DNA of 64,000 nucleotides from a virus: positions 89,712 through 153,711 of IMG/VR virus record IMGVR_UViG_3300046318_000491. One strand, 5' to 3'. The position numbers and the translations under genes were made by a program. Positions 1 through 64,000 of this stretch are shown piece after piece. Positions within the stretch are counted from its first letter, which is position 1; every line of letters begins with the position of its first letter. The notes beneath the pieces were generated by a model, which worked only from the letters and a program-made list of their open reading frames with translations, searched no databases and was not told the origin of the DNA.

Positions 1-2381
1 TCACTGTACCCGTAAAGAACTACTCTAGGGTTTATTGTCGCGTCATTAGCTAGGCCAGGGTAGTTAAGCAGTGCGCCAGAGAACCCGGGTGCACTTAGTC
101 TAATGTCATCTACATAATTAATTCTCGAAGTCTGAGCCTCTAGGTCAATGTCAATCCACGTCTTAGGGGCCTGGACTGATGCAGTATCAGGCCTAGATGC
201 GGTGTCATACCAAGACTGGCTACCGTATTTAGATCCTCCATAAAAGAACTTGTTTTGACTAGACAGCATCACGGAGTCGAGCATGTAGGAAGTGGTATCT
301 AAGTCGCCTACAGTATTCTTTAGCCACGCCGGGATCGCAAGTTTAAATGATTTTTTTGCCTCTAGAGCAGCAGAATCCAAGTCTTTATATTGCTGATACA
401 GCTTTGCGCTGCTAATTTTGATTGTGTAAGGTACTCTGAAATACTCTTTAGACTTTTGATTTTTTAGAGTACCAGTGGCATCAATAACTGACAGATTTGG
501 CATATAAGAGGCCATAGTCAAGGCACCAGAATATAGGTACACATTGGCGTCGATCTCGTCTAGGCTTAATGTCAACTTTTTAGTATGCGGTACCGAGGCC
601 CACGATGCTTTAGTGGAGTCGTCTATCACATCCGAGATGCTGAGGAATGTGCCGTTATCAAACTTAAACTTAAGGTCTGATATGTCAAACTCTGGAACAT
701 TGATTTTGTATATTTTTTGATTAGTTAGAGGTAACGACTGAGCCTCTGGGGGAGTACTAGGGCTTCTTCCAAATACAGCAACTGTAAAAGTATCGGTAGT
801 TACTTCAGTAACCTTGACGATCTTTCTGTATTTTTGTTCAATCTTCTGAGCTTTAGTGTCTAAGTACTCGACCAAATGGCCTGGCTCTAGCCCCGTCTCA
901 ACGTCGCCATCAGTAGGCTGGTCTGACCTCCAGTTGTAGACATAATCACCGACTTTTAGTTCGTGACCGACAGAAGTAACAATAACTGAGGTTACGTCCT
1001 CGGATAGTGTAATTGCTGTAGGTACAAGCTCCTTACCAACCGGGTTAGAAAATATATCAAAGTTTAGATACAGTAGGCGGCCATATTTAATGGCTGGCTC
1101 TATAAGGGAGTAGTTGGCAGTACCGTAAACATACTTGTCAGTGGTAGCCCCCACACCCCAGGATACGGAGATGCCGTATGTACTTTTCGCAGCATAATCC
1201 TGAATAACAGAAACCTCTGCTACTCCAATCGAACTATCCGACTCCCAGCCTGCCGCCGAGTGCACCTCGCTCTGCGAGTCGTCCAAGTATTCAAAGCTTG
1301 GGTTATGGATTACGTTATAAATTTTAGCTGATACGTAATTAATACCCTCGTTAGAAAAATAACCGTGGTCAAATAGGGCTTTAGAGTAGTCATTTAAATA
1401 GAGACCCGCTACGTTTTCATCATGGTAGAGAGCATGACCGGTGAAGCTAGTTGCATACTCTATGTCAATATTCGGACCAAAGTTCTCGTACTTAAAGCTA
1501 GCAAAGTCTGCTTCTATAACTGTAATAAATGCAGGTCCAGTGGAGAAACTAAAGCCGGTCTCGGAGACTGATCTAAATACCTGAGCGTCCTCGCTGCTTA
1601 CTGCAGTCGACTCTACATCGCTAGCTGTTTTTGCAAAAACTAAAGTCTTATTAATATTTCTAATCGAGTCAGAGACATCTACTAGTGTGTAAGTCCCATT
1701 AAACGTGGAGTCCACGCCGCTGATCGTTACGCTATCTCCGGCTCGAAAACCGTGAGCATCGTTTGTGGTTAAATAAGCATAATTACTAACAAGTTCCTTG
1801 TTCGTAATTACATAGGTGTGGGTGTTGTAAGAGGTCGTACCAGTGACTGCAATACGGACTCGGTCGCCAGTTTTATATCCATGGTCACTAGCGAGAACTA
1901 TTGCAATATCATTTTTTCTATAGATACCAGAGACTGCAACTTCTGGCTCTCGGTAGGACCTATAGAGACCAACGTAAACACCGGTAGTATCGTCGATATC
2001 GCTATCGCCCAGGTTCTCACTTTCGATAAAGGTACCGAAAAGCTTTTTAGTTCCGATATTACGTTCTACACCAGGGCTAGAGATATTCCAATAACCGATT
2101 GTCCCCGAATACGCATTGATATCACCACGTACGAATACATCGGAGAACTCGGCAACTCCAGTTCCGTCAATTTTCCAACCGGACAACCCTTCAGAGAAGT
2201 TTCCGCTTTGGATACTATTCGTTATTAACTCTGTAGTAGAGGCTAGGTTTGCTCCAGTAACTACACCGTCAGCAATTCCAGTTATAACATTTGCCTGAGA
2301 CTGAAGAGCCTTGACATCTTTATTAATCCCTGCAACGTATGAACTAAAGCTATTAGTTCTTTTTATACGACTACTCGCCAA
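1..2381 (-). CDS. Tail tip / receptor-binding or tail fibre protein, partial (runs off the window start)
   Basis: Not in the ORF track because there is no stop in the window. TTG start at 2381 overlaps the upstream stop. The N-terminus MASSRIKR...IQSGNFSEGLSGWKIDGTGVAEFSDVFVRGDINAYSGTIG resembles phage tail-tip/J-like motifs. The frame is open where I checked it (both ends). Confidence 0.7.
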   Translation of the reverse strand, partial: MASSRIKRTNSFSSYVAGINKDVKALQSQANVITGIADGVVTGANLASTTELITNSIQSGNFSEGLSGWKIDGTGVAEFSDVFVRGDINAYSGTIGYWNISSPGVERNIGTKKLFGTFIESENLGDSDIDDTTGVYVGLYRSYREPEVAVSGIYRKNDIAIVLASDHGYKTGDRVRIAVTGTTSYNTHTYVITNKELVSNYAYLTTNDAHGFRAGDSVTISGVDSTFNGTYTLVDVSDSIRNINKTLVFAKTASDVESTAVSSEDAQVFRSVSETGFSFSTGPAFITVIEADFASFKYENFGPNIDIEYATSFTGHALYHDENVAGLYLNDYSKALFDHGYFSNEGINYVSAKIYNVIHNPSFEYLDDSQSEVHSAAGWESDSSIGVAEVSVIQDYAAKSTYGISVSWGVGATTDKYVYGTANYSLIEPAIKYGRLLYLNFDIFSNPVGKELVPTAITLSEDVTSVIVTSVGHELKVGDYVYNWRSDQPTDGDVETGLEPGHLVEYLDTKAQKIEQKYRKIVKVTEVTTDTFTVAVFGRSPSTPPEAQSLPLTNQKIYKINVPEFDISDLKFKFDNGTFLSISDVIDDSTKASWASVPHTKKLTLSLDEIDANVYLYSGALTMASYMPNLSVIDATGTLKNQKSKEYFRVPYTIKISSAKLYQQYKDLDSAALEAKKSFKLAIPAWLKNTVGDLDTTSYMLDSVMLSSQNKFFYGGSKYGSQSWYDTASRPDTASVQAPKTWIDIDLEAQTSRINYVDDIRLSAPGFSGALLNYPGLANDATINPRVVLYGYS

Positions 2382-5300
2382 TTCGATCCACCTGCCAATC
2401 TGTAACAATAGCTAGATCGATTTGCTCCGGGAAAGCCGGATTATTTGGCACAGTCACTTTGACAGAGTCGATCTTTCGAACAATAACATCCTTGCGAGGC
2501 TCTAGCGTACTCTCTAGACGGTGCTTTACGAAGTCATCATTTACAATGATAGAACACCAGTCACCAGGTGAGTACGACCCAACTACTGGGTTCAATGAGC
2601 CATTCACTGTAATAATGAAATTTCCAGCGGGTGGCTTTGATTCATAAGCAAATCGTTTAGCAGTTCTATATAGATCGAGTTCGCTGTCATAGTTGCCCCA
2701 GCTGTCGATATTAGTTTTATCGTTACCAATTAATGGCCAGTCAGCTTTTTCTGCTTTATCCAAAAGTGGCCAGCCATCAGCTAACAAGTCTTCCGAGACC
2801 GCTCCAGAGTAGGCGGCATCACCGCCTCCGGCTTGACCATTAGCACTAGATACGAAAACACGAGTTGCAGAGTTTTCTGCGTTCTCGGCGAAGCTAATAT
2901 TAGAGATGTTTCCAGGGTACTCAAACACAACTTTATCTGCGCCGAAAGCAATAGGAGGTGCTGACTGCCCCGGAGCCAGGCCAGGCTTACGATCCTGAGG
3001 TCGATTGCCATTTGGATTGTACGGGTCATCCTGTAGAGGTAGCGAGTTTATATATTTAGTTAAGCTTGCCGGGTACAGAGGAATTAATCTAAAAATTCTC
3101 TTAAACTTCTTATTACCAGTAGTTGGATCAATGTAAAGTTCGCAGTCGATTCTGTAATCAAACCCCGTAATAGTGTTTGAATACTCTTCTAGGTGCTGGC
3201 CCAGATTTACTAGATCAGAGCCCCTAAGTGGAGTGTTCTTGCTATTCAACGCACTGTAGAGGCTAGTGGAGAACTCTACCCCTCCTAGGTTGGCGCTTTG
3301 AGAGTATTCTCCATAGGTTCTAGTGAACGCGATAGGCTCCCTAGAAATCATAGGCGAAGGCAGAATTACGCCAATAGCCGTCTCATCGGCCACGTCAGTA
3401 ATAGACGCAGCGGTAGATAGGGTAACTGTTCCAGTAGAAGCTAGGGCTTTTGTCTTTGTAGTCGGTAGAGTGACTGTCTTAATAAATGACAAAGTTCTAG
3501 GAGTAGCGGTAACTAAAATAGCCGTACCAGTTAGCTGGCTAGAGACGGCACTAGGGAAGCTAGACAGTTCTATAGTATCTCCGACAACAAACCTGTGGTA
3601 ATAGCCAGTGGCAACGGTAAGAGTGACGGTAGTCTTTGTTGTATTTTTCGCGATTGAGTAATGCGAAACTTCAACCGAATCAGAGCCAGGAACAGTGTAA
3701 GTAAGAGTATCTTCAGAAGGAACGCTTGTTATCTGTATTGGCTCATTATTGCCATTCAGAGAAAGCGTGTTTTTACCATAAGTCCAAACGTTAACCCAGT
3801 CGCCTACAGCAAGCCCGTGTCCAGGTGATGTCAAGGTTGCCACGGACGAGGAGGCCCTAGCCAGAGCAGTAATATCTCTGGTCTCGGAGGAAATTGACCC
3901 GTAATCCAGAACTGCAACACCGGCGACGTTATGCGAAGACGTAGCTTTAACTTGACTATTAGGGTATACAAAAGGTTTAGGGTCAAAGGCATGAAGAACT
4001 TTATGAGGGCTTCTTAGCGTTATATCTGTCCATCGTTCTTGACCAGTGGGTGACTCGGTACTCGGGTCTTTTACTACCTTAAGAACCTGCATATCCTTAC
4101 CGTTGAAGATAGAGTACTTATTAGTACCGCTGTCTTTTAGCCCCGAGATTTTAAAAGTATCTCCGACAAAAACCTCTGGTGATGCAGTAGACGGACCGTT
4201 CTTGTTGAATACAGCAGTAATCTTCTTCTTAACAGTGGCAGTCACATTGAAGCCAGATACTGGCGTATTGGCAGGGATCGCGACTGACTGAGTGGTTTTA
4301 ACCCAGAAAGTCTCTTTATTGGTCGTCATCTTTTTGATGACGCCAGTGTCATTGTAGACAGAGTACTTTACGATCTGCTTTGCAGAGATCTTCGATGGGT
4401 CGGTGTGTGCACCCATGTAGACGTTACCCTTGTCAGAACCGTGTCGAGTAGCAAGCGGTGTGCTTGAGGTTGACTTCGCCGAGTCCCAGGTCCAACTAAT
4501 ACTGTACTTACCATCGCAGGGGACATCGATGTAGTAGTTTAGGGGGATTCCAGTTGAGCCGCGAAGGGTTCCGTACCCTAAGGTGTACTCGTCTGCTTTA
4601 AATTTTTTATTCTTAAGGTATGTATCTACGATAGGTTTTACAGCTACAGTACGAGTTCCGGTGGTTGTGCCTTGTAGGCCCCACATGTTAATTGTTATGA
4701 CTTTATTCTTTTGCTTAGAAGAGCCGCTAGTACCAAGGGCTTTTTGAGATGTAAAGCCGCTCAGGACCACTTTTGATGTTTTAGCCAGCTCGGGGTTGAC
4801 ATCGAGATACATCCTAGCAACGCCAGTTTTCTTTTTAACATTGGTGCACTTAAACTCAATTTTGTACGGAGCAAGATTTTTTGCCTCTACAACTGATGGC
4901 TGATCTGACGACTGGTCCGGAAGCCCTTCAATAGTTACGCTGTCTCCGATACTAAAATTAGTAGCGTTAGCTCCTGTAGTCGTAAATACTACATAGTCAT
5001 CGCCAGTAGCATTCATTTCTGTCTGAATAGACCCGATTGACACGGCAAAAGTCTGCTCGGTATCTTCGTTACCCTGTTCCGCGGAGTCAGCAATAAAGTT
5101 GTCTGTAACTACCCTAGTCACAACGGTGTAAGGGCTAGTGGCCTTGTCAACTTTATTCTTAGTCTTAGGGAAGGAGATGTTTCGAACAATTACTTCGCTA
5201 CTCACGTCAATATCGCCAGGCACGTAGTACTTAAAAGTATTCTCGGTGGCCTCAATAATTTTTACTGTTCCACCGTTACTGTCATAGTTAGAGTACGTGG

Positions 5301-7569
5301 AGTCAGAGAATGTGACAATTATGTTATCTCCGACAGCCAAGTTGTGGTCATCAGAGATGGCAGTCACTAGATTACCATCGGTGTGGATCTGCCTAATAGT
5401 CGCTTCAACGATTGGCGTGCCGCTAATTCTAGCTTTGGTACGAGTTAAAAGTCCCTTCTTAGGAGACTTCTTGACATCGTAGAAAGGAGTGGTTGCATCT
5501 GCAAGCTTGTAGACAATAGTGTCTCCGTCGCTATTGCCTTTCACGACTACGGAACGGCCGCCATAGATTTTATCTGTAGCCGCGTCGGTGAAGTTCACCT
5601 TTACGGTGTCGCCAACGCGGAACACGTGACGATCAACCGTATTCACGTAGACAGTGCCGGCTCGGTCTTTAGTAGAGATACCGGTGTCATACTCAAGCGA
5701 CGCAATTTGCGCGGTTGAGTCAGGTTCTGCGAGATTAACTGTAGAGAGTTGATCATAGCCTGGATCCATAGTAATCCACGAGGTACCGTAAACCGAAGCA
5801 GTAGAGCCGCTAACTGATGTTTTAGCGATATCAGCATCAATATTTTTAATAAAAGATAGGGTCCACTGAGAAGAACTCTCGTTTGCAGGAGTAACCTTTT
5901 CAATCTGATGGGTGCCCTTAATGACAGAGTTGGTAGAAGTTACGGTTATAAACTCGCTCTCCAAAATATCTGGATCTTCATTGAAGTAGAGCAAAACAGT
6001 ATTATCGTCGCCATCTGCTTCGTAGGCAACAATAGTCTTTGGGGTACCTTGGTCCGAGTCAATAACAATGTTGTAGCCATCGTAAAGAGGTGTAGGCCAG
6101 TTAATAGCGTCAACGCCAGAAATTTTAATTCTATCTCCAGCACCGTACCCATGGCTGTCTCGAGGATATAGCTTCAGCTGAGTCCTAGGAGTAGCTAGAG
6201 CTACGGTGTTATTCTTTGGAACCTTAGTAGCCGTCTTAGGGATATCGTAAGCACTAGAGGTATATTTAGGGTCTAGGAATTGGATGCTATATCCGCTGGC
6301 CACGTTGGTGATATTCATGTTGTTGTCACCAGTGGAGCTCCAGTCCATAGTGTTGACAACCTTGCCACCAATAGTTCTCTGAACCGGCGCGGCATTAGCG
6401 ATTTTAACTGCCACTACATCATTTTTTATGAATCGGTGTCTGGTTTTAAACCATAGCGTAACTATTCCGCTAGAGCGTTGAACATACGTGACCTGTACTG
6501 GAGAGCTGCTGATAATCTCGCGATACTGAATTTTGTCTTTAATTATTTCTACAGTAGTATAGGACTTATTCTCGACTGGAAGAATGCTAATTCTATCGTC
6601 TGCACTGACTCGGTTTGCAATCTTTACTTTAAAGGTGTATAGGGTAGGAGTATCACTTACAACAAATTCACCAAATAAAACATCATCAATATTTGCAAGA
6701 TTGACAGTTTGTCCTTTGGCAAGTTTATGGACCTTAGATGTTGTTATCGTAGCCTCGCCGGTATAGGTTCCGGTAGATGTAATTGAGTACCCAACTACGC
6801 TGACTGCTTTAGCGATTCCCGGAGCCAAAATTTCGTTTGGGAAATCAATGTCAATAAAGTCCTCGAAAGCGTTATTGATAAGCTCTCGAACATACTCGTA
6901 TGTATCTGCACGAAGAGAAACTCCAACATTGCTGTAAGCAGAGATTCTTGGCTTAGGTATGGCGGTTAGATTTATGTAGAACCCGGAGATGGTGGGGTCA
7001 GACGGGGCCGAAGGGGTAGTAGTTGTACTAAGAATAGAGTAAGGGCCATTGAACTTAGTAACAGCTCTGTCTTTAAAAACAACGTAAGCCATGTTGCTGT
7101 TGCCATTTTGGTCTTTAACTGGTGGCGGACTTTTCATCGTGCGGTCTACAATGCTTACATACGCAAAGCCAGCATCCTTAGTGACTTCACCAGTAAAGTT
7201 TGAAGAGTAAGTTTTCCAAACTAGGCGGTGGTTCAGGTAACTAGTAAATTCTGAAGCCGAGACAGTTAAGCTTCTGGAGACTAAATCGTAACTACGGCCC
7301 CAGATGATGCCGCCCCAGACGCATACGTTGTCGCGCACAACGTACAGAGCTGTCTTGCCTGGTAAAGTTGTTTTATATAGGTCCAGGTTATTTGTTTGGC
7401 CTGAAATTGTAATGCGACCGTCAAAAGTTCCGGCCTGCTTTAAGGCAAGCTCGTAAGAAACGTCTTCAAAAGGAATTTCACCAATTACGGTATTAGACAT
7501 AATATCTACCGTGTAGTACTTGTAGCGTACAGCAGTAGCACTAGTTACTGGCATCAAGCTGTCGGGCAT
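2371..7569 (-). CDS. Large minor tail / baseplate hub protein with many inserted beta-rich repeats
   Basis: 1732 aa. The N-terminus (GEIPF..VSY...L..AG...LYVVRD..CVWGGIIW) and the C-terminus resemble actinophage minor tail proteins. Repeated H.(F/L)..GD.V motifs. Lies downstream of the tape measure and Dit genes. Confidence 0.75.
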   Translation of the reverse strand: MPDSLMPVTSATAVRYKYYTVDIMSNTVIGEIPFEDVSYELALKQAGTFDGRITISGQTNNLDLYKTTLPGKTALYVVRDNVCVWGGIIWGRSYDLVSRSLTVSASEFTSYLNHRLVWKTYSSNFTGEVTKDAGFAYVSIVDRTMKSPPPVKDQNGNSNMAYVVFKDRAVTKFNGPYSILSTTTTPSAPSDPTISGFYINLTAIPKPRISAYSNVGVSLRADTYEYVRELINNAFEDFIDIDFPNEILAPGIAKAVSVVGYSITSTGTYTGEATITTSKVHKLAKGQTVNLANIDDVLFGEFVVSDTPTLYTFKVKIANRVSADDRISILPVENKSYTTVEIIKDKIQYREIISSSPVQVTYVQRSSGIVTLWFKTRHRFIKNDVVAVKIANAAPVQRTIGGKVVNTMDWSSTGDNNMNITNVASGYSIQFLDPKYTSSAYDIPKTATKVPKNNTVALATPRTQLKLYPRDSHGYGAGDRIKISGVDAINWPTPLYDGYNIVIDSDQGTPKTIVAYEADGDDNTVLLYFNEDPDILESEFITVTSTNSVIKGTHQIEKVTPANESSSQWTLSFIKNIDADIAKTSVSGSTASVYGTSWITMDPGYDQLSTVNLAEPDSTAQIASLEYDTGISTKDRAGTVYVNTVDRHVFRVGDTVKVNFTDAATDKIYGGRSVVVKGNSDGDTIVYKLADATTPFYDVKKSPKKGLLTRTKARISGTPIVEATIRQIHTDGNLVTAISDDHNLAVGDNIIVTFSDSTYSNYDSNGGTVKIIEATENTFKYYVPGDIDVSSEVIVRNISFPKTKNKVDKATSPYTVVTRVVTDNFIADSAEQGNEDTEQTFAVSIGSIQTEMNATGDDYVVFTTTGANATNFSIGDSVTIEGLPDQSSDQPSVVEAKNLAPYKIEFKCTNVKKKTGVARMYLDVNPELAKTSKVVLSGFTSQKALGTSGSSKQKNKVITINMWGLQGTTTGTRTVAVKPIVDTYLKNKKFKADEYTLGYGTLRGSTGIPLNYYIDVPCDGKYSISWTWDSAKSTSSTPLATRHGSDKGNVYMGAHTDPSKISAKQIVKYSVYNDTGVIKKMTTNKETFWVKTTQSVAIPANTPVSGFNVTATVKKKITAVFNKNGPSTASPEVFVGDTFKISGLKDSGTNKYSIFNGKDMQVLKVVKDPSTESPTGQERWTDITLRSPHKVLHAFDPKPFVYPNSQVKATSSHNVAGVAVLDYGSISSETRDITALARASSSVATLTSPGHGLAVGDWVNVWTYGKNTLSLNGNNEPIQITSVPSEDTLTYTVPGSDSVEVSHYSIAKNTTKTTVTLTVATGYYHRFVVGDTIELSSFPSAVSSQLTGTAILVTATPRTLSFIKTVTLPTTKTKALASTGTVTLSTAASITDVADETAIGVILPSPMISREPIAFTRTYGEYSQSANLGGVEFSTSLYSALNSKNTPLRGSDLVNLGQHLEEYSNTITGFDYRIDCELYIDPTTGNKKFKRIFRLIPLYPASLTKYINSLPLQDDPYNPNGNRPQDRKPGLAPGQSAPPIAFGADKVVFEYPGNISNISFAENAENSATRVFVSSANGQAGGGDAAYSGAVSEDLLADGWPLLDKAEKADWPLIGNDKTNIDSWGNYDSELDLYRTAKRFAYESKPPAGNFIITVNGSLNPVVGSYSPGDWCSIIVNDDFVKHRLESTLEPRKDVIVRKIDSVKVTVPNNPAFPEQIDLAIVTDWQVDRIGE

Positions 7570-7606
7570 GGGTATCCTTAACGTCTATCGTCTTTATAAG
7601 ACTATT

Positions 7607-9004
7607 TTACCCTATCCAGCCGGAGCGGTATTGCAGTGTCATAGTACCGGTCCCGCCAGTTTTATTAAGCACAACCGTGTTACCACCAGGAGTGAATTTA
7701 ATCCAGTCTACGGTAGCATCCAGCATTGACCGAGACTCGTCTGGAACGCCGCGGTACGTCGTGGAGTTATTATATGTGTCAATTACCAAGGTGTCCGTTG
7801 AAGCTAAAGTTACCGTACCACTGCCGCTAGCTGAAGTCACCTGCTTAGATACCGTACCGCCATATCCCGTAGGTTGATTAGATATGACCTTAGCTGCGGT
7901 AAAAGTGGTAGTTGTGGGCACGGTCGATATCGTATATTGGCCATCTAAAAGCGGATTACTGGAGCCAGAAATGTAAACGACAGCATTAGCTAATAACCCA
8001 TGAGCTGAAGATGTTGTTACGGTAGCAACGTTAGTAGTGTGACTAATAAAGGTAATGTTTACTAGCGGCTTGACATAGCTAATGCTTTCAGGGGTGGTCT
8101 CTGTAATTGTAGCGTTAGATATATTGTAATCAGTGCCCGCCAAAGTAACGGTCACGGAGTCGCCTACAAAGAACCCATGAGAAGGGATTGTCAGCTTAGC
8201 CACACCGCTTTGAAGCTGTTTGCTGGTCACGCCAGTGGTAGTGAAGGTGGTAGATCTAAGATCTTTAATAACTTTAATACGCTGAACCGGACCGCCATTT
8301 GTAGACGTAATATAGGCAGGGGCAGTGATAGGACCGGTTAGGGTGATTAGTGTAGATACAGGAGCATTTCCAAAATTATTAAAATACGTACCAGAACTAG
8401 TTACCGATTCTCCATCGTACCCTGCCGTATACCCTGGCCCGGGAGTTTCTGGGCCGTCCCAACTGTATTTGAGAGGGTCACCAGCTTTAAGCTGGACTTC
8501 AAAGTCGATTCGACCACGCGGGCTAACGTTAGAGATTAGTGGCTGGCCAGAAAGACGAACATACATAGCAGTTTTGTTTGGGTACTCATCGACAAACAGC
8601 CAAGCACCGGTATACACCAAATTAATAGCATCTAGAAGTCGCCTTCTGGCATACTGCGTTACGTAGGCATCCGGCACTAGGACCGATCCTTTAAGCGTGA
8701 CAACTTTCGCGGTCCATCGGCCGCGCACATCATACGAGCCATCATCTAGGCCACGAGGAATGTCGGGAATCTCTACGTTAGAAGCATTCCACCAGCCATC
8801 AATATCAGTACATACCCAAACAAGATCGACGCTCTTCGTAAGCCCCGTCTCCGGATTAAAGACTGAAGCAGTTTCAATGGTGTTCAGGGTAAGGCCATTA
8901 AGCCTAATATCTGCTTTAAGTTTTAGACCTTCAATAAAGGGGCGAGGTACTTTACTTAAGCCAATATTTACGGCCTTATTTTCTTGACTCTGACTGTACG
9001 CCAT
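7607..9004 (-). CDS. Distal tail (Dit-like) minor tail protein
   Basis: Directly after the tape measure gene. Motifs DIDGWW, VQLKAGDPLKY, NFGNAPV and C-terminal W..F.PG.N...YRSGW are typical of siphophage Dit. Confidence 0.75.
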   Translation of the reverse strand: MAYSQSQENKAVNIGLSKVPRPFIEGLKLKADIRLNGLTLNTIETASVFNPETGLTKSVDLVWVCTDIDGWWNASNVEIPDIPRGLDDGSYDVRGRWTAKVVTLKGSVLVPDAYVTQYARRRLLDAINLVYTGAWLFVDEYPNKTAMYVRLSGQPLISNVSPRGRIDFEVQLKAGDPLKYSWDGPETPGPGYTAGYDGESVTSSGTYFNNFGNAPVSTLITLTGPITAPAYITSTNGGPVQRIKVIKDLRSTTFTTTGVTSKQLQSGVAKLTIPSHGFFVGDSVTVTLAGTDYNISNATITETTPESISYVKPLVNITFISHTTNVATVTTSSAHGLLANAVVYISGSSNPLLDGQYTISTVPTTTTFTAAKVISNQPTGYGGTVSKQVTSASGSGTVTLASTDTLVIDTYNNSTTYRGVPDESRSMLDATVDWIKFTPGGNTVVLNKTGGTGTMTLQYRSGWIG

Positions 9005-12000
9005 TAGACAGATGCTCCCTTACGCATTTCAAACTGTAGTCGGTTAGCCACTAGTGTAGCAATCTCGTACTCACTCATGCCTGGAGCTGCATTTACTGAA
9101 ATATTAATTCCAGGACCAGACACGCTCTGACCGGCATTGATTGCTCTCAGTAGCTCCAAGTTCTTTGCCGTAGAAGCAGCGTTAACTACATATTCTCCGT
9201 TAGATAACATAGCCGGGATCATGTCCGAGCGAGGACCTCCAGGACCTGAAACAGGACCGCCAGATCCGTCAGCAAAACGAGCAATGCCGCCATCAGCAAA
9301 CTGACGAACTCTTCCTATCAAACCGCCATCGGCCTTTTTAGTAGTGATAACGTACGTAGTTGCGCCCATTGCTTTTTCAAAATCTGACTTTAGGTTTGCA
9401 ATACTTGACTTGTCCCAGACGCCCTTGATGTTTACTTCAGCCGCGACGTCCTTAGTTCCTAGCTTGCTCTGCTCGGCAATAAGCTGATCAATTGTGATGC
9501 CAGCCTCTTCGGCAATTTCAGAAATACTCTTAACACCGGCGGTTATGCTTCCAGAGTAGTAGTTGTATAAGGTGCCCTGTCCTTGGAACTTTCTGCTTAT
9601 AAGATTACTTAGGGCACGAGGGTCAGTTACAGCAGCAGCTACTGCGGTGGCCTTCTTTTGCGCTTCAGCCGCCTTGACCACCTGATCCTGATAAGTCTTT
9701 AGGGCCTTTTCATTAACCTTAAGCGAGTTGCCAGTACCGGTAACAAGGGAAGCAACTAGGGCTGATCCACCCTTACCCATGGCAACTAGCTCGTTAAGTG
9801 CACCCTGGGACATCTTCTTAGAAAGAAGAGCGATGTTTTTCGACCATGCAGCTAGATCTCTTTGCTGCTTTAGTAGGTCATCTTTGTATTTGTTTAAGCT
9901 AAATCCGGCGTCTCCGGATGCAGTAACTACTACGTCAGAGTACTTTTTAAGATCTTCAGCGCTTTGCTCTAGAGGTCCCTTAACATCAATAAAGGTCTGA
10001 ACAGCATCTCTCATTGTCTGGTTGAACTTAGCACGTTCAGCTCTAGCCTTAGCTAGTAGGTATGACCCTTCACCTAATGCATAGTCGAGACGCTTCTGAG
10101 CATTAACAGTGCCATCTGCGTTGTAAATAGTATCGCCGAGAGCTTTAGCCTGAGCCTCTAGAGACTTAGTCATATCTTCGCTGGCGTCAAGCATTCCAAG
10201 AGTGGCTTCTTTGCTCATACCCTGGGTGACAACCAAGTTTCTATAGTTGCGCTGGATTTCCGGAAGACTCTTTTTTGCGATTTTAGCTAAAGTGTCTCCG
10301 TAAGACTTAAACGCTGCAGTGGCTGCAGTTACTGCAGTAGCAGCAGCTTCTTCCTGCACGATCTGTTGAGCAGATACCCACTCGCCATTGTGAGCCGCCA
10401 TCTCGGCGGCTGTCTCGGCACGCTCTTTAGCTAGAGTTGCATATAGGCCGTTGACCTGGCTCATATCTTGTATAGATGCCTTCTCGGCATCAGTAACTGT
10501 TAGCAACGCGTTAGCCCACTGCGATGAGGCGTCAGCTGCAGATAGAGTGTGCTTAGCTGCGTCCCTAAATGATCCGCTAAGGGCTGTAACTGATTTTTTA
10601 ACACGATCGGCGTTGATTGCTGCAGTAATTCCAATAGCTGCCGCGATAGCCGCACCGACTGCAACAATTGCAAGGATAGCTAAGCCTATAGGGCCAGTAA
10701 TAGCGGTCCACATGGCGGAGGCGATGGCAGTTACTCCAGCCATAGTTCCGCCAAGGCCAATGTAGGAAGCTCCTAGGCCAGTGTTCGAGGCGATTACAAC
10801 ACCATTAGCAATGCTTTCACCGTATTTTTTAGCTACTAGCACTGCTTGAATAGCTGACATGACCTTCATGGCTGCCATGACGGTGCCAAAACCAATCATG
10901 TAGACCTTCTTAAATAGAAGGCCCAGCGTGATCAGTGCGCCCATCCCACCGATGATCGGACCAAGAACTTGCATAAGCGGCTGAATAGATTTTAGGAATC
11001 CTGCCATAGCCTTAAAGACACCGCTAATAATTTCTAGGTATGTCTTTATCTGTCCGGAGTCTGTAAACGACGCGGCGATCTCTGCAACTGATACGAGTAT
11101 CTCGGCAAGAATTGGTCCAGTACCGGCTGCCGCCATAATAATCTGTCGGAGAGAGTCTTGCCCCTGAGATAGAGTATCCCAGAACAACTTGACATCAGGA
11201 GAAGTTCCTAAATCCTTAAGCACGCTGAAGAAGCCAGCGAATGCGTTAGTAATGGCTAGGGTGTTTTCAGCAGTTGCTTTGAAGTATGCCTTAGAGCTAA
11301 ATTCTCCCGCTGCGGTGCCCAGTTCGCGCATCCACTTACTAGAGGCTTTAAGTTGCTCGACTAGCATGTAGCCGCCAGTACCAGGTCCAGTATTTGCCTT
11401 AATCATAGCCTTTAGGCCAGCGAATACATTGCCGATTATAGAGCCAAACATAGCTGCCGTTTGGGCAGCTTTTTTAAAGTAAGCACTAATGTTTGCAAAG
11501 TTGCCAGCAAGGTTTTTGGCCATGTTGGTAGTTGATGTAGATAGGAAGTCTCTAAACATATTAAAGACTGGAGACGTTGCCCTATAGAGGGTTAAGAATG
11601 ACTTAATTAGGTTACCAAAAATGGTTCCCAGAGCCATTACGGTCTTGCTTGTTCCAATAAATATGTCTCGGATTCCGGCCAAACTCGTTGGGTTAAATAG
11701 CGAGTTACCTAGACGCGAAGATGCTTCACCTAACGCTTGGCCAACTTGTTTGTAGCCCTGGATAAGCATCGTAAATGCGCCAGAGCTGAACATTTTCTGT
11801 ATCTGAGTCTGAAGTACCGGTAGGAAGCTGCCAGCGGCGGCTTCATTAAGGCCCTTTAGTTGCTTTTGTATAGAAACTAGATACTGAGCAAACTCTTTCT
11901 GGCTTTTAGTTAGCCCGGCATATGGGTCAGTGCCAGTTTTACCTTTTTTCTTAGGGTTCTTTTTTTCGTCTTCGAGGTCTTTAGATCGATCCAAGGCTCG

Positions 12001-12648
12001 GCGATATGCTAAATCTGCTTGTCTATACGCAAGCTCTGCTTCTCGTCTAGCTCTATTATCTGGAGGAAGGTTCTGAACACGAGCAAGATTCTCTCTAGCT
12101 TTTTCTAGGGCTAGAGCAGCATCCTCCTCTTTAAGGGCAGCTTCTTCGGCATCAAATGCTAGTTGCTGCATTTCTTCACGAAGGTCTTTTACAGTTTTAG
12201 TCGTGCTAGTATTTGCCTTACCGGCAGCAGCTACCGCCTGCGATACACCACTAAATGCTGCCTTACCAACTAAGGTAGCGACCTTAATCTGAGCCATAGC
12301 GTTAGCTAGGATAATACCCGTGGAAGCAGCGCCGCCAGCTGCGCCTACGAAGGCACCTAAGCCGCCGACTAAAGAGCTTAGGGACTGAGCCAAAGCCATA
12401 ACCCCGGACTGTACGTAGTAGCTACTACGGATCATCTTGTGGAATGACTTAGAGACATCCTGGGATGTCCTAGCAAACTCGCTGCGAGCAGACTTACCAA
12501 AGCTATCGGTAAACTCTTGCGCTATATCTTTTCCAGCACGCTTTGTTGACGAGCGTGTACGGGAGTTATTGAGACCATCCTCAATATCTTTGGCAACACC
12601 AGAGGTTATCGCTTTAACGATAATCTCGGCTGATCCTACTACTGCCAT
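9004..12648 (-). CDS. Tape measure protein
   Basis: 1214 aa, Ala/Gly-rich and helical with hydrophobic segments. C-terminal FADGG...GPGGPRSD.IPAMLSNGEYVVNA motif. Confidence 0.9.
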   Translation of the reverse strand: MAVVGSAEIIVKAITSGVAKDIEDGLNNSRTRSSTKRAGKDIAQEFTDSFGKSARSEFARTSQDVSKSFHKMIRSSYYVQSGVMALAQSLSSLVGGLGAFVGAAGGAASTGIILANAMAQIKVATLVGKAAFSGVSQAVAAAGKANTSTTKTVKDLREEMQQLAFDAEEAALKEEDAALALEKARENLARVQNLPPDNRARREAELAYRQADLAYRRALDRSKDLEDEKKNPKKKGKTGTDPYAGLTKSQKEFAQYLVSIQKQLKGLNEAAAGSFLPVLQTQIQKMFSSGAFTMLIQGYKQVGQALGEASSRLGNSLFNPTSLAGIRDIFIGTSKTVMALGTIFGNLIKSFLTLYRATSPVFNMFRDFLSTSTTNMAKNLAGNFANISAYFKKAAQTAAMFGSIIGNVFAGLKAMIKANTGPGTGGYMLVEQLKASSKWMRELGTAAGEFSSKAYFKATAENTLAITNAFAGFFSVLKDLGTSPDVKLFWDTLSQGQDSLRQIIMAAAGTGPILAEILVSVAEIAASFTDSGQIKTYLEIISGVFKAMAGFLKSIQPLMQVLGPIIGGMGALITLGLLFKKVYMIGFGTVMAAMKVMSAIQAVLVAKKYGESIANGVVIASNTGLGASYIGLGGTMAGVTAIASAMWTAITGPIGLAILAIVAVGAAIAAAIGITAAINADRVKKSVTALSGSFRDAAKHTLSAADASSQWANALLTVTDAEKASIQDMSQVNGLYATLAKERAETAAEMAAHNGEWVSAQQIVQEEAAATAVTAATAAFKSYGDTLAKIAKKSLPEIQRNYRNLVVTQGMSKEATLGMLDASEDMTKSLEAQAKALGDTIYNADGTVNAQKRLDYALGEGSYLLAKARAERAKFNQTMRDAVQTFIDVKGPLEQSAEDLKKYSDVVVTASGDAGFSLNKYKDDLLKQQRDLAAWSKNIALLSKKMSQGALNELVAMGKGGSALVASLVTGTGNSLKVNEKALKTYQDQVVKAAEAQKKATAVAAAVTDPRALSNLISRKFQGQGTLYNYYSGSITAGVKSISEIAEEAGITIDQLIAEQSKLGTKDVAAEVNIKGVWDKSSIANLKSDFEKAMGATTYVITTKKADGGLIGRVRQFADGGIARFADGSGGPVSGPGGPRSDMIPAMLSNGEYVVNAASTAKNLELLRAINAGQSVSGPGINISVNAAPGMSEYEIATLVANRLQFEMRKGASV

Positions 12649-12690
12649 ACACGCTCACCTCCTCGGTAGCTAGTTTTAATATTTATTTAG

Positions 12691-13107
12691 TTATCCAATA
12701 GGAGCATCTAGTAGACCGCCAAATGGATTGGAAGACTCTGGATTGAAGTCAGTAGCTGGAACAAAAGGCTTTATTTCTTGACCGTCATAGTCGTATTCCA
12801 TTCCGTCGGAATCTGAAGATGACTCTTTTGTCTTTGGTGCAGCGTAGTGGTATTTAGTTTTATATAGACTTTCGAAGACATGTATCCTTCGAGCGTCCGT
12901 CATTTGAGCTTGTTCCACGGTTGAGTAGTTAAAATCTTCCTCGTAGAAATAATGAATGACATCTAGCATGTCAGAGATATCCATCTCCGAAAGTTTTAAA
13001 CCATTCACTATTGCTTTTCCGTTAATATAAGGCCAGAGGTCTACTGCCCAGTTGAGGAGCCCTCTGGCTGCGCTTCCGGGCGGTTGCTGTACGATTCCAA
13101 AAGCCAA
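12691..13107 (-). CDS. Tail assembly chaperone, second (downstream) ORF
   Basis: Overlaps the first chaperone ORF in the -1 frame, immediately before the tape measure gene. True start uncertain. Confidence 0.6.
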   Translation of the reverse strand: MAFGIVQQPPGSAARGLLNWAVDLWPYINGKAIVNGLKLSEMDISDMLDVIHYFYEEDFNYSTVEQAQMTDARRIHVFESLYKTKYHYAAPKTKESSSDSDGMEYDYDGQEIKPFVPATDFNPESSNPFGGLLDAPIG

Positions 13108-13391
13108 GCAACAATTTCGCTTAGGGTCTCTACAGAAACAACTCGGTCTTTATCCTCTAGAAGAGCGTCAAAACGAGCAAAGCTCTCGTCTTTCAGAACC
13201 TTCTTGAAAAATGTACCAATGGTACGGGCTGATGCAGCAGGGTCATCTGACGAGGCATCTTCAACGATAGAAAGCATAACCTTACCCTGCATACGCGGGA
13301 CGCAGTGGAACTCTTCTTCGTATAGTTTAAATGAAAGCGGCTGAGCTTCTTCTGCAGTAGCTCCAGTACCAAAATCCTTGAATCTAGTCAT
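13041..13391 (-). CDS. Tail assembly chaperone
   Basis: 116 aa acidic protein upstream of the tape measure gene, ending in ..WL.E.Y..RP. Confidence 0.7.
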   Translation of the reverse strand: MTRFKDFGTGATAEEAQPLSFKLYEEEFHCVPRMQGKVMLSIVEDASSDDPAASARTIGTFFKKVLKDESFARFDALLEDKDRVVSVETLSEIVAWLLESYSNRPEAQPEGSSTGQ

Positions 13392-13489
13392 CTTGTTATC
13401 TTTCTCGCCATAGCGTATAGTGTCGTTTGGTGCAATGCACCTACGTCTATTTTACTACAGTGTTATATTGCTTAGTTTGCGAGAAAAAG

Positions 13490-13900
13490 CTACTTCCACC
13501 TGAAATGGCGTAACTCTCTAGTGAGGTAAGGGTTAGATTTTGTGCCCGGATGACGGACTGGACCAGGGGTACGGATTACACGCCCCCTAGAGCCGAAGAC
13601 TAAGACACCGCCTGCTTCTTTTGGCAGAATTAAATGAGCTCTAGTTCCTTGATGGTGGTCCAAGGCATATGGCACTGTCCAGGAGCCGATTTGCATAAAC
13701 TGGCCGGTAGAATTTCCTTGATGTCTTTTATGGATAGATTTTTGCAATCGTCCAGTCTGATAGCCGACATTAGATTTAGCACCTAGTACAGCTTTTTCTC
13801 CAGCTATCTCTAGCTCTCTCCATAGTCCGCCGGAGCTAGTATTTAGCTCCCTATGCAACGCTAGTCTGTCTAGCTGCAGATTGACAAATTGAAAGTCCAT
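13490..13900 (-). CDS. Neck / tail-completion protein (HK97 gp10-like)
   Basis: TGRLQKSI...YALDHHQGTRAH...VRHPGTKSNPYL motifs. Confidence 0.7.
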   Translation of the reverse strand: MDFQFVNLQLDRLALHRELNTSSGGLWRELEIAGEKAVLGAKSNVGYQTGRLQKSIHKRHQGNSTGQFMQIGSWTVPYALDHHQGTRAHLILPKEAGGVLVFGSRGRVIRTPGPVRHPGTKSNPYLTRELRHFRWK

Positions 13901-14406
13901 TATGGAATAGCCATTGTTACGGTCATAGTAGTGGTCTGGAACCCGCCTTCCGGAGCAGAAGCATCAAGGGTGGCAATAACGCCGATACCGTAACCGGTTT
14001 CGTCCCACTGGTCGAGTAGGTTAATTGATTCCATGAGAACCCAAGCATCGTAGGCAAGAGTTTCAGAGGAAACCTGAATCTTTTCTGGTGATGGTGGACG
14101 ACCATTTTGACCCACAATCGGGGTCTCGCGGGCGATTTGAATATTTAGAGTTGCGCTACGAGGAACGTGACACCGCTGAGGCTCCCCGACCTGGGCACCG
14201 GGAGTACCTAGATACATTTGAACAAACGAAACGACTAGCTGCTCGCAGTCAATTGCTGGTTGCCCCATGGTCCAGTATTTGCGCCTAGGTAGGTTGACGT
14301 TATATGACTGAAAAATAGTTTCAACGCGTTCCAATACGCCCTGCATCATGTCACGGAGGTTTGTTGCATCCTCCGACACTCCAGTGAAGTCAATTTGAGT
14401 AGCCAA
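13900..14406 (-). CDS. Virion head-tail junction / tail terminator-like protein
   Basis: Position between the adaptor and neck genes; translationally coupled. Confidence 0.55.
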   Translation of the reverse strand: MATQIDFTGVSEDATNLRDMMQGVLERVETIFQSYNVNLPRRKYWTMGQPAIDCEQLVVSFVQMYLGTPGAQVGEPQRCHVPRSATLNIQIARETPIVGQNGRPPSPEKIQVSSETLAYDAWVLMESINLLDQWDETGYGIGVIATLDASAPEGGFQTTTMTVTMAIP

Positions 14407-14418
14407 TTTCTCTCCTTA

Positions 14419-15531
14419 TTAGCTGTACATTTGAGTTTTGAGGTTGCCGGTAGCAAGCTCGACTAGATTTTCTACACCGTCAATAGTCTTTGTAGCGTAT
14501 AAAGTCCATGTTCCAGGGTCTACCATGCCGATAGCCGCTAGTGCCTTATCGTAAGAGACGTCAAAAGATACCGACTCTGCGCCAGAATTTAAGGTAATAC
14601 TGTCAGCATCTAAATTCACTGACTTAGCACCGCTATACCCGCGGAGAGTGACCTGGGGTGTCCAGCCGGAGCTAGGGAAAAAATTACTGAAGTCTAGGCT
14701 ATCAATACCAGTCGAAGACCACGCTGCAGCATCCCCCTTGACAAGAATTAGGTCAAAATCTGCATTGGCAGTGAGCACGGCAGTTTTAGGGGTGTAGCGG
14801 CGTGCACGTGGTTGATCAGGAGAAAATACCTTCGACTTACGACGTGCATTATCGGGGTTGGTGACTTTTAGAAATAAATCAATTTCATAAAGCCCGGTGC
14901 GCAACTCGTCGATAAATTCCTGATTATCAAGAATGGTATAGGAGACACCTTGACGAGTTACAGAAGTAACGCGCTGAGGGAGCTCGCAGTCAGAATCGCC
15001 AGACCATAAACGAGCAAACTCTAGGGCAAGCTTACGTGCAGCCATACGACCGGCAACTGGAACAGGGGTTCCATATGAATACGTAATTTCTGTATTACAA
15101 GGAGTCCACGGAGTGCCAGCCTGGATGTGGATCGTTGAGTGGTCAACTAGGTAATAGCTAGAAGGGTCAAGAACTTTACCAGTGCGGTTTCTAATAGAGT
15201 GAATTTTAGTTACAGGGCGGCCGCGCAAACGAATACGGGAATCTGGAGACATACCGTCAGCAGTAAGCTCCGAGTACTCGTCGTAGTCACCAGAGGGGAT
15301 ATTGTAAACATCTCCACCAAATAGGATTGGAGAGTTGGTCTTAATAGAAGGCCCCATGCGGTTATTACGCAGGGTACATGTGTAGCGCTCGGTTACAGTG
15401 GTTTCGCCAGTAAATTTACGGCCCGACATGGCCCAGAGTAGGTACGATGCTACACGGCAGGCTTCTTCAGTAAATTCCGTGTATGCGTAGTCACCCAGCT
15501 CTTCAGGCTGTACCCAAAAGTTGTTAGACAT
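14419..15531 (-). CDS. Head-to-tail adaptor
   Basis: A...LW..SGR.F, ITYSYG..VP..G, C.LP.RVTSVTRQGVS and TGL.EID.F motifs of actinophage adaptors. Confidence 0.75.
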   Translation of the reverse strand: MSNNFWVQPEELGDYAYTEFTEEACRVASYLLWAMSGRKFTGETTVTERYTCTLRNNRMGPSIKTNSPILFGGDVYNIPSGDYDEYSELTADGMSPDSRIRLRGRPVTKIHSIRNRTGKVLDPSSYYLVDHSTIHIQAGTPWTPCNTEITYSYGTPVPVAGRMAARKLALEFARLWSGDSDCELPQRVTSVTRQGVSYTILDNQEFIDELRTGLYEIDLFLKVTNPDNARRKSKVFSPDQPRARRYTPKTAVLTANADFDLILVKGDAAAWSSTGIDSLDFSNFFPSSGWTPQVTLRGYSGAKSVNLDADSITLNSGAESVSFDVSYDKALAAIGMVDPGTWTLYATKTIDGVENLVELATGNLKTQMYS

Positions 15532-15550
15532 ATATACCTCTCTATAAGTT

Positions 15551-15596
15551 TAAACGGGTGGCAAACCAGTGATTAGACCAGTTCGCCACCCGTTTC
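15551..15596 (-). terminator. Hairpin / probable intrinsic terminator after the major tail gene
   Basis: Inverted repeat AACGGGTGGC...GCCACCCGTT. Confidence 0.55.
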
Positions 15597-15606
15597 TTTA
15601 GCTTAT

Positions 15607-16734
15607 TTAAGCTGGGTCTTCGTTAGAAGATAGGATGTTGTCGATGGCTGCATCAGCATTGTATGTGATGCTTCCAGGAACGTTAGGTACACCGTCACCC
15701 TGACCAAGATCAGCTGAGCTTACCTGAGTATAGGTAGGGACCTGAGTTACTGACTTAGTAGTAGTTACACGAGCGCCAGCAGGAATTGCTGGAGTGGTGG
15801 TTGCAGTGATCTCGGTAAAGGCAGCTGCCTCTGTGTCGAATGCAACAGTGTATGGAGATGAGCTAGATACAGTCAAACCGCCAGAGATCTTGCCATTTAG
15901 ACCAGCAGAGATGTTCTGTAGGAAGATCTCGTCGCCAGCTGCAATCTTAGGGTCACCAGAGAAGGTCAGTGTAGCTGTGCCATCAACGATCTTAGCCTTT
16001 GTAAGAGTAACTGAGCTAGGGTCCTTAGCAGTAACTGACGTGAAGTAGACGTTCTCGTTGTTGGTGTTATCTGACCACTGGTAGAAGCCATTTAGAGCAG
16101 TTGGTGCCCATGAAGCGCGTGCATATGAGTATGGACGCTCCGCGGCAATGGGGAATTCCCAACGACCATCAGGACCTGACTGGAAGTTAACGTTTCCAAG
16201 ACCGAAGCCTTCGAAGGTGTTAGCCATTAGACCGTTTTCAATAACGCGGTCGCCTGACTGACGCATCTTGGCGTATGGGAATACCCAGTGGAAGTAAGGA
16301 AGAACGCCTGAACGCTTTCCGTCCTTTACTGCGTGTGACCAAGCCTCGATTGCAACACCGTTACCTGCAGGGTCATCGCCTACACCAGGTGCAGCCCAAC
16401 CAACAGACTTAACGTCGCCCTGACCAATATCCTTGCGAAGCAATAGACCACCAGATAGAAGAGCAGTCAGCTCTGGATCTGGCTCACAAATTGCAAGTTC
16501 CATGGTGATGCGCTTTAGAGTGTCCGGAGCTTTGTATGTTACACATACAACGCCGTTTGCACCCTTTTCAGTGATTTCATCGCCCTCTTCGTATTCTGGA
16601 GTGAACGAGATTCTCATAAATGCTGAGGTGGTGTAGCTGTCGCCAGGACCGCTCAGCAAGGTACCAGTAGAATCCAGACGGGTGACACGGATTGACACAC
16701 CCTGGATGCTAGCTGCATATTCTTGAGTAGCCAT
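15607..16734 (-). CDS. Major tail protein
   Basis: IRVTRLD..G, EYEEGDEI..K.ANG..C, C.PDPEL and Y.HWVFP motifs. C-terminal extension. RBS AGGAG. Confidence 0.85.
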   Translation of the reverse strand: MATQEYAASIQGVSIRVTRLDSTGTLLSGPGDSYTTSAFMRISFTPEYEEGDEITEKGANGVVCVTYKAPDTLKRITMELAICEPDPELTALLSGGLLLRKDIGQGDVKSVGWAAPGVGDDPAGNGVAIEAWSHAVKDGKRSGVLPYFHWVFPYAKMRQSGDRVIENGLMANTFEGFGLGNVNFQSGPDGRWEFPIAAERPYSYARASWAPTALNGFYQWSDNTNNENVYFTSVTAKDPSSVTLTKAKIVDGTATLTFSGDPKIAAGDEIFLQNISAGLNGKISGGLTVSSSSPYTVAFDTEAAAFTEITATTTPAIPAGARVTTTKSVTQVPTYTQVSSADLGQGDGVPNVPGSITYNADAAIDNILSSNEDPA

Positions 16735-16753
16735 AAAGCTATTCTCCTTGTTG

Positions 16754-17629
16754 TTACGCTGTTAGATCGACTCGAACAGCTAGGTGGATTGATGTATCAA
16801 AGTAAGCCGCAGCTGGGCGGATTGCCTTGAGACGCATGTCATTCGCATTACCCGACACATCGTAAGCCTGGCTTAGATTGTCGTTCACGACATCGACATC
16901 GCCAACATAAGTCTTGACGGTGCCGGTGGCGTAAATCCATTTGTTGGTGGCTGACGCTGCCGCGTTAGTGTCACCATCTGGTCCAGTTCCTGTGTAACCC
17001 GAACCAACGATAACTGGGGTGCCGCCTAGGGTTTGTAGGTGCTCCTTGCCAGCTTCGTGAAAAAGCATGTTTGAGTTGCTAGCAAGAAGTGCTGCAACAT
17101 CGCGAGTCATGTGGATGATGCCCTGTTCGCCACCATCTGAAGCCAAACCGATCGAGTGCTCTAGAAGAGCAAGTGCACGGCGTGGAGAAAGAGCAGCTCC
17201 GCTATTAAGAATCGTTGCTGAAGCAGAAGAAAGAGCAACGTTTGCGTGGCTTTCTCCCTTACGAACTGCACCATCCCAAAGCTCAACTTCCATGGCGTGC
17301 TGAGTAACGCCGTCAAGCTGTCGCTTTAAACGCTCAATGCGGTCGATGCCGTTGAAACCTAGAGTAGAGCGAAGCTCTTCTGCCTCGATGAACCAAGGCT
17401 TGATTTCGGTGTAGTAAGTCGGTACGCCAGCAGCTACTACTTCACCATCTGTAGAGTCAGTGTCATCCCAGTTGGTTGCCGAGTAAAGTGTTGTTTCCCA
17501 CTCCTGTGAGAAGCCACGGACCCACTGGTCCTCTGATGGACCGTTCTCAGGCTTGATTACGGCAAGTAGGCCGAATGCAGAAGGCACAATCTTGGGTGCT
17601 GATACAACACCGGTCTTTGTGAAAGCCAT
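16754..17629 (-). CDS. Second capsid protein (pentamer-type, cluster B mycobacteriophage-like)
   Basis: Follows the major capsid gene. L.T.GGTPV.VGSGY and WIYATG.V motifs resemble the second capsid protein of cluster B-like phages. Confidence 0.6.
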   Translation of the reverse strand: MAFTKTGVVSAPKIVPSAFGLLAVIKPENGPSEDQWVRGFSQEWETTLYSATNWDDTDSTDGEVVAAGVPTYYTEIKPWFIEAEELRSTLGFNGIDRIERLKRQLDGVTQHAMEVELWDGAVRKGESHANVALSSASATILNSGAALSPRRALALLEHSIGLASDGGEQGIIHMTRDVAALLASNSNMLFHEAGKEHLQTLGGTPVIVGSGYTGTGPDGDTNAAASATNKWIYATGTVKTYVGDVDVVNDNLSQAYDVSGNANDMRLKAIRPAAAYFDTSIHLAVRVDLTA

Positions 17630-17672
17630 TTGTAGGTTCCTTAAGTAAATAAAGTCTTATATGTTTCGTATT

Positions 17673-17698
17673 GGGGGAGCCGGTTACCCGACTCCCCC
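17673..17698 (-). terminator. Hairpin after the major capsid gene
   Basis: GGGGAGCCGG...CCGACTCCCC inverted repeat. Confidence 0.5.
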
Positions 17699-17735
17699 GC
17701 AACGAGGTTGCTACTATTTAGTGGCTGTTGAGTGT

Positions 17736-19874
17736 TTAGTACTCTACAGCAGCGGCAGTAGCGCCACCAGTTGTGTCGCGAAGAGCTGCAGCAACACCGT
17801 TGATTGAGATTGAAGATGTGATCTTCAGTGACTCGATACCAACCTTTGCTAGGCCTTCGAAGGTTTCCACGAACATCTTGTAGTCGTTGGTGCCAACTAG
17901 AGATGAGTCGCGGATGATACCTAGGTCTAGAGTTCCGCCGTCTAGGAACAAGAATGTTCCCTCTGCGAATAGGTACCATGAGAATGAGTCCGGGAACTCA
18001 AGTAGTGCTGCTGCACCCTGTGCGCCAAAGTAGTTCTGGTCAGGTGAAGCCACTAGAGATACGTTGCTGTTCGATAGGTAGCCCTCGATCTCTGCCTTTG
18101 ACAGAGCGATGGTGCCATCGCCTGGCATTGATAGAGTAAGGTCAGCTGCCATAGCGTCGATAACCCAGTCAGGCACGATGGCCTTTAGCTGAGTACCAGC
18201 GTCGATACGGTGACGTGAACGGTAAGCAACTGCTGCACGGCGGATCTGGACTAGGAAGTCACGACCGAAACCGATTAGTGAAGAAGTAGTAACAGCGGTT
18301 GAAGCGTTACCAATCTTAGTTAGCAAGTTAACTTCTGCCTGACGAGCGTGCTCAACGAGCGCAAGCTCATTGTGGCGAGCGATTAGCTCTGGGTACGCAC
18401 GGGTCATCAAGTTACCGAACTGTAGCTGTAGGGTTACAGCGTCAGTGGTTGCAGTCAGTTCAGCAGCAGAAGAAACAGTCAAGCTGTTCTTTGTGTCACC
18501 GTCTGGCTCTGCGTCCACTGCAGCAGTCCATACACCAACAGCGTTAGCGTAGTCACCTGAAGCGAATGATGGAGGAGTTACGAAGCGGATACCGCCACGG
18601 TCTGCCTGGAACTTAGGAAGTGAGTCGCGAACTGGACGGACAGTGGTTGAACCAAGACCGAAAATGTCGTACTTAACTTCGAAAGGAGCACCGTGACCAC
18701 CAGAAGCAACAAGAGCTGAGTCAGCAGCAAAAGCTGAGATCTTAGCTGAGTTAGCCTCTGCATCGGTAGTTAGGGTGCGTGCCTCGTCAAACTGAGTGGT
18801 GATAGATGCAACGATGTGCTGCTCTCCGTCGCCACCGTTTACACGACGCAATGAGTGGATACGCTTTTCCATAGCCTGAGCTACTTCGGTCATATCGTTG
18901 ATAGTGCTGCCTGCGGTGTAGCCAGGGATGTCAGCGCCAGCGGTGATTGCCACTACTGACTCTGCGATCTGAACTACAGGCTGACGGTCAGCTGGAGCCT
19001 CGAAGGTTCCCTCTGCTGATGCGGTCACAGTTGCCTGCTCTTCCTGCTGAATCTCTTCAGCGATAGGTGATGTTTCTAGAATGGTTTCTTCGGCTGAAGC
19101 CTCCGAGCCTTCGACTGCCTCAACAACAGCGGTTTCTTCCGCTACTGCTGCTTCAGTCTCAACGATTGCTTCTTCAACTGCTGCGTCAGCTACTACTGCT
19201 TCTTCGACTACAGGGGCCTCAGCTTCAACAGCTGCTTCCTCTACGGTCTCTTCAGTAGCAACCTCTTCAACAGACGCATCTGCAACGATGGTCTCTTCGG
19301 TTACTTCTACCGACTCTACGGTTGATAGTTCAGAATCTGATTCCTGATCAATTGATGCTTCGACAACAGCTTCCTCGGCAATAGCTTCAACAGCTACTTC
19401 CTCGGCTACTGGTGTCTCCTCTGAAGAAAGTTCAGCAGAAGCCTTCATAGACTTCTTTGCTTCTTCTTCTTCGTCGGTCTCTTTGGCTTCTTCAGTAGGA
19501 GCTTCCTCAGTTTCCACTGGGGCTTCTTCTACTGGAGCTTCCTCCGCTGGCATGTCCTCTACGGGCATGTCTTCGTTAGTTGGCTCATCCATAGCCATTT
19601 CCTCTCCAGACGCCTCGGCAATACCCTTAACACGGGCAGTAGCCTCAGCCGCGCGGGCTGCTAGCTCTTCGGCAAGTGCCTCTCGACGAGCCAGCTCACC
19701 CTTCACGATGTCAAGAGAGTCGGCAAGCGACGTCATAGCATCAACTGTTTCAGGAGTCGGGTCTTCACCCTCAACCATTTCGAACTGGCTGACAATATCT
19801 GCCTGTAGCTCCGCGACTTGTTCGTCGCCAAGCTCAGCGATAGTATCTAGCTGAGTCTTAATCTGGTCGTACAC
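17736..19874 (-). CDS. Major capsid protein with long acidic N-terminal scaffold region
   Basis: Start revised to GTG at 19874 (RBS AGGAGG). Glu/Ala-rich N-terminal half; capsid domain begins near LVASGG; FLFLDGGTLDLGIIRDS..V.TNDY..F.E.FEG motif. Confidence 0.85.
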   Translation of the reverse strand: MYDQIKTQLDTIAELGDEQVAELQADIVSQFEMVEGEDPTPETVDAMTSLADSLDIVKGELARREALAEELAARAAEATARVKGIAEASGEEMAMDEPTNEDMPVEDMPAEEAPVEEAPVETEEAPTEEAKETDEEEEAKKSMKASAELSSEETPVAEEVAVEAIAEEAVVEASIDQESDSELSTVESVEVTEETIVADASVEEVATEETVEEAAVEAEAPVVEEAVVADAAVEEAIVETEAAVAEETAVVEAVEGSEASAEETILETSPIAEEIQQEEQATVTASAEGTFEAPADRQPVVQIAESVVAITAGADIPGYTAGSTINDMTEVAQAMEKRIHSLRRVNGGDGEQHIVASITTQFDEARTLTTDAEANSAKISAFAADSALVASGGHGAPFEVKYDIFGLGSTTVRPVRDSLPKFQADRGGIRFVTPPSFASGDYANAVGVWTAAVDAEPDGDTKNSLTVSSAAELTATTDAVTLQLQFGNLMTRAYPELIARHNELALVEHARQAEVNLLTKIGNASTAVTTSSLIGFGRDFLVQIRRAAVAYRSRHRIDAGTQLKAIVPDWVIDAMAADLTLSMPGDGTIALSKAEIEGYLSNSNVSLVASPDQNYFGAQGAAALLEFPDSFSWYLFAEGTFLFLDGGTLDLGIIRDSSLVGTNDYKMFVETFEGLAKVGIESLKITSSISINGVAAALRDTTGGATAAAVEY

Positions 19875-19994
19875 TGTACCTCCTAGGCCAGTTATTTTGA
19901 CATGCACGGTTGTGCATATCGGTGAACAGTCAAGGCGAGGGACTCTGCGCAGGTACGCGAGGCGCTCCACCTATCACTAATTTTACCTTACTTT

Positions 19995-22900
19995 TTAGGT
20001 AAGGAGTCGGAGCAATGTAGCCATTTGAGATTGAACCTCGGCCTGGCTATACACGTCTGCTCCAGACATGTAGGACTTAAGCTCTTGCGTAGCAATAGCG
20101 CCATCCTCTTTACCGATCTTTGCTTCGACTCGAGTGATCATGTCTTTCATGAGACTCTTGAGTCCAGCAGGTAGATCGCTAAACTTTAACTTGTCATTTT
20201 CACTACCGAAAGGGAGTGGAAGGTTAGAAATAACCTTTCCCAGCTCCGCTGCTGTAGCTTTGACATTCTCTAAGGACTCGGCATTTAAGGCCTTAGAATC
20301 AATTCTATCAATTAAGCCTAGTAGCTCTGTGCTGGCTTTAGTTGACTCTAGATAGTTCCCAGCGAAGTCCATATCCTCGGCGTGCTGCACCTTCTGTAAT
20401 GCATCCTGAAGACCAGTAGCACCTAGGTTCTGCTTTAGACGAGCAAGCACCTTGCGGTACTTTCCTCGAGCATCGCGAGGCTGAGTTACGGGAGTATACT
20501 TACTACGACCCTCTTCGTCGTAGACTTCCTTAGCGGTAGTCTTGCCAGTGCGGATATCTTCAGCAATCTTTATTTCTTCTTCAGTCTGCTTATCAGCTTC
20601 GGCTTTTACTTCTTTCAGCTTTTCAAGGTCTGACTCAGATATTTCTTTTGGGGTATCAGCGAGCTCCGTAATCGAGGCGATCACTGATCGCATCTTCTCT
20701 ACCGAAGCGGCAGCCTCACGGGTGGAAGCTGACTTCCACTCCTGGGGAATAAGGTTGAACTGCTTTAATGCACGCGCACGCTTAGTGATGTGCTTACGGG
20801 CCGGGGCACATGCTGCGCCCTTAAGTAGGTTGTATGCCTGAAGAGCATTCTTCAAGTCGCCTTCGTTGCGGATCGGCAACATACCATTAGGCATAGCACC
20901 ACCACTAGCAATAAGCGACTCTAGCTCTTCACCAGAAATCTTTGATAGCTCGGCAGCAGCGGCAGCTATAAGCGCTTTGTGGCGCAGCTCGTCTACCTTT
21001 GCAGAAGCCAGCATGCTGCTCTCTTTGTTCCACTCTTCCGGAACTAGGTGACGAGCGTTTAGCTGGCGGGCACGCTTTTTGATGTGCTTCTTTACATCAG
21101 CCTTGTGAGATTCTTTCGCGCGGCCGTATGCCTGAATCCCATTGCGTAAATCTTCTACGTTTTGGATCGGGAATGAGCCGTCAGGAAGCGCCTTGCCTTC
21201 TTCGGCGAGCGCCATACGCTGGTCACGATTTAGGGCAGCAAAGTCAGCCCATACCTTGTGCTTAGCTGCTGCAAGGCGAGAATCAATATCAAGAGCTGCG
21301 GTTGTCATGCTTAGCTCGCTCATGCGATTTGCACGCTCTACGAGAGACATAACTGCGTCACTTTTCATAACAGCCATGTAGTGAGCACCAGCTGCAACTA
21401 ATGCAAATACCTTGCCTGATGCAACAAGTGCACGGGCAATAGGGAACCCTGGAACGTTAACCTGGCAAACAGCGACAAGCTCAAGCTGTCCGTTAATTGG
21501 ACGCCAGTCGCCTGAAGGCGCAGATGCACGTAGGGCACGGATTTGAGCTTCGGTCGCGTCTGGGCGCAGCGAGCCTGAGACCCAGATTCCGTAGTCATCT
21601 TCACCAGCGTGAACATCAGCAATCGCAGATGCAGTGTCATCATAGTGCTTAGCTGCAGCCCGAGCGTCAGCCTGAAGAGACGCATGACCACCAGCAAGAG
21701 TCAGTTGACCTACCGGAACGTCAGCTCCACTAAGGGTGCGTACCACACCAGTGTGGAAGTAAGCGTACTTGCTCTTTGAGCGTGGAGGTCGAGTCGAGCG
21801 AGGCATACCGATGTGGTTCACATGCCAAGCTGCGATGTGTCCGTAAATCTTGCCATCAGGATCGATGGTCATAGGAGTGGCTTTTTTGAAACCAGGATTC
21901 TGGAACCACTCAGTCGGAGGGGTTACCGGGATCTCTGAGTCTAAAAAACCTGAGGCAATTAGAGCTTCCTCTGCAACGAATGTGTCAACAGACTCTTCGT
22001 AGATTCCGTCTTCTGGAACCATCGTTTCCTCCTGGATGCCCGCAGCGTTATCTTCAACAGAAATGGTGCATTCCTGGAAAGCTGGCTTAGCTACAATTGT
22101 AGCAGCCATTACACGTGCGTGATTTATGGTAAGTTTCTGCTTGCCAATGTCCTCTGGACCTTCAGCATTTTCAGTGACCTCTGGCTTGTCTTCTTTAGCC
22201 TCGAACTGGTCGAGGTCTGCAGATACGCCACGGATAAAGCCGTTGCGCACTAGACGCTCTGCTTCGCGACCGTAAGGTCCAGTATCAAACACGCCATAAG
22301 CGTTTCCAATACCATTTTCGATTCTCTCCATATAGTCGATACGGCCGACTACTACCGAACCATTGTGACCTTCGCCAGTCTTGATCTGCCAAAGCAGAGG
22401 AAGGGGGAGCTCGCGAATTTCAATTGCGTTGGCGTCAAACTTACGACCATCGCCAGACTCCATGTTCTCCGGGATAAGAAGTGGGATGATGAACTTAGAT
22501 CCAGCATCTCCAGCAGACGCGACCAGACCGGTAAAACGCTCTCGTACTTCAGCCGCGCGGGCTGCAAGTGCGGACGCCTCGATTATGGCAAGATCAAATG
22601 TTTCGCTACTGTAACTGCTGGCTTCATTACCAGGGTTCATTCGGCTACCTGTGTAAACGCCAGTTGCTTCCTTGTGACGAAGCTGGCAGTAGCCCTTAGC
22701 GCGAACACCCATGTACTTTGAAAGATGGCGAACGCAACGAGTCCAGTCGCCAGGAGTGCCCCAGCGGATCTTGGCAGCGCCCTTACCGGTAGTCCAGTAT
22801 TGGCGAAGCTCTTCTGCATTGCCTCGGTTACGGTCTAGGCCTCCTGCAGCTGCAACTGCACTAGCAGCCTTTACGCAGTTTGGAACATGCTTACCGTTTT

Positions 22901-24863
22901 TATCTTTAAAGCCAATTTGCTTGTAGCCATCCCAGCAAGGGTCTTCTGCTGCATGCTCTGTAGTTGCAGCAAGGCTGGCAACAAGTGAAACTAGGTCCTT
23001 CTGCCATAGAAGCGACATGCGACCGCTGGCAGTTACATTTACGATGCCATCTACTTGCTTAAGCACATTGTTTAGGTCAGCTCCAGCTAATTCTACTACC
23101 GGTGGTGGGGTGGCCGACTTAAGGTCCATAAGGACCTGGTCATTAGAAACCCACTTACCCTCTTCACGCTTGTAAGTAGCTGGCTCAGTGGAGGCCGCGG
23201 TCTTAGGGACAATCGCAACCAAGTCCATAACCGCACTAGGATCTTCCTGAGTGACGATAGCTAGGTATTTAGGGGTGACATCAGAAGTCTCCGGGTCCAG
23301 AGCTTTTTCAACTTCAGGGCCTGCAGCAGTTATAGGGTCAGCCGCGTCATAGCGGTCAGAGATACGCTTCTCGTCTTTAGAGTCGATTGACTTGTAGCTG
23401 CTACGCTGAGAAGAAACATACTTACCCCAGTCATTGAGCAGGGAGCCTAGCATCTCGCGAGTCATCGGTGGAAGTGTTCCAGGTAGGTGAGCTGCTGGCT
23501 GATTAATAGGAGTTCTAGGCTCTCCTAGAATTCCAGAAACATCTAGTGGCTCGCCAAACTTAAAGTCGCGGAATGGGGCAGCAGGCTTAACTCGGCCGCC
23601 TTCCTGAGCGGTCTGTTTGGCATCCACGTCAATAGTATTACCGCTGTCTAGCTTTACCGAAACCTTACCGGTAGCGTTATCTACAGCAGTGATCTCGCCA
23701 GAACCGCGTTCCGCGTCACCGCCTACAACTACTCGATTCCCAGCCTTAGCGAACAGGCCACCCGCATCGCGAACCTGAGAGGAAGCACGAGCTGACCTCT
23801 CGTCAGGAGTATCCACTCCGTCTTGATTGTTGCCGGCTGAAGGCGACTTAGATGCAGCAGCAGTCATTGCGCGATCAACTAGAGTCCAGTCGATTGCTTC
23901 GAGTGCATCAGAGACCATCTGAGCCTCTTCGGGGTCGATAGCCTCTAGCGGTACTGGCGAGCCCGGGGTCTCATTCATAATCGCAGAAAGCACGATAGCT
24001 GAACTTGGGTCAATAACTACGTGAGTCTTCTCGCAATTGTCGTATGCATCGTCGAGAGCCTTGTCATAGGTATAAATATCGCTATCCACGTGGCCTAGGT
24101 TATCCCAGCAGCAGTCGTCCCAGACATGGACGCTACCGTCTAGCTCGACCTTGTAGAGTCGGTCAATGCCTTCTCCGTCATGACGAATACGTGCAATAAA
24201 TTCAGGACCATAGTTTTCATCTAGCTCGTTGATGACCTTAAAATCATTCTTTGGAGTAGAGTAATCTTCAATAGCAGCTTCATAGCCGGGAATTTCGTAG
24301 CCACCAGCAGTAAGAGCTTTTTTGTTTTCACGCTCTACGATTGCAGCAGCCCAACGCTGTCCAGCATCTCCACCCCAGAGCGCCCAAGCGATTCGGCCGT
24401 TAGATGGGAAGTGCTCTTCGCCTGGTGCCCAGCCCTTGCCCTTTTTGTCAACTTCGTGACGAGGGAAGTACTTAGCGATGTGGCGAATCTTCTCGATACC
24501 AATCTGGCCACCCTTTGCAAGAGTGCGTGCAGTGTTCAAGCCGACAGGTGTTCCGCCACGCTTTGCTTCACGACGCCAGTTAAGAGCTTTTTTAGCTTCT
24601 GCCTGAACACCACCAGGAATGGTGTACATACGGGTCGATGAGGCAACAATAGTCTCTACGTTCGATGTAACAATAGCCGCTGAGACAAGGTCATACAGTT
24701 CGTTGGTTAGTGGGCTGTTCCCATCCGCCCATTCGCGTGAAGCCGATAGTTCAGAGACGTCACCGGTTTCAACTACTAGATTTAGGGTAGTGTCAATTAC
24801 TACACCTTTAGAGTCGCCGCCAAATAGTGCTAGCGAACCATTCGAACCGATGAACTGCAACAT
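19995..24863 (-). CDS. Capsid maturation protease fused to multiple accessory domains
   Basis: 1622 aa. Protease-like core ESGDGR..LPLPLLWQ..GH.GSVVVGRID..GVSADLD. Cluster B-like GKIYGHIAAW...SGDWR domain. Duplicated ALPDGSFPI.N..DL.N.IQAY domain. Directly upstream of the major capsid gene. Confidence 0.75.
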   Translation of the reverse strand: MLQFIGSNGSLALFGGDSKGVVIDTTLNLVVETGDVSELSASREWADGNSPLTNELYDLVSAAIVTSNVETIVASSTRMYTIPGGVQAEAKKALNWRREAKRGGTPVGLNTARTLAKGGQIGIEKIRHIAKYFPRHEVDKKGKGWAPGEEHFPSNGRIAWALWGGDAGQRWAAAIVERENKKALTAGGYEIPGYEAAIEDYSTPKNDFKVINELDENYGPEFIARIRHDGEGIDRLYKVELDGSVHVWDDCCWDNLGHVDSDIYTYDKALDDAYDNCEKTHVVIDPSSAIVLSAIMNETPGSPVPLEAIDPEEAQMVSDALEAIDWTLVDRAMTAAASKSPSAGNNQDGVDTPDERSARASSQVRDAGGLFAKAGNRVVVGGDAERGSGEITAVDNATGKVSVKLDSGNTIDVDAKQTAQEGGRVKPAAPFRDFKFGEPLDVSGILGEPRTPINQPAAHLPGTLPPMTREMLGSLLNDWGKYVSSQRSSYKSIDSKDEKRISDRYDAADPITAAGPEVEKALDPETSDVTPKYLAIVTQEDPSAVMDLVAIVPKTAASTEPATYKREEGKWVSNDQVLMDLKSATPPPVVELAGADLNNVLKQVDGIVNVTASGRMSLLWQKDLVSLVASLAATTEHAAEDPCWDGYKQIGFKDKNGKHVPNCVKAASAVAAAGGLDRNRGNAEELRQYWTTGKGAAKIRWGTPGDWTRCVRHLSKYMGVRAKGYCQLRHKEATGVYTGSRMNPGNEASSYSSETFDLAIIEASALAARAAEVRERFTGLVASAGDAGSKFIIPLLIPENMESGDGRKFDANAIEIRELPLPLLWQIKTGEGHNGSVVVGRIDYMERIENGIGNAYGVFDTGPYGREAERLVRNGFIRGVSADLDQFEAKEDKPEVTENAEGPEDIGKQKLTINHARVMAATIVAKPAFQECTISVEDNAAGIQEETMVPEDGIYEESVDTFVAEEALIASGFLDSEIPVTPPTEWFQNPGFKKATPMTIDPDGKIYGHIAAWHVNHIGMPRSTRPPRSKSKYAYFHTGVVRTLSGADVPVGQLTLAGGHASLQADARAAAKHYDDTASAIADVHAGEDDYGIWVSGSLRPDATEAQIRALRASAPSGDWRPINGQLELVAVCQVNVPGFPIARALVASGKVFALVAAGAHYMAVMKSDAVMSLVERANRMSELSMTTAALDIDSRLAAAKHKVWADFAALNRDQRMALAEEGKALPDGSFPIQNVEDLRNGIQAYGRAKESHKADVKKHIKKRARQLNARHLVPEEWNKESSMLASAKVDELRHKALIAAAAAELSKISGEELESLIASGGAMPNGMLPIRNEGDLKNALQAYNLLKGAACAPARKHITKRARALKQFNLIPQEWKSASTREAAASVEKMRSVIASITELADTPKEISESDLEKLKEVKAEADKQTEEEIKIAEDIRTGKTTAKEVYDEEGRSKYTPVTQPRDARGKYRKVLARLKQNLGATGLQDALQKVQHAEDMDFAGNYLESTKASTELLGLIDRIDSKALNAESLENVKATAAELGKVISNLPLPFGSENDKLKFSDLPAGLKSLMKDMITRVEAKIGKEDGAIATQELKSYMSGADVYSQAEVQSQMATLLRLLT

Positions 24864-24866
24864 AGT

Positions 24867-25229
24867 TTAGTTATCCTCTGCTGGAACTTCAGAATTAGAT
24901 CGGAGTAGTTCAGCATTTTCTTTTAGAACGTCTAGGGTTAACTCGCCACTGTCGTAAAGCTTAAGAGCTTTAGGGGTAATAGAGTCGTAGTTATCGAAAT
25001 CAAATTCATCGTTGATAACAATTGACTTGTCTGCTGACCAGTCAAGCTGATACACGTCGTCTCCGGACAACTCGTCAATACGGCTGTCCTCGCGAGTAGT
25101 GGGGGCCCAGTCGGAATCTACACGATCTAGGATGCCCAGCGGGGTAAAGCAGTATGCAGCATCGATTGCCTGAGTTTCTGGGTTTACGTAGAACCACACA
25201 TCGATGACGCTGCTAGTTGGTTGTGCCAT
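24867..25229 (-). CDS. Hypothetical acidic protein
   Basis: ORF track; likely start MAQPTSS at 25229. Confidence 0.6.
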   Translation of the reverse strand: MAQPTSSVIDVWFYVNPETQAIDAAYCFTPLGILDRVDSDWAPTTREDSRIDELSGDDVYQLDWSADKSIVINDEFDFDNYDSITPKALKLYDSGELTLDVLKENAELLRSNSEVPAEDN

Positions 25230-25295
25230 TTTTATTCTTTCTGCGCAGGAAAAGGCGAAGTATTCCATTCACCATGGCTAATCTCTATTTTAGCA

Positions 25296-25511
25296 CTATT
25301 TATCGTTATTGTTATTAGGGTCTAGCGGTAACTTGTTTAGTTCGCGATATACGATCTCTTCGGTGGCTTCAGGGATCTGAAAAATTAGGGCAGAGAGCTC
25401 TTCGTCTGACAGCTTCTCTAGATCAAGGATGCCACCAACTTGACCCTTTTCATCAGAGATATCTAAAGTGTAGGGAAACTTAGTCTTAAATAGGCGCGGT
25501 GGGTTAGACAA
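25296..25511 (-). CDS. Hypothetical protein
   Basis: 71 aa, overlapping the upstream stop. Confidence 0.55.
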   Translation of the reverse strand: MSNPPRLFKTKFPYTLDISDEKGQVGGILDLEKLSDEELSALIFQIPEATEEIVYRELNKLPLDPNNNNDK

Positions 25512-25767
25512 CTTCTTCTCCTCTGGACTCGACGCGGTCTAGGAATGCTAGTACTTCATCTGAAAGGCCATCCAAGGATGTAGAAGCAGGGTCTAGCATA
25601 TTCATCTCTTCAATTATTGACTTTTTAAAGTCATAAGAAGTGTAAAAATAGCCAATGTCATTGGCAGTTTTGTCCCAGGTCTTTCCATTACGGCTATAAA
25701 AGTCCGACTCTTCAGCCATATGAAGAGCTTCACCAAACCTGTGAGATAGAAGTTTATTTTCAGTCAT
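25504..25767 (-). CDS. Hypothetical protein (leaderless)
   Basis: 87 aa; -10 TAGGAT lies 6 nt upstream of the ATG. Confidence 0.6.
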   Translation of the reverse strand: MTENKLLSHRFGEALHMAEESDFYSRNGKTWDKTANDIGYFYTSYDFKKSIIEEMNMLDPASTSLDGLSDEVLAFLDRVESRGEEVV

Positions 25768-25781
25768 ATGCCAATCCTACA

Positions 25782-28718
25782 CTAAAATTTCTCTACTTGA
25801 AGTACGCCTCGGTTAAAGAAAGTAAAGTAGCTCGTGCCGCCACCCATGATAATTTCAATACCGTCAAACCCGAGTAGACCAGCGATATTGCTATAGTTGC
25901 TTCCATTTTGATTAAACGCAGGGAACGATGCTCTGATTTTAGCTACTTCATTGGCAATTTCATCTGAGCCAAGATCCAAGTCTGGGAACATTTCGTTCTG
26001 AACTTTCTCTTGAAGCAACTTAATTAGCGCATTGTCAATCATATTGACATCTATACCACTGGCGTCCGTTGCTGCCTTAGCAGGGTCGACTAACTTACTA
26101 CTAGACGGTGTCGGCCTACCGGACTGGTCCATAACATAGATCTTTGCTTCTGGTTTAATCGCCATGTTAAGAACCCCTCCACCGCTAGAGTACCCACTAG
26201 CAGTTGATCGGTCAGTAGCGGCATACAAACCATCGCCGTACATTTTGGTAGATGAATAGTAAGGAACGTCATCCTCTACAAACTTCATCATCAAGTCTTT
26301 GGCTGAGTCATTCCTGTGAGGAGAGATTCCTCGGAACAGCTTAGGTAGAGCTGGATCTAGCTTGTCCACTAGCTCTGGCTTATTGGTCTGAAAACCTAAC
26401 CAGCGAGCAATCTTGTGACCCTCTTTAGGACCGAAACCAGCGAGGAATCCGTGTGCGCCATCAGCGTCTTCAGGCGAGCCCTTCTGAAGCTCTTCTTCGT
26501 GTAGATCTAGGAAGTCAAGGATCTTCTTAAAGAATCCTGCCTTCCCTTCTCGCCACTTCTTGCTTATCTGACGCTTGGTTAAACCCTTAGACTTTAGAAG
26601 TTCACGGAACCACTCAGGGGCCTCGCCGGTTAGAGCATACTTAGCAAATAGCTCGGCAAAGTCCTCGGTCTCATGATCCGCGCCGCGGCCACTGATTGGA
26701 GCAGTTCTAATGCTCTTCTCTGTTGAGGCGGGGGCTGCGGCTGCTGGCTTAGGAGTTGCAGCAGTGTCTAACCCTAAACGAGTAAGAATATCGTCACGTC
26801 GGTTCTTAAGGGTATTCTGCAACTGAGCCTTGACCACTGGGTCAGAAATTATCTGATCAACCAGGCTATCAATGTCCTGCGGCGTAATCTGCTGAAGAAT
26901 GGCAGCACTGTCTACCTTCTGCTGCTGAGTCATATCGCCAAAGACCTGAGCCACACTGTAGCCCGAATTTTTGTCGACAAATGAGTCTAGCTCTATAACA
27001 GTGTCGCTAAACAAAGTACCCTTAGGAGCACCCTGAGCACGGAAAAGCAAGGAGCCGCCAGGATCTACGCGAACGGGGGTGCCATTAGCATCGGTAAGAA
27101 TATTACCCTGACTTATGCTAGCCCCGATAACGTCCCAGTTGGCTAGCCATGCATCCATAGCGAATCCGCGCTGAACTTCAGCAAGATACTTAGGGTCTTT
27201 TATGCGCGTGGCAAGGTCGTTAGTGCTTCCAGGAAGTATGTGCGAATAAGTAATGTCCGCGCCGTTTTGGTTTCCCGGGAGAATAGACACAGCCCCGATG
27301 CCGGCTAGGTTGTAGAACGCAGCAGCTAAGCGCTCGTTCTCTCCGTGAAGCTGAGATTTAGGGACTTTTAGGTATATAGAGTCACCCGAGACAGGGTCGG
27401 TGTACGTTCCACCAGGATTCGAGCCAGCCTGTGGGCCGGTCTGAGTCCAATTACTTACATCTCGCTTATTAAACTGTTCGCGTAGCACATCGGCAGTAGT
27501 GGTGGAAAGAATAACGTCAGCTGGCCTAGGCGTGGCATCGTCAGGGATTACTTCATAGTCACCGCCACCATACTTCGAGATATCTGCTAGAAGCTCGGAT
27601 TCACCGTTGCTAGTAGGGCCGCCCCAGTAGCGGTGCTGGATCTTGTGACCAGCCTCGTGGGCAATAACATGGCTATAAGCTTCGTCACGTGTAGTGATAT
27701 CAGTAGACCAGTAGGAATCTGGACGACCGATATTGTCAGCTTCTTTATTGAGACGCTGCACGTATAGATTGATGAAGTCAGAGGTTGAATAAGTAAAGCC
27801 AATAGTCTTATCATTCAGCTGAGAGCTAATATCGGCCGGAACCAAGCTCTTCTCCGAAAGAAGGTTAATCTTTACGGCTTCTTTGTAGAGTCCACCCTTT
27901 TGGAGGTTGCGGATACCTAGAAGAGTGGCCTTAACATCTTCAAGACTTGCCTTTGGTACGAGCGAGCCAGCAGGGGCTTCCGTATCCATGTGGATGTGGA
28001 TCTCGTGCTTACTTGATGTATTCACAACTCGAATGAAAGACTTGGCTGCATTAGTGCTACGGTCGTTTAGGTCTTTAGCTGCTTTTACGGCAGCACGGTA
28101 CTTAACTTCAGAATCGCTTAGGTTGTATTTCTTATAAGTGTTTGAGTAAAGCTCCTTTAGGGATTCTCCCTCGAGCTTTGCACCCTGAATTTCCCAGCCT
28201 GGTTCGTTGTTGAAGTAGTCAATTTTTGGCATGTTGGTACGGAAAGCTACCTTAGCCTCTTCAAATGCCTGATCTACAGTTTTAGCTGCAGTACCGCTGC
28301 GAGTAAGCCCTAGAAACTTAGCATTAACGCGAGCAGTACCTCGGGCAGATAGGAAGTCATCACCTTTATATGGGATAGGGGTGAAGGCTTCACTCGGGTC
28401 GAAGCTGTCGTAGTGGAACTGGAACAACGCAGTCAACGCATCGACATACTGGTCTTCATCGCCAGCATTTCTAGCAATTCGGACATCGCTTAATAGATCA
28501 GTAAATGTCTCATGGTTATGACGAGCAGGGATGGTTTCAAACATCTTCTGCTCTACAGCATTGAGAATTTTCCAGTCTGGATTAGACGGAACATTTCTTG
28601 GACGACCGACTCCACGCTTTTTAGGGGTACGAAGCTTTGACAAGTCAAAGTTTCTAGTAGAAGGAGTCTTTACCGGGGCTGAGCCTGCTCCATCGGAGCT
28701 CGAGTCAGCCCGATTTAT
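25782..28718 (-). CDS. Frameshift-accessed C-terminal extension: zinc metallopeptidase-like + kinase-like + ADP-ribosyltransferase-like domains
   Basis: The frame stays open up to the slippery site. HEAGH and EDFAELF (zincin-like); GSNPGG..YLK..NE, DAWLANWD and RVDPGGSL (PI3/4-kinase/HipA-like); LFRG..YGDGLYAAT..GFDGI (ART-like). Confidence 0.7.
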   Translation of the reverse strand: MNRADSSSDGAGSAPVKTPSTRNFDLSKLRTPKKRGVGRPRNVPSNPDWKILNAVEQKMFETIPARHNHETFTDLLSDVRIARNAGDEDQYVDALTALFQFHYDSFDPSEAFTPIPYKGDDFLSARGTARVNAKFLGLTRSGTAAKTVDQAFEEAKVAFRTNMPKIDYFNNEPGWEIQGAKLEGESLKELYSNTYKKYNLSDSEVKYRAAVKAAKDLNDRSTNAAKSFIRVVNTSSKHEIHIHMDTEAPAGSLVPKASLEDVKATLLGIRNLQKGGLYKEAVKINLLSEKSLVPADISSQLNDKTIGFTYSTSDFINLYVQRLNKEADNIGRPDSYWSTDITTRDEAYSHVIAHEAGHKIQHRYWGGPTSNGESELLADISKYGGGDYEVIPDDATPRPADVILSTTTADVLREQFNKRDVSNWTQTGPQAGSNPGGTYTDPVSGDSIYLKVPKSQLHGENERLAAAFYNLAGIGAVSILPGNQNGADITYSHILPGSTNDLATRIKDPKYLAEVQRGFAMDAWLANWDVIGASISQGNILTDANGTPVRVDPGGSLLFRAQGAPKGTLFSDTVIELDSFVDKNSGYSVAQVFGDMTQQQKVDSAAILQQITPQDIDSLVDQIISDPVVKAQLQNTLKNRRDDILTRLGLDTAATPKPAAAAPASTEKSIRTAPISGRGADHETEDFAELFAKYALTGEAPEWFRELLKSKGLTKRQISKKWREGKAGFFKKILDFLDLHEEELQKGSPEDADGAHGFLAGFGPKEGHKIARWLGFQTNKPELVDKLDPALPKLFRGISPHRNDSAKDLMMKFVEDDVPYYSSTKMYGDGLYAATDRSTASGYSSGGGVLNMAIKPEAKIYVMDQSGRPTPSSSKLVDPAKAATDASGIDVNMIDNALIKLLQEKVQNEMFPDLDLGSDEIANEVAKIRASFPAFNQNGSNYSNIAGLLGFDGIEIIMGGGTSYFTFFNRGVLQVEKF

Positions 28719-28724
28719 TTTGGG
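28676..28724 (-). promoter_or_regulatory. Programmed -1 frameshift signal (C CCA AAA plus downstream hairpin)
   Basis: Heptamer at 28724-28718 just before the TAA. 6-nt spacer, then stem GGGCTGA/TCAGCCC with inner GCTCC/GGAGC. Confidence 0.8.
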
Positions 28725-31700
28725 CCGCGGTTCGCCCCCATTTCGACGACTTCGATGTGTTCATCGCCGTTTTGATCCATGTAGTAGACACCCAGCCCTG
28801 GGTCTCCACCGTCCAGAGCATCTAGCTCAACAATTTCTGCAACGCTACCTAGATAATCGCCGTCTTCACTATACCAAGCGTCACCGGTGTCCATAGATGC
28901 AACGTTTCCTACAACAGGGGCAGCTGGTGTTTGATCGTCAGCTGATACGCCACTGTTACCTAGGTACGGGACGGCTGGTGCCGGGTCAGCGTCATCGCCA
29001 TCGTCATCTGGGCTAACACCGGCAGAGCCGGCATCAGACTTACGACGCTCAACGTCTCCGAAGTCCACAACACTAGCGAGTGAAGGGAGGCCACGTGCAG
29101 CAATCATAGCTGCACCCTTAGGTGAAGGAATGTAGTCGGTCGGGGTTGAGTCCTCATTGTCGGTTCCAGTTAAACGGTCCATGTACTTGGTAGCAAGAAT
29201 ATTAGCTACGGTGCCATTAGCAAAGCGCACGCGAGCAGTATCCTGATACCCAGCTACAGAAGGGTTTAGAGCAATGATAGTACCGACAGATTCTTCACCC
29301 TGTGAGTTATAGTAGCGAACCTTGTCACCCTGCTCGATGATCGTGCGGCCATTTCTAGATGCCCATGGGCGACGCTGAATGTCTCGGAGGTCAAACCCTT
29401 CAGACATCAATTGCTTCTCTAGCACACTTGGCAACTGCGCAAATTTGGCTTGCTGCGGGTGACCAGAGTAGCGAGTCTTAATTCCAGACTTTAACTTATT
29501 GATTAGAAGACTACGCGAGCCTTCGTTGTCTGGTAGGTGGCCTAGTGCCTGAACCAAGGTCTGTAGAACCTGATCACCGTCAGTGTCATAGTCATTCTCT
29601 AGTACTTCCCAGAAATTCTGTAAGTAGTTCTTTAGAACAGATCCATAGGTCTTGCTGTTCTTTGCAAGGTTAAGCTCGCGTGGGCGACCTTCTAGGAATT
29701 TATCAACTAGCTCGTCTGGAGTTAGAAGCTTGAACGAGGTCTTAGTGTAATCCTCTGGAGTGAAGGCACGTCCAGCTGCAGACTTGTTGCGGAAGAAACG
29801 GACACGACGCTCTAAAGGCGACTTCTCTCCAAACCACTTACGTAGTTCCTCTGATTTAGGGTTTCCAGGAGTAGAACGGCCTAGAAGCTGGTCACGAAAT
29901 ACGTACAAACCATTCTTTTCGCCGAATAAGCCCTTGAAAGAGTCCTTGTAGTCGTAGTGGTAGAAGGTTTGCTCTTCGCCAGTAGCCAAGTCCTTGAACT
30001 TATAACGTTCCATAAACTTGTTGTCGAAAGTTCGCTCTACGGCTGTTTCGTACTGATATGTTTTACCGTCATTGTCAGTGAATTGGGAGCGCTCGATGAT
30101 GATAGCGTCGTCTGATCCAATAACTGCTTGAGGAAATTCTTCTAGCAAACCGTTGACGATTGCATCTGGATCTTCAGCCGGAACTGACTTTCCGTTCTTA
30201 ACCTGCATAAGAGGCTTACCATCTTCGCCGAATAGCGGGGTAATCTTTTTTGCGCGAAGCTCGTCCTGAGGGGTAATTCCAGGAGAAACGTACTGCCCCT
30301 TATCTGCGCGAGTCTTTTTTGCTGCCGCGATTGCACTGCCCTTAGGGGTTTTAGTTCCAGAAGGCTTAGTAGTGGTTCCGTCGCTGTTCTTAGTCCCCTG
30401 AGACTTAGCCTTAGCAACCTTAACCTTTGGAGCTGCTGGTGTCTTTGTTTTTGCAGCAGGAGCGGCAGGTGCTGATGGTGCTGTCGGGGCATTGTCTGGT
30501 ACCGCTGGCTGTGCAGCAGGTGCAGCAGGTGCAGCAGGTGCTGCATTGTCAGACGGGCGGTCAATGTTAGCCTGCTGGCTACGGCTGAAGGTTTCCATGC
30601 GAGTCTTGCCATCTTCATCAACAAAAGTGACTCGGGTGGCTGGTTTGCCGTTGAAGTCAACAGCATCGTTAGAGACCTTAGTTACATCACCGCGGAAGAT
30701 TCCGTTAGTGCTGTACAGCTTATCGCCATTTTTGACATCTGTAGCATTAATAAATTTAGATGTACCTGGAGCTGTAGGAACCGGAGCAGCTGGAGCGGTA
30801 TCTGCTGGCTTAGCCGCCTTGTTCGCGGTAGGCTTTGCTGGTGCAACATCCTGGTAGTCGGTGATAGCTTTAACTTCGTCATCATTGCTGATCTCTAGGT
30901 CGCGGCGGTTGCCCTTGTCATCTACCGCTGGGATATTGATAGCTGTCTGGTCCGAGTTCCAGTCTGCATCACCATCAAGCTTGAGGGTGTCAAGAGTCTT
31001 AGGGTCGATAATGTAGTCGCCCTTCTTAAGGTCAAGACCAAACTTGTACTCCTGCTGTAGGGGCTGAATGTTAAAGTCCCAACCAGAGCCCGCTGGAGCC
31101 TGAGCTGCATTAACTTTATTTAGAAGATCATCAAGACTAGGAACTTCGTCACCATAAGCAACATCTCCCATGATGTCTTTCACTATGTCATCAACCGAAC
31201 TGACGGGAGCTGCGTCAGGAGTAGTGGCACTTTCAGCTGGAAGAACATCCATGTCGCCATCAGCAAGATCTTTTATGTTGCTAGCAGGGACTTCTTTACC
31301 GCCAGCCGAGTCCCGACGCCATGTGTCAGGACCGGTCTTGGTGGCGGTAATCTCAGCGCCGCCCTTGCCGTCGGTGTTTACGCGGTCCTTAAGCTTTACA
31401 GTAGTACCTACTGGAGCTTCATCAATTGCCTTATCGTTGGCAGCCTTTCGAGCGTCGTACGCAGCTCCCGGGGCAGCAGCATCTCCAAGGTCATGACCAA
31501 TAAGCTTTGCAACCTCGTCTTGAGGCATAAGACCTTCTGCCCCCGGAGCAAGCTTCGCAAGAGGTGACTTGTCACGCTCGGACTGAATGGTTGCCTTCTG
31601 GTCATCGGTAGGAGCGTCAGTAGCAAGTTTGATATCTGACTCGGTTGCAGGACGACGGTTCATGTCCGCTATATCCTGAATGTCAGAGTCTAGGCGCTCG

Positions 31701-32068
31701 GTTGCGCTGGTAGCAGTCTTTTTAGTAATGCCCTGCTTCTTAAGAACTGAATCGGGAATAGAAGCGTCGAACTGCTCTGCATTGCGAGAGGTTACGTCGT
31801 AGATGTAGTAATTGCCGTCTGCTTCTTTTACAAGCTGGCGTGCATAACCTGCACGCTCTGAAGCACCGATGTAGACACCGCGCTGGTCTTGGACACTGCC
31901 GTCTGACATGCGGACCTTGGCTAGAAGGCCTCGACCCATCTCCATCCACTGGCCCTTGCCATCGCGGAGCTGGATTCGCCAAAAGCCCTTGTTAGCACCA
32001 TCGTTGAATCCGAGAGCTGTCGCTGCTGCGATAACGGCCTTTGACTTGAACTTGTCTAGATAAGACAT
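28715..32068 (-). CDS. Large head-associated (putative internal/ejected) protein
   Basis: 1117 aa between the portal/dps genes and the protease. N-terminal RIQLRDGKGQW motif; Pro/Ala-rich linkers between small domains. Confidence 0.65.
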   Translation of the reverse strand: MSYLDKFKSKAVIAAATALGFNDGANKGFWRIQLRDGKGQWMEMGRGLLAKVRMSDGSVQDQRGVYIGASERAGYARQLVKEADGNYYIYDVTSRNAEQFDASIPDSVLKKQGITKKTATSATERLDSDIQDIADMNRRPATESDIKLATDAPTDDQKATIQSERDKSPLAKLAPGAEGLMPQDEVAKLIGHDLGDAAAPGAAYDARKAANDKAIDEAPVGTTVKLKDRVNTDGKGGAEITATKTGPDTWRRDSAGGKEVPASNIKDLADGDMDVLPAESATTPDAAPVSSVDDIVKDIMGDVAYGDEVPSLDDLLNKVNAAQAPAGSGWDFNIQPLQQEYKFGLDLKKGDYIIDPKTLDTLKLDGDADWNSDQTAINIPAVDDKGNRRDLEISNDDEVKAITDYQDVAPAKPTANKAAKPADTAPAAPVPTAPGTSKFINATDVKNGDKLYSTNGIFRGDVTKVSNDAVDFNGKPATRVTFVDEDGKTRMETFSRSQQANIDRPSDNAAPAAPAAPAAQPAVPDNAPTAPSAPAAPAAKTKTPAAPKVKVAKAKSQGTKNSDGTTTKPSGTKTPKGSAIAAAKKTRADKGQYVSPGITPQDELRAKKITPLFGEDGKPLMQVKNGKSVPAEDPDAIVNGLLEEFPQAVIGSDDAIIIERSQFTDNDGKTYQYETAVERTFDNKFMERYKFKDLATGEEQTFYHYDYKDSFKGLFGEKNGLYVFRDQLLGRSTPGNPKSEELRKWFGEKSPLERRVRFFRNKSAAGRAFTPEDYTKTSFKLLTPDELVDKFLEGRPRELNLAKNSKTYGSVLKNYLQNFWEVLENDYDTDGDQVLQTLVQALGHLPDNEGSRSLLINKLKSGIKTRYSGHPQQAKFAQLPSVLEKQLMSEGFDLRDIQRRPWASRNGRTIIEQGDKVRYYNSQGEESVGTIIALNPSVAGYQDTARVRFANGTVANILATKYMDRLTGTDNEDSTPTDYIPSPKGAAMIAARGLPSLASVVDFGDVERRKSDAGSAGVSPDDDGDDADPAPAVPYLGNSGVSADDQTPAAPVVGNVASMDTGDAWYSEDGDYLGSVAEIVELDALDGGDPGLGVYYMDQNGDEHIEVVEMGANRGPK

Positions 32069-32167
32069 AAGTATCCTTCTGTTGATACTGAAAACTAAGA
32101 TAAGGTTAGCGCAAGAAAACGCCTATTAAAAGTTTACAGAACGTTGAGCCATGCTATTTGCTTAGGT

Positions 32168-32205
32168 AAAAAGAAACCCACCACGGAAGAAGTGGTGGGG
32201 TCTTT
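32168..32205 (-). terminator. Intrinsic terminator after dps
   Basis: CCACCAC/GTGGTGG stem followed by a U-rich tract on the minus strand. Confidence 0.65.
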
Positions 32206-32213
32206 AATTAGTT

Positions 32214-32705
32214 CTAGCGCATCCCTAGCGTGGCTTTTAGCTGCCAGGTCCACTTGCTGTAGATGTCTAGAAGCTCTGCCGCGTAGTTTGCAATCTGCTG
32301 AGCATCTAGGGCATTAGCGATATCAAATAGCTTAGATGCCTCTGATGCAAGAGTTGAGTTGACCATGAGCAGCGACCCAAGCATTGCCTTGGCGTCACCA
32401 CCGTTGATTCGTTCCTCCTTGATGCAGGAGATTTCGCAGAAGTCAGTTAGTAGGTAAGGGGCATCGAATCCATTTACAAGTAGGTACTCGGCTAGCTTGT
32501 CGATAGTACCGTCAAAGCTTTCGTAGATCTCTGCAAAAAATTCGTGAAACTGAGTGAACTCCGGGCCCATGACATTCCAGTGATACCCGTGAGCCAAGAA
32601 CTTGGCGGTTACGTTATCTGAAAGAAGGTGAGCTAGCTGGAACCCTAGTTCTTCTTTAGTAGGGCCTGCCATTTCGGCAGCATCTACTACGGTCATGTTT
32701 TCCAT
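32214..32705 (-). CDS. dps: Dps / ferritin-like DNA-protecting protein
   Basis: HGYHWNVMGPEFTQFHEFFAEIY..DKLAE ferroxidase signature; C-terminal K..WQL. Confidence 0.9.
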   Translation of the reverse strand: MENMTVVDAAEMAGPTKEELGFQLAHLLSDNVTAKFLAHGYHWNVMGPEFTQFHEFFAEIYESFDGTIDKLAEYLLVNGFDAPYLLTDFCEISCIKEERINGGDAKAMLGSLLMVNSTLASEASKLFDIANALDAQQIANYAAELLDIYSKWTWQLKATLGMR

Positions 32706-32706
32706 A

Positions 32707-34440
32707 TTATGCCTCTGGTTCTGCTAGGGGTGGGGCTGCGCTAGGTGCAATAGGTTCAGCTGGGGCTGCCTCGGTAGGCTGCCCGCCCTGAAGTAGCTGA
32801 TCGATCTCTGGTGACATAGGAGCAACAGAATTAGCCTGCTGATTTTCCTTTACCAACTTGATAATCTCCGGTGCGACCGCAGCCAAAAGGTTCTCGGTGA
32901 ACTCCGGGGTAATAGCTCCCTTACTCACAACTAGGCGCATTGCAAGTTCATTAGGAGTCGGAGCATCCTGATCCGAGAATCCGTGAGCACGACGCCAAGT
33001 ATCAAAGCTGACGGCCATCTTATCAAAACCAGCATCAGCATCTGCAGCACGGTCGTTACGAGTAGCAACGTGCGATGGGTCATACCAAATCTGAATTCGG
33101 TTAACGTCTACATCTTCATAACCTAGCGACTTCAAGTATGGTCGCATGTAGACAACAGTCAGTGCGTCAACAATGAGTAGCATCAGAGGCTCGATGTGCG
33201 CCTTGTAGAGGGCTTCGTCGATCTGAAGAGCGTTAGAGTACTTAACGTTTGCTAGGCCCGTCACGACGTCCTTAGGGACGTCTAGACCCTGCATGATGCG
33301 CTCTAGTACACGGTCGGCACGAGAGACAAGCGAGTCGTCGAATGAACGCTCGAACTTGAACTGCTTGATCTTGTCGCCAAGTTCTGCAGGACCGCGGATG
33401 ATAAGTGGAACAACGGCGCTCGCTGAGTCCTCGTCCTTAATCGGAGTGGTCATTGCATCGATGAGCTGATCTTCAAAGTCGTCAGCAGCTTCTTCGGTAT
33501 TGTAGAGCTCGTTGTATTCGCCATCTTCATCGTACGGGTAGTCCGGGTCTGGAGATGCTGCCACTGATAGACCGTCTGGCAAGTAAAGAGCACCAGCGTT
33601 GAGGCGCGAACGTGCAGTTGCACGGAAGGTACGGTTTAGAAGTAGAAGCTCAGCGCAGAGATCGAGTAGGCCTCGTAGTGAAGAGTCCGCTTCCATAGAG
33701 TAGCGAGGGTGTGCCTTCCAGATACGTCCGATAAACGCGTCCTTAGGTAGGCGAAGAGCATTCTTAGAGGCAGTCATTGAAGAGCTGCCACCAACATCAC
33801 GAATAGGGTTAATAACGTACTGACCCTTCGCATCAACCTGCAGCTCGTCAACTGAGCGCATGTCCCAGGTCTCTGGCAGCCCTGAGCCGATACGCTCTGG
33901 AATCTGAACTAGGTAGCACTCGCCAGTAACCTGTAGGTTTAGAGCTGCATCTTTAAGAAGGCCAGCCTGGCCTCCGTAAGCTGAGTCAAGACGAGCAAGC
34001 GCACGCTGAGCAGCAGATGCAATGTCTTTTTCTAAGGTCTCTGACTTGTCAATAGGAATTGGAGCTTCGGCAGGGTCATCTACAACAGCAGCGTAAAGGC
34101 GGATGCGAGATACCACAGACGCAACAAGATTGAACGCATATTTCACCTCTCCAATGGCATCGTAGTATTCCCAAGCTTCTGTCTGCCATGAGCCAGCAGC
34201 CCCTTGACGGCGAGCCTTGAAGCGTTCGGCCTCTGTCTTGTCATCCATCTTTACCTGAACTGCAGCAGCAGTCAGAGGTCGTGCAGAATTAAAAGGAGCA
34301 GCCTCGGCATAAACAAGACCGAAAGAATCTACAGAGATTCCAGGTGCAATAGGGGTGGCACTACGTGGAGCAGACGCTCGTAGGCCAGTCGCGCTACGGC
34401 GCTGGCCTTCGTTCTTTGGGGTACGTTTAAAAATTCCCAA
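32707..34440 (-). CDS. Portal protein
   Basis: 577 aa downstream of terL. WQ.EAW.YYD.IGE motif and R...GLD.P.DV..G as in cluster B-like portals. Confidence 0.85.
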   Translation of the reverse strand: MGIFKRTPKNEGQRRSATGLRASAPRSATPIAPGISVDSFGLVYAEAAPFNSARPLTAAAVQVKMDDKTEAERFKARRQGAAGSWQTEAWEYYDAIGEVKYAFNLVASVVSRIRLYAAVVDDPAEAPIPIDKSETLEKDIASAAQRALARLDSAYGGQAGLLKDAALNLQVTGECYLVQIPERIGSGLPETWDMRSVDELQVDAKGQYVINPIRDVGGSSSMTASKNALRLPKDAFIGRIWKAHPRYSMEADSSLRGLLDLCAELLLLNRTFRATARSRLNAGALYLPDGLSVAASPDPDYPYDEDGEYNELYNTEEAADDFEDQLIDAMTTPIKDEDSASAVVPLIIRGPAELGDKIKQFKFERSFDDSLVSRADRVLERIMQGLDVPKDVVTGLANVKYSNALQIDEALYKAHIEPLMLLIVDALTVVYMRPYLKSLGYEDVDVNRIQIWYDPSHVATRNDRAADADAGFDKMAVSFDTWRRAHGFSDQDAPTPNELAMRLVVSKGAITPEFTENLLAAVAPEIIKLVKENQQANSVAPMSPEIDQLLQGGQPTEAAPAEPIAPSAAPPLAEPEA

Positions 34441-34452
34441 GGGGTCTCCCTG

Positions 34453-34752
34453 TTAGTCGAGACGTGTCGCGATAACCCCAACGATTGCTGAGATAGACAA
34501 CACTAATGATACCACATACGCAAGTAGCGGGACTACTAGGAAGAGTCCTACAAGAAAAAGTGTAGCCCAAATACTCATGCACCAGTTGCAGGTGAATAGA
34601 TATCCTAGTTTTGTTTCTGGTGAATATTTTTTCCAGACCTTTTCACGCAGCGGTTCTAGAATTACATCAGTGGTTAGTAGTCGAGTTAGTCGATATGAAG
34701 CCAAAACCATGATGATGTATGTAAAAAAAGTTACTTCAGTTACTGGTGTCAT
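34453..34752 (-). CDS. Small membrane protein (DUF1360-like)
   Basis: LASYRLTRLL..D.I..PLR...LFTCNWCMSIW plus transmembrane helices. Confidence 0.7.
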   Translation of the reverse strand: MTPVTEVTFFTYIIMVLASYRLTRLLTTDVILEPLREKVWKKYSPETKLGYLFTCNWCMSIWATLFLVGLFLVVPLLAYVVSLVLSISAIVGVIATRLD

Positions 34753-35112
34753 CTAGTCTCTCATCGATGTGATTGTTTTGTAAGCATTCCAGCTTCGAAG
34801 GCGGGATCCGCACCCGCAGTTGGTGTCCTTTTTGAATGCTAGCATCTTTCCGGTCTCAGTCACAACGCGGTAATCGCCTTTTTTATGCATCGGCGGTAAG
34901 AATTCAGTATATTTTTCACGAAAAATGATCTGTGCACCGTCCGGCGAGTCTTGAGCGACAACAATTAGCTCGTCTGTGACTACAACACGCGTTGTTGCGA
35001 TGTAGTGAGCCCCTTCAGTGGCTGGAGCGGAGGTCAAAGACGTAACATCGTCAGTAAAATCGGCTGAAACTACCGCCAAGTGAGCTGGAAATATATCTAC
35101 AAGTACTTTCAT
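34753..35112 (-). CDS. Hypothetical protein with C-terminal CGCGS motif
   Basis: 119 aa, coupled to terL. Confidence 0.65.
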   Translation of the reverse strand: MKVLVDIFPAHLAVVSADFTDDVTSLTSAPATEGAHYIATTRVVVTDELIVVAQDSPDGAQIIFREKYTEFLPPMHKKGDYRVVTETGKMLAFKKDTNCGCGSRLRSWNAYKTITSMRD

Positions 35113-36524
35113 CGGACTCTGAATGTCCCGCCACGGCCAGGAGAGCCCCTTCCGGTAGTAGGAAGACCGATTTTTCGGTCTCCCATGCTCTTTGCGCGGA
35201 TTTTTCCACCCGAAAAGCCCGGTGGTGGCTTAATTAGCAGTGCTGTAAGGCCATGAACAAGAGCATCAACGCGGTCAGGTGATTTACCCTCTCCAGGTAC
35301 CCAAGAAATCATCTGAGACTCTAAATCAGCCAAAAATCCAACGTGGTGAACGCGATTTTGCTCGTAAGCTAGGGTAATTGGCTCTGCTCGGAGTGCTTTT
35401 CCTTGCTTGGAGTGGACTTCAAGTACTTTAATTGTAGGGTCGATGGTGTTGATCGCGTTGCGTACAAGAGCACCGCCCTGATTAACTTCTGCAACAACGG
35501 GACAACCCCACTTTCGCGCCATTTGAACAACTTTATTGGCCCAAACGTCGGGCGAACCGTGTACTGAAGCGTCTTCAAGCACCCAGGCCTGTCGCTTATA
35601 TAGATCATGCTCTGCAGTAGACGCTACGACGACTATACCACACTCATCGCGAGGGTTTTCGGCAACAGATGGGTCAACACCGATACAGCGTAGAGGTGTA
35701 TTTAGTGGGTAGAAGCCCTCACGTCCAGATTCGATAGATTCTTCGGTCCAGAGAGCACCTTCCATGGCCTCAAGCATTTCACCATAAAGCTCCTGACGGG
35801 CAAGAGAGGTTCCCTGGTATACGCCAAGCATCGTGTCAAGGTACGCGCCGGCCAAGTTACCAGCGTTATCCATGGTAGAACCACGAGTAATTTTTACAAT
35901 GTCACCTTTTAGCGACTCTTCAATGAGCTTATACAGAAGCGGGGTACGCTTTGGCGTGGTAGTTACAAGAATCTGTGGGTTCATACCAAGACGAGTACCA
36001 ACGCGAAGGTTGTCGAACGCGGTCATGCCTGCAGCATCTGGAGTTTGACGCCAAGCTGCGATCTCATCGCCCCATGCGTGAGTAAACTGAGGACCACGGA
36101 GTGAGTCAGGTTCATCGGCGGTGAAAAGGGAAGCGGTGTTTCCATTAGGCCAAGTTAGACGACGCTTTGATGGCTCATAGAGTGGACGTTCAGATGGAGG
36201 AGTAACGTTTAGAACGCCAGACTCACCTTCAACGATAACGTCACGCACGTCTGCAGCGGTACGAGCAACGAGACCGAAGCGACGCTGACCAGTGTTAGTG
36301 TATTTGGCTTGCTCTCTCACCCATTCGGAGGCTAAGCGAGTCTTACCAAAACCACGACCTGCAAGTACAAGCCAAACGTTCCAATCGCCAGCGGGAGCTT
36401 GCTGCTCCGGACGACCCCAGACAGACCAGTCCCAAAGTAGGACCTCGGGATCCATGCCAGCTAAAGCTTCGGCTCTTTCGTCAGGAGGAAGCTCCGAGAG
36501 CTGCTCCATAATACTTTTACCCAT
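35109..36524 (-). CDS. terL: Terminase large subunit
   Basis: Walker A AGRGFGKT, Walker B WGDE, TTTP motif, nuclease motifs GVDP and SPDRVDA. Confidence 0.95.
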   Translation of the reverse strand: MGKSIMEQLSELPPDERAEALAGMDPEVLLWDWSVWGRPEQQAPAGDWNVWLVLAGRGFGKTRLASEWVREQAKYTNTGQRRFGLVARTAADVRDVIVEGESGVLNVTPPSERPLYEPSKRRLTWPNGNTASLFTADEPDSLRGPQFTHAWGDEIAAWRQTPDAAGMTAFDNLRVGTRLGMNPQILVTTTPKRTPLLYKLIEESLKGDIVKITRGSTMDNAGNLAGAYLDTMLGVYQGTSLARQELYGEMLEAMEGALWTEESIESGREGFYPLNTPLRCIGVDPSVAENPRDECGIVVVASTAEHDLYKRQAWVLEDASVHGSPDVWANKVVQMARKWGCPVVAEVNQGGALVRNAINTIDPTIKVLEVHSKQGKALRAEPITLAYEQNRVHHVGFLADLESQMISWVPGEGKSPDRVDALVHGLTALLIKPPPGFSGGKIRAKSMGDRKIGLPTTGRGSPGRGGTFRVR

Positions 36525-36545
36525 TGTTTTATCTTACCCTATAAG

Positions 36546-36569
36546 AAAACCCCCGCTTGCACGGGGGCT
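36546..36569 (-). terminator. Terminator after katG
   Basis: CCCCCG/CGGGGG stem plus U tract on the minus strand. Confidence 0.65.
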
Positions 36570-36581
36570 ATCTTATTTGTT

Positions 36582-38789
36582 TTAGGAATCAAACCGATCC
36601 GCGGTCATAACCTTGATCCACACATCGAGGAAGCTGAGAACAAAGTCCTCGTTTGCATCATCCGAAGCAAAAACTTCAGCGATTGCACGTAGAACAGAGT
36701 TCGACGCGAAGACTAGGTCAGCGCGAGTTGCTGTCCACTTACGTTCGCCATTCTTGTAGGCGTGTGAACCGTAGATACCAGGCTGTCCAGCCTTAGGTGC
36801 CCAAGCGATGTCGTTGCTTAATAGATTGCGGAAGTACGAGTTGTCTAGAACTCCAGGGGTGTCGGTTAGAACACCGTGAGTTGAGTCACCATGGGTTACA
36901 CCTAGAACTCGAAGACCGCCAACAAGAACTGTCATCTCTGTAGGAGTCAATCCTAGTAGAGCCGCCTTCTCGATTAGTAGACGTTCTGCAACATCCTCGT
37001 TACCAGGTGCCCAGTTGCGGAAACCATCCGCGATTGGACGTAGGTGCTCGAATGATTCGATATCTGTCTGTTCCTGAAGAGCGTCTCCACGTTCAAATGA
37101 AAGCGTAAATGGCACGTGAACCGGAACTCCACCAAGCTTAGCTGCCTGACTTACTGCGTAGCTGCCAGCGTAGACAATGAGGTCTGCTAGAGAGATATCT
37201 CGAGCGCCACTTGCAACCGAGTTCAAAGTCATCTGAAGCGTGCGAAGTGTATTGAGGGTCTTCTCTAGCTTCTCTGGCTCGTTAACTTCCCAGCTACGCT
37301 GAGGCTCTAGTGCAATACGTGCACCGTTAGCTCCACCGCGCTTATCAGTGTTGCGGAAGGTTGAAGCAGATGCCCATGCAGTCTTAACTAGCTCGGGGAT
37401 TGTCAACCAACCATCGTGCAGGTGGGCAGCTAGAAGGTCATCAAGAACCGCCCAAGATTCCCAGGACATGTCTGTCTCTGACAATGGAATTGGATCCTGC
37501 CAGATTAGAACTTCTCCTGGAACTTCTGCACCGTGGTAGCGAGATATCGGTCCCATGTCACGGTGAGTCAGCTTGAACCATGCGCGTGCGAATACGTCTG
37601 AGAAGTAGTCGAAGTCCTCTAGGAACTTGCGTGAGATGCGGTCGTACTCTTCATCGCCAAAGCGTAGTGCTAGGTCGGTGGTGAGCATGCGGATCTCGAC
37701 GAAGTCGTCCTTATGGGCGTGAGGAGCTAGATGGATTTCATCAGCTACCGGACGCCACTGCTTAGCCCCTGCAGGAGATTCTTCAAGCTCCCACTTATCA
37801 TAGCCATAGACCATCTCTAGGTAGCTATTGTCCCACTTTGTCGGGGTTGGGGTCCAAGTAACTTCAAGTCCAGAAGAGATAGCGTCCTCTGAGTGACCCT
37901 TGCCCTGTGAGTTTGCCCAGCCGAAACCAGCCTGGTGCAAGTCTGCACCTTCTGGCTCCTTGCCAACCTGGTTCGCTGAACCTGCACCGTGAGTCTTACC
38001 GAAAGCGTGACCACCTGCAATAAGCGCCACGGTCTCTTCGTCGTTCATCGCCATGCGCTTGAAGGTCTCACGGATGTCAGCGGCAGCAGCCTTAAAGTCT
38101 GGGTTGCCGTCTGGGCCCTCTGGGTTCACATAGATAAGGCCCATCTGTACAGCTGCAAGAGGGTTCTCTAGAGTGCTAGCTTCGCGTGACTCGTCGTAAC
38201 GCTTGTTGGTTAGCCACTCGGTCTCTGAACCCCAATAAGTGTTATCTGGTTCCCAAACATCGGCACGTCCTCCGGCAAAACCGAAAGTCTTGAAGCCCAT
38301 GTCTTCGAGTGCAACGTTACCGGCAAGGATCATTAGGTCAGCCCAAGAGATCTTCTTGCCGTACTTCTGCTTGATTGGCCACATCAAACGACGCGCCTTA
38401 TCGAGGTTTACGTTGTCAGGCCAGCTGTTGAGAGGGGCAAAACGCTGGAGGCCCTGACCTGCACCACCGCGGCCATCTGAGGTGCGGTAGGTTCCGGCTG
38501 AGTGCCAAGCCATGCGAATAAATAGTGGGCCGTAGTGTCCGTAGTCTGCCGGCCACCAAGGCTGAGAGTCGTGCATTACTGCAACAATGTCTGCCTTAAC
38601 TGCATCTAGGTCTAGAGTCTTGAACTCTTCAACATAGTTGAAGCTCGGGTCCATGGGATTACTTAGCGGCGAGTTGTGTAGTAGTGAGCCAACACTTAGC
38701 TGGTTTGGCCACCACTTCTTTGCAGCGGTTTCTGGTGATGCGCTTGCCGTCAACCCGTGCGGGATTGGGCACTTTACGTCTTCTGTCAT
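36582..38789 (-). CDS. katG: Catalase-peroxidase
   Basis: Full-length 735 aa. [31 protein letters not shown] and second-domain motifs; ends DRFD. Confidence 0.97.
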
Positions 38790-39001
38790 TATGCTCCTAG
38801 TATAAGAACTACTGCGTCAGCAATTAGTTCGGCTTGCTTGATCTGCTTCTCTTCTTCTGAAACGTACCAACCGCCAACAACAGTCGGGGTAATGTCGGTA
38901 TAGGTGCCATCAGTTTTAGCTTTTGTGATAGACGCCACTAGGAAAGCAAATTTTGCTTCCTGTAGGTCTAGATCATATAAATCAAGTAGATTTTTCGACA
39001 T
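38789..39001 (-). CDS. Hypothetical protein
   Basis: 70 aa, coupled to katG (TAATG). Confidence 0.6.
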
Positions 39002-39003
39002 TT

Positions 39004-39387
39004 TTATTCCCCTCCTTCGATCTGGTTTGCAGCTTCAGTAGCAGCTAGAGCAGCGGCATCCTGAGCCTTGTTTGCAAGAACGGATTCGGTGATGTCGTTC
39101 CAGCCGTTTTCCTGATCCCTAGGGCCAAAGAATGTTTCTAAGGTAGTTAGCAAAATGCCCTGAGCCTCGTCGCGAGAGGCTTCATCGTTTGCCTGAACCT
39201 CGGCACGAAGTTCCTTATGCTCTTCAAAGATATCAATGAAGGCTACTGCTCCTGAAGAAAAGTGGACGCTATTACCGGCAACAGAACCAACACCTGCTTC
39301 TTTAAGATTTGTAAGGATTTTGATCTTTGACTTCTCTAGGTCAAGTTCGGTGTTGACGCCAAGGATGCTGTATAGGTTGAAGCTCAT
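39004..39387 (-). CDS. Hypothetical protein
   Basis: 127 aa in the operon. Confidence 0.65.
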   Translation of the reverse strand: MSFNLYSILGVNTELDLEKSKIKILTNLKEAGVGSVAGNSVHFSSGAVAFIDIFEEHKELRAEVQANDEASRDEAQGILLTTLETFFGPRDQENGWNDITESVLANKAQDAAALAATEAANQIEGGE

Positions 39388-39389
39388 TA

Positions 39390-39893
39390 TTAACTCGATT
39401 CTGTGTAGCGAAGACGCTCGGCAGGGATGAGCCCTGCGTTAGCAAACTTCTTTAGGTGGTAGTTGGCATTTGATCGTGACCAGTTCATGTAGGACATCAG
39501 GACCTTACGAGGTGACCCGTCACAGGCAAACTCTGCGTAGTAGTACTGCGCAAGAGTGGTGGTGTCTTTCAGGGACAAAGTATCTAACTTAGCTCCTAGA
39601 AAATGGTTGTAACTGTAAACAAGATCCCGCATAACTTCGGGGATACGCAACTTAGTAAGCGCATAGGTTGTGATCTTCTCTGGCTTAGTTGCTTCGATTA
39701 GGCTCATTGAATCAAGCTTTAGTCGGTTACCGTCAAATACGAATGTGTATTCAGCGCGGAAGCCTAGAGCTGGGTACTCGATTAGTCGAGTTGTCATTTC
39801 TGGCAGTGAGAGCTGATTTCCATCGCTATCAACTGGCCCAAACTTAATTAGCTTGCCATCAGTCTTACTAGATGCCTTACCTAGATTAATCAT
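39390..39893 (-). CDS. Hypothetical protein, possible C-terminal winged HTH
   Basis: C-terminal ..MNWSRSNANYHLKKF..AGLI is wHTH-like. Confidence 0.55.
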   Translation of the reverse strand: MINLGKASSKTDGKLIKFGPVDSDGNQLSLPEMTTRLIEYPALGFRAEYTFVFDGNRLKLDSMSLIEATKPEKITTYALTKLRIPEVMRDLVYSYNHFLGAKLDTLSLKDTTTLAQYYYAEFACDGSPRKVLMSYMNWSRSNANYHLKKFANAGLIPAERLRYTESS

Positions 39894-40444
39894 TACTTAA
39901 CTCGATTCTCTTGAACGATCGGGGTGTAAACCTTAGAGGTTGCGGTTACCGGCTTCTTGTAGCCATAGCGTACAAGGCGGAAACGGAGTGCACCGTGAGT
40001 TACGCCGAGACGCTTTGCCAAACGGTAGAGGGTTACGCCCTCAACAGTGTGAGCGTAGTTGAGCAGCTTGGTATACTCTTCTGCTTCCTCACGGTACTTC
40101 TTGCCGTTAGAGCGGACCTGCTGAGCGTATGGCTGCAATTCAAGCAGACGTGCAAGGGTAGCTGGGGTTGGCTCTACGTAAACTGGCTTTGGTCGCTCCG
40201 GCTTTAGTGGCGGAGTCGGGATAGAGATGTTTAGCTCACGTTCTTCTGACGGAGTTTTAGAAATCTGTCGTACTCGTTCGCGAGTTAGGCTGGACGCATT
40301 TGCGATTGCTTCGAGAGTCCAGTCATTTGCGCGTAGTTCGCGGATTAGTTGATTACGGTCCTCGTCATTGATGAGAGTACCAAAAGTATCTTTAATATCT
40401 GCAGGTAGCTGCTGATTCTTTTTAACATAAACGCTATCTGTCAT
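39893..40444 (-). CDS. Double helix-turn-helix DNA-binding protein (sigma region 4-like)
   Basis: WTLEAIANASSLTRERVRQI and VTLYRLAKRLGVTHGAL. Confidence 0.75.
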   Translation of the reverse strand: MTDSVYVKKNQQLPADIKDTFGTLINDEDRNQLIRELRANDWTLEAIANASSLTRERVRQISKTPSEERELNISIPTPPLKPERPKPVYVEPTPATLARLLELQPYAQQVRSNGKKYREEAEEYTKLLNYAHTVEGVTLYRLAKRLGVTHGALRFRLVRYGYKKPVTATSKVYTPIVQENRVK

Positions 40445-40471
40445 GGCGTTCCTTTCGTCTTTGTGTAAATC

Positions 40472-40500
40472 ACTGTACTAGGTTAGCTTTTCGCTGTCAA
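40472..40500 (-). promoter_or_regulatory. SigA-type promoter
   Basis: TTGACA-17nt-TACAGT upstream of the HTH gene. Confidence 0.7.
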
Positions 40501-40507
40501 ATATTTT

Positions 40508-40789
40508 TTAAAACTTTCTTGGACGGCCTTCAGCAAGATCGATAGGGACCTCGATCATTTCAACAATGTAGTACTCTCCGTCGGTATAGCTAGAGATTTC
40601 AACGTCAACAACATTGATCACTGACTCGACGACTGAAACCATCTGCTTAACTTCTTGAACGTTGGAGGCGATAGGGCAGTCAATGAGGACCACGCAGTCT
40701 GCCATTTCGAAAAGTCCGCTAGTGGGAAGGGCGTCTCTTAATTCGTCCGCGTTACTTACGAGAAGCTTTACGGTCATACTCATCTCCAT
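40508..40789 (-). CDS. Hypothetical protein
   Basis: ORF track; start uncertain. Confidence 0.55.
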   Translation of the reverse strand: MEMSMTVKLLVSNADELRDALPTSGLFEMADCVVLIDCPIASNVQEVKQMVSVVESVINVVDVEISSYTDGEYYIVEMIEVPIDLAEGRPRKF

Positions 40790-40931
40790 CGTCTAATAGG
40801 TCACTGTTCAGATCCGATTCGTTTCCGAACACGGCCACAACGATACCAAAGAACAATACCAATAGCAAGCCAACAAACGCAACTATACACATGATGATCA
40901 GTAAAACGGAGGAGATGGTAGGGACGTTCAT
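40752..40931 (-). CDS. Small membrane protein (59 aa)
   Basis: Read by hand: MNVPTISSVLLIIMCIVAFVGLLLVLFFGIVVAVFG...; below the ORF-track cutoff. Confidence 0.55.
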   Translation of the reverse strand: MNVPTISSVLLIIMCIVAFVGLLLVLFFGIVVAVFGNESDLNSDLLDDGDEYDRKASRK

Positions 40932-40934
40932 TAT

Positions 40935-41198
40935 TTATCGCTTCCCGTGGCGACGGCCGTAGCCGTGGGTTGGAGGGTAGATGGCACCTAGAAGTGGCTC
41001 TATGTCGTGATCGTGACCGCAGTCGGCGTGGTGCTTATCGTGGTGGTGTGCAAACTTGGCATCTCGGCGAGCTTTGTGCTCTTCTTCGTGTTGCTTGATT
41101 TGCTTGCTGACTTTGTCAGTGTAGTAGAGCAAGAATAGACCGACGCAGCCATAAATAAGCGCAATTATGGCGAAAATAGTTTCTTGTAGAGTGATCAT
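40935..41198 (-). CDS. Small membrane protein with His-rich tail (leaderless)
   Basis: N-terminal TM helix and HHHDKHHADCGHDH; -10 TAAGGT lies 6 nt upstream of the ATG. Confidence 0.6.
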   Translation of the reverse strand: MITLQETIFAIIALIYGCVGLFLLYYTDKVSKQIKQHEEEHKARRDAKFAHHHDKHHADCGHDHDIEPLLGAIYPPTHGYGRRHGKR

Positions 41199-42091
41199 GA
41201 TTCTACCTTAGCATACAAAGAAGTCAAGTGGTGCATCGACATAGTTGGACGAATTTTTCAAAAATTTGTGGAGGCCGATTTTAAAAAAGGGGGGTCTTCA
41301 GGATGGGAGGAATTTGTTGTATTTGCAAACGGATATGGTATAGTAGGCGTCTACTGCTTTTGGCGTGTGAGTGGGTAGCAGCTATATATCGACCTCTTCG
41401 AAAACGTTTCCTGATTTCGGTCTGAGAGTTGGTCGAATCTTCCTACGAAATCCGTGACGGACTGCCTTGGGTCTTGCCTCTCTTCTCTACCAGCCAGTTC
41501 CCCCCCTCAGCCCTCCAATACAAACATCTGATTACACATCAAAGATTACGACAGCCCTCGACTCCTCTGCTCATGACTTCAAACAAGTAGTCATCTACTT
41601 CATCACAAGTGCTATGCCACTAACATCTAACGAGCATAGAACAACATTCATTCAAAGTAACCCGGATCGAAATCTTCTCAAGAAACTTTCAATGAATGTC
41701 ATCTAACAACGACAGAAAAAATAAATACCTACACCACCCGACCAAATCTCTGACGACATCAAACATCTACACGACTAGCAAGGCTATGCTCATCATTTCC
41801 ACAAGAACTGGGAACAATGCCCATGCTCTCTCTGCTCTGCTCACATACGCCCGCCTAAGCCCGCTACGCTTATGCTCTTATTTATTCAATGAATAGGGGG
41901 TTGAACTGCTATGACTGACCAGCCTGAACTCTCTAGGACTACCCAACGGCAAGCACATACGAGCCAGCAAAGCCCGTGTTAGTCCACGCACGCCCGTGTA
42001 GTCCTAACTCCTCTACAACGCCCACACAAGGCTTACGGCAGGCAAAAGAAAACCCCCACCAGCGAACTGGCAGGGGCTTTCGTTTGAACTG

Positions 42092-42253
42092 TTAGAAGGT
42101 GCGGAAGGTGAAGGTGCGACCGTCTGTCATTAGAGACTTAGTTGCCTCGATGATTTCAATGGCACGCTTGACTGAGTTAGCCTCATAGGTTGGCTGTGAA
42201 GATAGGGTTCCGTCTGCTTCGTAAACGGTGATTTCGATTCCAGTGAAACGCAT
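42092..42253 (-). CDS. Microprotein (53 aa), paralog of 43160-43330
   Basis: Start revised to MRFTGIEI (RBS GAAGGA). Confidence 0.7.
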   Translation of the reverse strand: MRFTGIEITVYEADGTLSSQPTYEANSVKRAIEIIEATKSLMTDGRTFTFRTF

Positions 42254-42463
42254 TTTGTTTTTCCTTCTGTAGCCCTCCACCCCCTTGGCTTCCTGACTAC
42301 ATAAGTAGTCTATCACACCAATACCAAAAAACGCAAATCAAATCCCGTGCCTCACCCCCGTGTCTGACTTTCGACAGAAAAAATAAATACCCCTCGGCGA
42401 GCGCGAAATCCGAACGGCAAAAGAAAAAACCCCCGCCGAAGCGAGGGTCTTTCAGAAATCTAT

Positions 42464-42634
42464 TTAGGAATGGTCTAACTTCCAACCAAGCCAAGTGAAG
42501 CCAACGGCGAGCGCAAACAATAGAAACTCCACAATGGCGGGCGCACCGCCTACGGCATAGCCGAACAGCCAGACAAATCCCAAGCCTACGGCAAGCCCAT
42601 AGGCGACCACAGCGAACTCTCGGTAGGCTTTCAC
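42464..42634 (-). CDS. Two-TM membrane microprotein (56 aa)
   Basis: Read by hand: MKAYREFAVVAYGLAVGLGFVWLFG...; GTGA coupling with the upstream ORF. Confidence 0.6.
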   Translation of the reverse strand: MKAYREFAVVAYGLAVGLGFVWLFGYAVGGAPAIVEFLLFALAVGFTWLGWKLDHS

Positions 42635-42753
42635 TTCTCCGACCGCCTACGAGCCAGATACGCCTCATGCTGGGCATGGCGGAAAGTGTAGAACGCTTTA
42701 TCGCTCAACCACGCCCAAAGGCGATAGACAGCCGTGTGATAAGTCTTACGCAT
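42631..42753 (-). CDS. Microprotein (40 aa)
   Basis: Read by hand: MRKTYHTAVYRLWAWLSDK...; TAATG coupling. Confidence 0.55.
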   Translation of the reverse strand: MRKTYHTAVYRLWAWLSDKAFYTFRHAQHEAYLARRRSEK

Positions 42754-42947
42754 TATGAACCTGCCTTTGCTTGACGCTTTGCCTGACCTGCCAACTTACG
42801 CTTTACATAGCGACTGACTTCGACCTCAACTGGCTTAGGCTTACGGCACTCGCCACAAACCTGCTTTGATGAGTAGTAGTAGCCAACCTCTGTGTGAAAC
42901 TGTTCACCGCAGTTGTAGCAGTGAAGCCAAACCTTGTTGCCTGACAT
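42753..42947 (-). CDS. Zinc-ribbon microprotein
   Basis: CYNC...CGEC with a basic tail; RBS AAGGGG. Confidence 0.7.
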   Translation of the reverse strand: MSGNKVWLHCYNCGEQFHTEVGYYYSSKQVCGECRKPKPVEVEVSRYVKRKLAGQAKRQAKAGS

Positions 42948-43159
42948 CTGAACCCCTTACCCCAATCCCTCTGACTGGATACTCCCAGTCTACTCTAACC
43001 CTCTGACAAAACGCAACACCTCTCCGCGTGTGTCGCCGTGCCCCCGCCCGTGCCAACGCTGACAGAAAAAATAAATACCGCACGCCAGCGAAAAAATCGC
43101 CAGCCAGCGAGCAAAGAAAAAACCCCCTGCCTCTCGGCAAGGGGTTAGTTCGTTTACTT

Positions 43160-43330
43160 CTATCGGTGACCTACAACGCTAAAGGTCATAGTATTACCGC
43201 TACCTGCGATAAGTTCCTCGGTACGTTCGATAATCTCCTGTGCCTTGTCCCACGAGTGGCACTCGTAGACTGGCTCAATGTAGTTTCCGTCTGGCTCTGT
43301 AATCTTGATTACAAGTGAGTTGATAGTCAT
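43160..43330 (-). CDS. Microprotein (56 aa), paralog of 42092-42253
   Basis: Read by hand: MTINSLVIKITEPDGNYIEPVYECHSWDKAQEIIERT...; RBS AAGGGGG. Confidence 0.65.
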   Translation of the reverse strand: MTINSLVIKITEPDGNYIEPVYECHSWDKAQEIIERTEELIAGSGNTMTFSVVGHR

Positions 43331-43342
43331 TCGTGCGCCCCC

Positions 43343-43666
43343 TTACAAGGTCTTTAGGTAGTCGTATTCGGTGGTCTTTAGAGTTGCCTCGTAAGCCTCT
43401 GGGAATAGCGACTTCATTAGTTCACGGTCAAAGTGTGTGTTAGCACCGTTCACAACACGAACGGCAACTACGCCCTCAACAACGCCAGCCTTTGCCTCGC
43501 CTAGAGCCTCACGCAAGATAGCCTCTGCCTTTGACTTTAGGGCCTTAGCCTTTGCCTCTGCCGCTTTTGCTTTGTTGAAAGTGGTGAGAGCCTTGATAGC
43601 CTTTGCTGAAAGTTCTACGCCCTCTACGGTCTTGTTGCTCTTTACTGCTACAACTGTGTTAGCCAT
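43343..43666 (-). CDS. Hypothetical protein, similar to 49179-49559
   Basis: Start revised to MANTVV (RBS AAGGGG). Confidence 0.7.
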   Translation of the reverse strand: MANTVVAVKSNKTVEGVELSAKAIKALTTFNKAKAAEAKAKALKSKAEAILREALGEAKAGVVEGVVAVRVVNGANTHFDRELMKSLFPEAYEATLKTTEYDYLKTL

Positions 43667-43886
43667 TTGGCTACCCCTTATCTTTTCTACCAGCCTTGTT
43701 GCTGATGTATTCAGCATACAGGCATTACTTCCGAAAGTCAAATCCAAATCCACAAATCTTTTCCCGTGTCGTCGCCCGCCGGGTTGTCGGCAGAAAAAAT
43801 AAATACCCATACCCGGTAGCAAAATAAATCCGAACGGCAAAGAAAAAAGGCTGAGCATTTCTGCCCAGCCTCTCGTCTTGAAACTT

Positions 43887-44234
43887 CTACGCTAACGCCC
43901 TCAAGTTCGCACCCGCACTCGCAAGGTTGCGAATCATTCGAGCGTTGTCCTCGGTGAGTCCTAGAGTGTCGCCGTCTTCGTCTGTCCCACCCGTAAACAC
44001 TACGCTGCCCTGAATGTCGTAGTTCCCACCAACGGTAGCAAAGAAAACAGTTCCTATTGCGTTTGGTTCTGGTTCGTTCCTCAAGAGAAACTCCTCGTTC
44101 ACCCACATAATCAAGTTCTCGTTGATGTCGATAGCCTCGATCCAGCCGTCTACGCCTGCTTGTAGTTCCTCTAGAGAAACTCCAGTCTCCGTGACATTGT
44201 AGTTTGCGTCTACTACTAGAGCCAACTTTTCCAT
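43887..44234 (-). CDS. DUF3846-like protein
   Basis: LEELQ..VDGWIE...MWVNEE...N.IG...I.G.VVFTG; start revised. Confidence 0.7.
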   Translation of the reverse strand: MEKLALVVDANYNVTETGVSLEELQAGVDGWIEAIDINENLIMWVNEEFLLRNEPEPNAIGTVFFATVGGNYDIQGSVVFTGGTDEDGDTLGLTEDNARMIRNLASAGANLRALA

Positions 44235-44508
44235 TTGAATCCCCAATCCATAAACCACTCTGGCTTATGTTCTAAGTTTACCAATACCCACTGACATTTT
44301 CAACTTCTCACCGTGCGTGTTTCTTCGTTCGTTCGTTGTTGCGGTATACGCAGAAAAAATAAATACCCACCGCACGCACCAAAATTATTCGAGCGAGCAA
44401 CAAAAAACCCGATAGCACAATCACTATCGGGTCTCTCGGAGAAAGAAACGAGGGGGCGTTTCCGTTATCTCTGTCGCTACCAAAGGGGGATAAGGTAGCG
44501 AGTTCTAT

Positions 44509-44736
44509 TTAGTTGTTGGGGTCGTAGTCGGCGTAGTAGTCGTCTCGCAAGTCTTCCTTGCTAGGCACTTCGACTTCTAGGACTGAACGGCACTTAGGAC
44601 ATTCGGCTGTCACAGTAGTTCCGTAGTCGTCTGTCTGACCGTCTAGTTCCATTTCTTCGTCGCAGTGTGAGCAGAAAAACCAAGCGGTGTAATCGGTAGA
44701 GTCAATCCCTGACCCTTTCATTGAAAACCCAGGCAT
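44509..44736 (-). CDS. Zinc-ribbon microprotein
   Basis: CSHC...CPKC. Confidence 0.7.
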   Translation of the reverse strand: MPGFSMKGSGIDSTDYTAWFFCSHCDEEMELDGQTDDYGTTVTAECPKCRSVLEVEVPSKEDLRDDYYADYDPNN

Positions 44737-44888
44737 TAGTGGTTCATCTCAAATCCTGCTGAATACTCGACGCCCGCTGGAGTTGGGTCGTAGCAATCCT
44801 GACATACGCCACCTGCTACATAGTATTCGGCAACCATTGGGTTGCTCTCTGTAATCTTGCTCTCGCAGTTTGGACACTTCTCTGACAT
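44736..44888 (-). CDS. Zinc-ribbon microprotein (50 aa)
   Basis: Read by hand: MSEKCPNC...CQDC...; RBS AAGGGG. Confidence 0.65.
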   Translation of the reverse strand: MSEKCPNCESKITESNPMVAEYYVAGGVCQDCYDPTPAGVEYSAGFEMNH

Positions 44889-45119
44889 CTGAAACCCCTT
44901 GTCTGCCAACCCCTTGTTGGCTACAAGAACTACATTACAGGATACCTACGACAAACGCAAATCGAAACGCCGAAAACTTTTCCGTGTCGCCAACCCCGCG
45001 AGCGCGTTCACAGAAAAAATAAATACCCCTCGGCAGACGAGAAACTCGGCGAGCAAGGCAAAAAGAAAACCCCCGCATTTCTGCGAGGGTTGTCTTGAAA
45101 CTGTATCTGATTTGGCGTA

Positions 45120-45344
45120 TTACTCGCCTACGATTCTGTCTATCAAGCGTGAGACCTGCGGTGAGAATGTAAGCATTAGGGCAATGATTACGCCTAGCCC
45201 CAAGCCATTCTGGAAAACTTCTTCACTTGAAACGGTAGGCTCTGCCCCTGCGATTACCAACCATAGGTAGGCAAGCGTGTAAACCCCTGCGACTACTGGA
45301 ATAGAGATAATCCCTACAACTGCTCTGCGAATGTAAAACTTCAT
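45120..45344 (-). CDS. Two-TM membrane microprotein
   Basis: Hydrophobic helices; own promoter and RBS. Confidence 0.7.
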   Translation of the reverse strand: MKFYIRRAVVGIISIPVVAGVYTLAYLWLVIAGAEPTVSSEEVFQNGLGLGVIIALMLTFSPQVSRLIDRIVGE

Positions 45345-45422
45345 TTTGAATCCCCTTTTCTAGTTAGGCTTTCTAACTACTTACAGTTTACCCTACAACT
45401 TTTTGAATGTCAAGCATTTCTT

Positions 45423-45587
45423 TTAGTAGTTCTCATTGACATACTCAACCAGTTCATCTTGCGACTTACCAGCACGAATCAAGTCCTTGACTTCTTCGTC
45501 TTCGGCAAGCAACTCAAACATAACCGTAGTCTCACCTGACAAGACAATCAACTTCTCGAACAACGATAGTTCTCTATTTAGAATCAT
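45423..45587 (-). CDS. Microprotein (54 aa)
   Basis: Start revised to MILNREL (RBS AAAGGGG). Confidence 0.65.
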   Translation of the reverse strand: MILNRELSLFEKLIVLSGETTVMFELLAEDEEVKDLIRAGKSQDELVEYVNENY

Positions 45588-45774
45588 TTGAATCCCCTTT
45601 GTTTGGATAGTCATACTTTATCACCAAGCACCGACATTTTCAACTTCCAACGAACCCGTGTCATCTCGCTGTCGCCGGCAGTCAGAAAAAATAAATACCC
45701 TCGGATTTCGAGAAAAAGATTTCGCGCAAACGCAAAAAAAAACGCCTGCCTTTCGGCAAGCGCTTCTTTTTAGT

Positions 45775-45903
45775 TCAACTACATAACTGTCCAGCAAACC
45801 AACTATCAAACTCGCTCTCGCAGTCCTCGCATAAAGGGTGAACGGTTGTTATGTCTTCGACTTCTATCGCCGTGTCACATTGGTAACACTCTGTCTTAGC
45901 CAT
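45775..45903 (-). CDS. Zinc-ribbon microprotein (42 aa)
   Basis: Read by hand: MAKTECYQC...LCEDC...; TAATG coupling. Confidence 0.6.
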   Translation of the reverse strand: MAKTECYQCDTAIEVEDITTVHPLCEDCESEFDSWFAGQLCS

Positions 45904-46151
45904 TAGTCAATACCCCAACAATCGGCACACTTCGGAACAGTAAACCCTGAACCATTTGCCTTGTTGTTCTCGTAGTGGAGGTGGAGGCTCTCGTCTAGCA
46001 CAATCGTCTTATCACATTGACGGCACGACACTTCGTAAGTGTTCTCAGTCATCATTCGTGAACGGTTATACATCTTCGAGATTTCGTAGTTGATTTCGTC
46101 ATCTGACATTTCGACGGCAGACTTACTCAAGTTCGTAGTCCGTGTCATCAA
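45903..46151 (-). CDS. Zinc-ribbon small protein
   Basis: CRQC...CADC; start uncertain. Confidence 0.6.
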   Translation of the reverse strand: MMTRTTNLSKSAVEMSDDEINYEISKMYNRSRMMTENTYEVSCRQCDKTIVLDESLHLHYENNKANGSGFTVPKCADCWGID

Positions 46152-46404
46152 GCCAAGTTTCTAGACGGTGTCCGTCGATTACTGCCCACGCTGGAGCGGC
46201 AGTCAATCCCTTGTAACCCACGCCATCTGGCATACTAATCAAACGATTCGGCTCGCCATTGTTGTAATGCTCAATCGCTTCAACGCAAACTGGAACCATT
46301 GACAACGGCACAGGTGGAAAAAAGTTGCCACGCAAGTGCCAAGTGATTTGTTCTTCTAGTGGAATACCAGTTTCGGCGATTCCTTCGGCATACATTCTAC
46401 CCAT
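46123..46404 (-). CDS. Hypothetical protein
   Basis: 93 aa with RBS AGGGG and a promoter. Confidence 0.7.
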   Translation of the reverse strand: MGRMYAEGIAETGIPLEEQITWHLRGNFFPPVPLSMVPVCVEAIEHYNNGEPNRLISMPDGVGYKGLTAAPAWAVIDGHRLETWLDDTDYELE

Positions 46405-46677
46405 TTACTTCCCCTAATCTTTCGGTGTAGCCCTATTGCTACATCTGTAATCTTACTCTACTTCCAACGACTTCGCAACTCTCGTTCGTTGTGTGTCCCG
46501 CAGCTCGCAGAAAAAATAAATACCGCCTACACAAACAAAAATCGAAAAGCAAAACGGTAAAAGAAAAAGTGGTATCAGACGGGGGGTCCAATACCACTTC
46601 TCTTTGAGGCGAGCGAAAGGGGGATAACTCTCGCCTCCATCAGTTAGGGAGGTTACTCGACCTAACTAACTTCTACT

Positions 46678-47013
46678 CTACACTAAAGTTTTTGAAAACT
46701 CGTCGTGTTCAACATCTTGATACGTGTAAACGCCTGTGTCTGCGTTTACGAATACAGTTGGAGCATCTGCCCACTCCGAGCCAGTCACCTTGCCTGTGTA
46801 AATCCCGAATGACAGTTCGCCATCATAGTTGCCAATCTTTGCGAACTCGTAGAAAATCTGTGCGGTGAGATAACTAGGGTCGCCAATACGCCCTGAACGC
46901 TCTAGCACGCTACGAACAGCAAGAATGTTGTCATCGCCTGACCAATGTCCATAAAATACAACTGGAATCTCGAACTGCTCTGACGAGACTTCGATAAATG
47001 CTCTGTTTCCCAT
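46678..47013 (-). CDS. Hypothetical protein
   Basis: Start revised to MGNRAFI; Y.HW.G and D..YLTA motifs. Confidence 0.7.
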   Translation of the reverse strand: MGNRAFIEVSSEQFEIPVVFYGHWSGDDNILAVRSVLERSGRIGDPSYLTAQIFYEFAKIGNYDGELSFGIYTGKVTGSEWADAPTVFVNADTGVYTYQDVEHDEFSKTLV

Positions 47014-47226
47014 TTGAATCCCCTTATCTGTAACCAATCTGGCTACATACATAGATTACCATGCTCATGCGAGAAAGTCAAACCTCGCTCACTTCAAACG
47101 AATCGTGTGTTCGCACGTGCGGCAGCGCGGCAGAAAAAATAAATACCACCGGCAACGACGCAAATTGTTTCGCAAGGCATAAAAAAACTCCCCGCCTTTC
47201 AGCGAGGAGTTCTTTCGTTTGAAGTT

Positions 47227-47619
47227 CTATACTAACTCTGGCTCTGGCTCAAAGTCACGAACCAAAACATTTCGAGTAAATACGCTCGAACCCCAGTTCA
47301 AGTCGTGTCCTACTGCCTCTGCCTCAAGTTCAACGGAAGTTCCTGAACGCTCACCGTTATCCCAATCACGCACACGCAATACGCCCTGAACCATAATGCG
47401 GTCGCCCTTGTTCACCGAACCAGAAACATTTATAGCAAGTTGCTTGAAAGCGGTAATCGTATACCAGTTGGTCTCGCCATCTACCCACTTGTCTAATGCT
47501 CTGTCGAATCGGCGGTTGCTACTTGCTAGTCGGAATGATGTAATCGCCAAGCCCTCGGCTGTGACGATGTGTCGTGGTGTAGTTGCTACTAGTCCAGCAA
47601 CGCTAATGGTCTCTGCCAT
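47227..47619 (-). CDS. ssb: Single-stranded DNA-binding protein (actinobacterial type, short C-terminus)
   Basis: OB-fold motifs SFRLAS..R.FD....WVDGETNWY...LA.NV..S..KGDR..V.G.L...E.EA..VG.DL. Confidence 0.9.
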   Translation of the reverse strand: MAETISVAGLVATTPRHIVTAEGLAITSFRLASSNRRFDRALDKWVDGETNWYTITAFKQLAINVSGSVNKGDRIMVQGVLRVRDWDNGERSGTSVELEAEAVGHDLNWGSSVFTRNVLVRDFEPEPELV

Positions 47620-47971
47620 TTTTCCCTTTCAGTAGATTACTGAATTTCATCTACATAAGAATCTTACCAGACTGCTACGACAAATACAACTTACAAACAA
47701 CTCCGCGTCTGCTCGCTCGACGGAAGTTGTCAGAAAAAATAAATACCCTCTTGCGGTAAAAAAATAATCCCCAGAAAAAACTAAAAGACCAGAAAAGCAC
47801 AATGCGTTATCTGGTCTTGAAGTTTGACCCCAGGGTCTGTGTTTAGCGACACTGCTGTCGGTTTCCCTAACATAGTAGCGAAGTTTTTAGGCGAAGAAAT
47901 AGAGTCTAGAATACTCAATCACCGCAACCCACTCACCGACCTCCGTGGTTCAATGTGTTAGGCAAGTCTAT

Positions 47972-48091
47972 TTAGTTTTCGTCGTCGTGAGAGAAATACT
48001 TATTGGAACACTCAACGCACATACCAAGTTCTTCGGCATGAACGTCGGCTTCAATCATCTCGCCACATACGTCGCAAGGCAACTTACTCAT
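47972..48091 (-). CDS. Zinc-ribbon microprotein (39 aa)
   Basis: Read by hand: MSKLPCDVC...MCVEC... Confidence 0.6.
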   Translation of the reverse strand: MSKLPCDVCGEMIEADVHAEELGMCVECSNKYFSHDDEN

Positions 48092-48308
48092 CTTCGCTGA
48101 ACTCATCTAGAGCGTCGCGTGCCACGCTCCAAGTCGCCCCCATGTCGCGGAGCAAATCCTTTTCTTCCAAGTAGTGTTCCTGAATGAACTCAATGGCAAG
48201 TTCCAATGCGTTCACCGCACTCTCGGTAACTACCTCTAGTTCAATCTCGGTGTCTACTATCGAACTGATAGCGGCACACAAGTTCAGTTCGTCCTGACGC
48301 TTGCTCAT
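48084..48308 (-). CDS. Acidic hypothetical protein
   Basis: 74 aa with promoter and RBS. Confidence 0.65.
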   Translation of the reverse strand: MSKRQDELNLCAAISSIVDTEIELEVVTESAVNALELAIEFIQEHYLEEKDLLRDMGATWSVARDALDEFSEDE

Positions 48309-48473
48309 TCTCTTACCCCTTTCTTAGGTAATCTCACTTTACCATAACCCTCGGACAAAATACAAAACATTCTTCCCGTGTTTTCCGCGAGCGCGAATGT
48401 TGTCAGAAAAAATAAATACGACCTACGGCAAAAAAAACGCCGACCAAAAAAGTCGGCGTTCGTTTTTTGTTTG

Positions 48474-48770
48474 TTAGTGCGAAATCAAATCTGCGTATTC
48501 ATCTACACGCTTCAACAAATCTTCTGCGGTGTTTGGAATGTCCAACCCAGCCAGTCGCATGCTTGTCTTCATGACCAAATCTGCGGTGCTAAGTCCGAGA
48601 GCGAGAGCAAGATTCTCAATCACTTCTGATGAGGCTTCTTTTTGCCCTCGTTCGACTTCTGACAAATACCCCAGAGCGATAAACCCTGATGTGCTCAAAT
48701 CTCGTAGCGTCTTCTTTTTGGCGGTGCGTTGCTCACGCAAGACCTCGCCCAATGCTTCACGAAATAACAT
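48474..48770 (-). CDS. XRE-family HTH regulator, ClgR-like
   Basis: LFREALGEVLR..R....TLRDLS....IALGYLSEVERGQKEASSE closely matches actinobacterial ClgR-type regulators. Confidence 0.85.
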   Translation of the reverse strand: MLFREALGEVLREQRTAKKKTLRDLSTSGFIALGYLSEVERGQKEASSEVIENLALALGLSTADLVMKTSMRLAGLDIPNTAEDLLKRVDEYADLISH

Positions 48771-48986
48771 TTACTTCCCTCCCTTGCGGTGCTTGTCCAA
48801 CGGCAGACCTGCTTTGCGTAGTTGCGACTTCAAGTTCAACACGCCACGAGCGTTAGATGGCGTGCTGGCAGAGTAGAAACGCTCGCCAGTCGGTGCTGTC
48901 CAGCATAGGTGGTCGTTCTTTGTGCGCTCAACAGTCCAGCCAAGTTTCTCAGCCAAGACCCTAAGTTGTTTGATGTCTTTTCTCAT
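48771..48986 (-). CDS. HicA-like small protein
   Basis: L..LAEKLGW.VERT.N.H.....P.G......TPS pattern; start revised. Confidence 0.6.
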   Translation of the reverse strand: MRKDIKQLRVLAEKLGWTVERTKNDHLCWTAPTGERFYSASTPSNARGVLNLKSQLRKAGLPLDKHRKGGK

Positions 48987-49178
48987 CATTCCCCTTTTCG
49001 TGATGTATCTCATCACTAAGACCATTCTACTCTAGACCCCTGACATTTTGGAATACCCACGCCAAAAGTTTTCGTGTCTGGTCGAACCCTCCAGAAAAAA
49101 TAAATACCTGCCCTGCCAAAAAAATCGGGGCAAAAAAAAAACGCTGACGATTTCTCGCCAGCGTTCTTTTCGGTGTTT

Positions 49179-49559
49179 TTAGAGAATGTCAATCCTCAAA
49201 GTTGATTCCCCTGCGCCACGCTCGATGGTGTAGCGAGGCTTGATGATGTCGTAAATCTCTGGCATCTCCAACTTCAAAGCCTCCCAGTCGAATGACGCTG
49301 ATGACTGGACAACCTTGACGCTAATCAGACGCTTGCCCTTTGCGTCTGTGCCAATCAGGGTGGTGGCAGTCTTGCCCACGAAATCTAAAATAGCGTCTCG
49401 TGCTGTATCCCCAAGTTCCTTGGACTGCTTGGCAATGTTGCGTGCCTCGCGAAGCGTGTTCACTTCGGTCTGAATCTTGCGAGGTAGGACAAGCAAGTTG
49501 TCCTTGGTGGTGCTGGTAATGCTGGTGGTCGCCTTAGCAACCTTGGTGGTGTTAGCCAT
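49179..49559 (-). CDS. Hypothetical protein, similar to 43343-43666
   Basis: Start revised to MANTTK (RBS AGGAGG). Confidence 0.7.
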   Translation of the reverse strand: MANTTKVAKATTSITSTTKDNLLVLPRKIQTEVNTLREARNIAKQSKELGDTARDAILDFVGKTATTLIGTDAKGKRLISVKVVQSSASFDWEALKLEMPEIYDIIKPRYTIERGAGESTLRIDIL

Positions 49560-49721
49560 TTGATTTCCTCCTGTGTTTGTTATCAGTGGGTCTAACAAAA
49601 TCTACTTTACCAGAGTCCTCCGACATTTTACAAATCCAAGTGCGTGTTTCGTGGATTATTTTTTTCGGGGTCGGAAAGTTCCAGAAAAAATAAATACCCT
49701 CCGTCGAAAGAAAAACGAGGC

Positions 49722-50579
49722 TTACGCCTCGCTCTCCTCGTCCAATGTCGGGAACAACTTTTGACCCGTGTTCTCGTCCACGACCCAGAATGAATCTGAA
49801 TCCTCTGCGGTTAGTTCGTCCAACTTGTCTTGGGCAACTTCCCACGCACCCTCCGCTGAAGTTGCTCGCACAATGTATCGGCGTTCAACGACAACAACGA
49901 AGTCCGTTTCCTGACGAGGGCAGTCCTCGTAAAAGTCTTCCTCGTCTCCGTTTTCGCAAGCCCAGCAGGCTCGACCCAATGCGTCATAGTCGGCGTGGCT
50001 CTGCGGAATGTCCCACTCCCTCGTCATGATTAGCGACTTTGTAGGCACGCCGTTCTCGTCTACATCATCTCCGTCTGACGAAGTGAACTCCGCACCCCAG
50101 CCCTGTTCCTCCTCGCAAGAAAAGTCGAACGAAAGTTCTGGGTGCTGTCGAACGATAGCCGTGAATACCTGCTCTGGGATTCCCCATGCCGTTTCAAACG
50201 AGTAGCCCAAGTAAGCCGCTTTATCGTCCGTCATGTCCGTCAAGTTCACGCTACCAGCGTCCCACTTCACGCCCCAGTTGCTGACATTCCAGTCATACCA
50301 GCCGTCTGATTCGTGTTTCATAGCAATAGCCATGCGGTCTTCCATGCTCATCTCGGCGTATCCGTCTGGCTTGTAATCGCTCGCCCCGAAGTAGCGTGGC
50401 TTGTTCTCTGGTTCAATGAAGTTCCAGAACGATAGCGGTGAGGCGTTCTCGTCCTTGTATTCAAGCACGCCGTCCTCGCTGATTCCGCTAGGGGCAATCT
50501 TGCTCGCCTTATCACGAAACGCAATCAGGTCTTTAGCCGTGCCGTTTACATTCATGTTGTTGTAGACCCAGTTAGGCAT
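49722..50579 (-). CDS. DUF1281/YubB-like ferredoxin-fold protein
   Basis: MPNWVYN, WYDWN..NWGVKWD and FETAW..P motifs. Confidence 0.75.
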   Translation of the reverse strand: MPNWVYNNMNVNGTAKDLIAFRDKASKIAPSGISEDGVLEYKDENASPLSFWNFIEPENKPRYFGASDYKPDGYAEMSMEDRMAIAMKHESDGWYDWNVSNWGVKWDAGSVNLTDMTDDKAAYLGYSFETAWGIPEQVFTAIVRQHPELSFDFSCEEEQGWGAEFTSSDGDDVDENGVPTKSLIMTREWDIPQSHADYDALGRACWACENGDEEDFYEDCPRQETDFVVVVERRYIVRATSAEGAWEVAQDKLDELTAEDSDSFWVVDENTGQKLFPTLDEESEA

Positions 50580-50581
50580 TT

Positions 50582-50875
50582 CTACCACGCACCCTTGTCT
50601 ACATCAAGCCTGTGAGCGTCAATCATTTCATTCACAGTTTCACCTGCGAACATCTTGGCTACCGCCAATCGTGTTGCGAGTTCTGGCTCGTTCAACTTCT
50701 GTGCCAACTTCTCTGCCAACGCCAGCACCTTATACATGGTTGGGTCGCAGTAGCCATCTCGGCAGTAGTCCTCTACCAGCACGCCAATCGTGGCAAGTGC
50801 CATGCCAGCAATCTCGTGGTCGTCTAGTTCCATGTGGTCTAGTTCGTCCATGTTTCCTGAACAGTTATTACACAT
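50582..50875 (-). CDS. Hypothetical protein
   Basis: Start revised to MCNNCSG (RBS AAAGGGG). Confidence 0.65.
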   Translation of the reverse strand: MCNNCSGNMDELDHMELDDHEIAGMALATIGVLVEDYCRDGYCDPTMYKVLALAEKLAQKLNEPELATRLAVAKMFAGETVNEMIDAHRLDVDKGAW

Positions 50876-51199
50876 TTGAAATCCCCTTTCTTGGAATCGT
50901 ATTAGAACTTTACCATAGACTTCCGACAAATACAAACACCATTCGTTAGAAGTTTCTCTTTCTTTTTTGCGACTCGGAACTGACAGAAAAAATAAATACC
51001 ACCCCGCTGAAAAAAAATCCCGCTGAACTTTCCACGAGACCAATCCGTGTTCGTTGGAAGTGGAATGGCATTTTGTAATCGCACGAGCAAACAAAAAACC
51101 CCCAACAATCCGTGAGGACTATCGGGGGCTAAGTGGTGTCCACTAGCGAACCAACGAAAGGACGAACAAACGCAATCCGCTAGTGGAACTCTGCTTCCC

Positions 51200-52954
51200 C
51201 TAAACGCTCGCTTTCATGAGTGCGTCCGTTGCGCTCTTGCCAATCGCAAACGCAATCTCCTTGGTCTCCAGTCCGTCTAAGACCACGCCGTTTCCACCGA
51301 CCAACTGCGCACCTAAACCACGCCCACATTCCTTTGGCGTAATCCAGAGAACTGCCACGCCGTTTTCCTTACACAAGCGAGCCGTCTCTTTCGCTCGGTT
51401 AGTTTCCTCGCCTGTGTAATGTCCGTCTGAAACGACAACCAACAAACGCACGCCGTTTCCGTTGGTCAAGTCAAGTGCGCCGTCAAGTGCTTTGAACGCC
51501 TTGCCAAAAAGTTCCGTTCCGTCTGGTGCGGTATAGACCGAAACCTTTTCCAATCGCTGACCGACCTTGAGAGTCGGGAATACGCCAGAGCCATAGTAGA
51601 CCATAGCGGTCTTGGCTTGAACTCGGCGACCTGCTTCGCCAAGAACCCAAGCCGTAGTTGCCATGCTCTCCATAGCCGAACCCATAGAACCGCTAATGTC
51701 CACCATGATTCCGATAGAGAGTGTCGGGTCGTCTGTGTGCTTGCGTGTCTTGTGCTTCCATGCTGGATTCAAGTCTCGCACGCCCTTGGCTTTCAACGCT
51801 TCGTTCTGAACAAGCACTCGTGCCTTTAGGCGACCAACTGGCTCGTGAGACTTGATTACAGTTTCCGAGCGTTCACGATACTTTGCCTTTTCCAACATCT
51901 GACCAATCTTGACTGCGCTTGCTCGCTCGTGTCCAGTTGGGTTGCGCTGTTCTTGTAGGCGTGAACGAGAACCAGAACCCTCTGACCCAGTTGCCTTGGC
52001 AAAAACTTCTTTGGCTTCCTGCTTCGATTCGCTCTGACGCTTCGATTCGCTCTGACGCTCTTTGGCTTCCTGCTTCCAATCCTCTTGGGTCTGCTGGTCT
52101 GACAAGTCCATAGACGCTGACATGGCTGTCTCACCTGCGTCTGATTCCATAGCGTCCATGAGTTCCTTTAGAAACTCTGGCACGCCACCCTGACCTGATT
52201 CGCCCTCTGGGTCTGCCTCTTTCAAAAGGTCGTTCCACTTTTCGGCGAGCGCAATCCCACGAGCAATCTCGCTCGTGTGTAGCGACTGGAACTCCACCCA
52301 GATAGAACGCAAGTTGTTGAACAAGTCCATGCCAATCACTTCGACAACCTTGTCGAAAGTTGATTTCACATCTGACAACTTGACAACTCCTGCGTCCACT
52401 CGTGCCAACGCTAATGCTGATACATGAGCGCACGCACGAATCTCTGTAAGATTCGCTATGGCTTCCTCGTCTACTCCCTGTAATGCGAGACCAAGTGCTG
52501 ACGAGCGCAAGAACAACTGATTCTCTGGCATTTGAATAACGCCCTTGCGTTCGATTCGTGATTCGTCTAGCAACTGAAAAGTGTTGAATACCTTTTCGTC
52601 CATAGACTTTAGGGCTGTCTTATCCCAGAGTGAGTAGCGAGCGTGAAGTGCCTCGTGATAAATCACGCCAGTTGGCTCTGCCCAATCGTATTGGGTTGTT
52701 CGCTCTGTAAAGTCGCCAACCATTTTCGGGGTCGTTGCTTTACCAAACGCCTGTGGAATGTTGATTTCGATTTCGGCTGTGTCTGTAAGGAAACAAGCAA
52801 GTGCCACGCCCATACCTGCGTCCTCACCTGCGTAAACTGCCAAGTCGTTTCGACCTGACCATGCGTTTACAACTGTGCCAATCTCTGCGCAAGTCTTTAG
52901 CCACTCTGGGGTAGTTGCGCTGGTGCGTGTTGCTAGTCGTGAAAAGTGAGACAT
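51200..52954 (-). CDS. CobT-like metallopeptidase-motif + VWA domain protein
   Basis: HEALH, E.RIE, MIDAS DISGSM and VVSDG. Confidence 0.85.
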   Translation of the reverse strand: MSHFSRLATRTSATTPEWLKTCAEIGTVVNAWSGRNDLAVYAGEDAGMGVALACFLTDTAEIEINIPQAFGKATTPKMVGDFTERTTQYDWAEPTGVIYHEALHARYSLWDKTALKSMDEKVFNTFQLLDESRIERKGVIQMPENQLFLRSSALGLALQGVDEEAIANLTEIRACAHVSALALARVDAGVVKLSDVKSTFDKVVEVIGMDLFNNLRSIWVEFQSLHTSEIARGIALAEKWNDLLKEADPEGESGQGGVPEFLKELMDAMESDAGETAMSASMDLSDQQTQEDWKQEAKERQSESKRQSESKQEAKEVFAKATGSEGSGSRSRLQEQRNPTGHERASAVKIGQMLEKAKYRERSETVIKSHEPVGRLKARVLVQNEALKAKGVRDLNPAWKHKTRKHTDDPTLSIGIMVDISGSMGSAMESMATTAWVLGEAGRRVQAKTAMVYYGSGVFPTLKVGQRLEKVSVYTAPDGTELFGKAFKALDGALDLTNGNGVRLLVVVSDGHYTGEETNRAKETARLCKENGVAVLWITPKECGRGLGAQLVGGNGVVLDGLETKEIAFAIGKSATDALMKASV

Positions 52955-53060
52955 GATTTCGTCCTTTCGTTGTCTCTTGCTTTGTTGCTAAATCCAACCT
53001 TACCAGAGTTGGTAGGGGAACGCAAGTTCATTCCCCTACCTTTTCTAGTAGAACGGATTA

Positions 53061-54089
53061 CTAGATTTTCGCTGGCATTACTGCTTCGCCGAAAACTCGT
53101 GTGAATACATCTGCCACGACTGACCTGTCAATCTCTGGTGCGCTGGCAAGTAGATTCTGAATCGCCCACTTTGAACCAAACAAGTTGGTCAAGTCTCGGA
53201 ACGCAAGCAACTCTCGGAACTGTGGAGACCATGAAGTCTCACCGTTCGACTGCTTCTTGGCAAGATTCTGTGAAGCCGAAACTGCTGTCGCTGGAACGCC
53301 CAACTTCTTAGCCAATGCCCAGTCTGTTGTCATTTCAACCTGAACGCTGAATCGTGATAGCAACGCTTCTGAAAGTCGAACTCCAGGTGCGTTAGGGTTG
53401 GTCGCACCAATGACGAAAAATCCGTCCTTTGCCTTGACTGTGCCTCGCTCTGGATTCTGGGTAATGGTGATTTCCTTGCGTCCGTCCATGAGACCATAAA
53501 CGGCAGACAAGACCTTTGGGTCAATGAGACCAATCTCGTCAATCAAAAGAACCTTGCCCTCCTCTGCTGACTTGACCAATGCGCCGTCCACCCATTCAAA
53601 AGAACCACTTGGGGTCTGAACATAGCCACCAATGAAGTCTGAAAGTTCGGTGTCGCCTGAACCAAGAACTGTGTAAAGGTCGTCTGGGAACGCACCCTCA
53701 ACGCACGCTGTCTTACCAGTTCCAGGTGCGCCATAGAGTAGAACATACTGACCTGCGCCACGAGCCTTGCGTAGAACCTCAATGTCTGTGTGGTCGCCCC
53801 AAGGACGAGCGTAGTAGTCCTGACCATTTGGTCGAACATACTTCTCTGCCCCTGCTAATGCTTCCACATTCACATTCCCTCTAGTAGACTTTGGCTTCGG
53901 AGTGCCAGTTCCGATTTTAGCACGAACATTTGCTCGTGCGCTGGCTGGCATAAGTGAGTCCAAACCTGCTGGAACTGCGCTTGGCTTTTCGTGCTGAATC
54001 GCAACGCCATAAATCAGACTTGATAGGTCTGGGTATAGCGTGTCAATAGTTTCCTCTGGTGCTGTTGCTGGTGCTGTAATGGTAGTCAT
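53061..54089 (-). CDS. MoxR/CbbQ/NorQ-type AAA+ ATPase
   Basis: GAPGTGKT, LLIDE, GATNP and ALLSRF; adjacent to the VWA gene. Confidence 0.9.
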   Translation of the reverse strand: MTTITAPATAPEETIDTLYPDLSSLIYGVAIQHEKPSAVPAGLDSLMPASARANVRAKIGTGTPKPKSTRGNVNVEALAGAEKYVRPNGQDYYARPWGDHTDIEVLRKARGAGQYVLLYGAPGTGKTACVEGAFPDDLYTVLGSGDTELSDFIGGYVQTPSGSFEWVDGALVKSAEEGKVLLIDEIGLIDPKVLSAVYGLMDGRKEITITQNPERGTVKAKDGFFVIGATNPNAPGVRLSEALLSRFSVQVEMTTDWALAKKLGVPATAVSASQNLAKKQSNGETSWSPQFRELLAFRDLTNLFGSKWAIQNLLASAPEIDRSVVADVFTRVFGEAVMPAKI

Positions 54090-54113
54090 GATTTTTCCGT
54101 CCTTTTTCTCTGA

Positions 54114-54650
54114 CTAAACTGTGGCTGGTGCTGGAGTGATAAACAACTTCTCTGGGAATCCAAGGGCAACTCGTGTCTTTTGGATTCGGCGTAGTGCGCT
54201 CGCTGGTGCTTTGTAATCACGAACATCTGTGAAATCTACATCTGTCATTTCAAAAACGATAGGGCGATTTCCACGCAAGGTCTTTAGACCATACATCATT
54301 TGACGCTTTAGAGTTCGCTCTACCTGCTCTGCCATGTTCAACGCCTTGTCCTCTGGTGCGAGAGTAGCCATTTCCTTGTCAATGCGAATACGATTCATGC
54401 GCCACTGCTTTCGTGGAGACCACTCTGAAACTGTGCGAGAAACAATCGCCATGTCTACTGGCTCGCCCTTTTCGTTAGTTCCCTGTGGGGTAATAAGAAT
54501 CTGGGTTGTCTGGTCTCCCTTGTCATTTGGAAACTCTAGGTAGATTCCCCTGCCCATAATACGAGGCTTATTTGAAGTCTCGCCTAGTGCTACTGCTTCT
54601 GCGACTTCTGGGGCTAGTTCCCCAAAAGTTCCCAATGAATCTGGATTCAT
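54114..54650 (-). CDS. Hypothetical protein
   Basis: Start revised to MNPDSLG (RBS GAAAGGA). Confidence 0.7.
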   Translation of the reverse strand: MNPDSLGTFGELAPEVAEAVALGETSNKPRIMGRGIYLEFPNDKGDQTTQILITPQGTNEKGEPVDMAIVSRTVSEWSPRKQWRMNRIRIDKEMATLAPEDKALNMAEQVERTLKRQMMYGLKTLRGNRPIVFEMTDVDFTDVRDYKAPASALRRIQKTRVALGFPEKLFITPAPATV

Positions 54651-54753
54651 GATTCGTCCTTTCAATCTGTGTCGCTGGATTTTTCCAACAAGTTCAACTT
54701 ACCATAGTTCGTTGGAAGTTGTCAAGTTCATTCCAAACTATTTTTTGGCGTGT

Positions 54754-55287
54754 CTAAAAGTGGAAGTCCACTGGGATTAGAAACTGGTTGTCTGGGCGTG
54801 TGGCTACTCGCGTTGTGAAGTAGCGCAAGTTTCCTGTCCAGTTCTCTATGTCATAGATACCTGTGTCGCAAGTCCATTCATCATCTAGGATTTGCGCCAA
54901 CTTCTTGGTAGCCCACAAGTCCATGTTGAGACCACTTGCGTAAGGGTCATAAGAATAGGTAGTTAGGTCAATCGCCTTTGACTTGTATTCACGAATGGAA
55001 GCCATTCGTTCCTCTAGGTAGCGAGTGATTACTTCCTCTGCTCGTGCTGGGTCATCTGAATAGCGCAAGTGGTTGGGATTAGTATCTGGGGTCTTGAACT
55101 CCCCATTCTCATTCACATCACCAAAGACTGCGCCAGACCAACGTCCTGCGAAGTTTAGGGAGTCTGAGTTGCTGGCGTTATGCCAATCAGACCAGCGAGG
55201 CTCGCCATCGCTGAAGTGGCTTTCGACATTACTAAACGCTTCCTCTGGGGTCTCTGCCTCCACGAGGATAATCTGGCATACGTGCAT
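54754..55287 (-). CDS. Hypothetical phage protein
   Basis: WSDW..GRWSG...VDFHF pattern; promoter and RBS present. Confidence 0.7.
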   Translation of the reverse strand: MHVCQIILVEAETPEEAFSNVESHFSDGEPRWSDWHNASNSDSLNFAGRWSGAVFGDVNENGEFKTPDTNPNHLRYSDDPARAEEVITRYLEERMASIREYKSKAIDLTTYSYDPYASGLNMDLWATKKLAQILDDEWTCDTGIYDIENWTGNLRYFTTRVATRPDNQFLIPVDFHF

Positions 55288-55393
55288 TTTTCGTCCTTTC
55301 AGTTATAAAACTTACTTGAACTTTACCAGATACCTCTGACATTTTCAAATCGCCGCGCTCGCGGTATTCGTGTCAGAAAAAATAAATACCTGA

Positions 55394-55690
55394 CTACTCG
55401 TCGAATTCCAACGGGTCATACTCTTCCGTTGAATCGAAGATGTCCGATAGAGGTGTAACTGCTGAGTCTGGTTCTAATACATTGCTGGCGCATTCGGTGC
55501 ACACCAACCACTGGGTCTCATCGTCTAGCGCTACAGCAAATGGGAAGTAGGCACCCGCTATGTGTCCGACGTCTTCAAAGCATGCAGCACATTCAGCACC
55601 GTCGAGGTCTTCAATCTCTAACAGTCCTGCTTGTATACCGTGGTCGACATCGGTGTTGTTTTCCATCACGTGGAGTTCTACGTTTCTCAT
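55394..55690 (-). CDS. Acidic zinc-finger protein (leaderless)
   Basis: CAAC...CTEC; -10 TAACAT lies 6 nt upstream of the ATG. Confidence 0.65.
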   Translation of the reverse strand: MRNVELHVMENNTDVDHGIQAGLLEIEDLDGAECAACFEDVGHIAGAYFPFAVALDDETQWLVCTECASNVLEPDSAVTPLSDIFDSTEEYDPLEFDE

Positions 55691-55770
55691 AGGGTTATGT
55701 TACCCCGTTCTCCAGATGGTGATTCGGGAGAAGCGCTCGCCGCAGTCAAGAGCACGCCGTTCGTTAGAAG

Positions 55771-56079
55771 TTAGCGGATCTTGCTGAGCTGCTCGTCAAC
55801 GTTCTTCTTCCGTCGAGGTGGGAGGAGCTTCGTTAGAAGTTGCAGCGGGGTGAGCTTCTCATCAGTTGGGACCGAGCCGTATTTGTGTAGAAGCTTCAAG
55901 AGCAGGCCGGCAATGAACAGGTCATCACTGAATGCCATCCATGGGAAGAGAAGATCGAACGGATCGATCGGGATCACCAGGTATGTGAGACATATAGTCG
56001 CGATGACTTTAACCCACCAGGGTGCCCGTTGGAACTGAGCAATGTACTGACGAAGAGCATTCTTGATTCTAGTACGCAT
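55771..56079 (-). CDS. YkvA/DUF1232-like membrane protein
   Basis: YLVIPID..D...P.....DD motif. Confidence 0.65.
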   Translation of the reverse strand: MRTRIKNALRQYIAQFQRAPWWVKVIATICLTYLVIPIDPFDLLFPWMAFSDDLFIAGLLLKLLHKYGSVPTDEKLTPLQLLTKLLPPRRKKNVDEQLSKIR

Positions 56080-56776
56080 CCCGCAGGCCGTCCCTGGTTC
56101 CATCGCGACGCAGGCCTTGTTCGTTGTAAGTTGAGATGAAAGATGGCAGCACGTACCGCTTTGGTCCAGCCAATGGTGGCTTCACGCCGTGAGGGTAACC
56201 CTCCGTTGCTGCAAACAACATCATCGAACCAGCCGGCACATGCAGCTCGATGTTCCTTGTTGGGAAGATGAGCTCGCCTCCGTTGTATTCGTCATTGATG
56301 TACATGATCGCTGCGTACATCACGAGAGGGTCCGTGTGGTTGTCGACATGTACTCGCAGCTCTGCTCCCTCGTACTGACGCTGGATAGTACCCAGGCCGT
56401 TGAAGTATAGGTGTTCATATGGCCTGAGGATATCTTCTACCTGCTGGTTCAACTTCTCACTGATGTCCTTGATGGTCTTCAGGTGTAGGTTCTTGTCCGC
56501 CCAGTCCCATGTGATCTCAAGCTTGCCTTCTTTGTTCAAAGTCTCAATGTCACGCGTGCCGTGTTCGCGTTCCGCGTGGTCACGTAAGTGGTTCATGTAG
56601 TGGCCAAGCCACTCTTCATCCGTGTAGGTAACAACCTCATCCATGATGCGCTTTCGCTCCTCGGGACTAACGAAGTCCTTCACCATGAAGATGTGCTCAT
56701 CGAGCTCTTCAACTTCCCAGCCTTCTCGTTCGAAGTCAGCCGTCGTTAGACAGAGCAGCTCTTCTTCGGTCATCAT
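56069..56776 (-). CDS. 2OG-Fe(II) oxygenase (prolyl hydroxylase-like)
   Basis: HVD...YIND.Y.GGEL.F...HGV...RY. Confidence 0.9.
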   Translation of the reverse strand: MMTEEELLCLTTADFEREGWEVEELDEHIFMVKDFVSPEERKRIMDEVVTYTDEEWLGHYMNHLRDHAEREHGTRDIETLNKEGKLEITWDWADKNLHLKTIKDISEKLNQQVEDILRPYEHLYFNGLGTIQRQYEGAELRVHVDNHTDPLVMYAAIMYINDEYNGGELIFPTRNIELHVPAGSMMLFAATEGYPHGVKPPLAGPKRYVLPSFISTYNEQGLRRDGTRDGLRDAY

Positions 56777-57405
56777 GCTATCTCCCGGGTTTGTATAAAT
56801 GATGGCAGCACGTATCGTACGGGACCAGGTCCTACAGAATGCACGCCGTGTTTGTATTCAGCAGTTGTTGGAAAGATGACCACGGATCCGGCCGGCGGCC
56901 TAACTTCCAACGAACGTGTTGGGAAGTAGAGCTCGCCGCCAGTGTAATCATCGTTCAAATAAAATATTACAGCAAATACAACTGCAGGTTCTGAGTCCCC
57001 GTCCGTATGAAGTTTGAGCTCGGATCCTTCGTATTGGCGCTGAGCTCCGCCGGCCCCTCTAAAAACTAAATCTTCGTGCGAAGTTACAAGCTGCGAAGTC
57101 TTCTTGTTTAACCCATCAATGATCCGGGTGTTCTTCACATGAATGCTTTTATCTAGCCAGGCCGCGTCCAGAGTGAAGACGCCATCTTCGAGAAGTTCTT
57201 CCATAGGCCTGCCGAACTGGCGCAATGAGTACTCACGCATGCCGGTGAGATATCTTTCGCTCCACTGTTCGGAAGTGTAACCTTCGAGCTCTTCGATGAG
57301 CTCGCGGCATTCGTCGGAAGTTAGTGCGCCGCGGACCAGGTAGATCTGGTCATCAAGAATTTCGGGGGTCCAACCAATCCGTTGGAAATCAGATAGCTGC
57401 AGCAT
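56773..57405 (-). CDS. 2OG-Fe(II) oxygenase (tandem paralog)
   Basis: HTD...YLNDDYTGGELYF...HGV...RY. Confidence 0.9.
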   Translation of the reverse strand: MLQLSDFQRIGWTPEILDDQIYLVRGALTSDECRELIEELEGYTSEQWSERYLTGMREYSLRQFGRPMEELLEDGVFTLDAAWLDKSIHVKNTRIIDGLNKKTSQLVTSHEDLVFRGAGGAQRQYEGSELKLHTDGDSEPAVVFAVIFYLNDDYTGGELYFPTRSLEVRPPAGSVVIFPTTAEYKHGVHSVGPGPVRYVLPSFIQTREIA

Positions 57406-57426
57406 ATGTCAACCATACCCTAAGGA

Positions 57427-58290
57427 TTAATCAATTGCAAATAGATTTGTCTCTGCGGCGAGTCGCTTGAGACTTTGGTACTCAGGGGCACCGTTAGCTT
57501 CGGATCCCACACGTCCAATGTTTCGTTGGAAGCGGGCGAAGGCGCTCGCAGTAGCTGCATCCCACTTTCCCTCTTCAGCTCCAGTGATGTCCGTTAGAAG
57601 TGAGAGCGCTAACTGCACAGCAGTTACGTGCTTGTTCTTAGATCCCGGCTGCAGCTTCCTAACATCAACCGTTAGAAGTTGAGCTGCAGCTTCATCGAGC
57701 TGAGCTATCTCGACTCGAGCTTCGCGATCCGTTAACTTCGAACGAAGCTTTACAAGCGTACTGATGCAGGCCGCTGCAGCTGTACGTACAAACAAACGAA
57801 TTCCTCGTTCGAAGTTAGCTGGCCGCAAGAAAGCTACAACATCCGTTGCATGTCGGATCTTTTGATGCACGCCGTCGAACTGTTGGTAAGAAGATGATCC
57901 GGTTACATTGCCCTCGATGGTAAGGAACCGTCCGTTAGAAGTGAACTCCCGGGTGTCTATAACCACGCCGCAGTGTGGCGCAGCAAAGATCGATCCGTTA
58001 CTTGTTGCGATTGATGCGAAGCTGAAGATCGCAATGTCCCCTGGCTGCGGCTTTCTTCGGAGCAGGCCGCGACGTGTGAATTCAGCGAGCGCGGATGGAG
58101 TATAGACAAATGACGGTAAATGCTGGCCGCTCTCCCGGGCAATCACATCAATGAATGCACCCGACCAAACCGTCGCGTCATATCCAACGCGCTCGCCGAA
58201 ACTGTTTCGCCCGAGTAGCTCTGACTTGTAACCCACATACTTGCGGGCCGTCATGATTAAGGCAGTAGCTGCCGGGCTAATTCTCTTCAC
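57427..58290 (-). CDS. CHAP-like domain + peptidoglycan-binding domain protein (lysin-like)
   Basis: A..YVGY, WSGAF, PQPGDIAIF, HCGVV and TIEGN; C-terminal L.PGS....V..VQ.AL...G.WD..T..A..RFQ. Confidence 0.75.
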   Translation of the reverse strand: MKRISPAATALIMTARKYVGYKSELLGRNSFGERVGYDATVWSGAFIDVIARESGQHLPSFVYTPSALAEFTRRGLLRRKPQPGDIAIFSFASIATSNGSIFAAPHCGVVIDTREFTSNGRFLTIEGNVTGSSSYQQFDGVHQKIRHATDVVAFLRPANFERGIRLFVRTAAAACISTLVKLRSKLTDREARVEIAQLDEAAAQLLTVDVRKLQPGSKNKHVTAVQLALSLLTDITGAEEGKWDAATASAFARFQRNIGRVGSEANGAPEYQSLKRLAAETNLFAID

Positions 58291-58302
58291 GTGGTGAGTC
58301 TA

Positions 58303-58719
58303 TCACACCAGTGGTGAATCCTCATCGTATATAACATCGCTGTCATCAAACAGCTCGCTTGGGTCCACCGCCTGGGAAGGATCTGGTTCTGGCAGCGGAA
58401 TTGGTTCTGGCAGTGTGTCCGTCGAAGGATCGAAGGTGCCAACAGGGACTCCGTCTTCCATGATGATCACCGGTTCAACTTGAGCGCTAGCTACCTCAGG
58501 TCCAATGTATCTGACCTCGAACAATGGCGCAAGTATGTCCGGTACATCATCCGGGCCGCGATTGGGATCAGCCGTTAGTCGATCGTGCATGATCAACGTA
58601 TCTTGAGCTGACAGCATCAACCGGTTGAATTCATTCAACGACTCTTCCGTTGTTGCAAGCTGCATCAACTGCTGAGCTAGCAGCTGAGCTACAGCTGCAA
58701 CTTCTTCCTTAGATGTCAT
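58303..58719 (-). CDS. Hypothetical protein
   Basis: 138 aa with an acidic Pro-rich tail. Confidence 0.6.
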   Translation of the reverse strand: MTSKEEVAAVAQLLAQQLMQLATTEESLNEFNRLMLSAQDTLIMHDRLTADPNRGPDDVPDILAPLFEVRYIGPEVASAQVEPVIIMEDGVPVGTFDPSTDTLPEPIPLPEPDPSQAVDPSELFDDSDVIYDEDSPLV

Positions 58720-58907
58720 CCGTTATTCGTTCCTTCTTGATCCGGGCCGTTACTTTCAACGAACTCTTGGATCTGATGGTACAGGTTTTGAGCTTCTTGC
58801 GCAAGGGTAGTTATTCGGATGTGCTCGATGCGTGTTGATGCATTCTCGATATCCGCTTTGAGGTTTTCGTACAACATCCAGGCCGCTTGCTTAATGTCTT
58901 CGTGCAT
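58716..58907 (-). CDS. Hypothetical protein
   Basis: 63 aa, coupled. Confidence 0.6.
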   Translation of the reverse strand: MHEDIKQAAWMLYENLKADIENASTRIEHIRITTLAQEAQNLYHQIQEFVESNGPDQEGTNNG

Positions 58908-58909
58908 TG

Positions 58910-59860
58910 TTAGTCCTGGCCGCTTTCTTCAGATGATCCGTCAGAAGCTACTGTAGCTGCAGCTTCAGACTTCTCACCGTCCGTTACAACTTCTGCATCA
59001 ATGATCTCTTTGTCCGGTTCTATGTGCAGGCCTGCTTCCGCTAAGCGGGCTGCGGTTGAAATGGCACCTTGTGCTAGACGCTCCAACCGTTCTGCAATGA
59101 CAGAAGCTGCAGGCCGTACATCAATGTTGATGTTGGTATCTATCTCCACGCCGCCTCGAACACCAGCTCGGTCAAGGATCTCCGTTGCAGCTTTGAGCTT
59201 CACCGGTTCTGACTCCGCGTTCTCCATGAGATCTTCAAGGAGGTCAACCGCGTAAGGCGCTGCCTGCACCAACTTCGCACGAGCTCGTTCAATGTCATCT
59301 GTAGTCTTGTGTTTAACAGATCGGAGATGGATACGACACAGGCCGTCATCCTTTGGCCGGCCGCTGCTCCACAACATACAACGAATCGAGTCATCTTTGA
59401 TCTGGCGGCAGCGATGCGGTTGAGCTAAAGGTTGGCGCTTATCGTTGGTCCGTCCCTCTTCCTGCTCTTTTAAGTAGAGGCGGGTACTGTGGATAACCCA
59501 AGGTGGAACCAAGTAGTCCGTTGCTTCTTCAGCTAACAGGTCCAGGCCGGTAATGAAATCTGAGTTGTTATCCGTTGGGACAACAAGTAATGGACGCTTT
59601 TCGGCAAGAGACTGAAGGCGGCGCTCCATCCTACTTTCAACGCTTCGTGCGAAGATGAGTCCGGTAGCTTGGCCCGTTGTCGAGTAGACAGGATCCCAAG
59701 ACATACGCGCTCGCCGAAGGATAGCACGGTTTGAGAAGTTATCTTCACACACGCCGCGGTCAACTTCCTCGATGCCAAGTTGGCTGAGGTCGGGGCGGAG
59801 GTCAATAGGTTCATCAACCTGTGGTTTTAGATCCGCTGGATCTTCGTCTTTGTCGAACAT
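58910..59860 (-). CDS. Zinc-finger protein, possible terminase small subunit
   Basis: RC......RC.........C..H finger, then L..AA..AV..L..L...AESE.V.L.AA..ILDRAG helical domain as seen in terS-like proteins. Confidence 0.55.
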   Translation of the reverse strand: MFDKDEDPADLKPQVDEPIDLRPDLSQLGIEEVDRGVCEDNFSNRAILRRARMSWDPVYSTTGQATGLIFARSVESRMERRLQSLAEKRPLLVVPTDNNSDFITGLDLLAEEATDYLVPPWVIHSTRLYLKEQEEGRTNDKRQPLAQPHRCRQIKDDSIRCMLWSSGRPKDDGLCRIHLRSVKHKTTDDIERARAKLVQAAPYAVDLLEDLMENAESEPVKLKAATEILDRAGVRGGVEIDTNINIDVRPAASVIAERLERLAQGAISTAARLAEAGLHIEPDKEIIDAEVVTDGEKSEAAATVASDGSSEESGQD

Positions 59861-60117
59861 CGTTCTCTCCGTTAGAAGTTGTTGGTTAGGTTACCCTAAC
59901 TTGTACAACTTTCAAGCCGTCGTTATTTAAGCGACGATGGCCTAAGTTACCGGGGAGAGGTCTTGAACCTAAGCCACCGTCCTACTAATTTTACCCGATG
60001 TCAAATCGTGTGAGTTTGAGCATGCCGTTGTTGAAAAGTTTTTTTGCTCGTGGAGAGGGAGACAGAAGCGTTTTGCTCTTTACATTAACAACGAAGGTAT
60101 CCTCGCCGTACTTGTAT

Positions 60118-60387
60118 TTAGTCAACATCCTTGTATGTTTTATTGTTCATTCGTCCGCTTAGTAATTTAAAACGTCCCTTTTCATCTCGGGTGAACCTCA
60201 TCGAGTGGGCTTGACTCTTATCGAACTTCTCTTGCTTCTTCTTAATTTGTACAAATTCTACATCTTTGAGGTAGACATAACCGGGGTGGGCTAACTTAAG
60301 CGAGCCGTCCTCTAACCAGTTGTAGATGGTCTTATAGGAAACGCCTAGCATGCTGGCAGCAATCTTAATCTTAATCATCTTGTCCAT
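60118..60387 (-). CDS. Excisionase/MerR-like HTH protein
   Basis: AASMLGVSYKTIYNWLEDG.L. Confidence 0.75.
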   Translation of the reverse strand: MDKMIKIKIAASMLGVSYKTIYNWLEDGSLKLAHPGYVYLKDVEFVQIKKKQEKFDKSQAHSMRFTRDEKGRFKLLSGRMNNKTYKDVD

Positions 60388-60426
60388 AAGGTGCCTCTCA
60401 CTCTATGAATAGTATATGACCTTAAA

Positions 60427-60852
60427 TTAGATTTTTAGGTAATCGGCGCATATCCCGTATGCATCGTAGTTGAGTGGGGTAGAAGTCAAATCCACTATCA
60501 CAGAGGAAGTGGTGACTGGTTGACCTGGATAAGTCCAGATATACCCTTGGCTAGTTAGAGTGAAGTTATCTTCTTGATGCCAGAAGAAGTTCAACTGAGG
60601 GAACACTGTTACAAGAAACTCTAGGGCTTCAAGATTCTTACAGTGAATCCATGAAGCATGGCCTGTCTCAATCAGAAACTCTTCGCTTGTCAGATACTCT
60701 GGTCCAGAGTGGCCTAACCATAGTCGACCATTTAACTTCCACAAATCGAACTCTATCTCATAGCCATCCGCTAAGGCTTCTCGTAGATAGGACTCTTGGT
60801 TCTCTCGATAGGATGGTCCGTTGGTGTTTCCCCGGTGAGCAATCTTAATCAT
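60427..60852 (-). CDS. Glycerophosphodiester phosphodiesterase-like protein
   Basis: IAHRGN, E.D.W..LWLGH, WIHCKN and GICAD. Confidence 0.8.
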   Translation of the reverse strand: MIKIAHRGNTNGPSYRENQESYLREALADGYEIEFDLWKLNGRLWLGHSGPEYLTSEEFLIETGHASWIHCKNLEALEFLVTVFPQLNFFWHQEDNFTLTSQGYIWTYPGQPVTTSSVIVDLTSTPLNYDAYGICADYLKI

Positions 60853-62182
60853 TTAAGTAGGCTTCCAAATCTTCAGGGGTTCCAATACCATTCATTGAAT
60901 CTATATTGAAGACCGTAAACTTCTTACCAGCAAGTAGGGCTTCGTTGTATACGGGGCAGATGTAGAATTCACCATTTGTTCGAAGGTTCTTGTGAATCAT
61001 CTGTTCTGCAAAAGTAACATAGTCTGAACCTTTTGTCCACAAATAAATGCCTGCCGTTGCGTGTTCACTAATCACTTGCTTCTCTGCTACCGATGTCACA
61101 TAGCCGAAGTCATCTACATCAGCGTAAGACCACTTTGGGTTGTCAGCCTTGAACACAACTATGCTTCCATCAATCGGACTAGCTTGCGCTAGTGTCAAGA
61201 AAAGGTCAGAATCCCAGTTAGTTATCTGGTCAGAGTTGGCAATCACTAAGGGGAAGTCATTGTCGATTAGGTGCTTTGCCGTAAGGGAAGTCACTGCTGC
61301 CCCTTCGGTAACCCCGTTGATTTGGACTATCTCGCAGTTGGGGGTTATGGAAGTTAGGAGTTCTTCTAGGTTGTAGTCCTCGTAGTGTTCTCTTTGAACG
61401 ATGTAAATGTAGTTGCCATCTATGGCTATATCTTCTACAACTCTTTGGATCATTGGCTTACCATCAACATCGATTAGAGGCTTTGGTAAATCGTATCCGG
61501 CGTCAGCAAATCTACTGCCTAGTCCCGCCATTGGGATTAGAACATTCACTGCCTTCTTTTCATGAGTAGCTAAGCTCATTGCCATTCGAACCTTGGATTC
61601 AGTTAGGTCAGATCTATCACAGATACCGACGAGGGTTGCCTTAGATGATAAGGCTGCTGCTCTTCCAATATTACTATCTTCGAATATCACGGTATTTTTT
61701 GGTGACACTTCTAGTAAGTTCATGGCCTTGAGATATATCTCTGGTGAAGGCTTGGGGTCACTAACATCTTCGTTACTTAGGGAGACGTCAATAAACTCGG
61801 AGATGCCGAGGCTGGTTAGGCATGTATCTAAAGTTGCCCTGATGCTATTACTTGCTACTGCTACTAAGAACCCATTGGACTTGAGGAGACTGAATATAGA
61901 TATCAGTTCGCCATCTGGTGCTAGCGACTCAAAAGACTTTGCTGAATGCTGTTGCTTAGACTGCCAGATGGGAAAGTGTAATGACTCCGGTAAGTTCTTT
62001 AGCTTCGTTAGAAGTGCAAGCTTTGTTCCCGTAGTCAATCCTTCGTAGGTAATGTCCTGCTCTTGCTTAGATATCGCATACTTCTGATCAACTTCTGCGA
62101 GTGCTTTGTTTAAAGATTCGTAGTGCAGCTCTTTACTATCAACTAGCACCCCATCTAAATCGAAGACTATTAAATTAGCCAT
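60845..62182 (-). CDS. HAD phosphatase fused to a nucleotidyltransferase / GT-A domain
   Basis: FDLDGVL, KPSPEIY and FEDS; IPMAGLGSRF...PKPLI, NSD and GTPEDL. Confidence 0.85.
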   Translation of the reverse strand: MANLIVFDLDGVLVDSKELHYESLNKALAEVDQKYAISKQEQDITYEGLTTGTKLALLTKLKNLPESLHFPIWQSKQQHSAKSFESLAPDGELISIFSLLKSNGFLVAVASNSIRATLDTCLTSLGISEFIDVSLSNEDVSDPKPSPEIYLKAMNLLEVSPKNTVIFEDSNIGRAAALSSKATLVGICDRSDLTESKVRMAMSLATHEKKAVNVLIPMAGLGSRFADAGYDLPKPLIDVDGKPMIQRVVEDIAIDGNYIYIVQREHYEDYNLEELLTSITPNCEIVQINGVTEGAAVTSLTAKHLIDNDFPLVIANSDQITNWDSDLFLTLAQASPIDGSIVVFKADNPKWSYADVDDFGYVTSVAEKQVISEHATAGIYLWTKGSDYVTFAEQMIHKNLRTNGEFYICPVYNEALLAGKKFTVFNIDSMNGIGTPEDLEAYLND

Positions 62183-63164
62183 CGAGTAGTCGCTTAAGCA
62201 TTTCGTTTGATTCGAACTTACTCTTCACTTCTAAGAAGCTTCTCTCATGCGGTACCGAGATGTAAGTATGCTTTTTAGCTAAAGATAGCGTCAGGTATTG
62301 ATTGTGGAACTCTTTGATAACACCTACTGAAACAACGTCATAGTTAGCCACGGCATTGGTTAGTTCTATAACCGTCTGCCCTGGCTTCATAAATACTTGA
62401 TTAGTAAGTCCTGAACCTGATAGGGATACAAGAACCTTAACCGTTCTCATGAATTCAATCTGCTCTTTGACAGAAGTAAAGTCTTCCGGATATACAACTT
62501 CAAACGAATTCTCTTTAAAGAACTCAGCTAAAGCGCTCTCGTCATCTATTCTCATTTGATTACGGAAGGCTGGCTCTATTCTAAGTTTCTCGTCATCCGT
62601 TAACTTATACTCGCCTCGAGCATTGTATGGAACCTTAGCTCTACTAAGGATTACTTTTCGATAAGGCTCTTCGTCACTAACTGGTACAGACTTGACTAAC
62701 ATCTCCTCGGTGAGGTTGAGGGTGTCAAGGGTTGGATATATGAAAGTAGCAGTGAAGTAGTTATTTATCTTTAAGACAGTTTGATCGCCGTAGACATCGT
62801 AACTAACTCCCTCTAGATCTAAATAGTCAGTAATGAATTTAGTTTGAGTGCCCCGCTTATCGATGAGAACTACATGCAGGTCTTTCCCGTACTTATTTAA
62901 GACAGTCGTGAGGAGTCCATATGAATCAATAGTTGAGTGGAAGAAGGCTGGGTGATAAGTGAAAAGAAACTTCCTTCTATCAGATAGAAGTATCTCATTG
63001 GTTTGAGTTTCAATATCTGAGTATTCGTCTTCTACTTGAACACGACTTACATATGCTTGAGCATTGCCTGAATCATTAGGGCATATCTCTAAGTAGATAG
63101 GATCTAGAGAATCGTAAGAAGATAACTCTAGAACCGGATCTCTGTACTTAGGCTCGACGAACAT
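62175..63164 (-). CDS. Glycosyltransferase family 61 (DUF563)-like
   Basis: LSR...R...E.....F.VVYPE.....EQI.......V..SGSGLTN..FM.PG..VIEL. Confidence 0.75.
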   Translation of the reverse strand: MFVEPKYRDPVLELSSYDSLDPIYLEICPNDSGNAQAYVSRVQVEDEYSDIETQTNEILLSDRRKFLFTYHPAFFHSTIDSYGLLTTVLNKYGKDLHVVLIDKRGTQTKFITDYLDLEGVSYDVYGDQTVLKINNYFTATFIYPTLDTLNLTEEMLVKSVPVSDEEPYRKVILSRAKVPYNARGEYKLTDDEKLRIEPAFRNQMRIDDESALAEFFKENSFEVVYPEDFTSVKEQIEFMRTVKVLVSLSGSGLTNQVFMKPGQTVIELTNAVANYDVVSVGVIKEFHNQYLTLSLAKKHTYISVPHERSFLEVKSKFESNEMLKRLLDG

Positions 63165-63175
63165 TTAACTAAATC

Positions 63176-63640
63176 CTAATCATCATTGCGAACCCACCAC
63201 CCGCGTGAGTCTCGCTTTAACTTCTTTGAGTATTCTCGAAGCTCTTCAATTCTACCTACATGATGGATACGGTCATCAATCTCTAATGCCAACGCTAGAA
63301 TCTCGTTCTTGTCTACTGCATAATGCTTAGTGTTTCCAAAGATGTAGTGCTTCTTGATGTACCCCATGTTTGCGTAATAAGTTATCATCCGTGTCCCCAC
63401 TCCTAAAAGTGCCGATGCTTCTTTAGGAAGAATGATGTTATCTGGATATCCCCTAAGTATCAGTTCGAACTTGGTACATCCTGCTACTTCTCTAACTTCA
63501 TCGAGTTCAACTAAGTAGTTTCTCTTGTGCCCACTTGCACTTGGATGCTTCTTAATCCAACCATTCTTAATCCAATACCCAATCATTGGAGTCGTTACAT
63601 GTGAAAGCTTTGCTGCTTCTGCTGGAGTAATTAGTGGCAC
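63176..63640 (-). CDS. Tandem MerR/excisionase-like HTH protein
   Basis: Two repeats: ITPAEAAKL..V....I.YW...G and ILPKEASALLGV....I.YY...G. Confidence 0.75.
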   Translation of the reverse strand: MPLITPAEAAKLSHVTTPMIGYWIKNGWIKKHPSASGHKRNYLVELDEVREVAGCTKFELILRGYPDNIILPKEASALLGVGTRMITYYANMGYIKKHYIFGNTKHYAVDKNEILALALEIDDRIHHVGRIEELREYSKKLKRDSRGWWVRNDD

Positions 63641-63644
63641 GGAA

Positions 63645-63989
63645 TTATCGTCCTCGTTTATTGTTCAACGATTCTCTTATCTCTGTAATTCTATTCTCTG
63701 CTTCAATAACTTCCATAATCTCTGGAAGGCAAATAAGATTATGAACCGTTGATCCTCTCTTAGGAGTAACTACTGGAGTAGTTTTAATTGAATACTTACC
63801 AGCTAGATATGCAGTTCGATTATTAGATAGATTCAATAAGGTTGCTGCCCTACGAATTGATACATACTCTTCACCATCGATAGTCACTGAAGTATTAGTA
63901 AGAAAGTTGCTGTAGTCCTTGCGTGGCTCTCTGGTATTGAAATGATAAAGCACTTCATCTTTATCAAGCAGATAGATAGGCGATGGCAT
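63645..63989 (-). CDS. HTH-containing protein (may extend beyond the window)
   Basis: YVSIRRAATLLNLS motif. Confidence 0.55.
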   Translation of the reverse strand: MPSPIYLLDKDEVLYHFNTREPRKDYSNFLTNTSVTIDGEEYVSIRRAATLLNLSNNRTAYLAGKYSIKTTPVVTPKRGSTVHNLICLPEIMEVIEAENRITEIRESLNNKRGR

Positions 63990-64000
63990 CCCTGTTGGAT

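Follow-up and report, generated by a model that had tools for sequence, protein, structure and literature searches.

A hairpin in the tail of a lake phage operon as a putative translation brake addressed to the operon's own start regions

The tail of a four-gene operon in an uncultured lake phage carries a hairpin that, judging from sequence comparison, probably serves as a self-addressed translation brake by pairing with the start regions of the same operon. The hairpin follows the last gene of the operon, the CobT-like gene (cobT), and its loop contains a 15-mer, UUCGUCCUUUCGUUG, that is the exact reverse complement of the cobT ribosome-binding site (RBS), CAACGAAAGGACGAA (52972-52958). In related phages, the loop and the RBS have changed together, lineage by lineage. 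The RNA–RNA pairing is likely to occlude the Shine–Dalgarno sequence and the spacer, together with the AUG in the case of gene 1, and to repress initiation. We infer the pairing in the cell, the repression, and its mode of action, in cis or in trans, from these comparisons. The window, by which is meant the whole 64-kb stretch of DNA that was analysed, is the right-hand part of a virus record that is 153.7 kb long and bears terminal repeats, and all of its genes lie on the minus strand.

The genes are arrayed as short expression cassettes, with a box of the sequence GGTATTTATTTTTTCTG between them. The stretch bounded by the boxes at 55390 and 51000 contains one promoter-like site and one terminator on this strand, and the four genes are therefore regarded as one transcription unit (Table 1). 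The last gene had been labelled a VWA gene in the preliminary description; this label is weak, as the Pfam VWA match (E = 0.015) falls below the cut-off, and the homologue in the phage DSL-LC01 is annotated instead as a cobalamin biosynthesis (CobT-like) protein. Low-depth contigs of the metatranscriptome X14 cover parts of the cassette, and the segment 51052-51811 is uncovered.

Table 1. Positions of the cassette and of its elements in the window
Feature	Position	Strand	Remarks
Upstream-border array box, 17 bp, GGTATTTATTTTTTCTG	55374..55390	(-)	
Sigma-70-like promoter match, TTGAAA-17-TAAAGT with TG	55320..55348	(-)	only such match in the cassette on this strand
Gene 1 start region, GAAAGGACGAA + AAAUGCA	55283..55300	(-)	in short 5'UTR (~26 nt)
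Gene 1, 177 aa	54754..55287	(-)	no family match
Gene 2 RBS, GAAAGGACGAA	54653..54663	(-)	ATG at 54650
Gene 2, 178 aa	54114..54650	(-)	no family match
RBS of AAA+ ATPase gene (cobS), AAAGGACGG	54097..54105	(-)	ATG at 54089
AAA_5 / CobS-MoxR-like ATPase gene (gene 3), 342 aa	53061..54089	(-)	
cobT RBS, CAACGAAAGGACGAA	52958..52972	(-)	ends 3 nt ahead of ATG at 52954
CobT-like gene (gene 4), 584 aa	51200..52954	(-)	HEALH motif, weak C-terminal VWA; last in cassette
3'UTR hairpin	51139..51187	(-)	10-bp arms (13 bp with G.U and A-U extensions), 29-nt loop
Anti-RBS 15-mer in hairpin loop, UUCGUCCUUUCGUUG	51152..51166	(-)	exact reverse complement of cobT RBS
Intrinsic terminator	51087..51130	(-)	15-bp stem 51130-51097, then U-run TTTTTTGTTT; sole one in the cassette on this strand
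Downstream-border array box, next 17-bp copy	50984..51000	(-)	

The 5' arm of the hairpin, UCCACUAGCG (51187-51178), begins 12 nt past the stop codon of the CobT-like gene, and the 3' arm, CGCUAGUGGA (51148-51139), closes a loop that extends from 51177 to 51149. Reading on the minus strand thus confirms the 10-bp stem that had been described between the gene stop (TAG, 51202-51200) and the terminator, the latter having a GC-rich stem and the U-run at the end of the unit, as is typical of its class. The 131-nt tail after cobT folds into two hairpins with a z-score of -5.3 relative to shuffled sequences, and a strain that has diverged by ~7% shows zero changes within the hairpin. The claimed perfect 15-nt antisense match between loop and RBS also holds: in a pattern search of the 64-kb window, the loop and the cobT RBS are the only sites found with 0 mismatches, and the chance expectation is 0.19 matches even when 2 mismatches are allowed. 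The loop was also considered as the RBS of a plus-strand gene, a reading that was rejected, there being no start codon within reach and the nearest plus-strand open reading frame starting 50 nt away.

The sequence motif in question is private to this cassette. The 11-mer GAAAGGACGAA occurs in three coding-strand copies in the 153.7-kb genome, which are the RBSs of gene 1, gene 2, and cobT, and its complement occurs in a single coding-strand copy, which resides in the loop. The RBS of cobS, AAAGGACGG, pairs with the loop through one G.U, and the RBSs of other cassettes are mostly of the AAGGGGAUUCAAAUG type. Both observations agree with the preliminary description, in which the core was said to be shared with the RBSs of the genes starting at 55287, 54650 (both GAAAGGACGAA), and 54089 (AAAGGACGG) and a different RBS type was ascribed to most other genes of the array. 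Because a contact between a loop and a linear segment is a pseudoknot for RNAcofold, pairing was scored as the duplex energy plus the opening energies of the partners. Among the 62 start regions of the window (median -12.6, standard deviation 4.7 kcal/mol), cobT (-27.7 kcal/mol) forms the strongest predicted duplex with the loop, and gene 1 (-26.0 kcal/mol) comes second; the values become -13.1 kcal/mol for cobT and -14.4 kcal/mol for gene 1 when the opening costs of both partners are included. The pairing of the loop with the gene 1 site comprises 11 bp and 7 bp, separated by a one-base bulge, and covers the AUG; since this target lies in the 5'UTR, the operon mRNA has complementary 5' and 3' UTRs. 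The matches of gene 2 and cobS are weaker than those of gene 1 and cobT (15 bp). A 15-bp helix within a 29-nt loop is sterically strained, and the real duplex may comprise about 10-12 bp. In the window phage and in its relatives L003 and L009, the loop pairs with every one of the four cassette RBSs, and the 11-nt core of the loop anti-RBS, UUCGUCCUUUC, is conserved in both relatives; with the single promoter-to-terminator unit, the pairing of all four bears out the four-gene block that had been proposed.

Relatives were collected from IMG/VR and JGI metagenomes by protein-guided scans, which yielded 2 + 42 + 44 loci at 39-78% identity. A scan of IMG/VR with the 18-nt loop core found only the L003 contig and two unrelated chance matches (L004 and L006), and the one match that a blastn search of GenBank phages returned, weak and in coding sequence, was to DSL-LC01, a metagenome-assembled Actinomycetia phage (PMC10611076). 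The layout in DSL-LC01 is the same, with the RBS AAAGGACAAAC, the loop UUGUCCUUU, and a 9-nt match between them. The relatives share a homologous hairpin behind cobT, in which an outer stem surrounds an inner stem, a large loop, and a GGAUUG(A)GC motif, and the terminator hairpin comes next; the motif lies 20-32 nt past the stop codon in >20 loci, and compensatory double changes are found in 11 of the 17 pairs of the RNAalifold consensus. In the relatives, one or both hairpins have a pyrimidine-rich loop (UCCUUUC or CCCCCCUUUC), and the place of the anti-RBS varies by clade between hairpin 1 and the terminator loop, with the target kept. The feature is absent from homologues at <=42% identity. 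Extra GG(A/U)UUGAGC hairpins in L025 (+1002 and +2134) lie within coding sequence and were not accepted as elements.

The loops of the relatives are complementary to the cobT RBS of the same locus, and the match takes in flanks that are specific to the lineage (Table 2). At least 10 distinct clade-specific pair states can be mapped on the CobT tree, among them two compensated one-base indels, in which GGACGAA/UUCGUCC stands against GGACAA/UUGUCC and GGGAAAGCA/UGCUUUCCC against GGGAAGCA/UGCUUCCC. Mimicry of the 16S rRNA 3' tail by both loop and RBS was rejected as a common cause, because the fit is limited to the UCCUUUC core and does not seem to extend to the flanks that co-vary (ACGAA, ACAA, UAAGAAA, GGGAAAGCAA, and others).

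Table 2. cobT RBS segments of relatives and the length of their exact complement in the 3'UTR of the same locus
RBS segment	Locus	Exact complement in own 3'UTR
CGAAAGGACGAA	L009	12 nt
ACGAAAGGACAA	L046	12 nt
UUUUGGAAAGG	L011	11 nt
AAACAGAAAGGU	L016	12 nt
AACGAAAGGG	L018	10 nt
GGGAAAGCAA	L019	10 nt
GGGAAGCA	L017, L061	8 nt
AAAGGAUAAGAAA	L033	13 nt
GAAAGGAAC	L021	9 nt
CUUUUAGAAAGGG	L053	13 nt
GAAAGGAACGGAA	L062	13 nt
UUGACGGAAGG	L078	11 nt
AAAUGGGA, over start codon	L024/L032 clade	8 nt

The co-variation was quantified as the longest exact complement between the cobT RBS (-25 to +5) and the 3'UTR, averaged over own and over cross-locus pairs. In 31 dereplicated loci, the own pairs reach 9.06 nt and the cross pairs 6.89 nt (duplex energies of -20.9 and -17.3 kcal/mol), with 0 of 20,000 permutations attaining the observed mean; in 53 dereplicated loci, obtained by adding IMG/VR, the own pairs reach 8.74 nt, the cross pairs 6.49 nt, and shuffled UTRs 5.76 nt, with 0 of 50,000 permutations doing so, and these permutation p-values overstate independence because the loci are phylogenetically related, while the own-versus-cross comparison is itself conservative because close relatives are counted as cross. 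A match of at least 9 nt is found in 24 of the 53 own pairs, as against 7% of the cross pairs, and in 18 of the 31 loci no other part of the ~6.8-kb locus complements the cobT RBS as well as the 3'UTR does. About half of the loci have an exact match of only 7-8 nt, little beyond the shared Shine–Dalgarno core. The count of distinct pair states is a stronger argument than the p-values. Co-variation of loop and RBS, whose absence in relatives had been named beforehand in the preliminary description as counting against its reading, is present, and the clade-specific flanks are mirrored.

The complementarity is not confined to cobT. In the relatives, the RBS of the ATPase gene and those of genes farther upstream in the cassette are matched by the loops as well. 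No match to the tail at all is found for the cobT RBS in L047, L043, and L074-76; for the loops of L047 and L043, the match is to the cobS RBS instead (14 and 11 nt), and translational coupling is likely in these two loci because the stop codon of cobS and the cobT RBS overlap there. The conserved property is therefore a tail loop complementary to the start regions of the operon, not strictly to those of its own gene. In a few lineages, the best target is the first gene of the next cassette, as in L025 (11 nt), and such targets fit action in trans better than a strict self-loop.

These broader matches bear on a different view of the hairpin, namely that it is a generic small RNA module with anti-Shine–Dalgarno loops, similar to the 6C RNA, whose main targets are host mRNAs or many phage genes and whose match to its own RBS is a by-product of a shared consensus. 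The L025 target and the one or two C-rich loops of relatives would suit such a module, as would the terminal hairpins of two other cassettes of the phage, whose UUAUCCCCCUUU loops have no extended complement in the phage, and the sequence AAAGGACAA, which is the RBS of many neighbouring genes in DSL-LC01. It is nevertheless unlikely, given that the 11-mer is private to the loop-bearing cassette in this genome, that the flanks beyond the Shine–Dalgarno core co-vary with the cobT RBS, and that host targets would not drive lineage-specific changes mirroring phage spacers.

The 6C small RNA of Actinobacteria (Rfam RF01066) is described as binding the G-rich or Shine–Dalgarno regions of several mRNAs through C-rich loops, with no chaperone (PMC6486639). 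The phage element resembles it in the probable host group, Actinobacteria, and in the two C-rich loops of some relatives, but is located in an mRNA 3'UTR and not in a free-standing gene, appears to target its own operon, and has the loop sequence UUCGUCCUUUC and not a six-C run. With the 6C covariance model, positions 50000-56000 (E <= 1) and 44380-46700 (E <= 10) of the window gave no match, nor did six relatives (E <= 0.1) or the 3'UTR of L013 (E <= 10). Where 6C has two loops with runs of about six C, the window has one large UCCUUUC loop and a terminator tetraloop, and several relatives have two C-rich loops. Rfam 15 gave no family match on the hairpin, and the weak PYLIS_2, rdlD, tfoR, and other matches elsewhere in the window are far below the gathering scores. 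Unpaired C/U-rich UCCC loops also seed on Shine–Dalgarno regions in the Staphylococcus aureus RNAIII and Rsa small RNAs (PMC2790875, PMC2837412), but these are chromosomal and trans-acting with many targets, and have neither a self-addressed operon nor a private RBS code. Enterobacterial 3'UTR-derived small RNAs such as MicL and CpxQ combine a seed with the mRNA's own terminator and act on unrelated targets, with Hfq and RNase E needed (10.1101/341578). The phage element shares this 3'-end architecture, but its predicted target is the parent mRNA, and the release of a fragment is putative.

For a translation brake acting through the tail of the operon's own mRNA, the following course of events can be envisaged. 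The four-gene early cassette would be read as one mRNA from the promoter (55348-55320) to the terminator (51130-51097), and a stable hairpin ahead of the terminator would display the unpaired complement of the mRNA's own Shine–Dalgarno sites and spacers. After the 3' end has been transcribed, the loop would pair with the start regions, through intramolecular 5'-3' looping, between mRNA copies, or by means of a processed 3' fragment of ~100 nt. The duplex would block 30S binding and might also be a substrate for a double-strand RNase. The inhibitor would be produced only upon complete transcription of the 4.3-kb unit, and a plausible outcome would be either that initiation on each finished mRNA is limited in number or that the operon represses itself in trans in a dose-dependent manner. 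The loop/RBS co-variation supports the earlier reading of the hairpin as a 3'UTR anti-RBS element, which would then shut off or time translation, possibly with the release of a small RNA.

Pairing between the two ends of the mRNA could also act positively, by circularising it so that it is shielded from 5' exonuclease or endonuclease and stabilised, as for B. subtilis hbs, where a 5'/3'-UTR interaction affecting stability is described (PMC5737220). The location of the gene 1 target within the ~26-nt 5'UTR is compatible with this, but three of the four targets are internal RBSs and not the 5' end, and a duplex over the Shine–Dalgarno sequence, or over the start codon in gene 1 and in the L024/L032 clade, is hard to reconcile with ongoing initiation, so that stabilisation is quite improbable. 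Very improbable, and strongly disfavoured by the covariation, is a hairpin that is merely a 3' stabiliser, a part of the terminator, or a protein-binding site, with the complementarity due to chance or to a remnant of an inverted duplication: additional hairpins ahead of terminators are common, and pyrimidine-rich loops partly match purine-rich RBSs anyway (6.5 nt in cross-locus pairs), but a 29-nt loop and a stretch of ~35 nt would share an exact 15-mer with a probability of the order of 1e-6, own pairs exceed cross pairs (0/50,000 permutations), compensated changes including indels recur in separate clades, and the anti-RBS shifts between hairpin 1 and the terminator loop by clade while its target is kept.

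Among known systems, the 5'-3'UTR pairing of the icaR mRNA of Staphylococcus aureus appears by analogy to be the closest in function, and the small RNAs with C-rich loops (6C, RNAIII, and Rsa) the closest in loop chemistry. In icaR, an anti-Shine–Dalgarno sequence in the 3'UTR is reported to pair with the Shine–Dalgarno region of the same mRNA, by which the initiation complex is blocked and an RNase III substrate is formed (PMC3868564). The likeness consists in the position of the anti-Shine–Dalgarno sequence, in the 3'UTR of the target's own transcript, and in the phage the complementarity to the Shine–Dalgarno sequence of the same mRNA has been kept in evolution, with 15 exact nucleotides in the window and co-variation over 53 loci. 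The differences from icaR are that the phage mRNA is polycistronic, with four matched RBSs of which three are internal, that its 3'UTR is ~110 nt long as against ~390 nt, and that its anti-RBS resides in a hairpin loop and reaches into the spacer over 11-15 bp, compared with the 7-nt UCCCCUG of icaR; the two have no sequence homology, and the phage element is supported by covariation and not by experiment. In phage lambda, the 3' hairpin sib retroregulates int through RNase III cleavage followed by 3' decay. Both sib and, as predicted here, the present element are phage 3' hairpins that lower upstream expression post-transcriptionally, but sib does so without RBS pairing. A literature search, incomplete in its coverage, found no published phage mRNA tail addressed to its own RBSs. 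What appears to be new, as supported by the comparisons, is that 3'UTR anti-Shine–Dalgarno pairing, a known kind of regulation, acts here in a phage, over an entire operon, and through a private RBS code.

The sequence record alone provides strong comparative support for the element, in the form of many independent compensated changes, for a four-gene operon and in a widespread freshwater phage family. The findings suggest that an unusual extended RBS of a phage early gene can be taken as the address for an RNA regulator, and they provide a search rule for further cases, in which operon tails and RBSs are compared for mirror-image motifs. A wider proposal, offered tentatively and with somewhat less than an even chance of being correct, is that the lake actinophages possess a private "RBS address" system, in which all genes of an early operon share an unusual extended RBS and their mRNA carries the matching anti-RBS in its tail, each transcript, once full-length, would shut off its own translation as a burst limiter or timer, and the RBS and anti-RBS would co-evolve as lock and key throughout the family. 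If this is true, RBS-address pairing would be a general layer of phage control over whole operons, and not a single-gene curiosity.

At the base of the loop in the cobT 3'UTR hairpin (51139-51187) lies the motif GG(A/U)UUG(A)GC, which recurs nearly invariantly 20-32 nt 3' of the cobT stop codon across more than 20 loci. The motif forms a helix with a UU bulge, and could be a recognition site for a nuclease or a protein. The hairpin itself is unaltered in a strain diverged by approximately 7%, represented by contigs from sequencing runs X22 and X21 and aligned over window positions 50902-51887; changes in this strain occur at 51104, 51114, 51130, 51135, and 51194, and none falls within the hairpin. 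The CobT-like protein encoded immediately upstream (51200-52954, minus strand) carries an invariant YHEALHA (HExxH-like) motif at residues ~99-106, in its N-terminal half, as well as DISGSM, the MIDAS-like motif of a weak VWA domain.

Minus-strand RNA features in the window
Feature	Position	Location
Motif GG(A/U)UUG(A)GC	51170-51178	base of hairpin loop
10-bp hairpin GGUAGGGGAA/UUCCCCUACC	53011-53040	between ATPase gene stop codon and cobT RBS
Multi-hairpin tail with C-rich loops	46567-46667	end of another cassette
Multi-hairpin tail with C-rich loops	44407-44501	end of another cassette

The hairpin that precedes cobT is not followed by a U-run, and a hairpin is found at the equivalent position in both the homologous locus L003 and DSL-LC01, a published metagenome-assembled Actinomycetia phage; it may serve as a processing or attenuation site that divides the operon.

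The C-rich loops in the tails of the two other cassettes (UUAUCCCCCUUU, GCCCCCUC, and GACCCCCCGU) have no exact complement in the phage, and the nearest match is the AAGGGGAU type of RBS, which is used by four array genes. Throughout the 153.7-kb phage genome, the coding strand contains 12 copies of CCTTTC, where approximately 37 would be expected, and 27 copies of GAAAGG; homopolymer runs of six C or six G are likewise rare. Messages appear to avoid anti-Shine–Dalgarno-like words internally.

Two further matches were set aside. A weak match to the Rfam family PYLIS_2 (50242-50354, minus strand; 27 bits versus a gathering score of 36, E = 0.003) falls within a coding region and is probably due to chance. 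The 18-mer of the loop core also occurs in L004, an unrelated GC-rich viral contig, where it resides in a hairpin with a 6-bp stem (788-820) a short distance upstream of a gene encoded on the other strand, and this is taken as a coincidence.

Complementarity between tail and RBS varies among relatives. In the clade comprising L024, L032, L029/L030, and L071-73, the sequence complementary to the terminator loop (UCCCAUUU) is AAAUGGGA, a segment that spans the cobT start codon rather than the Shine–Dalgarno site, and the loop of the first hairpin has its match at the ATPase gene's RBS, GGACGGAAAC. Tail–RBS complementarity was not found in L082-L091, the IMG/VR loci with the most distant CobT-like homologues (39-42% identity). 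The tail anti-RBS element seems to be restricted to one sub-family of these phages.
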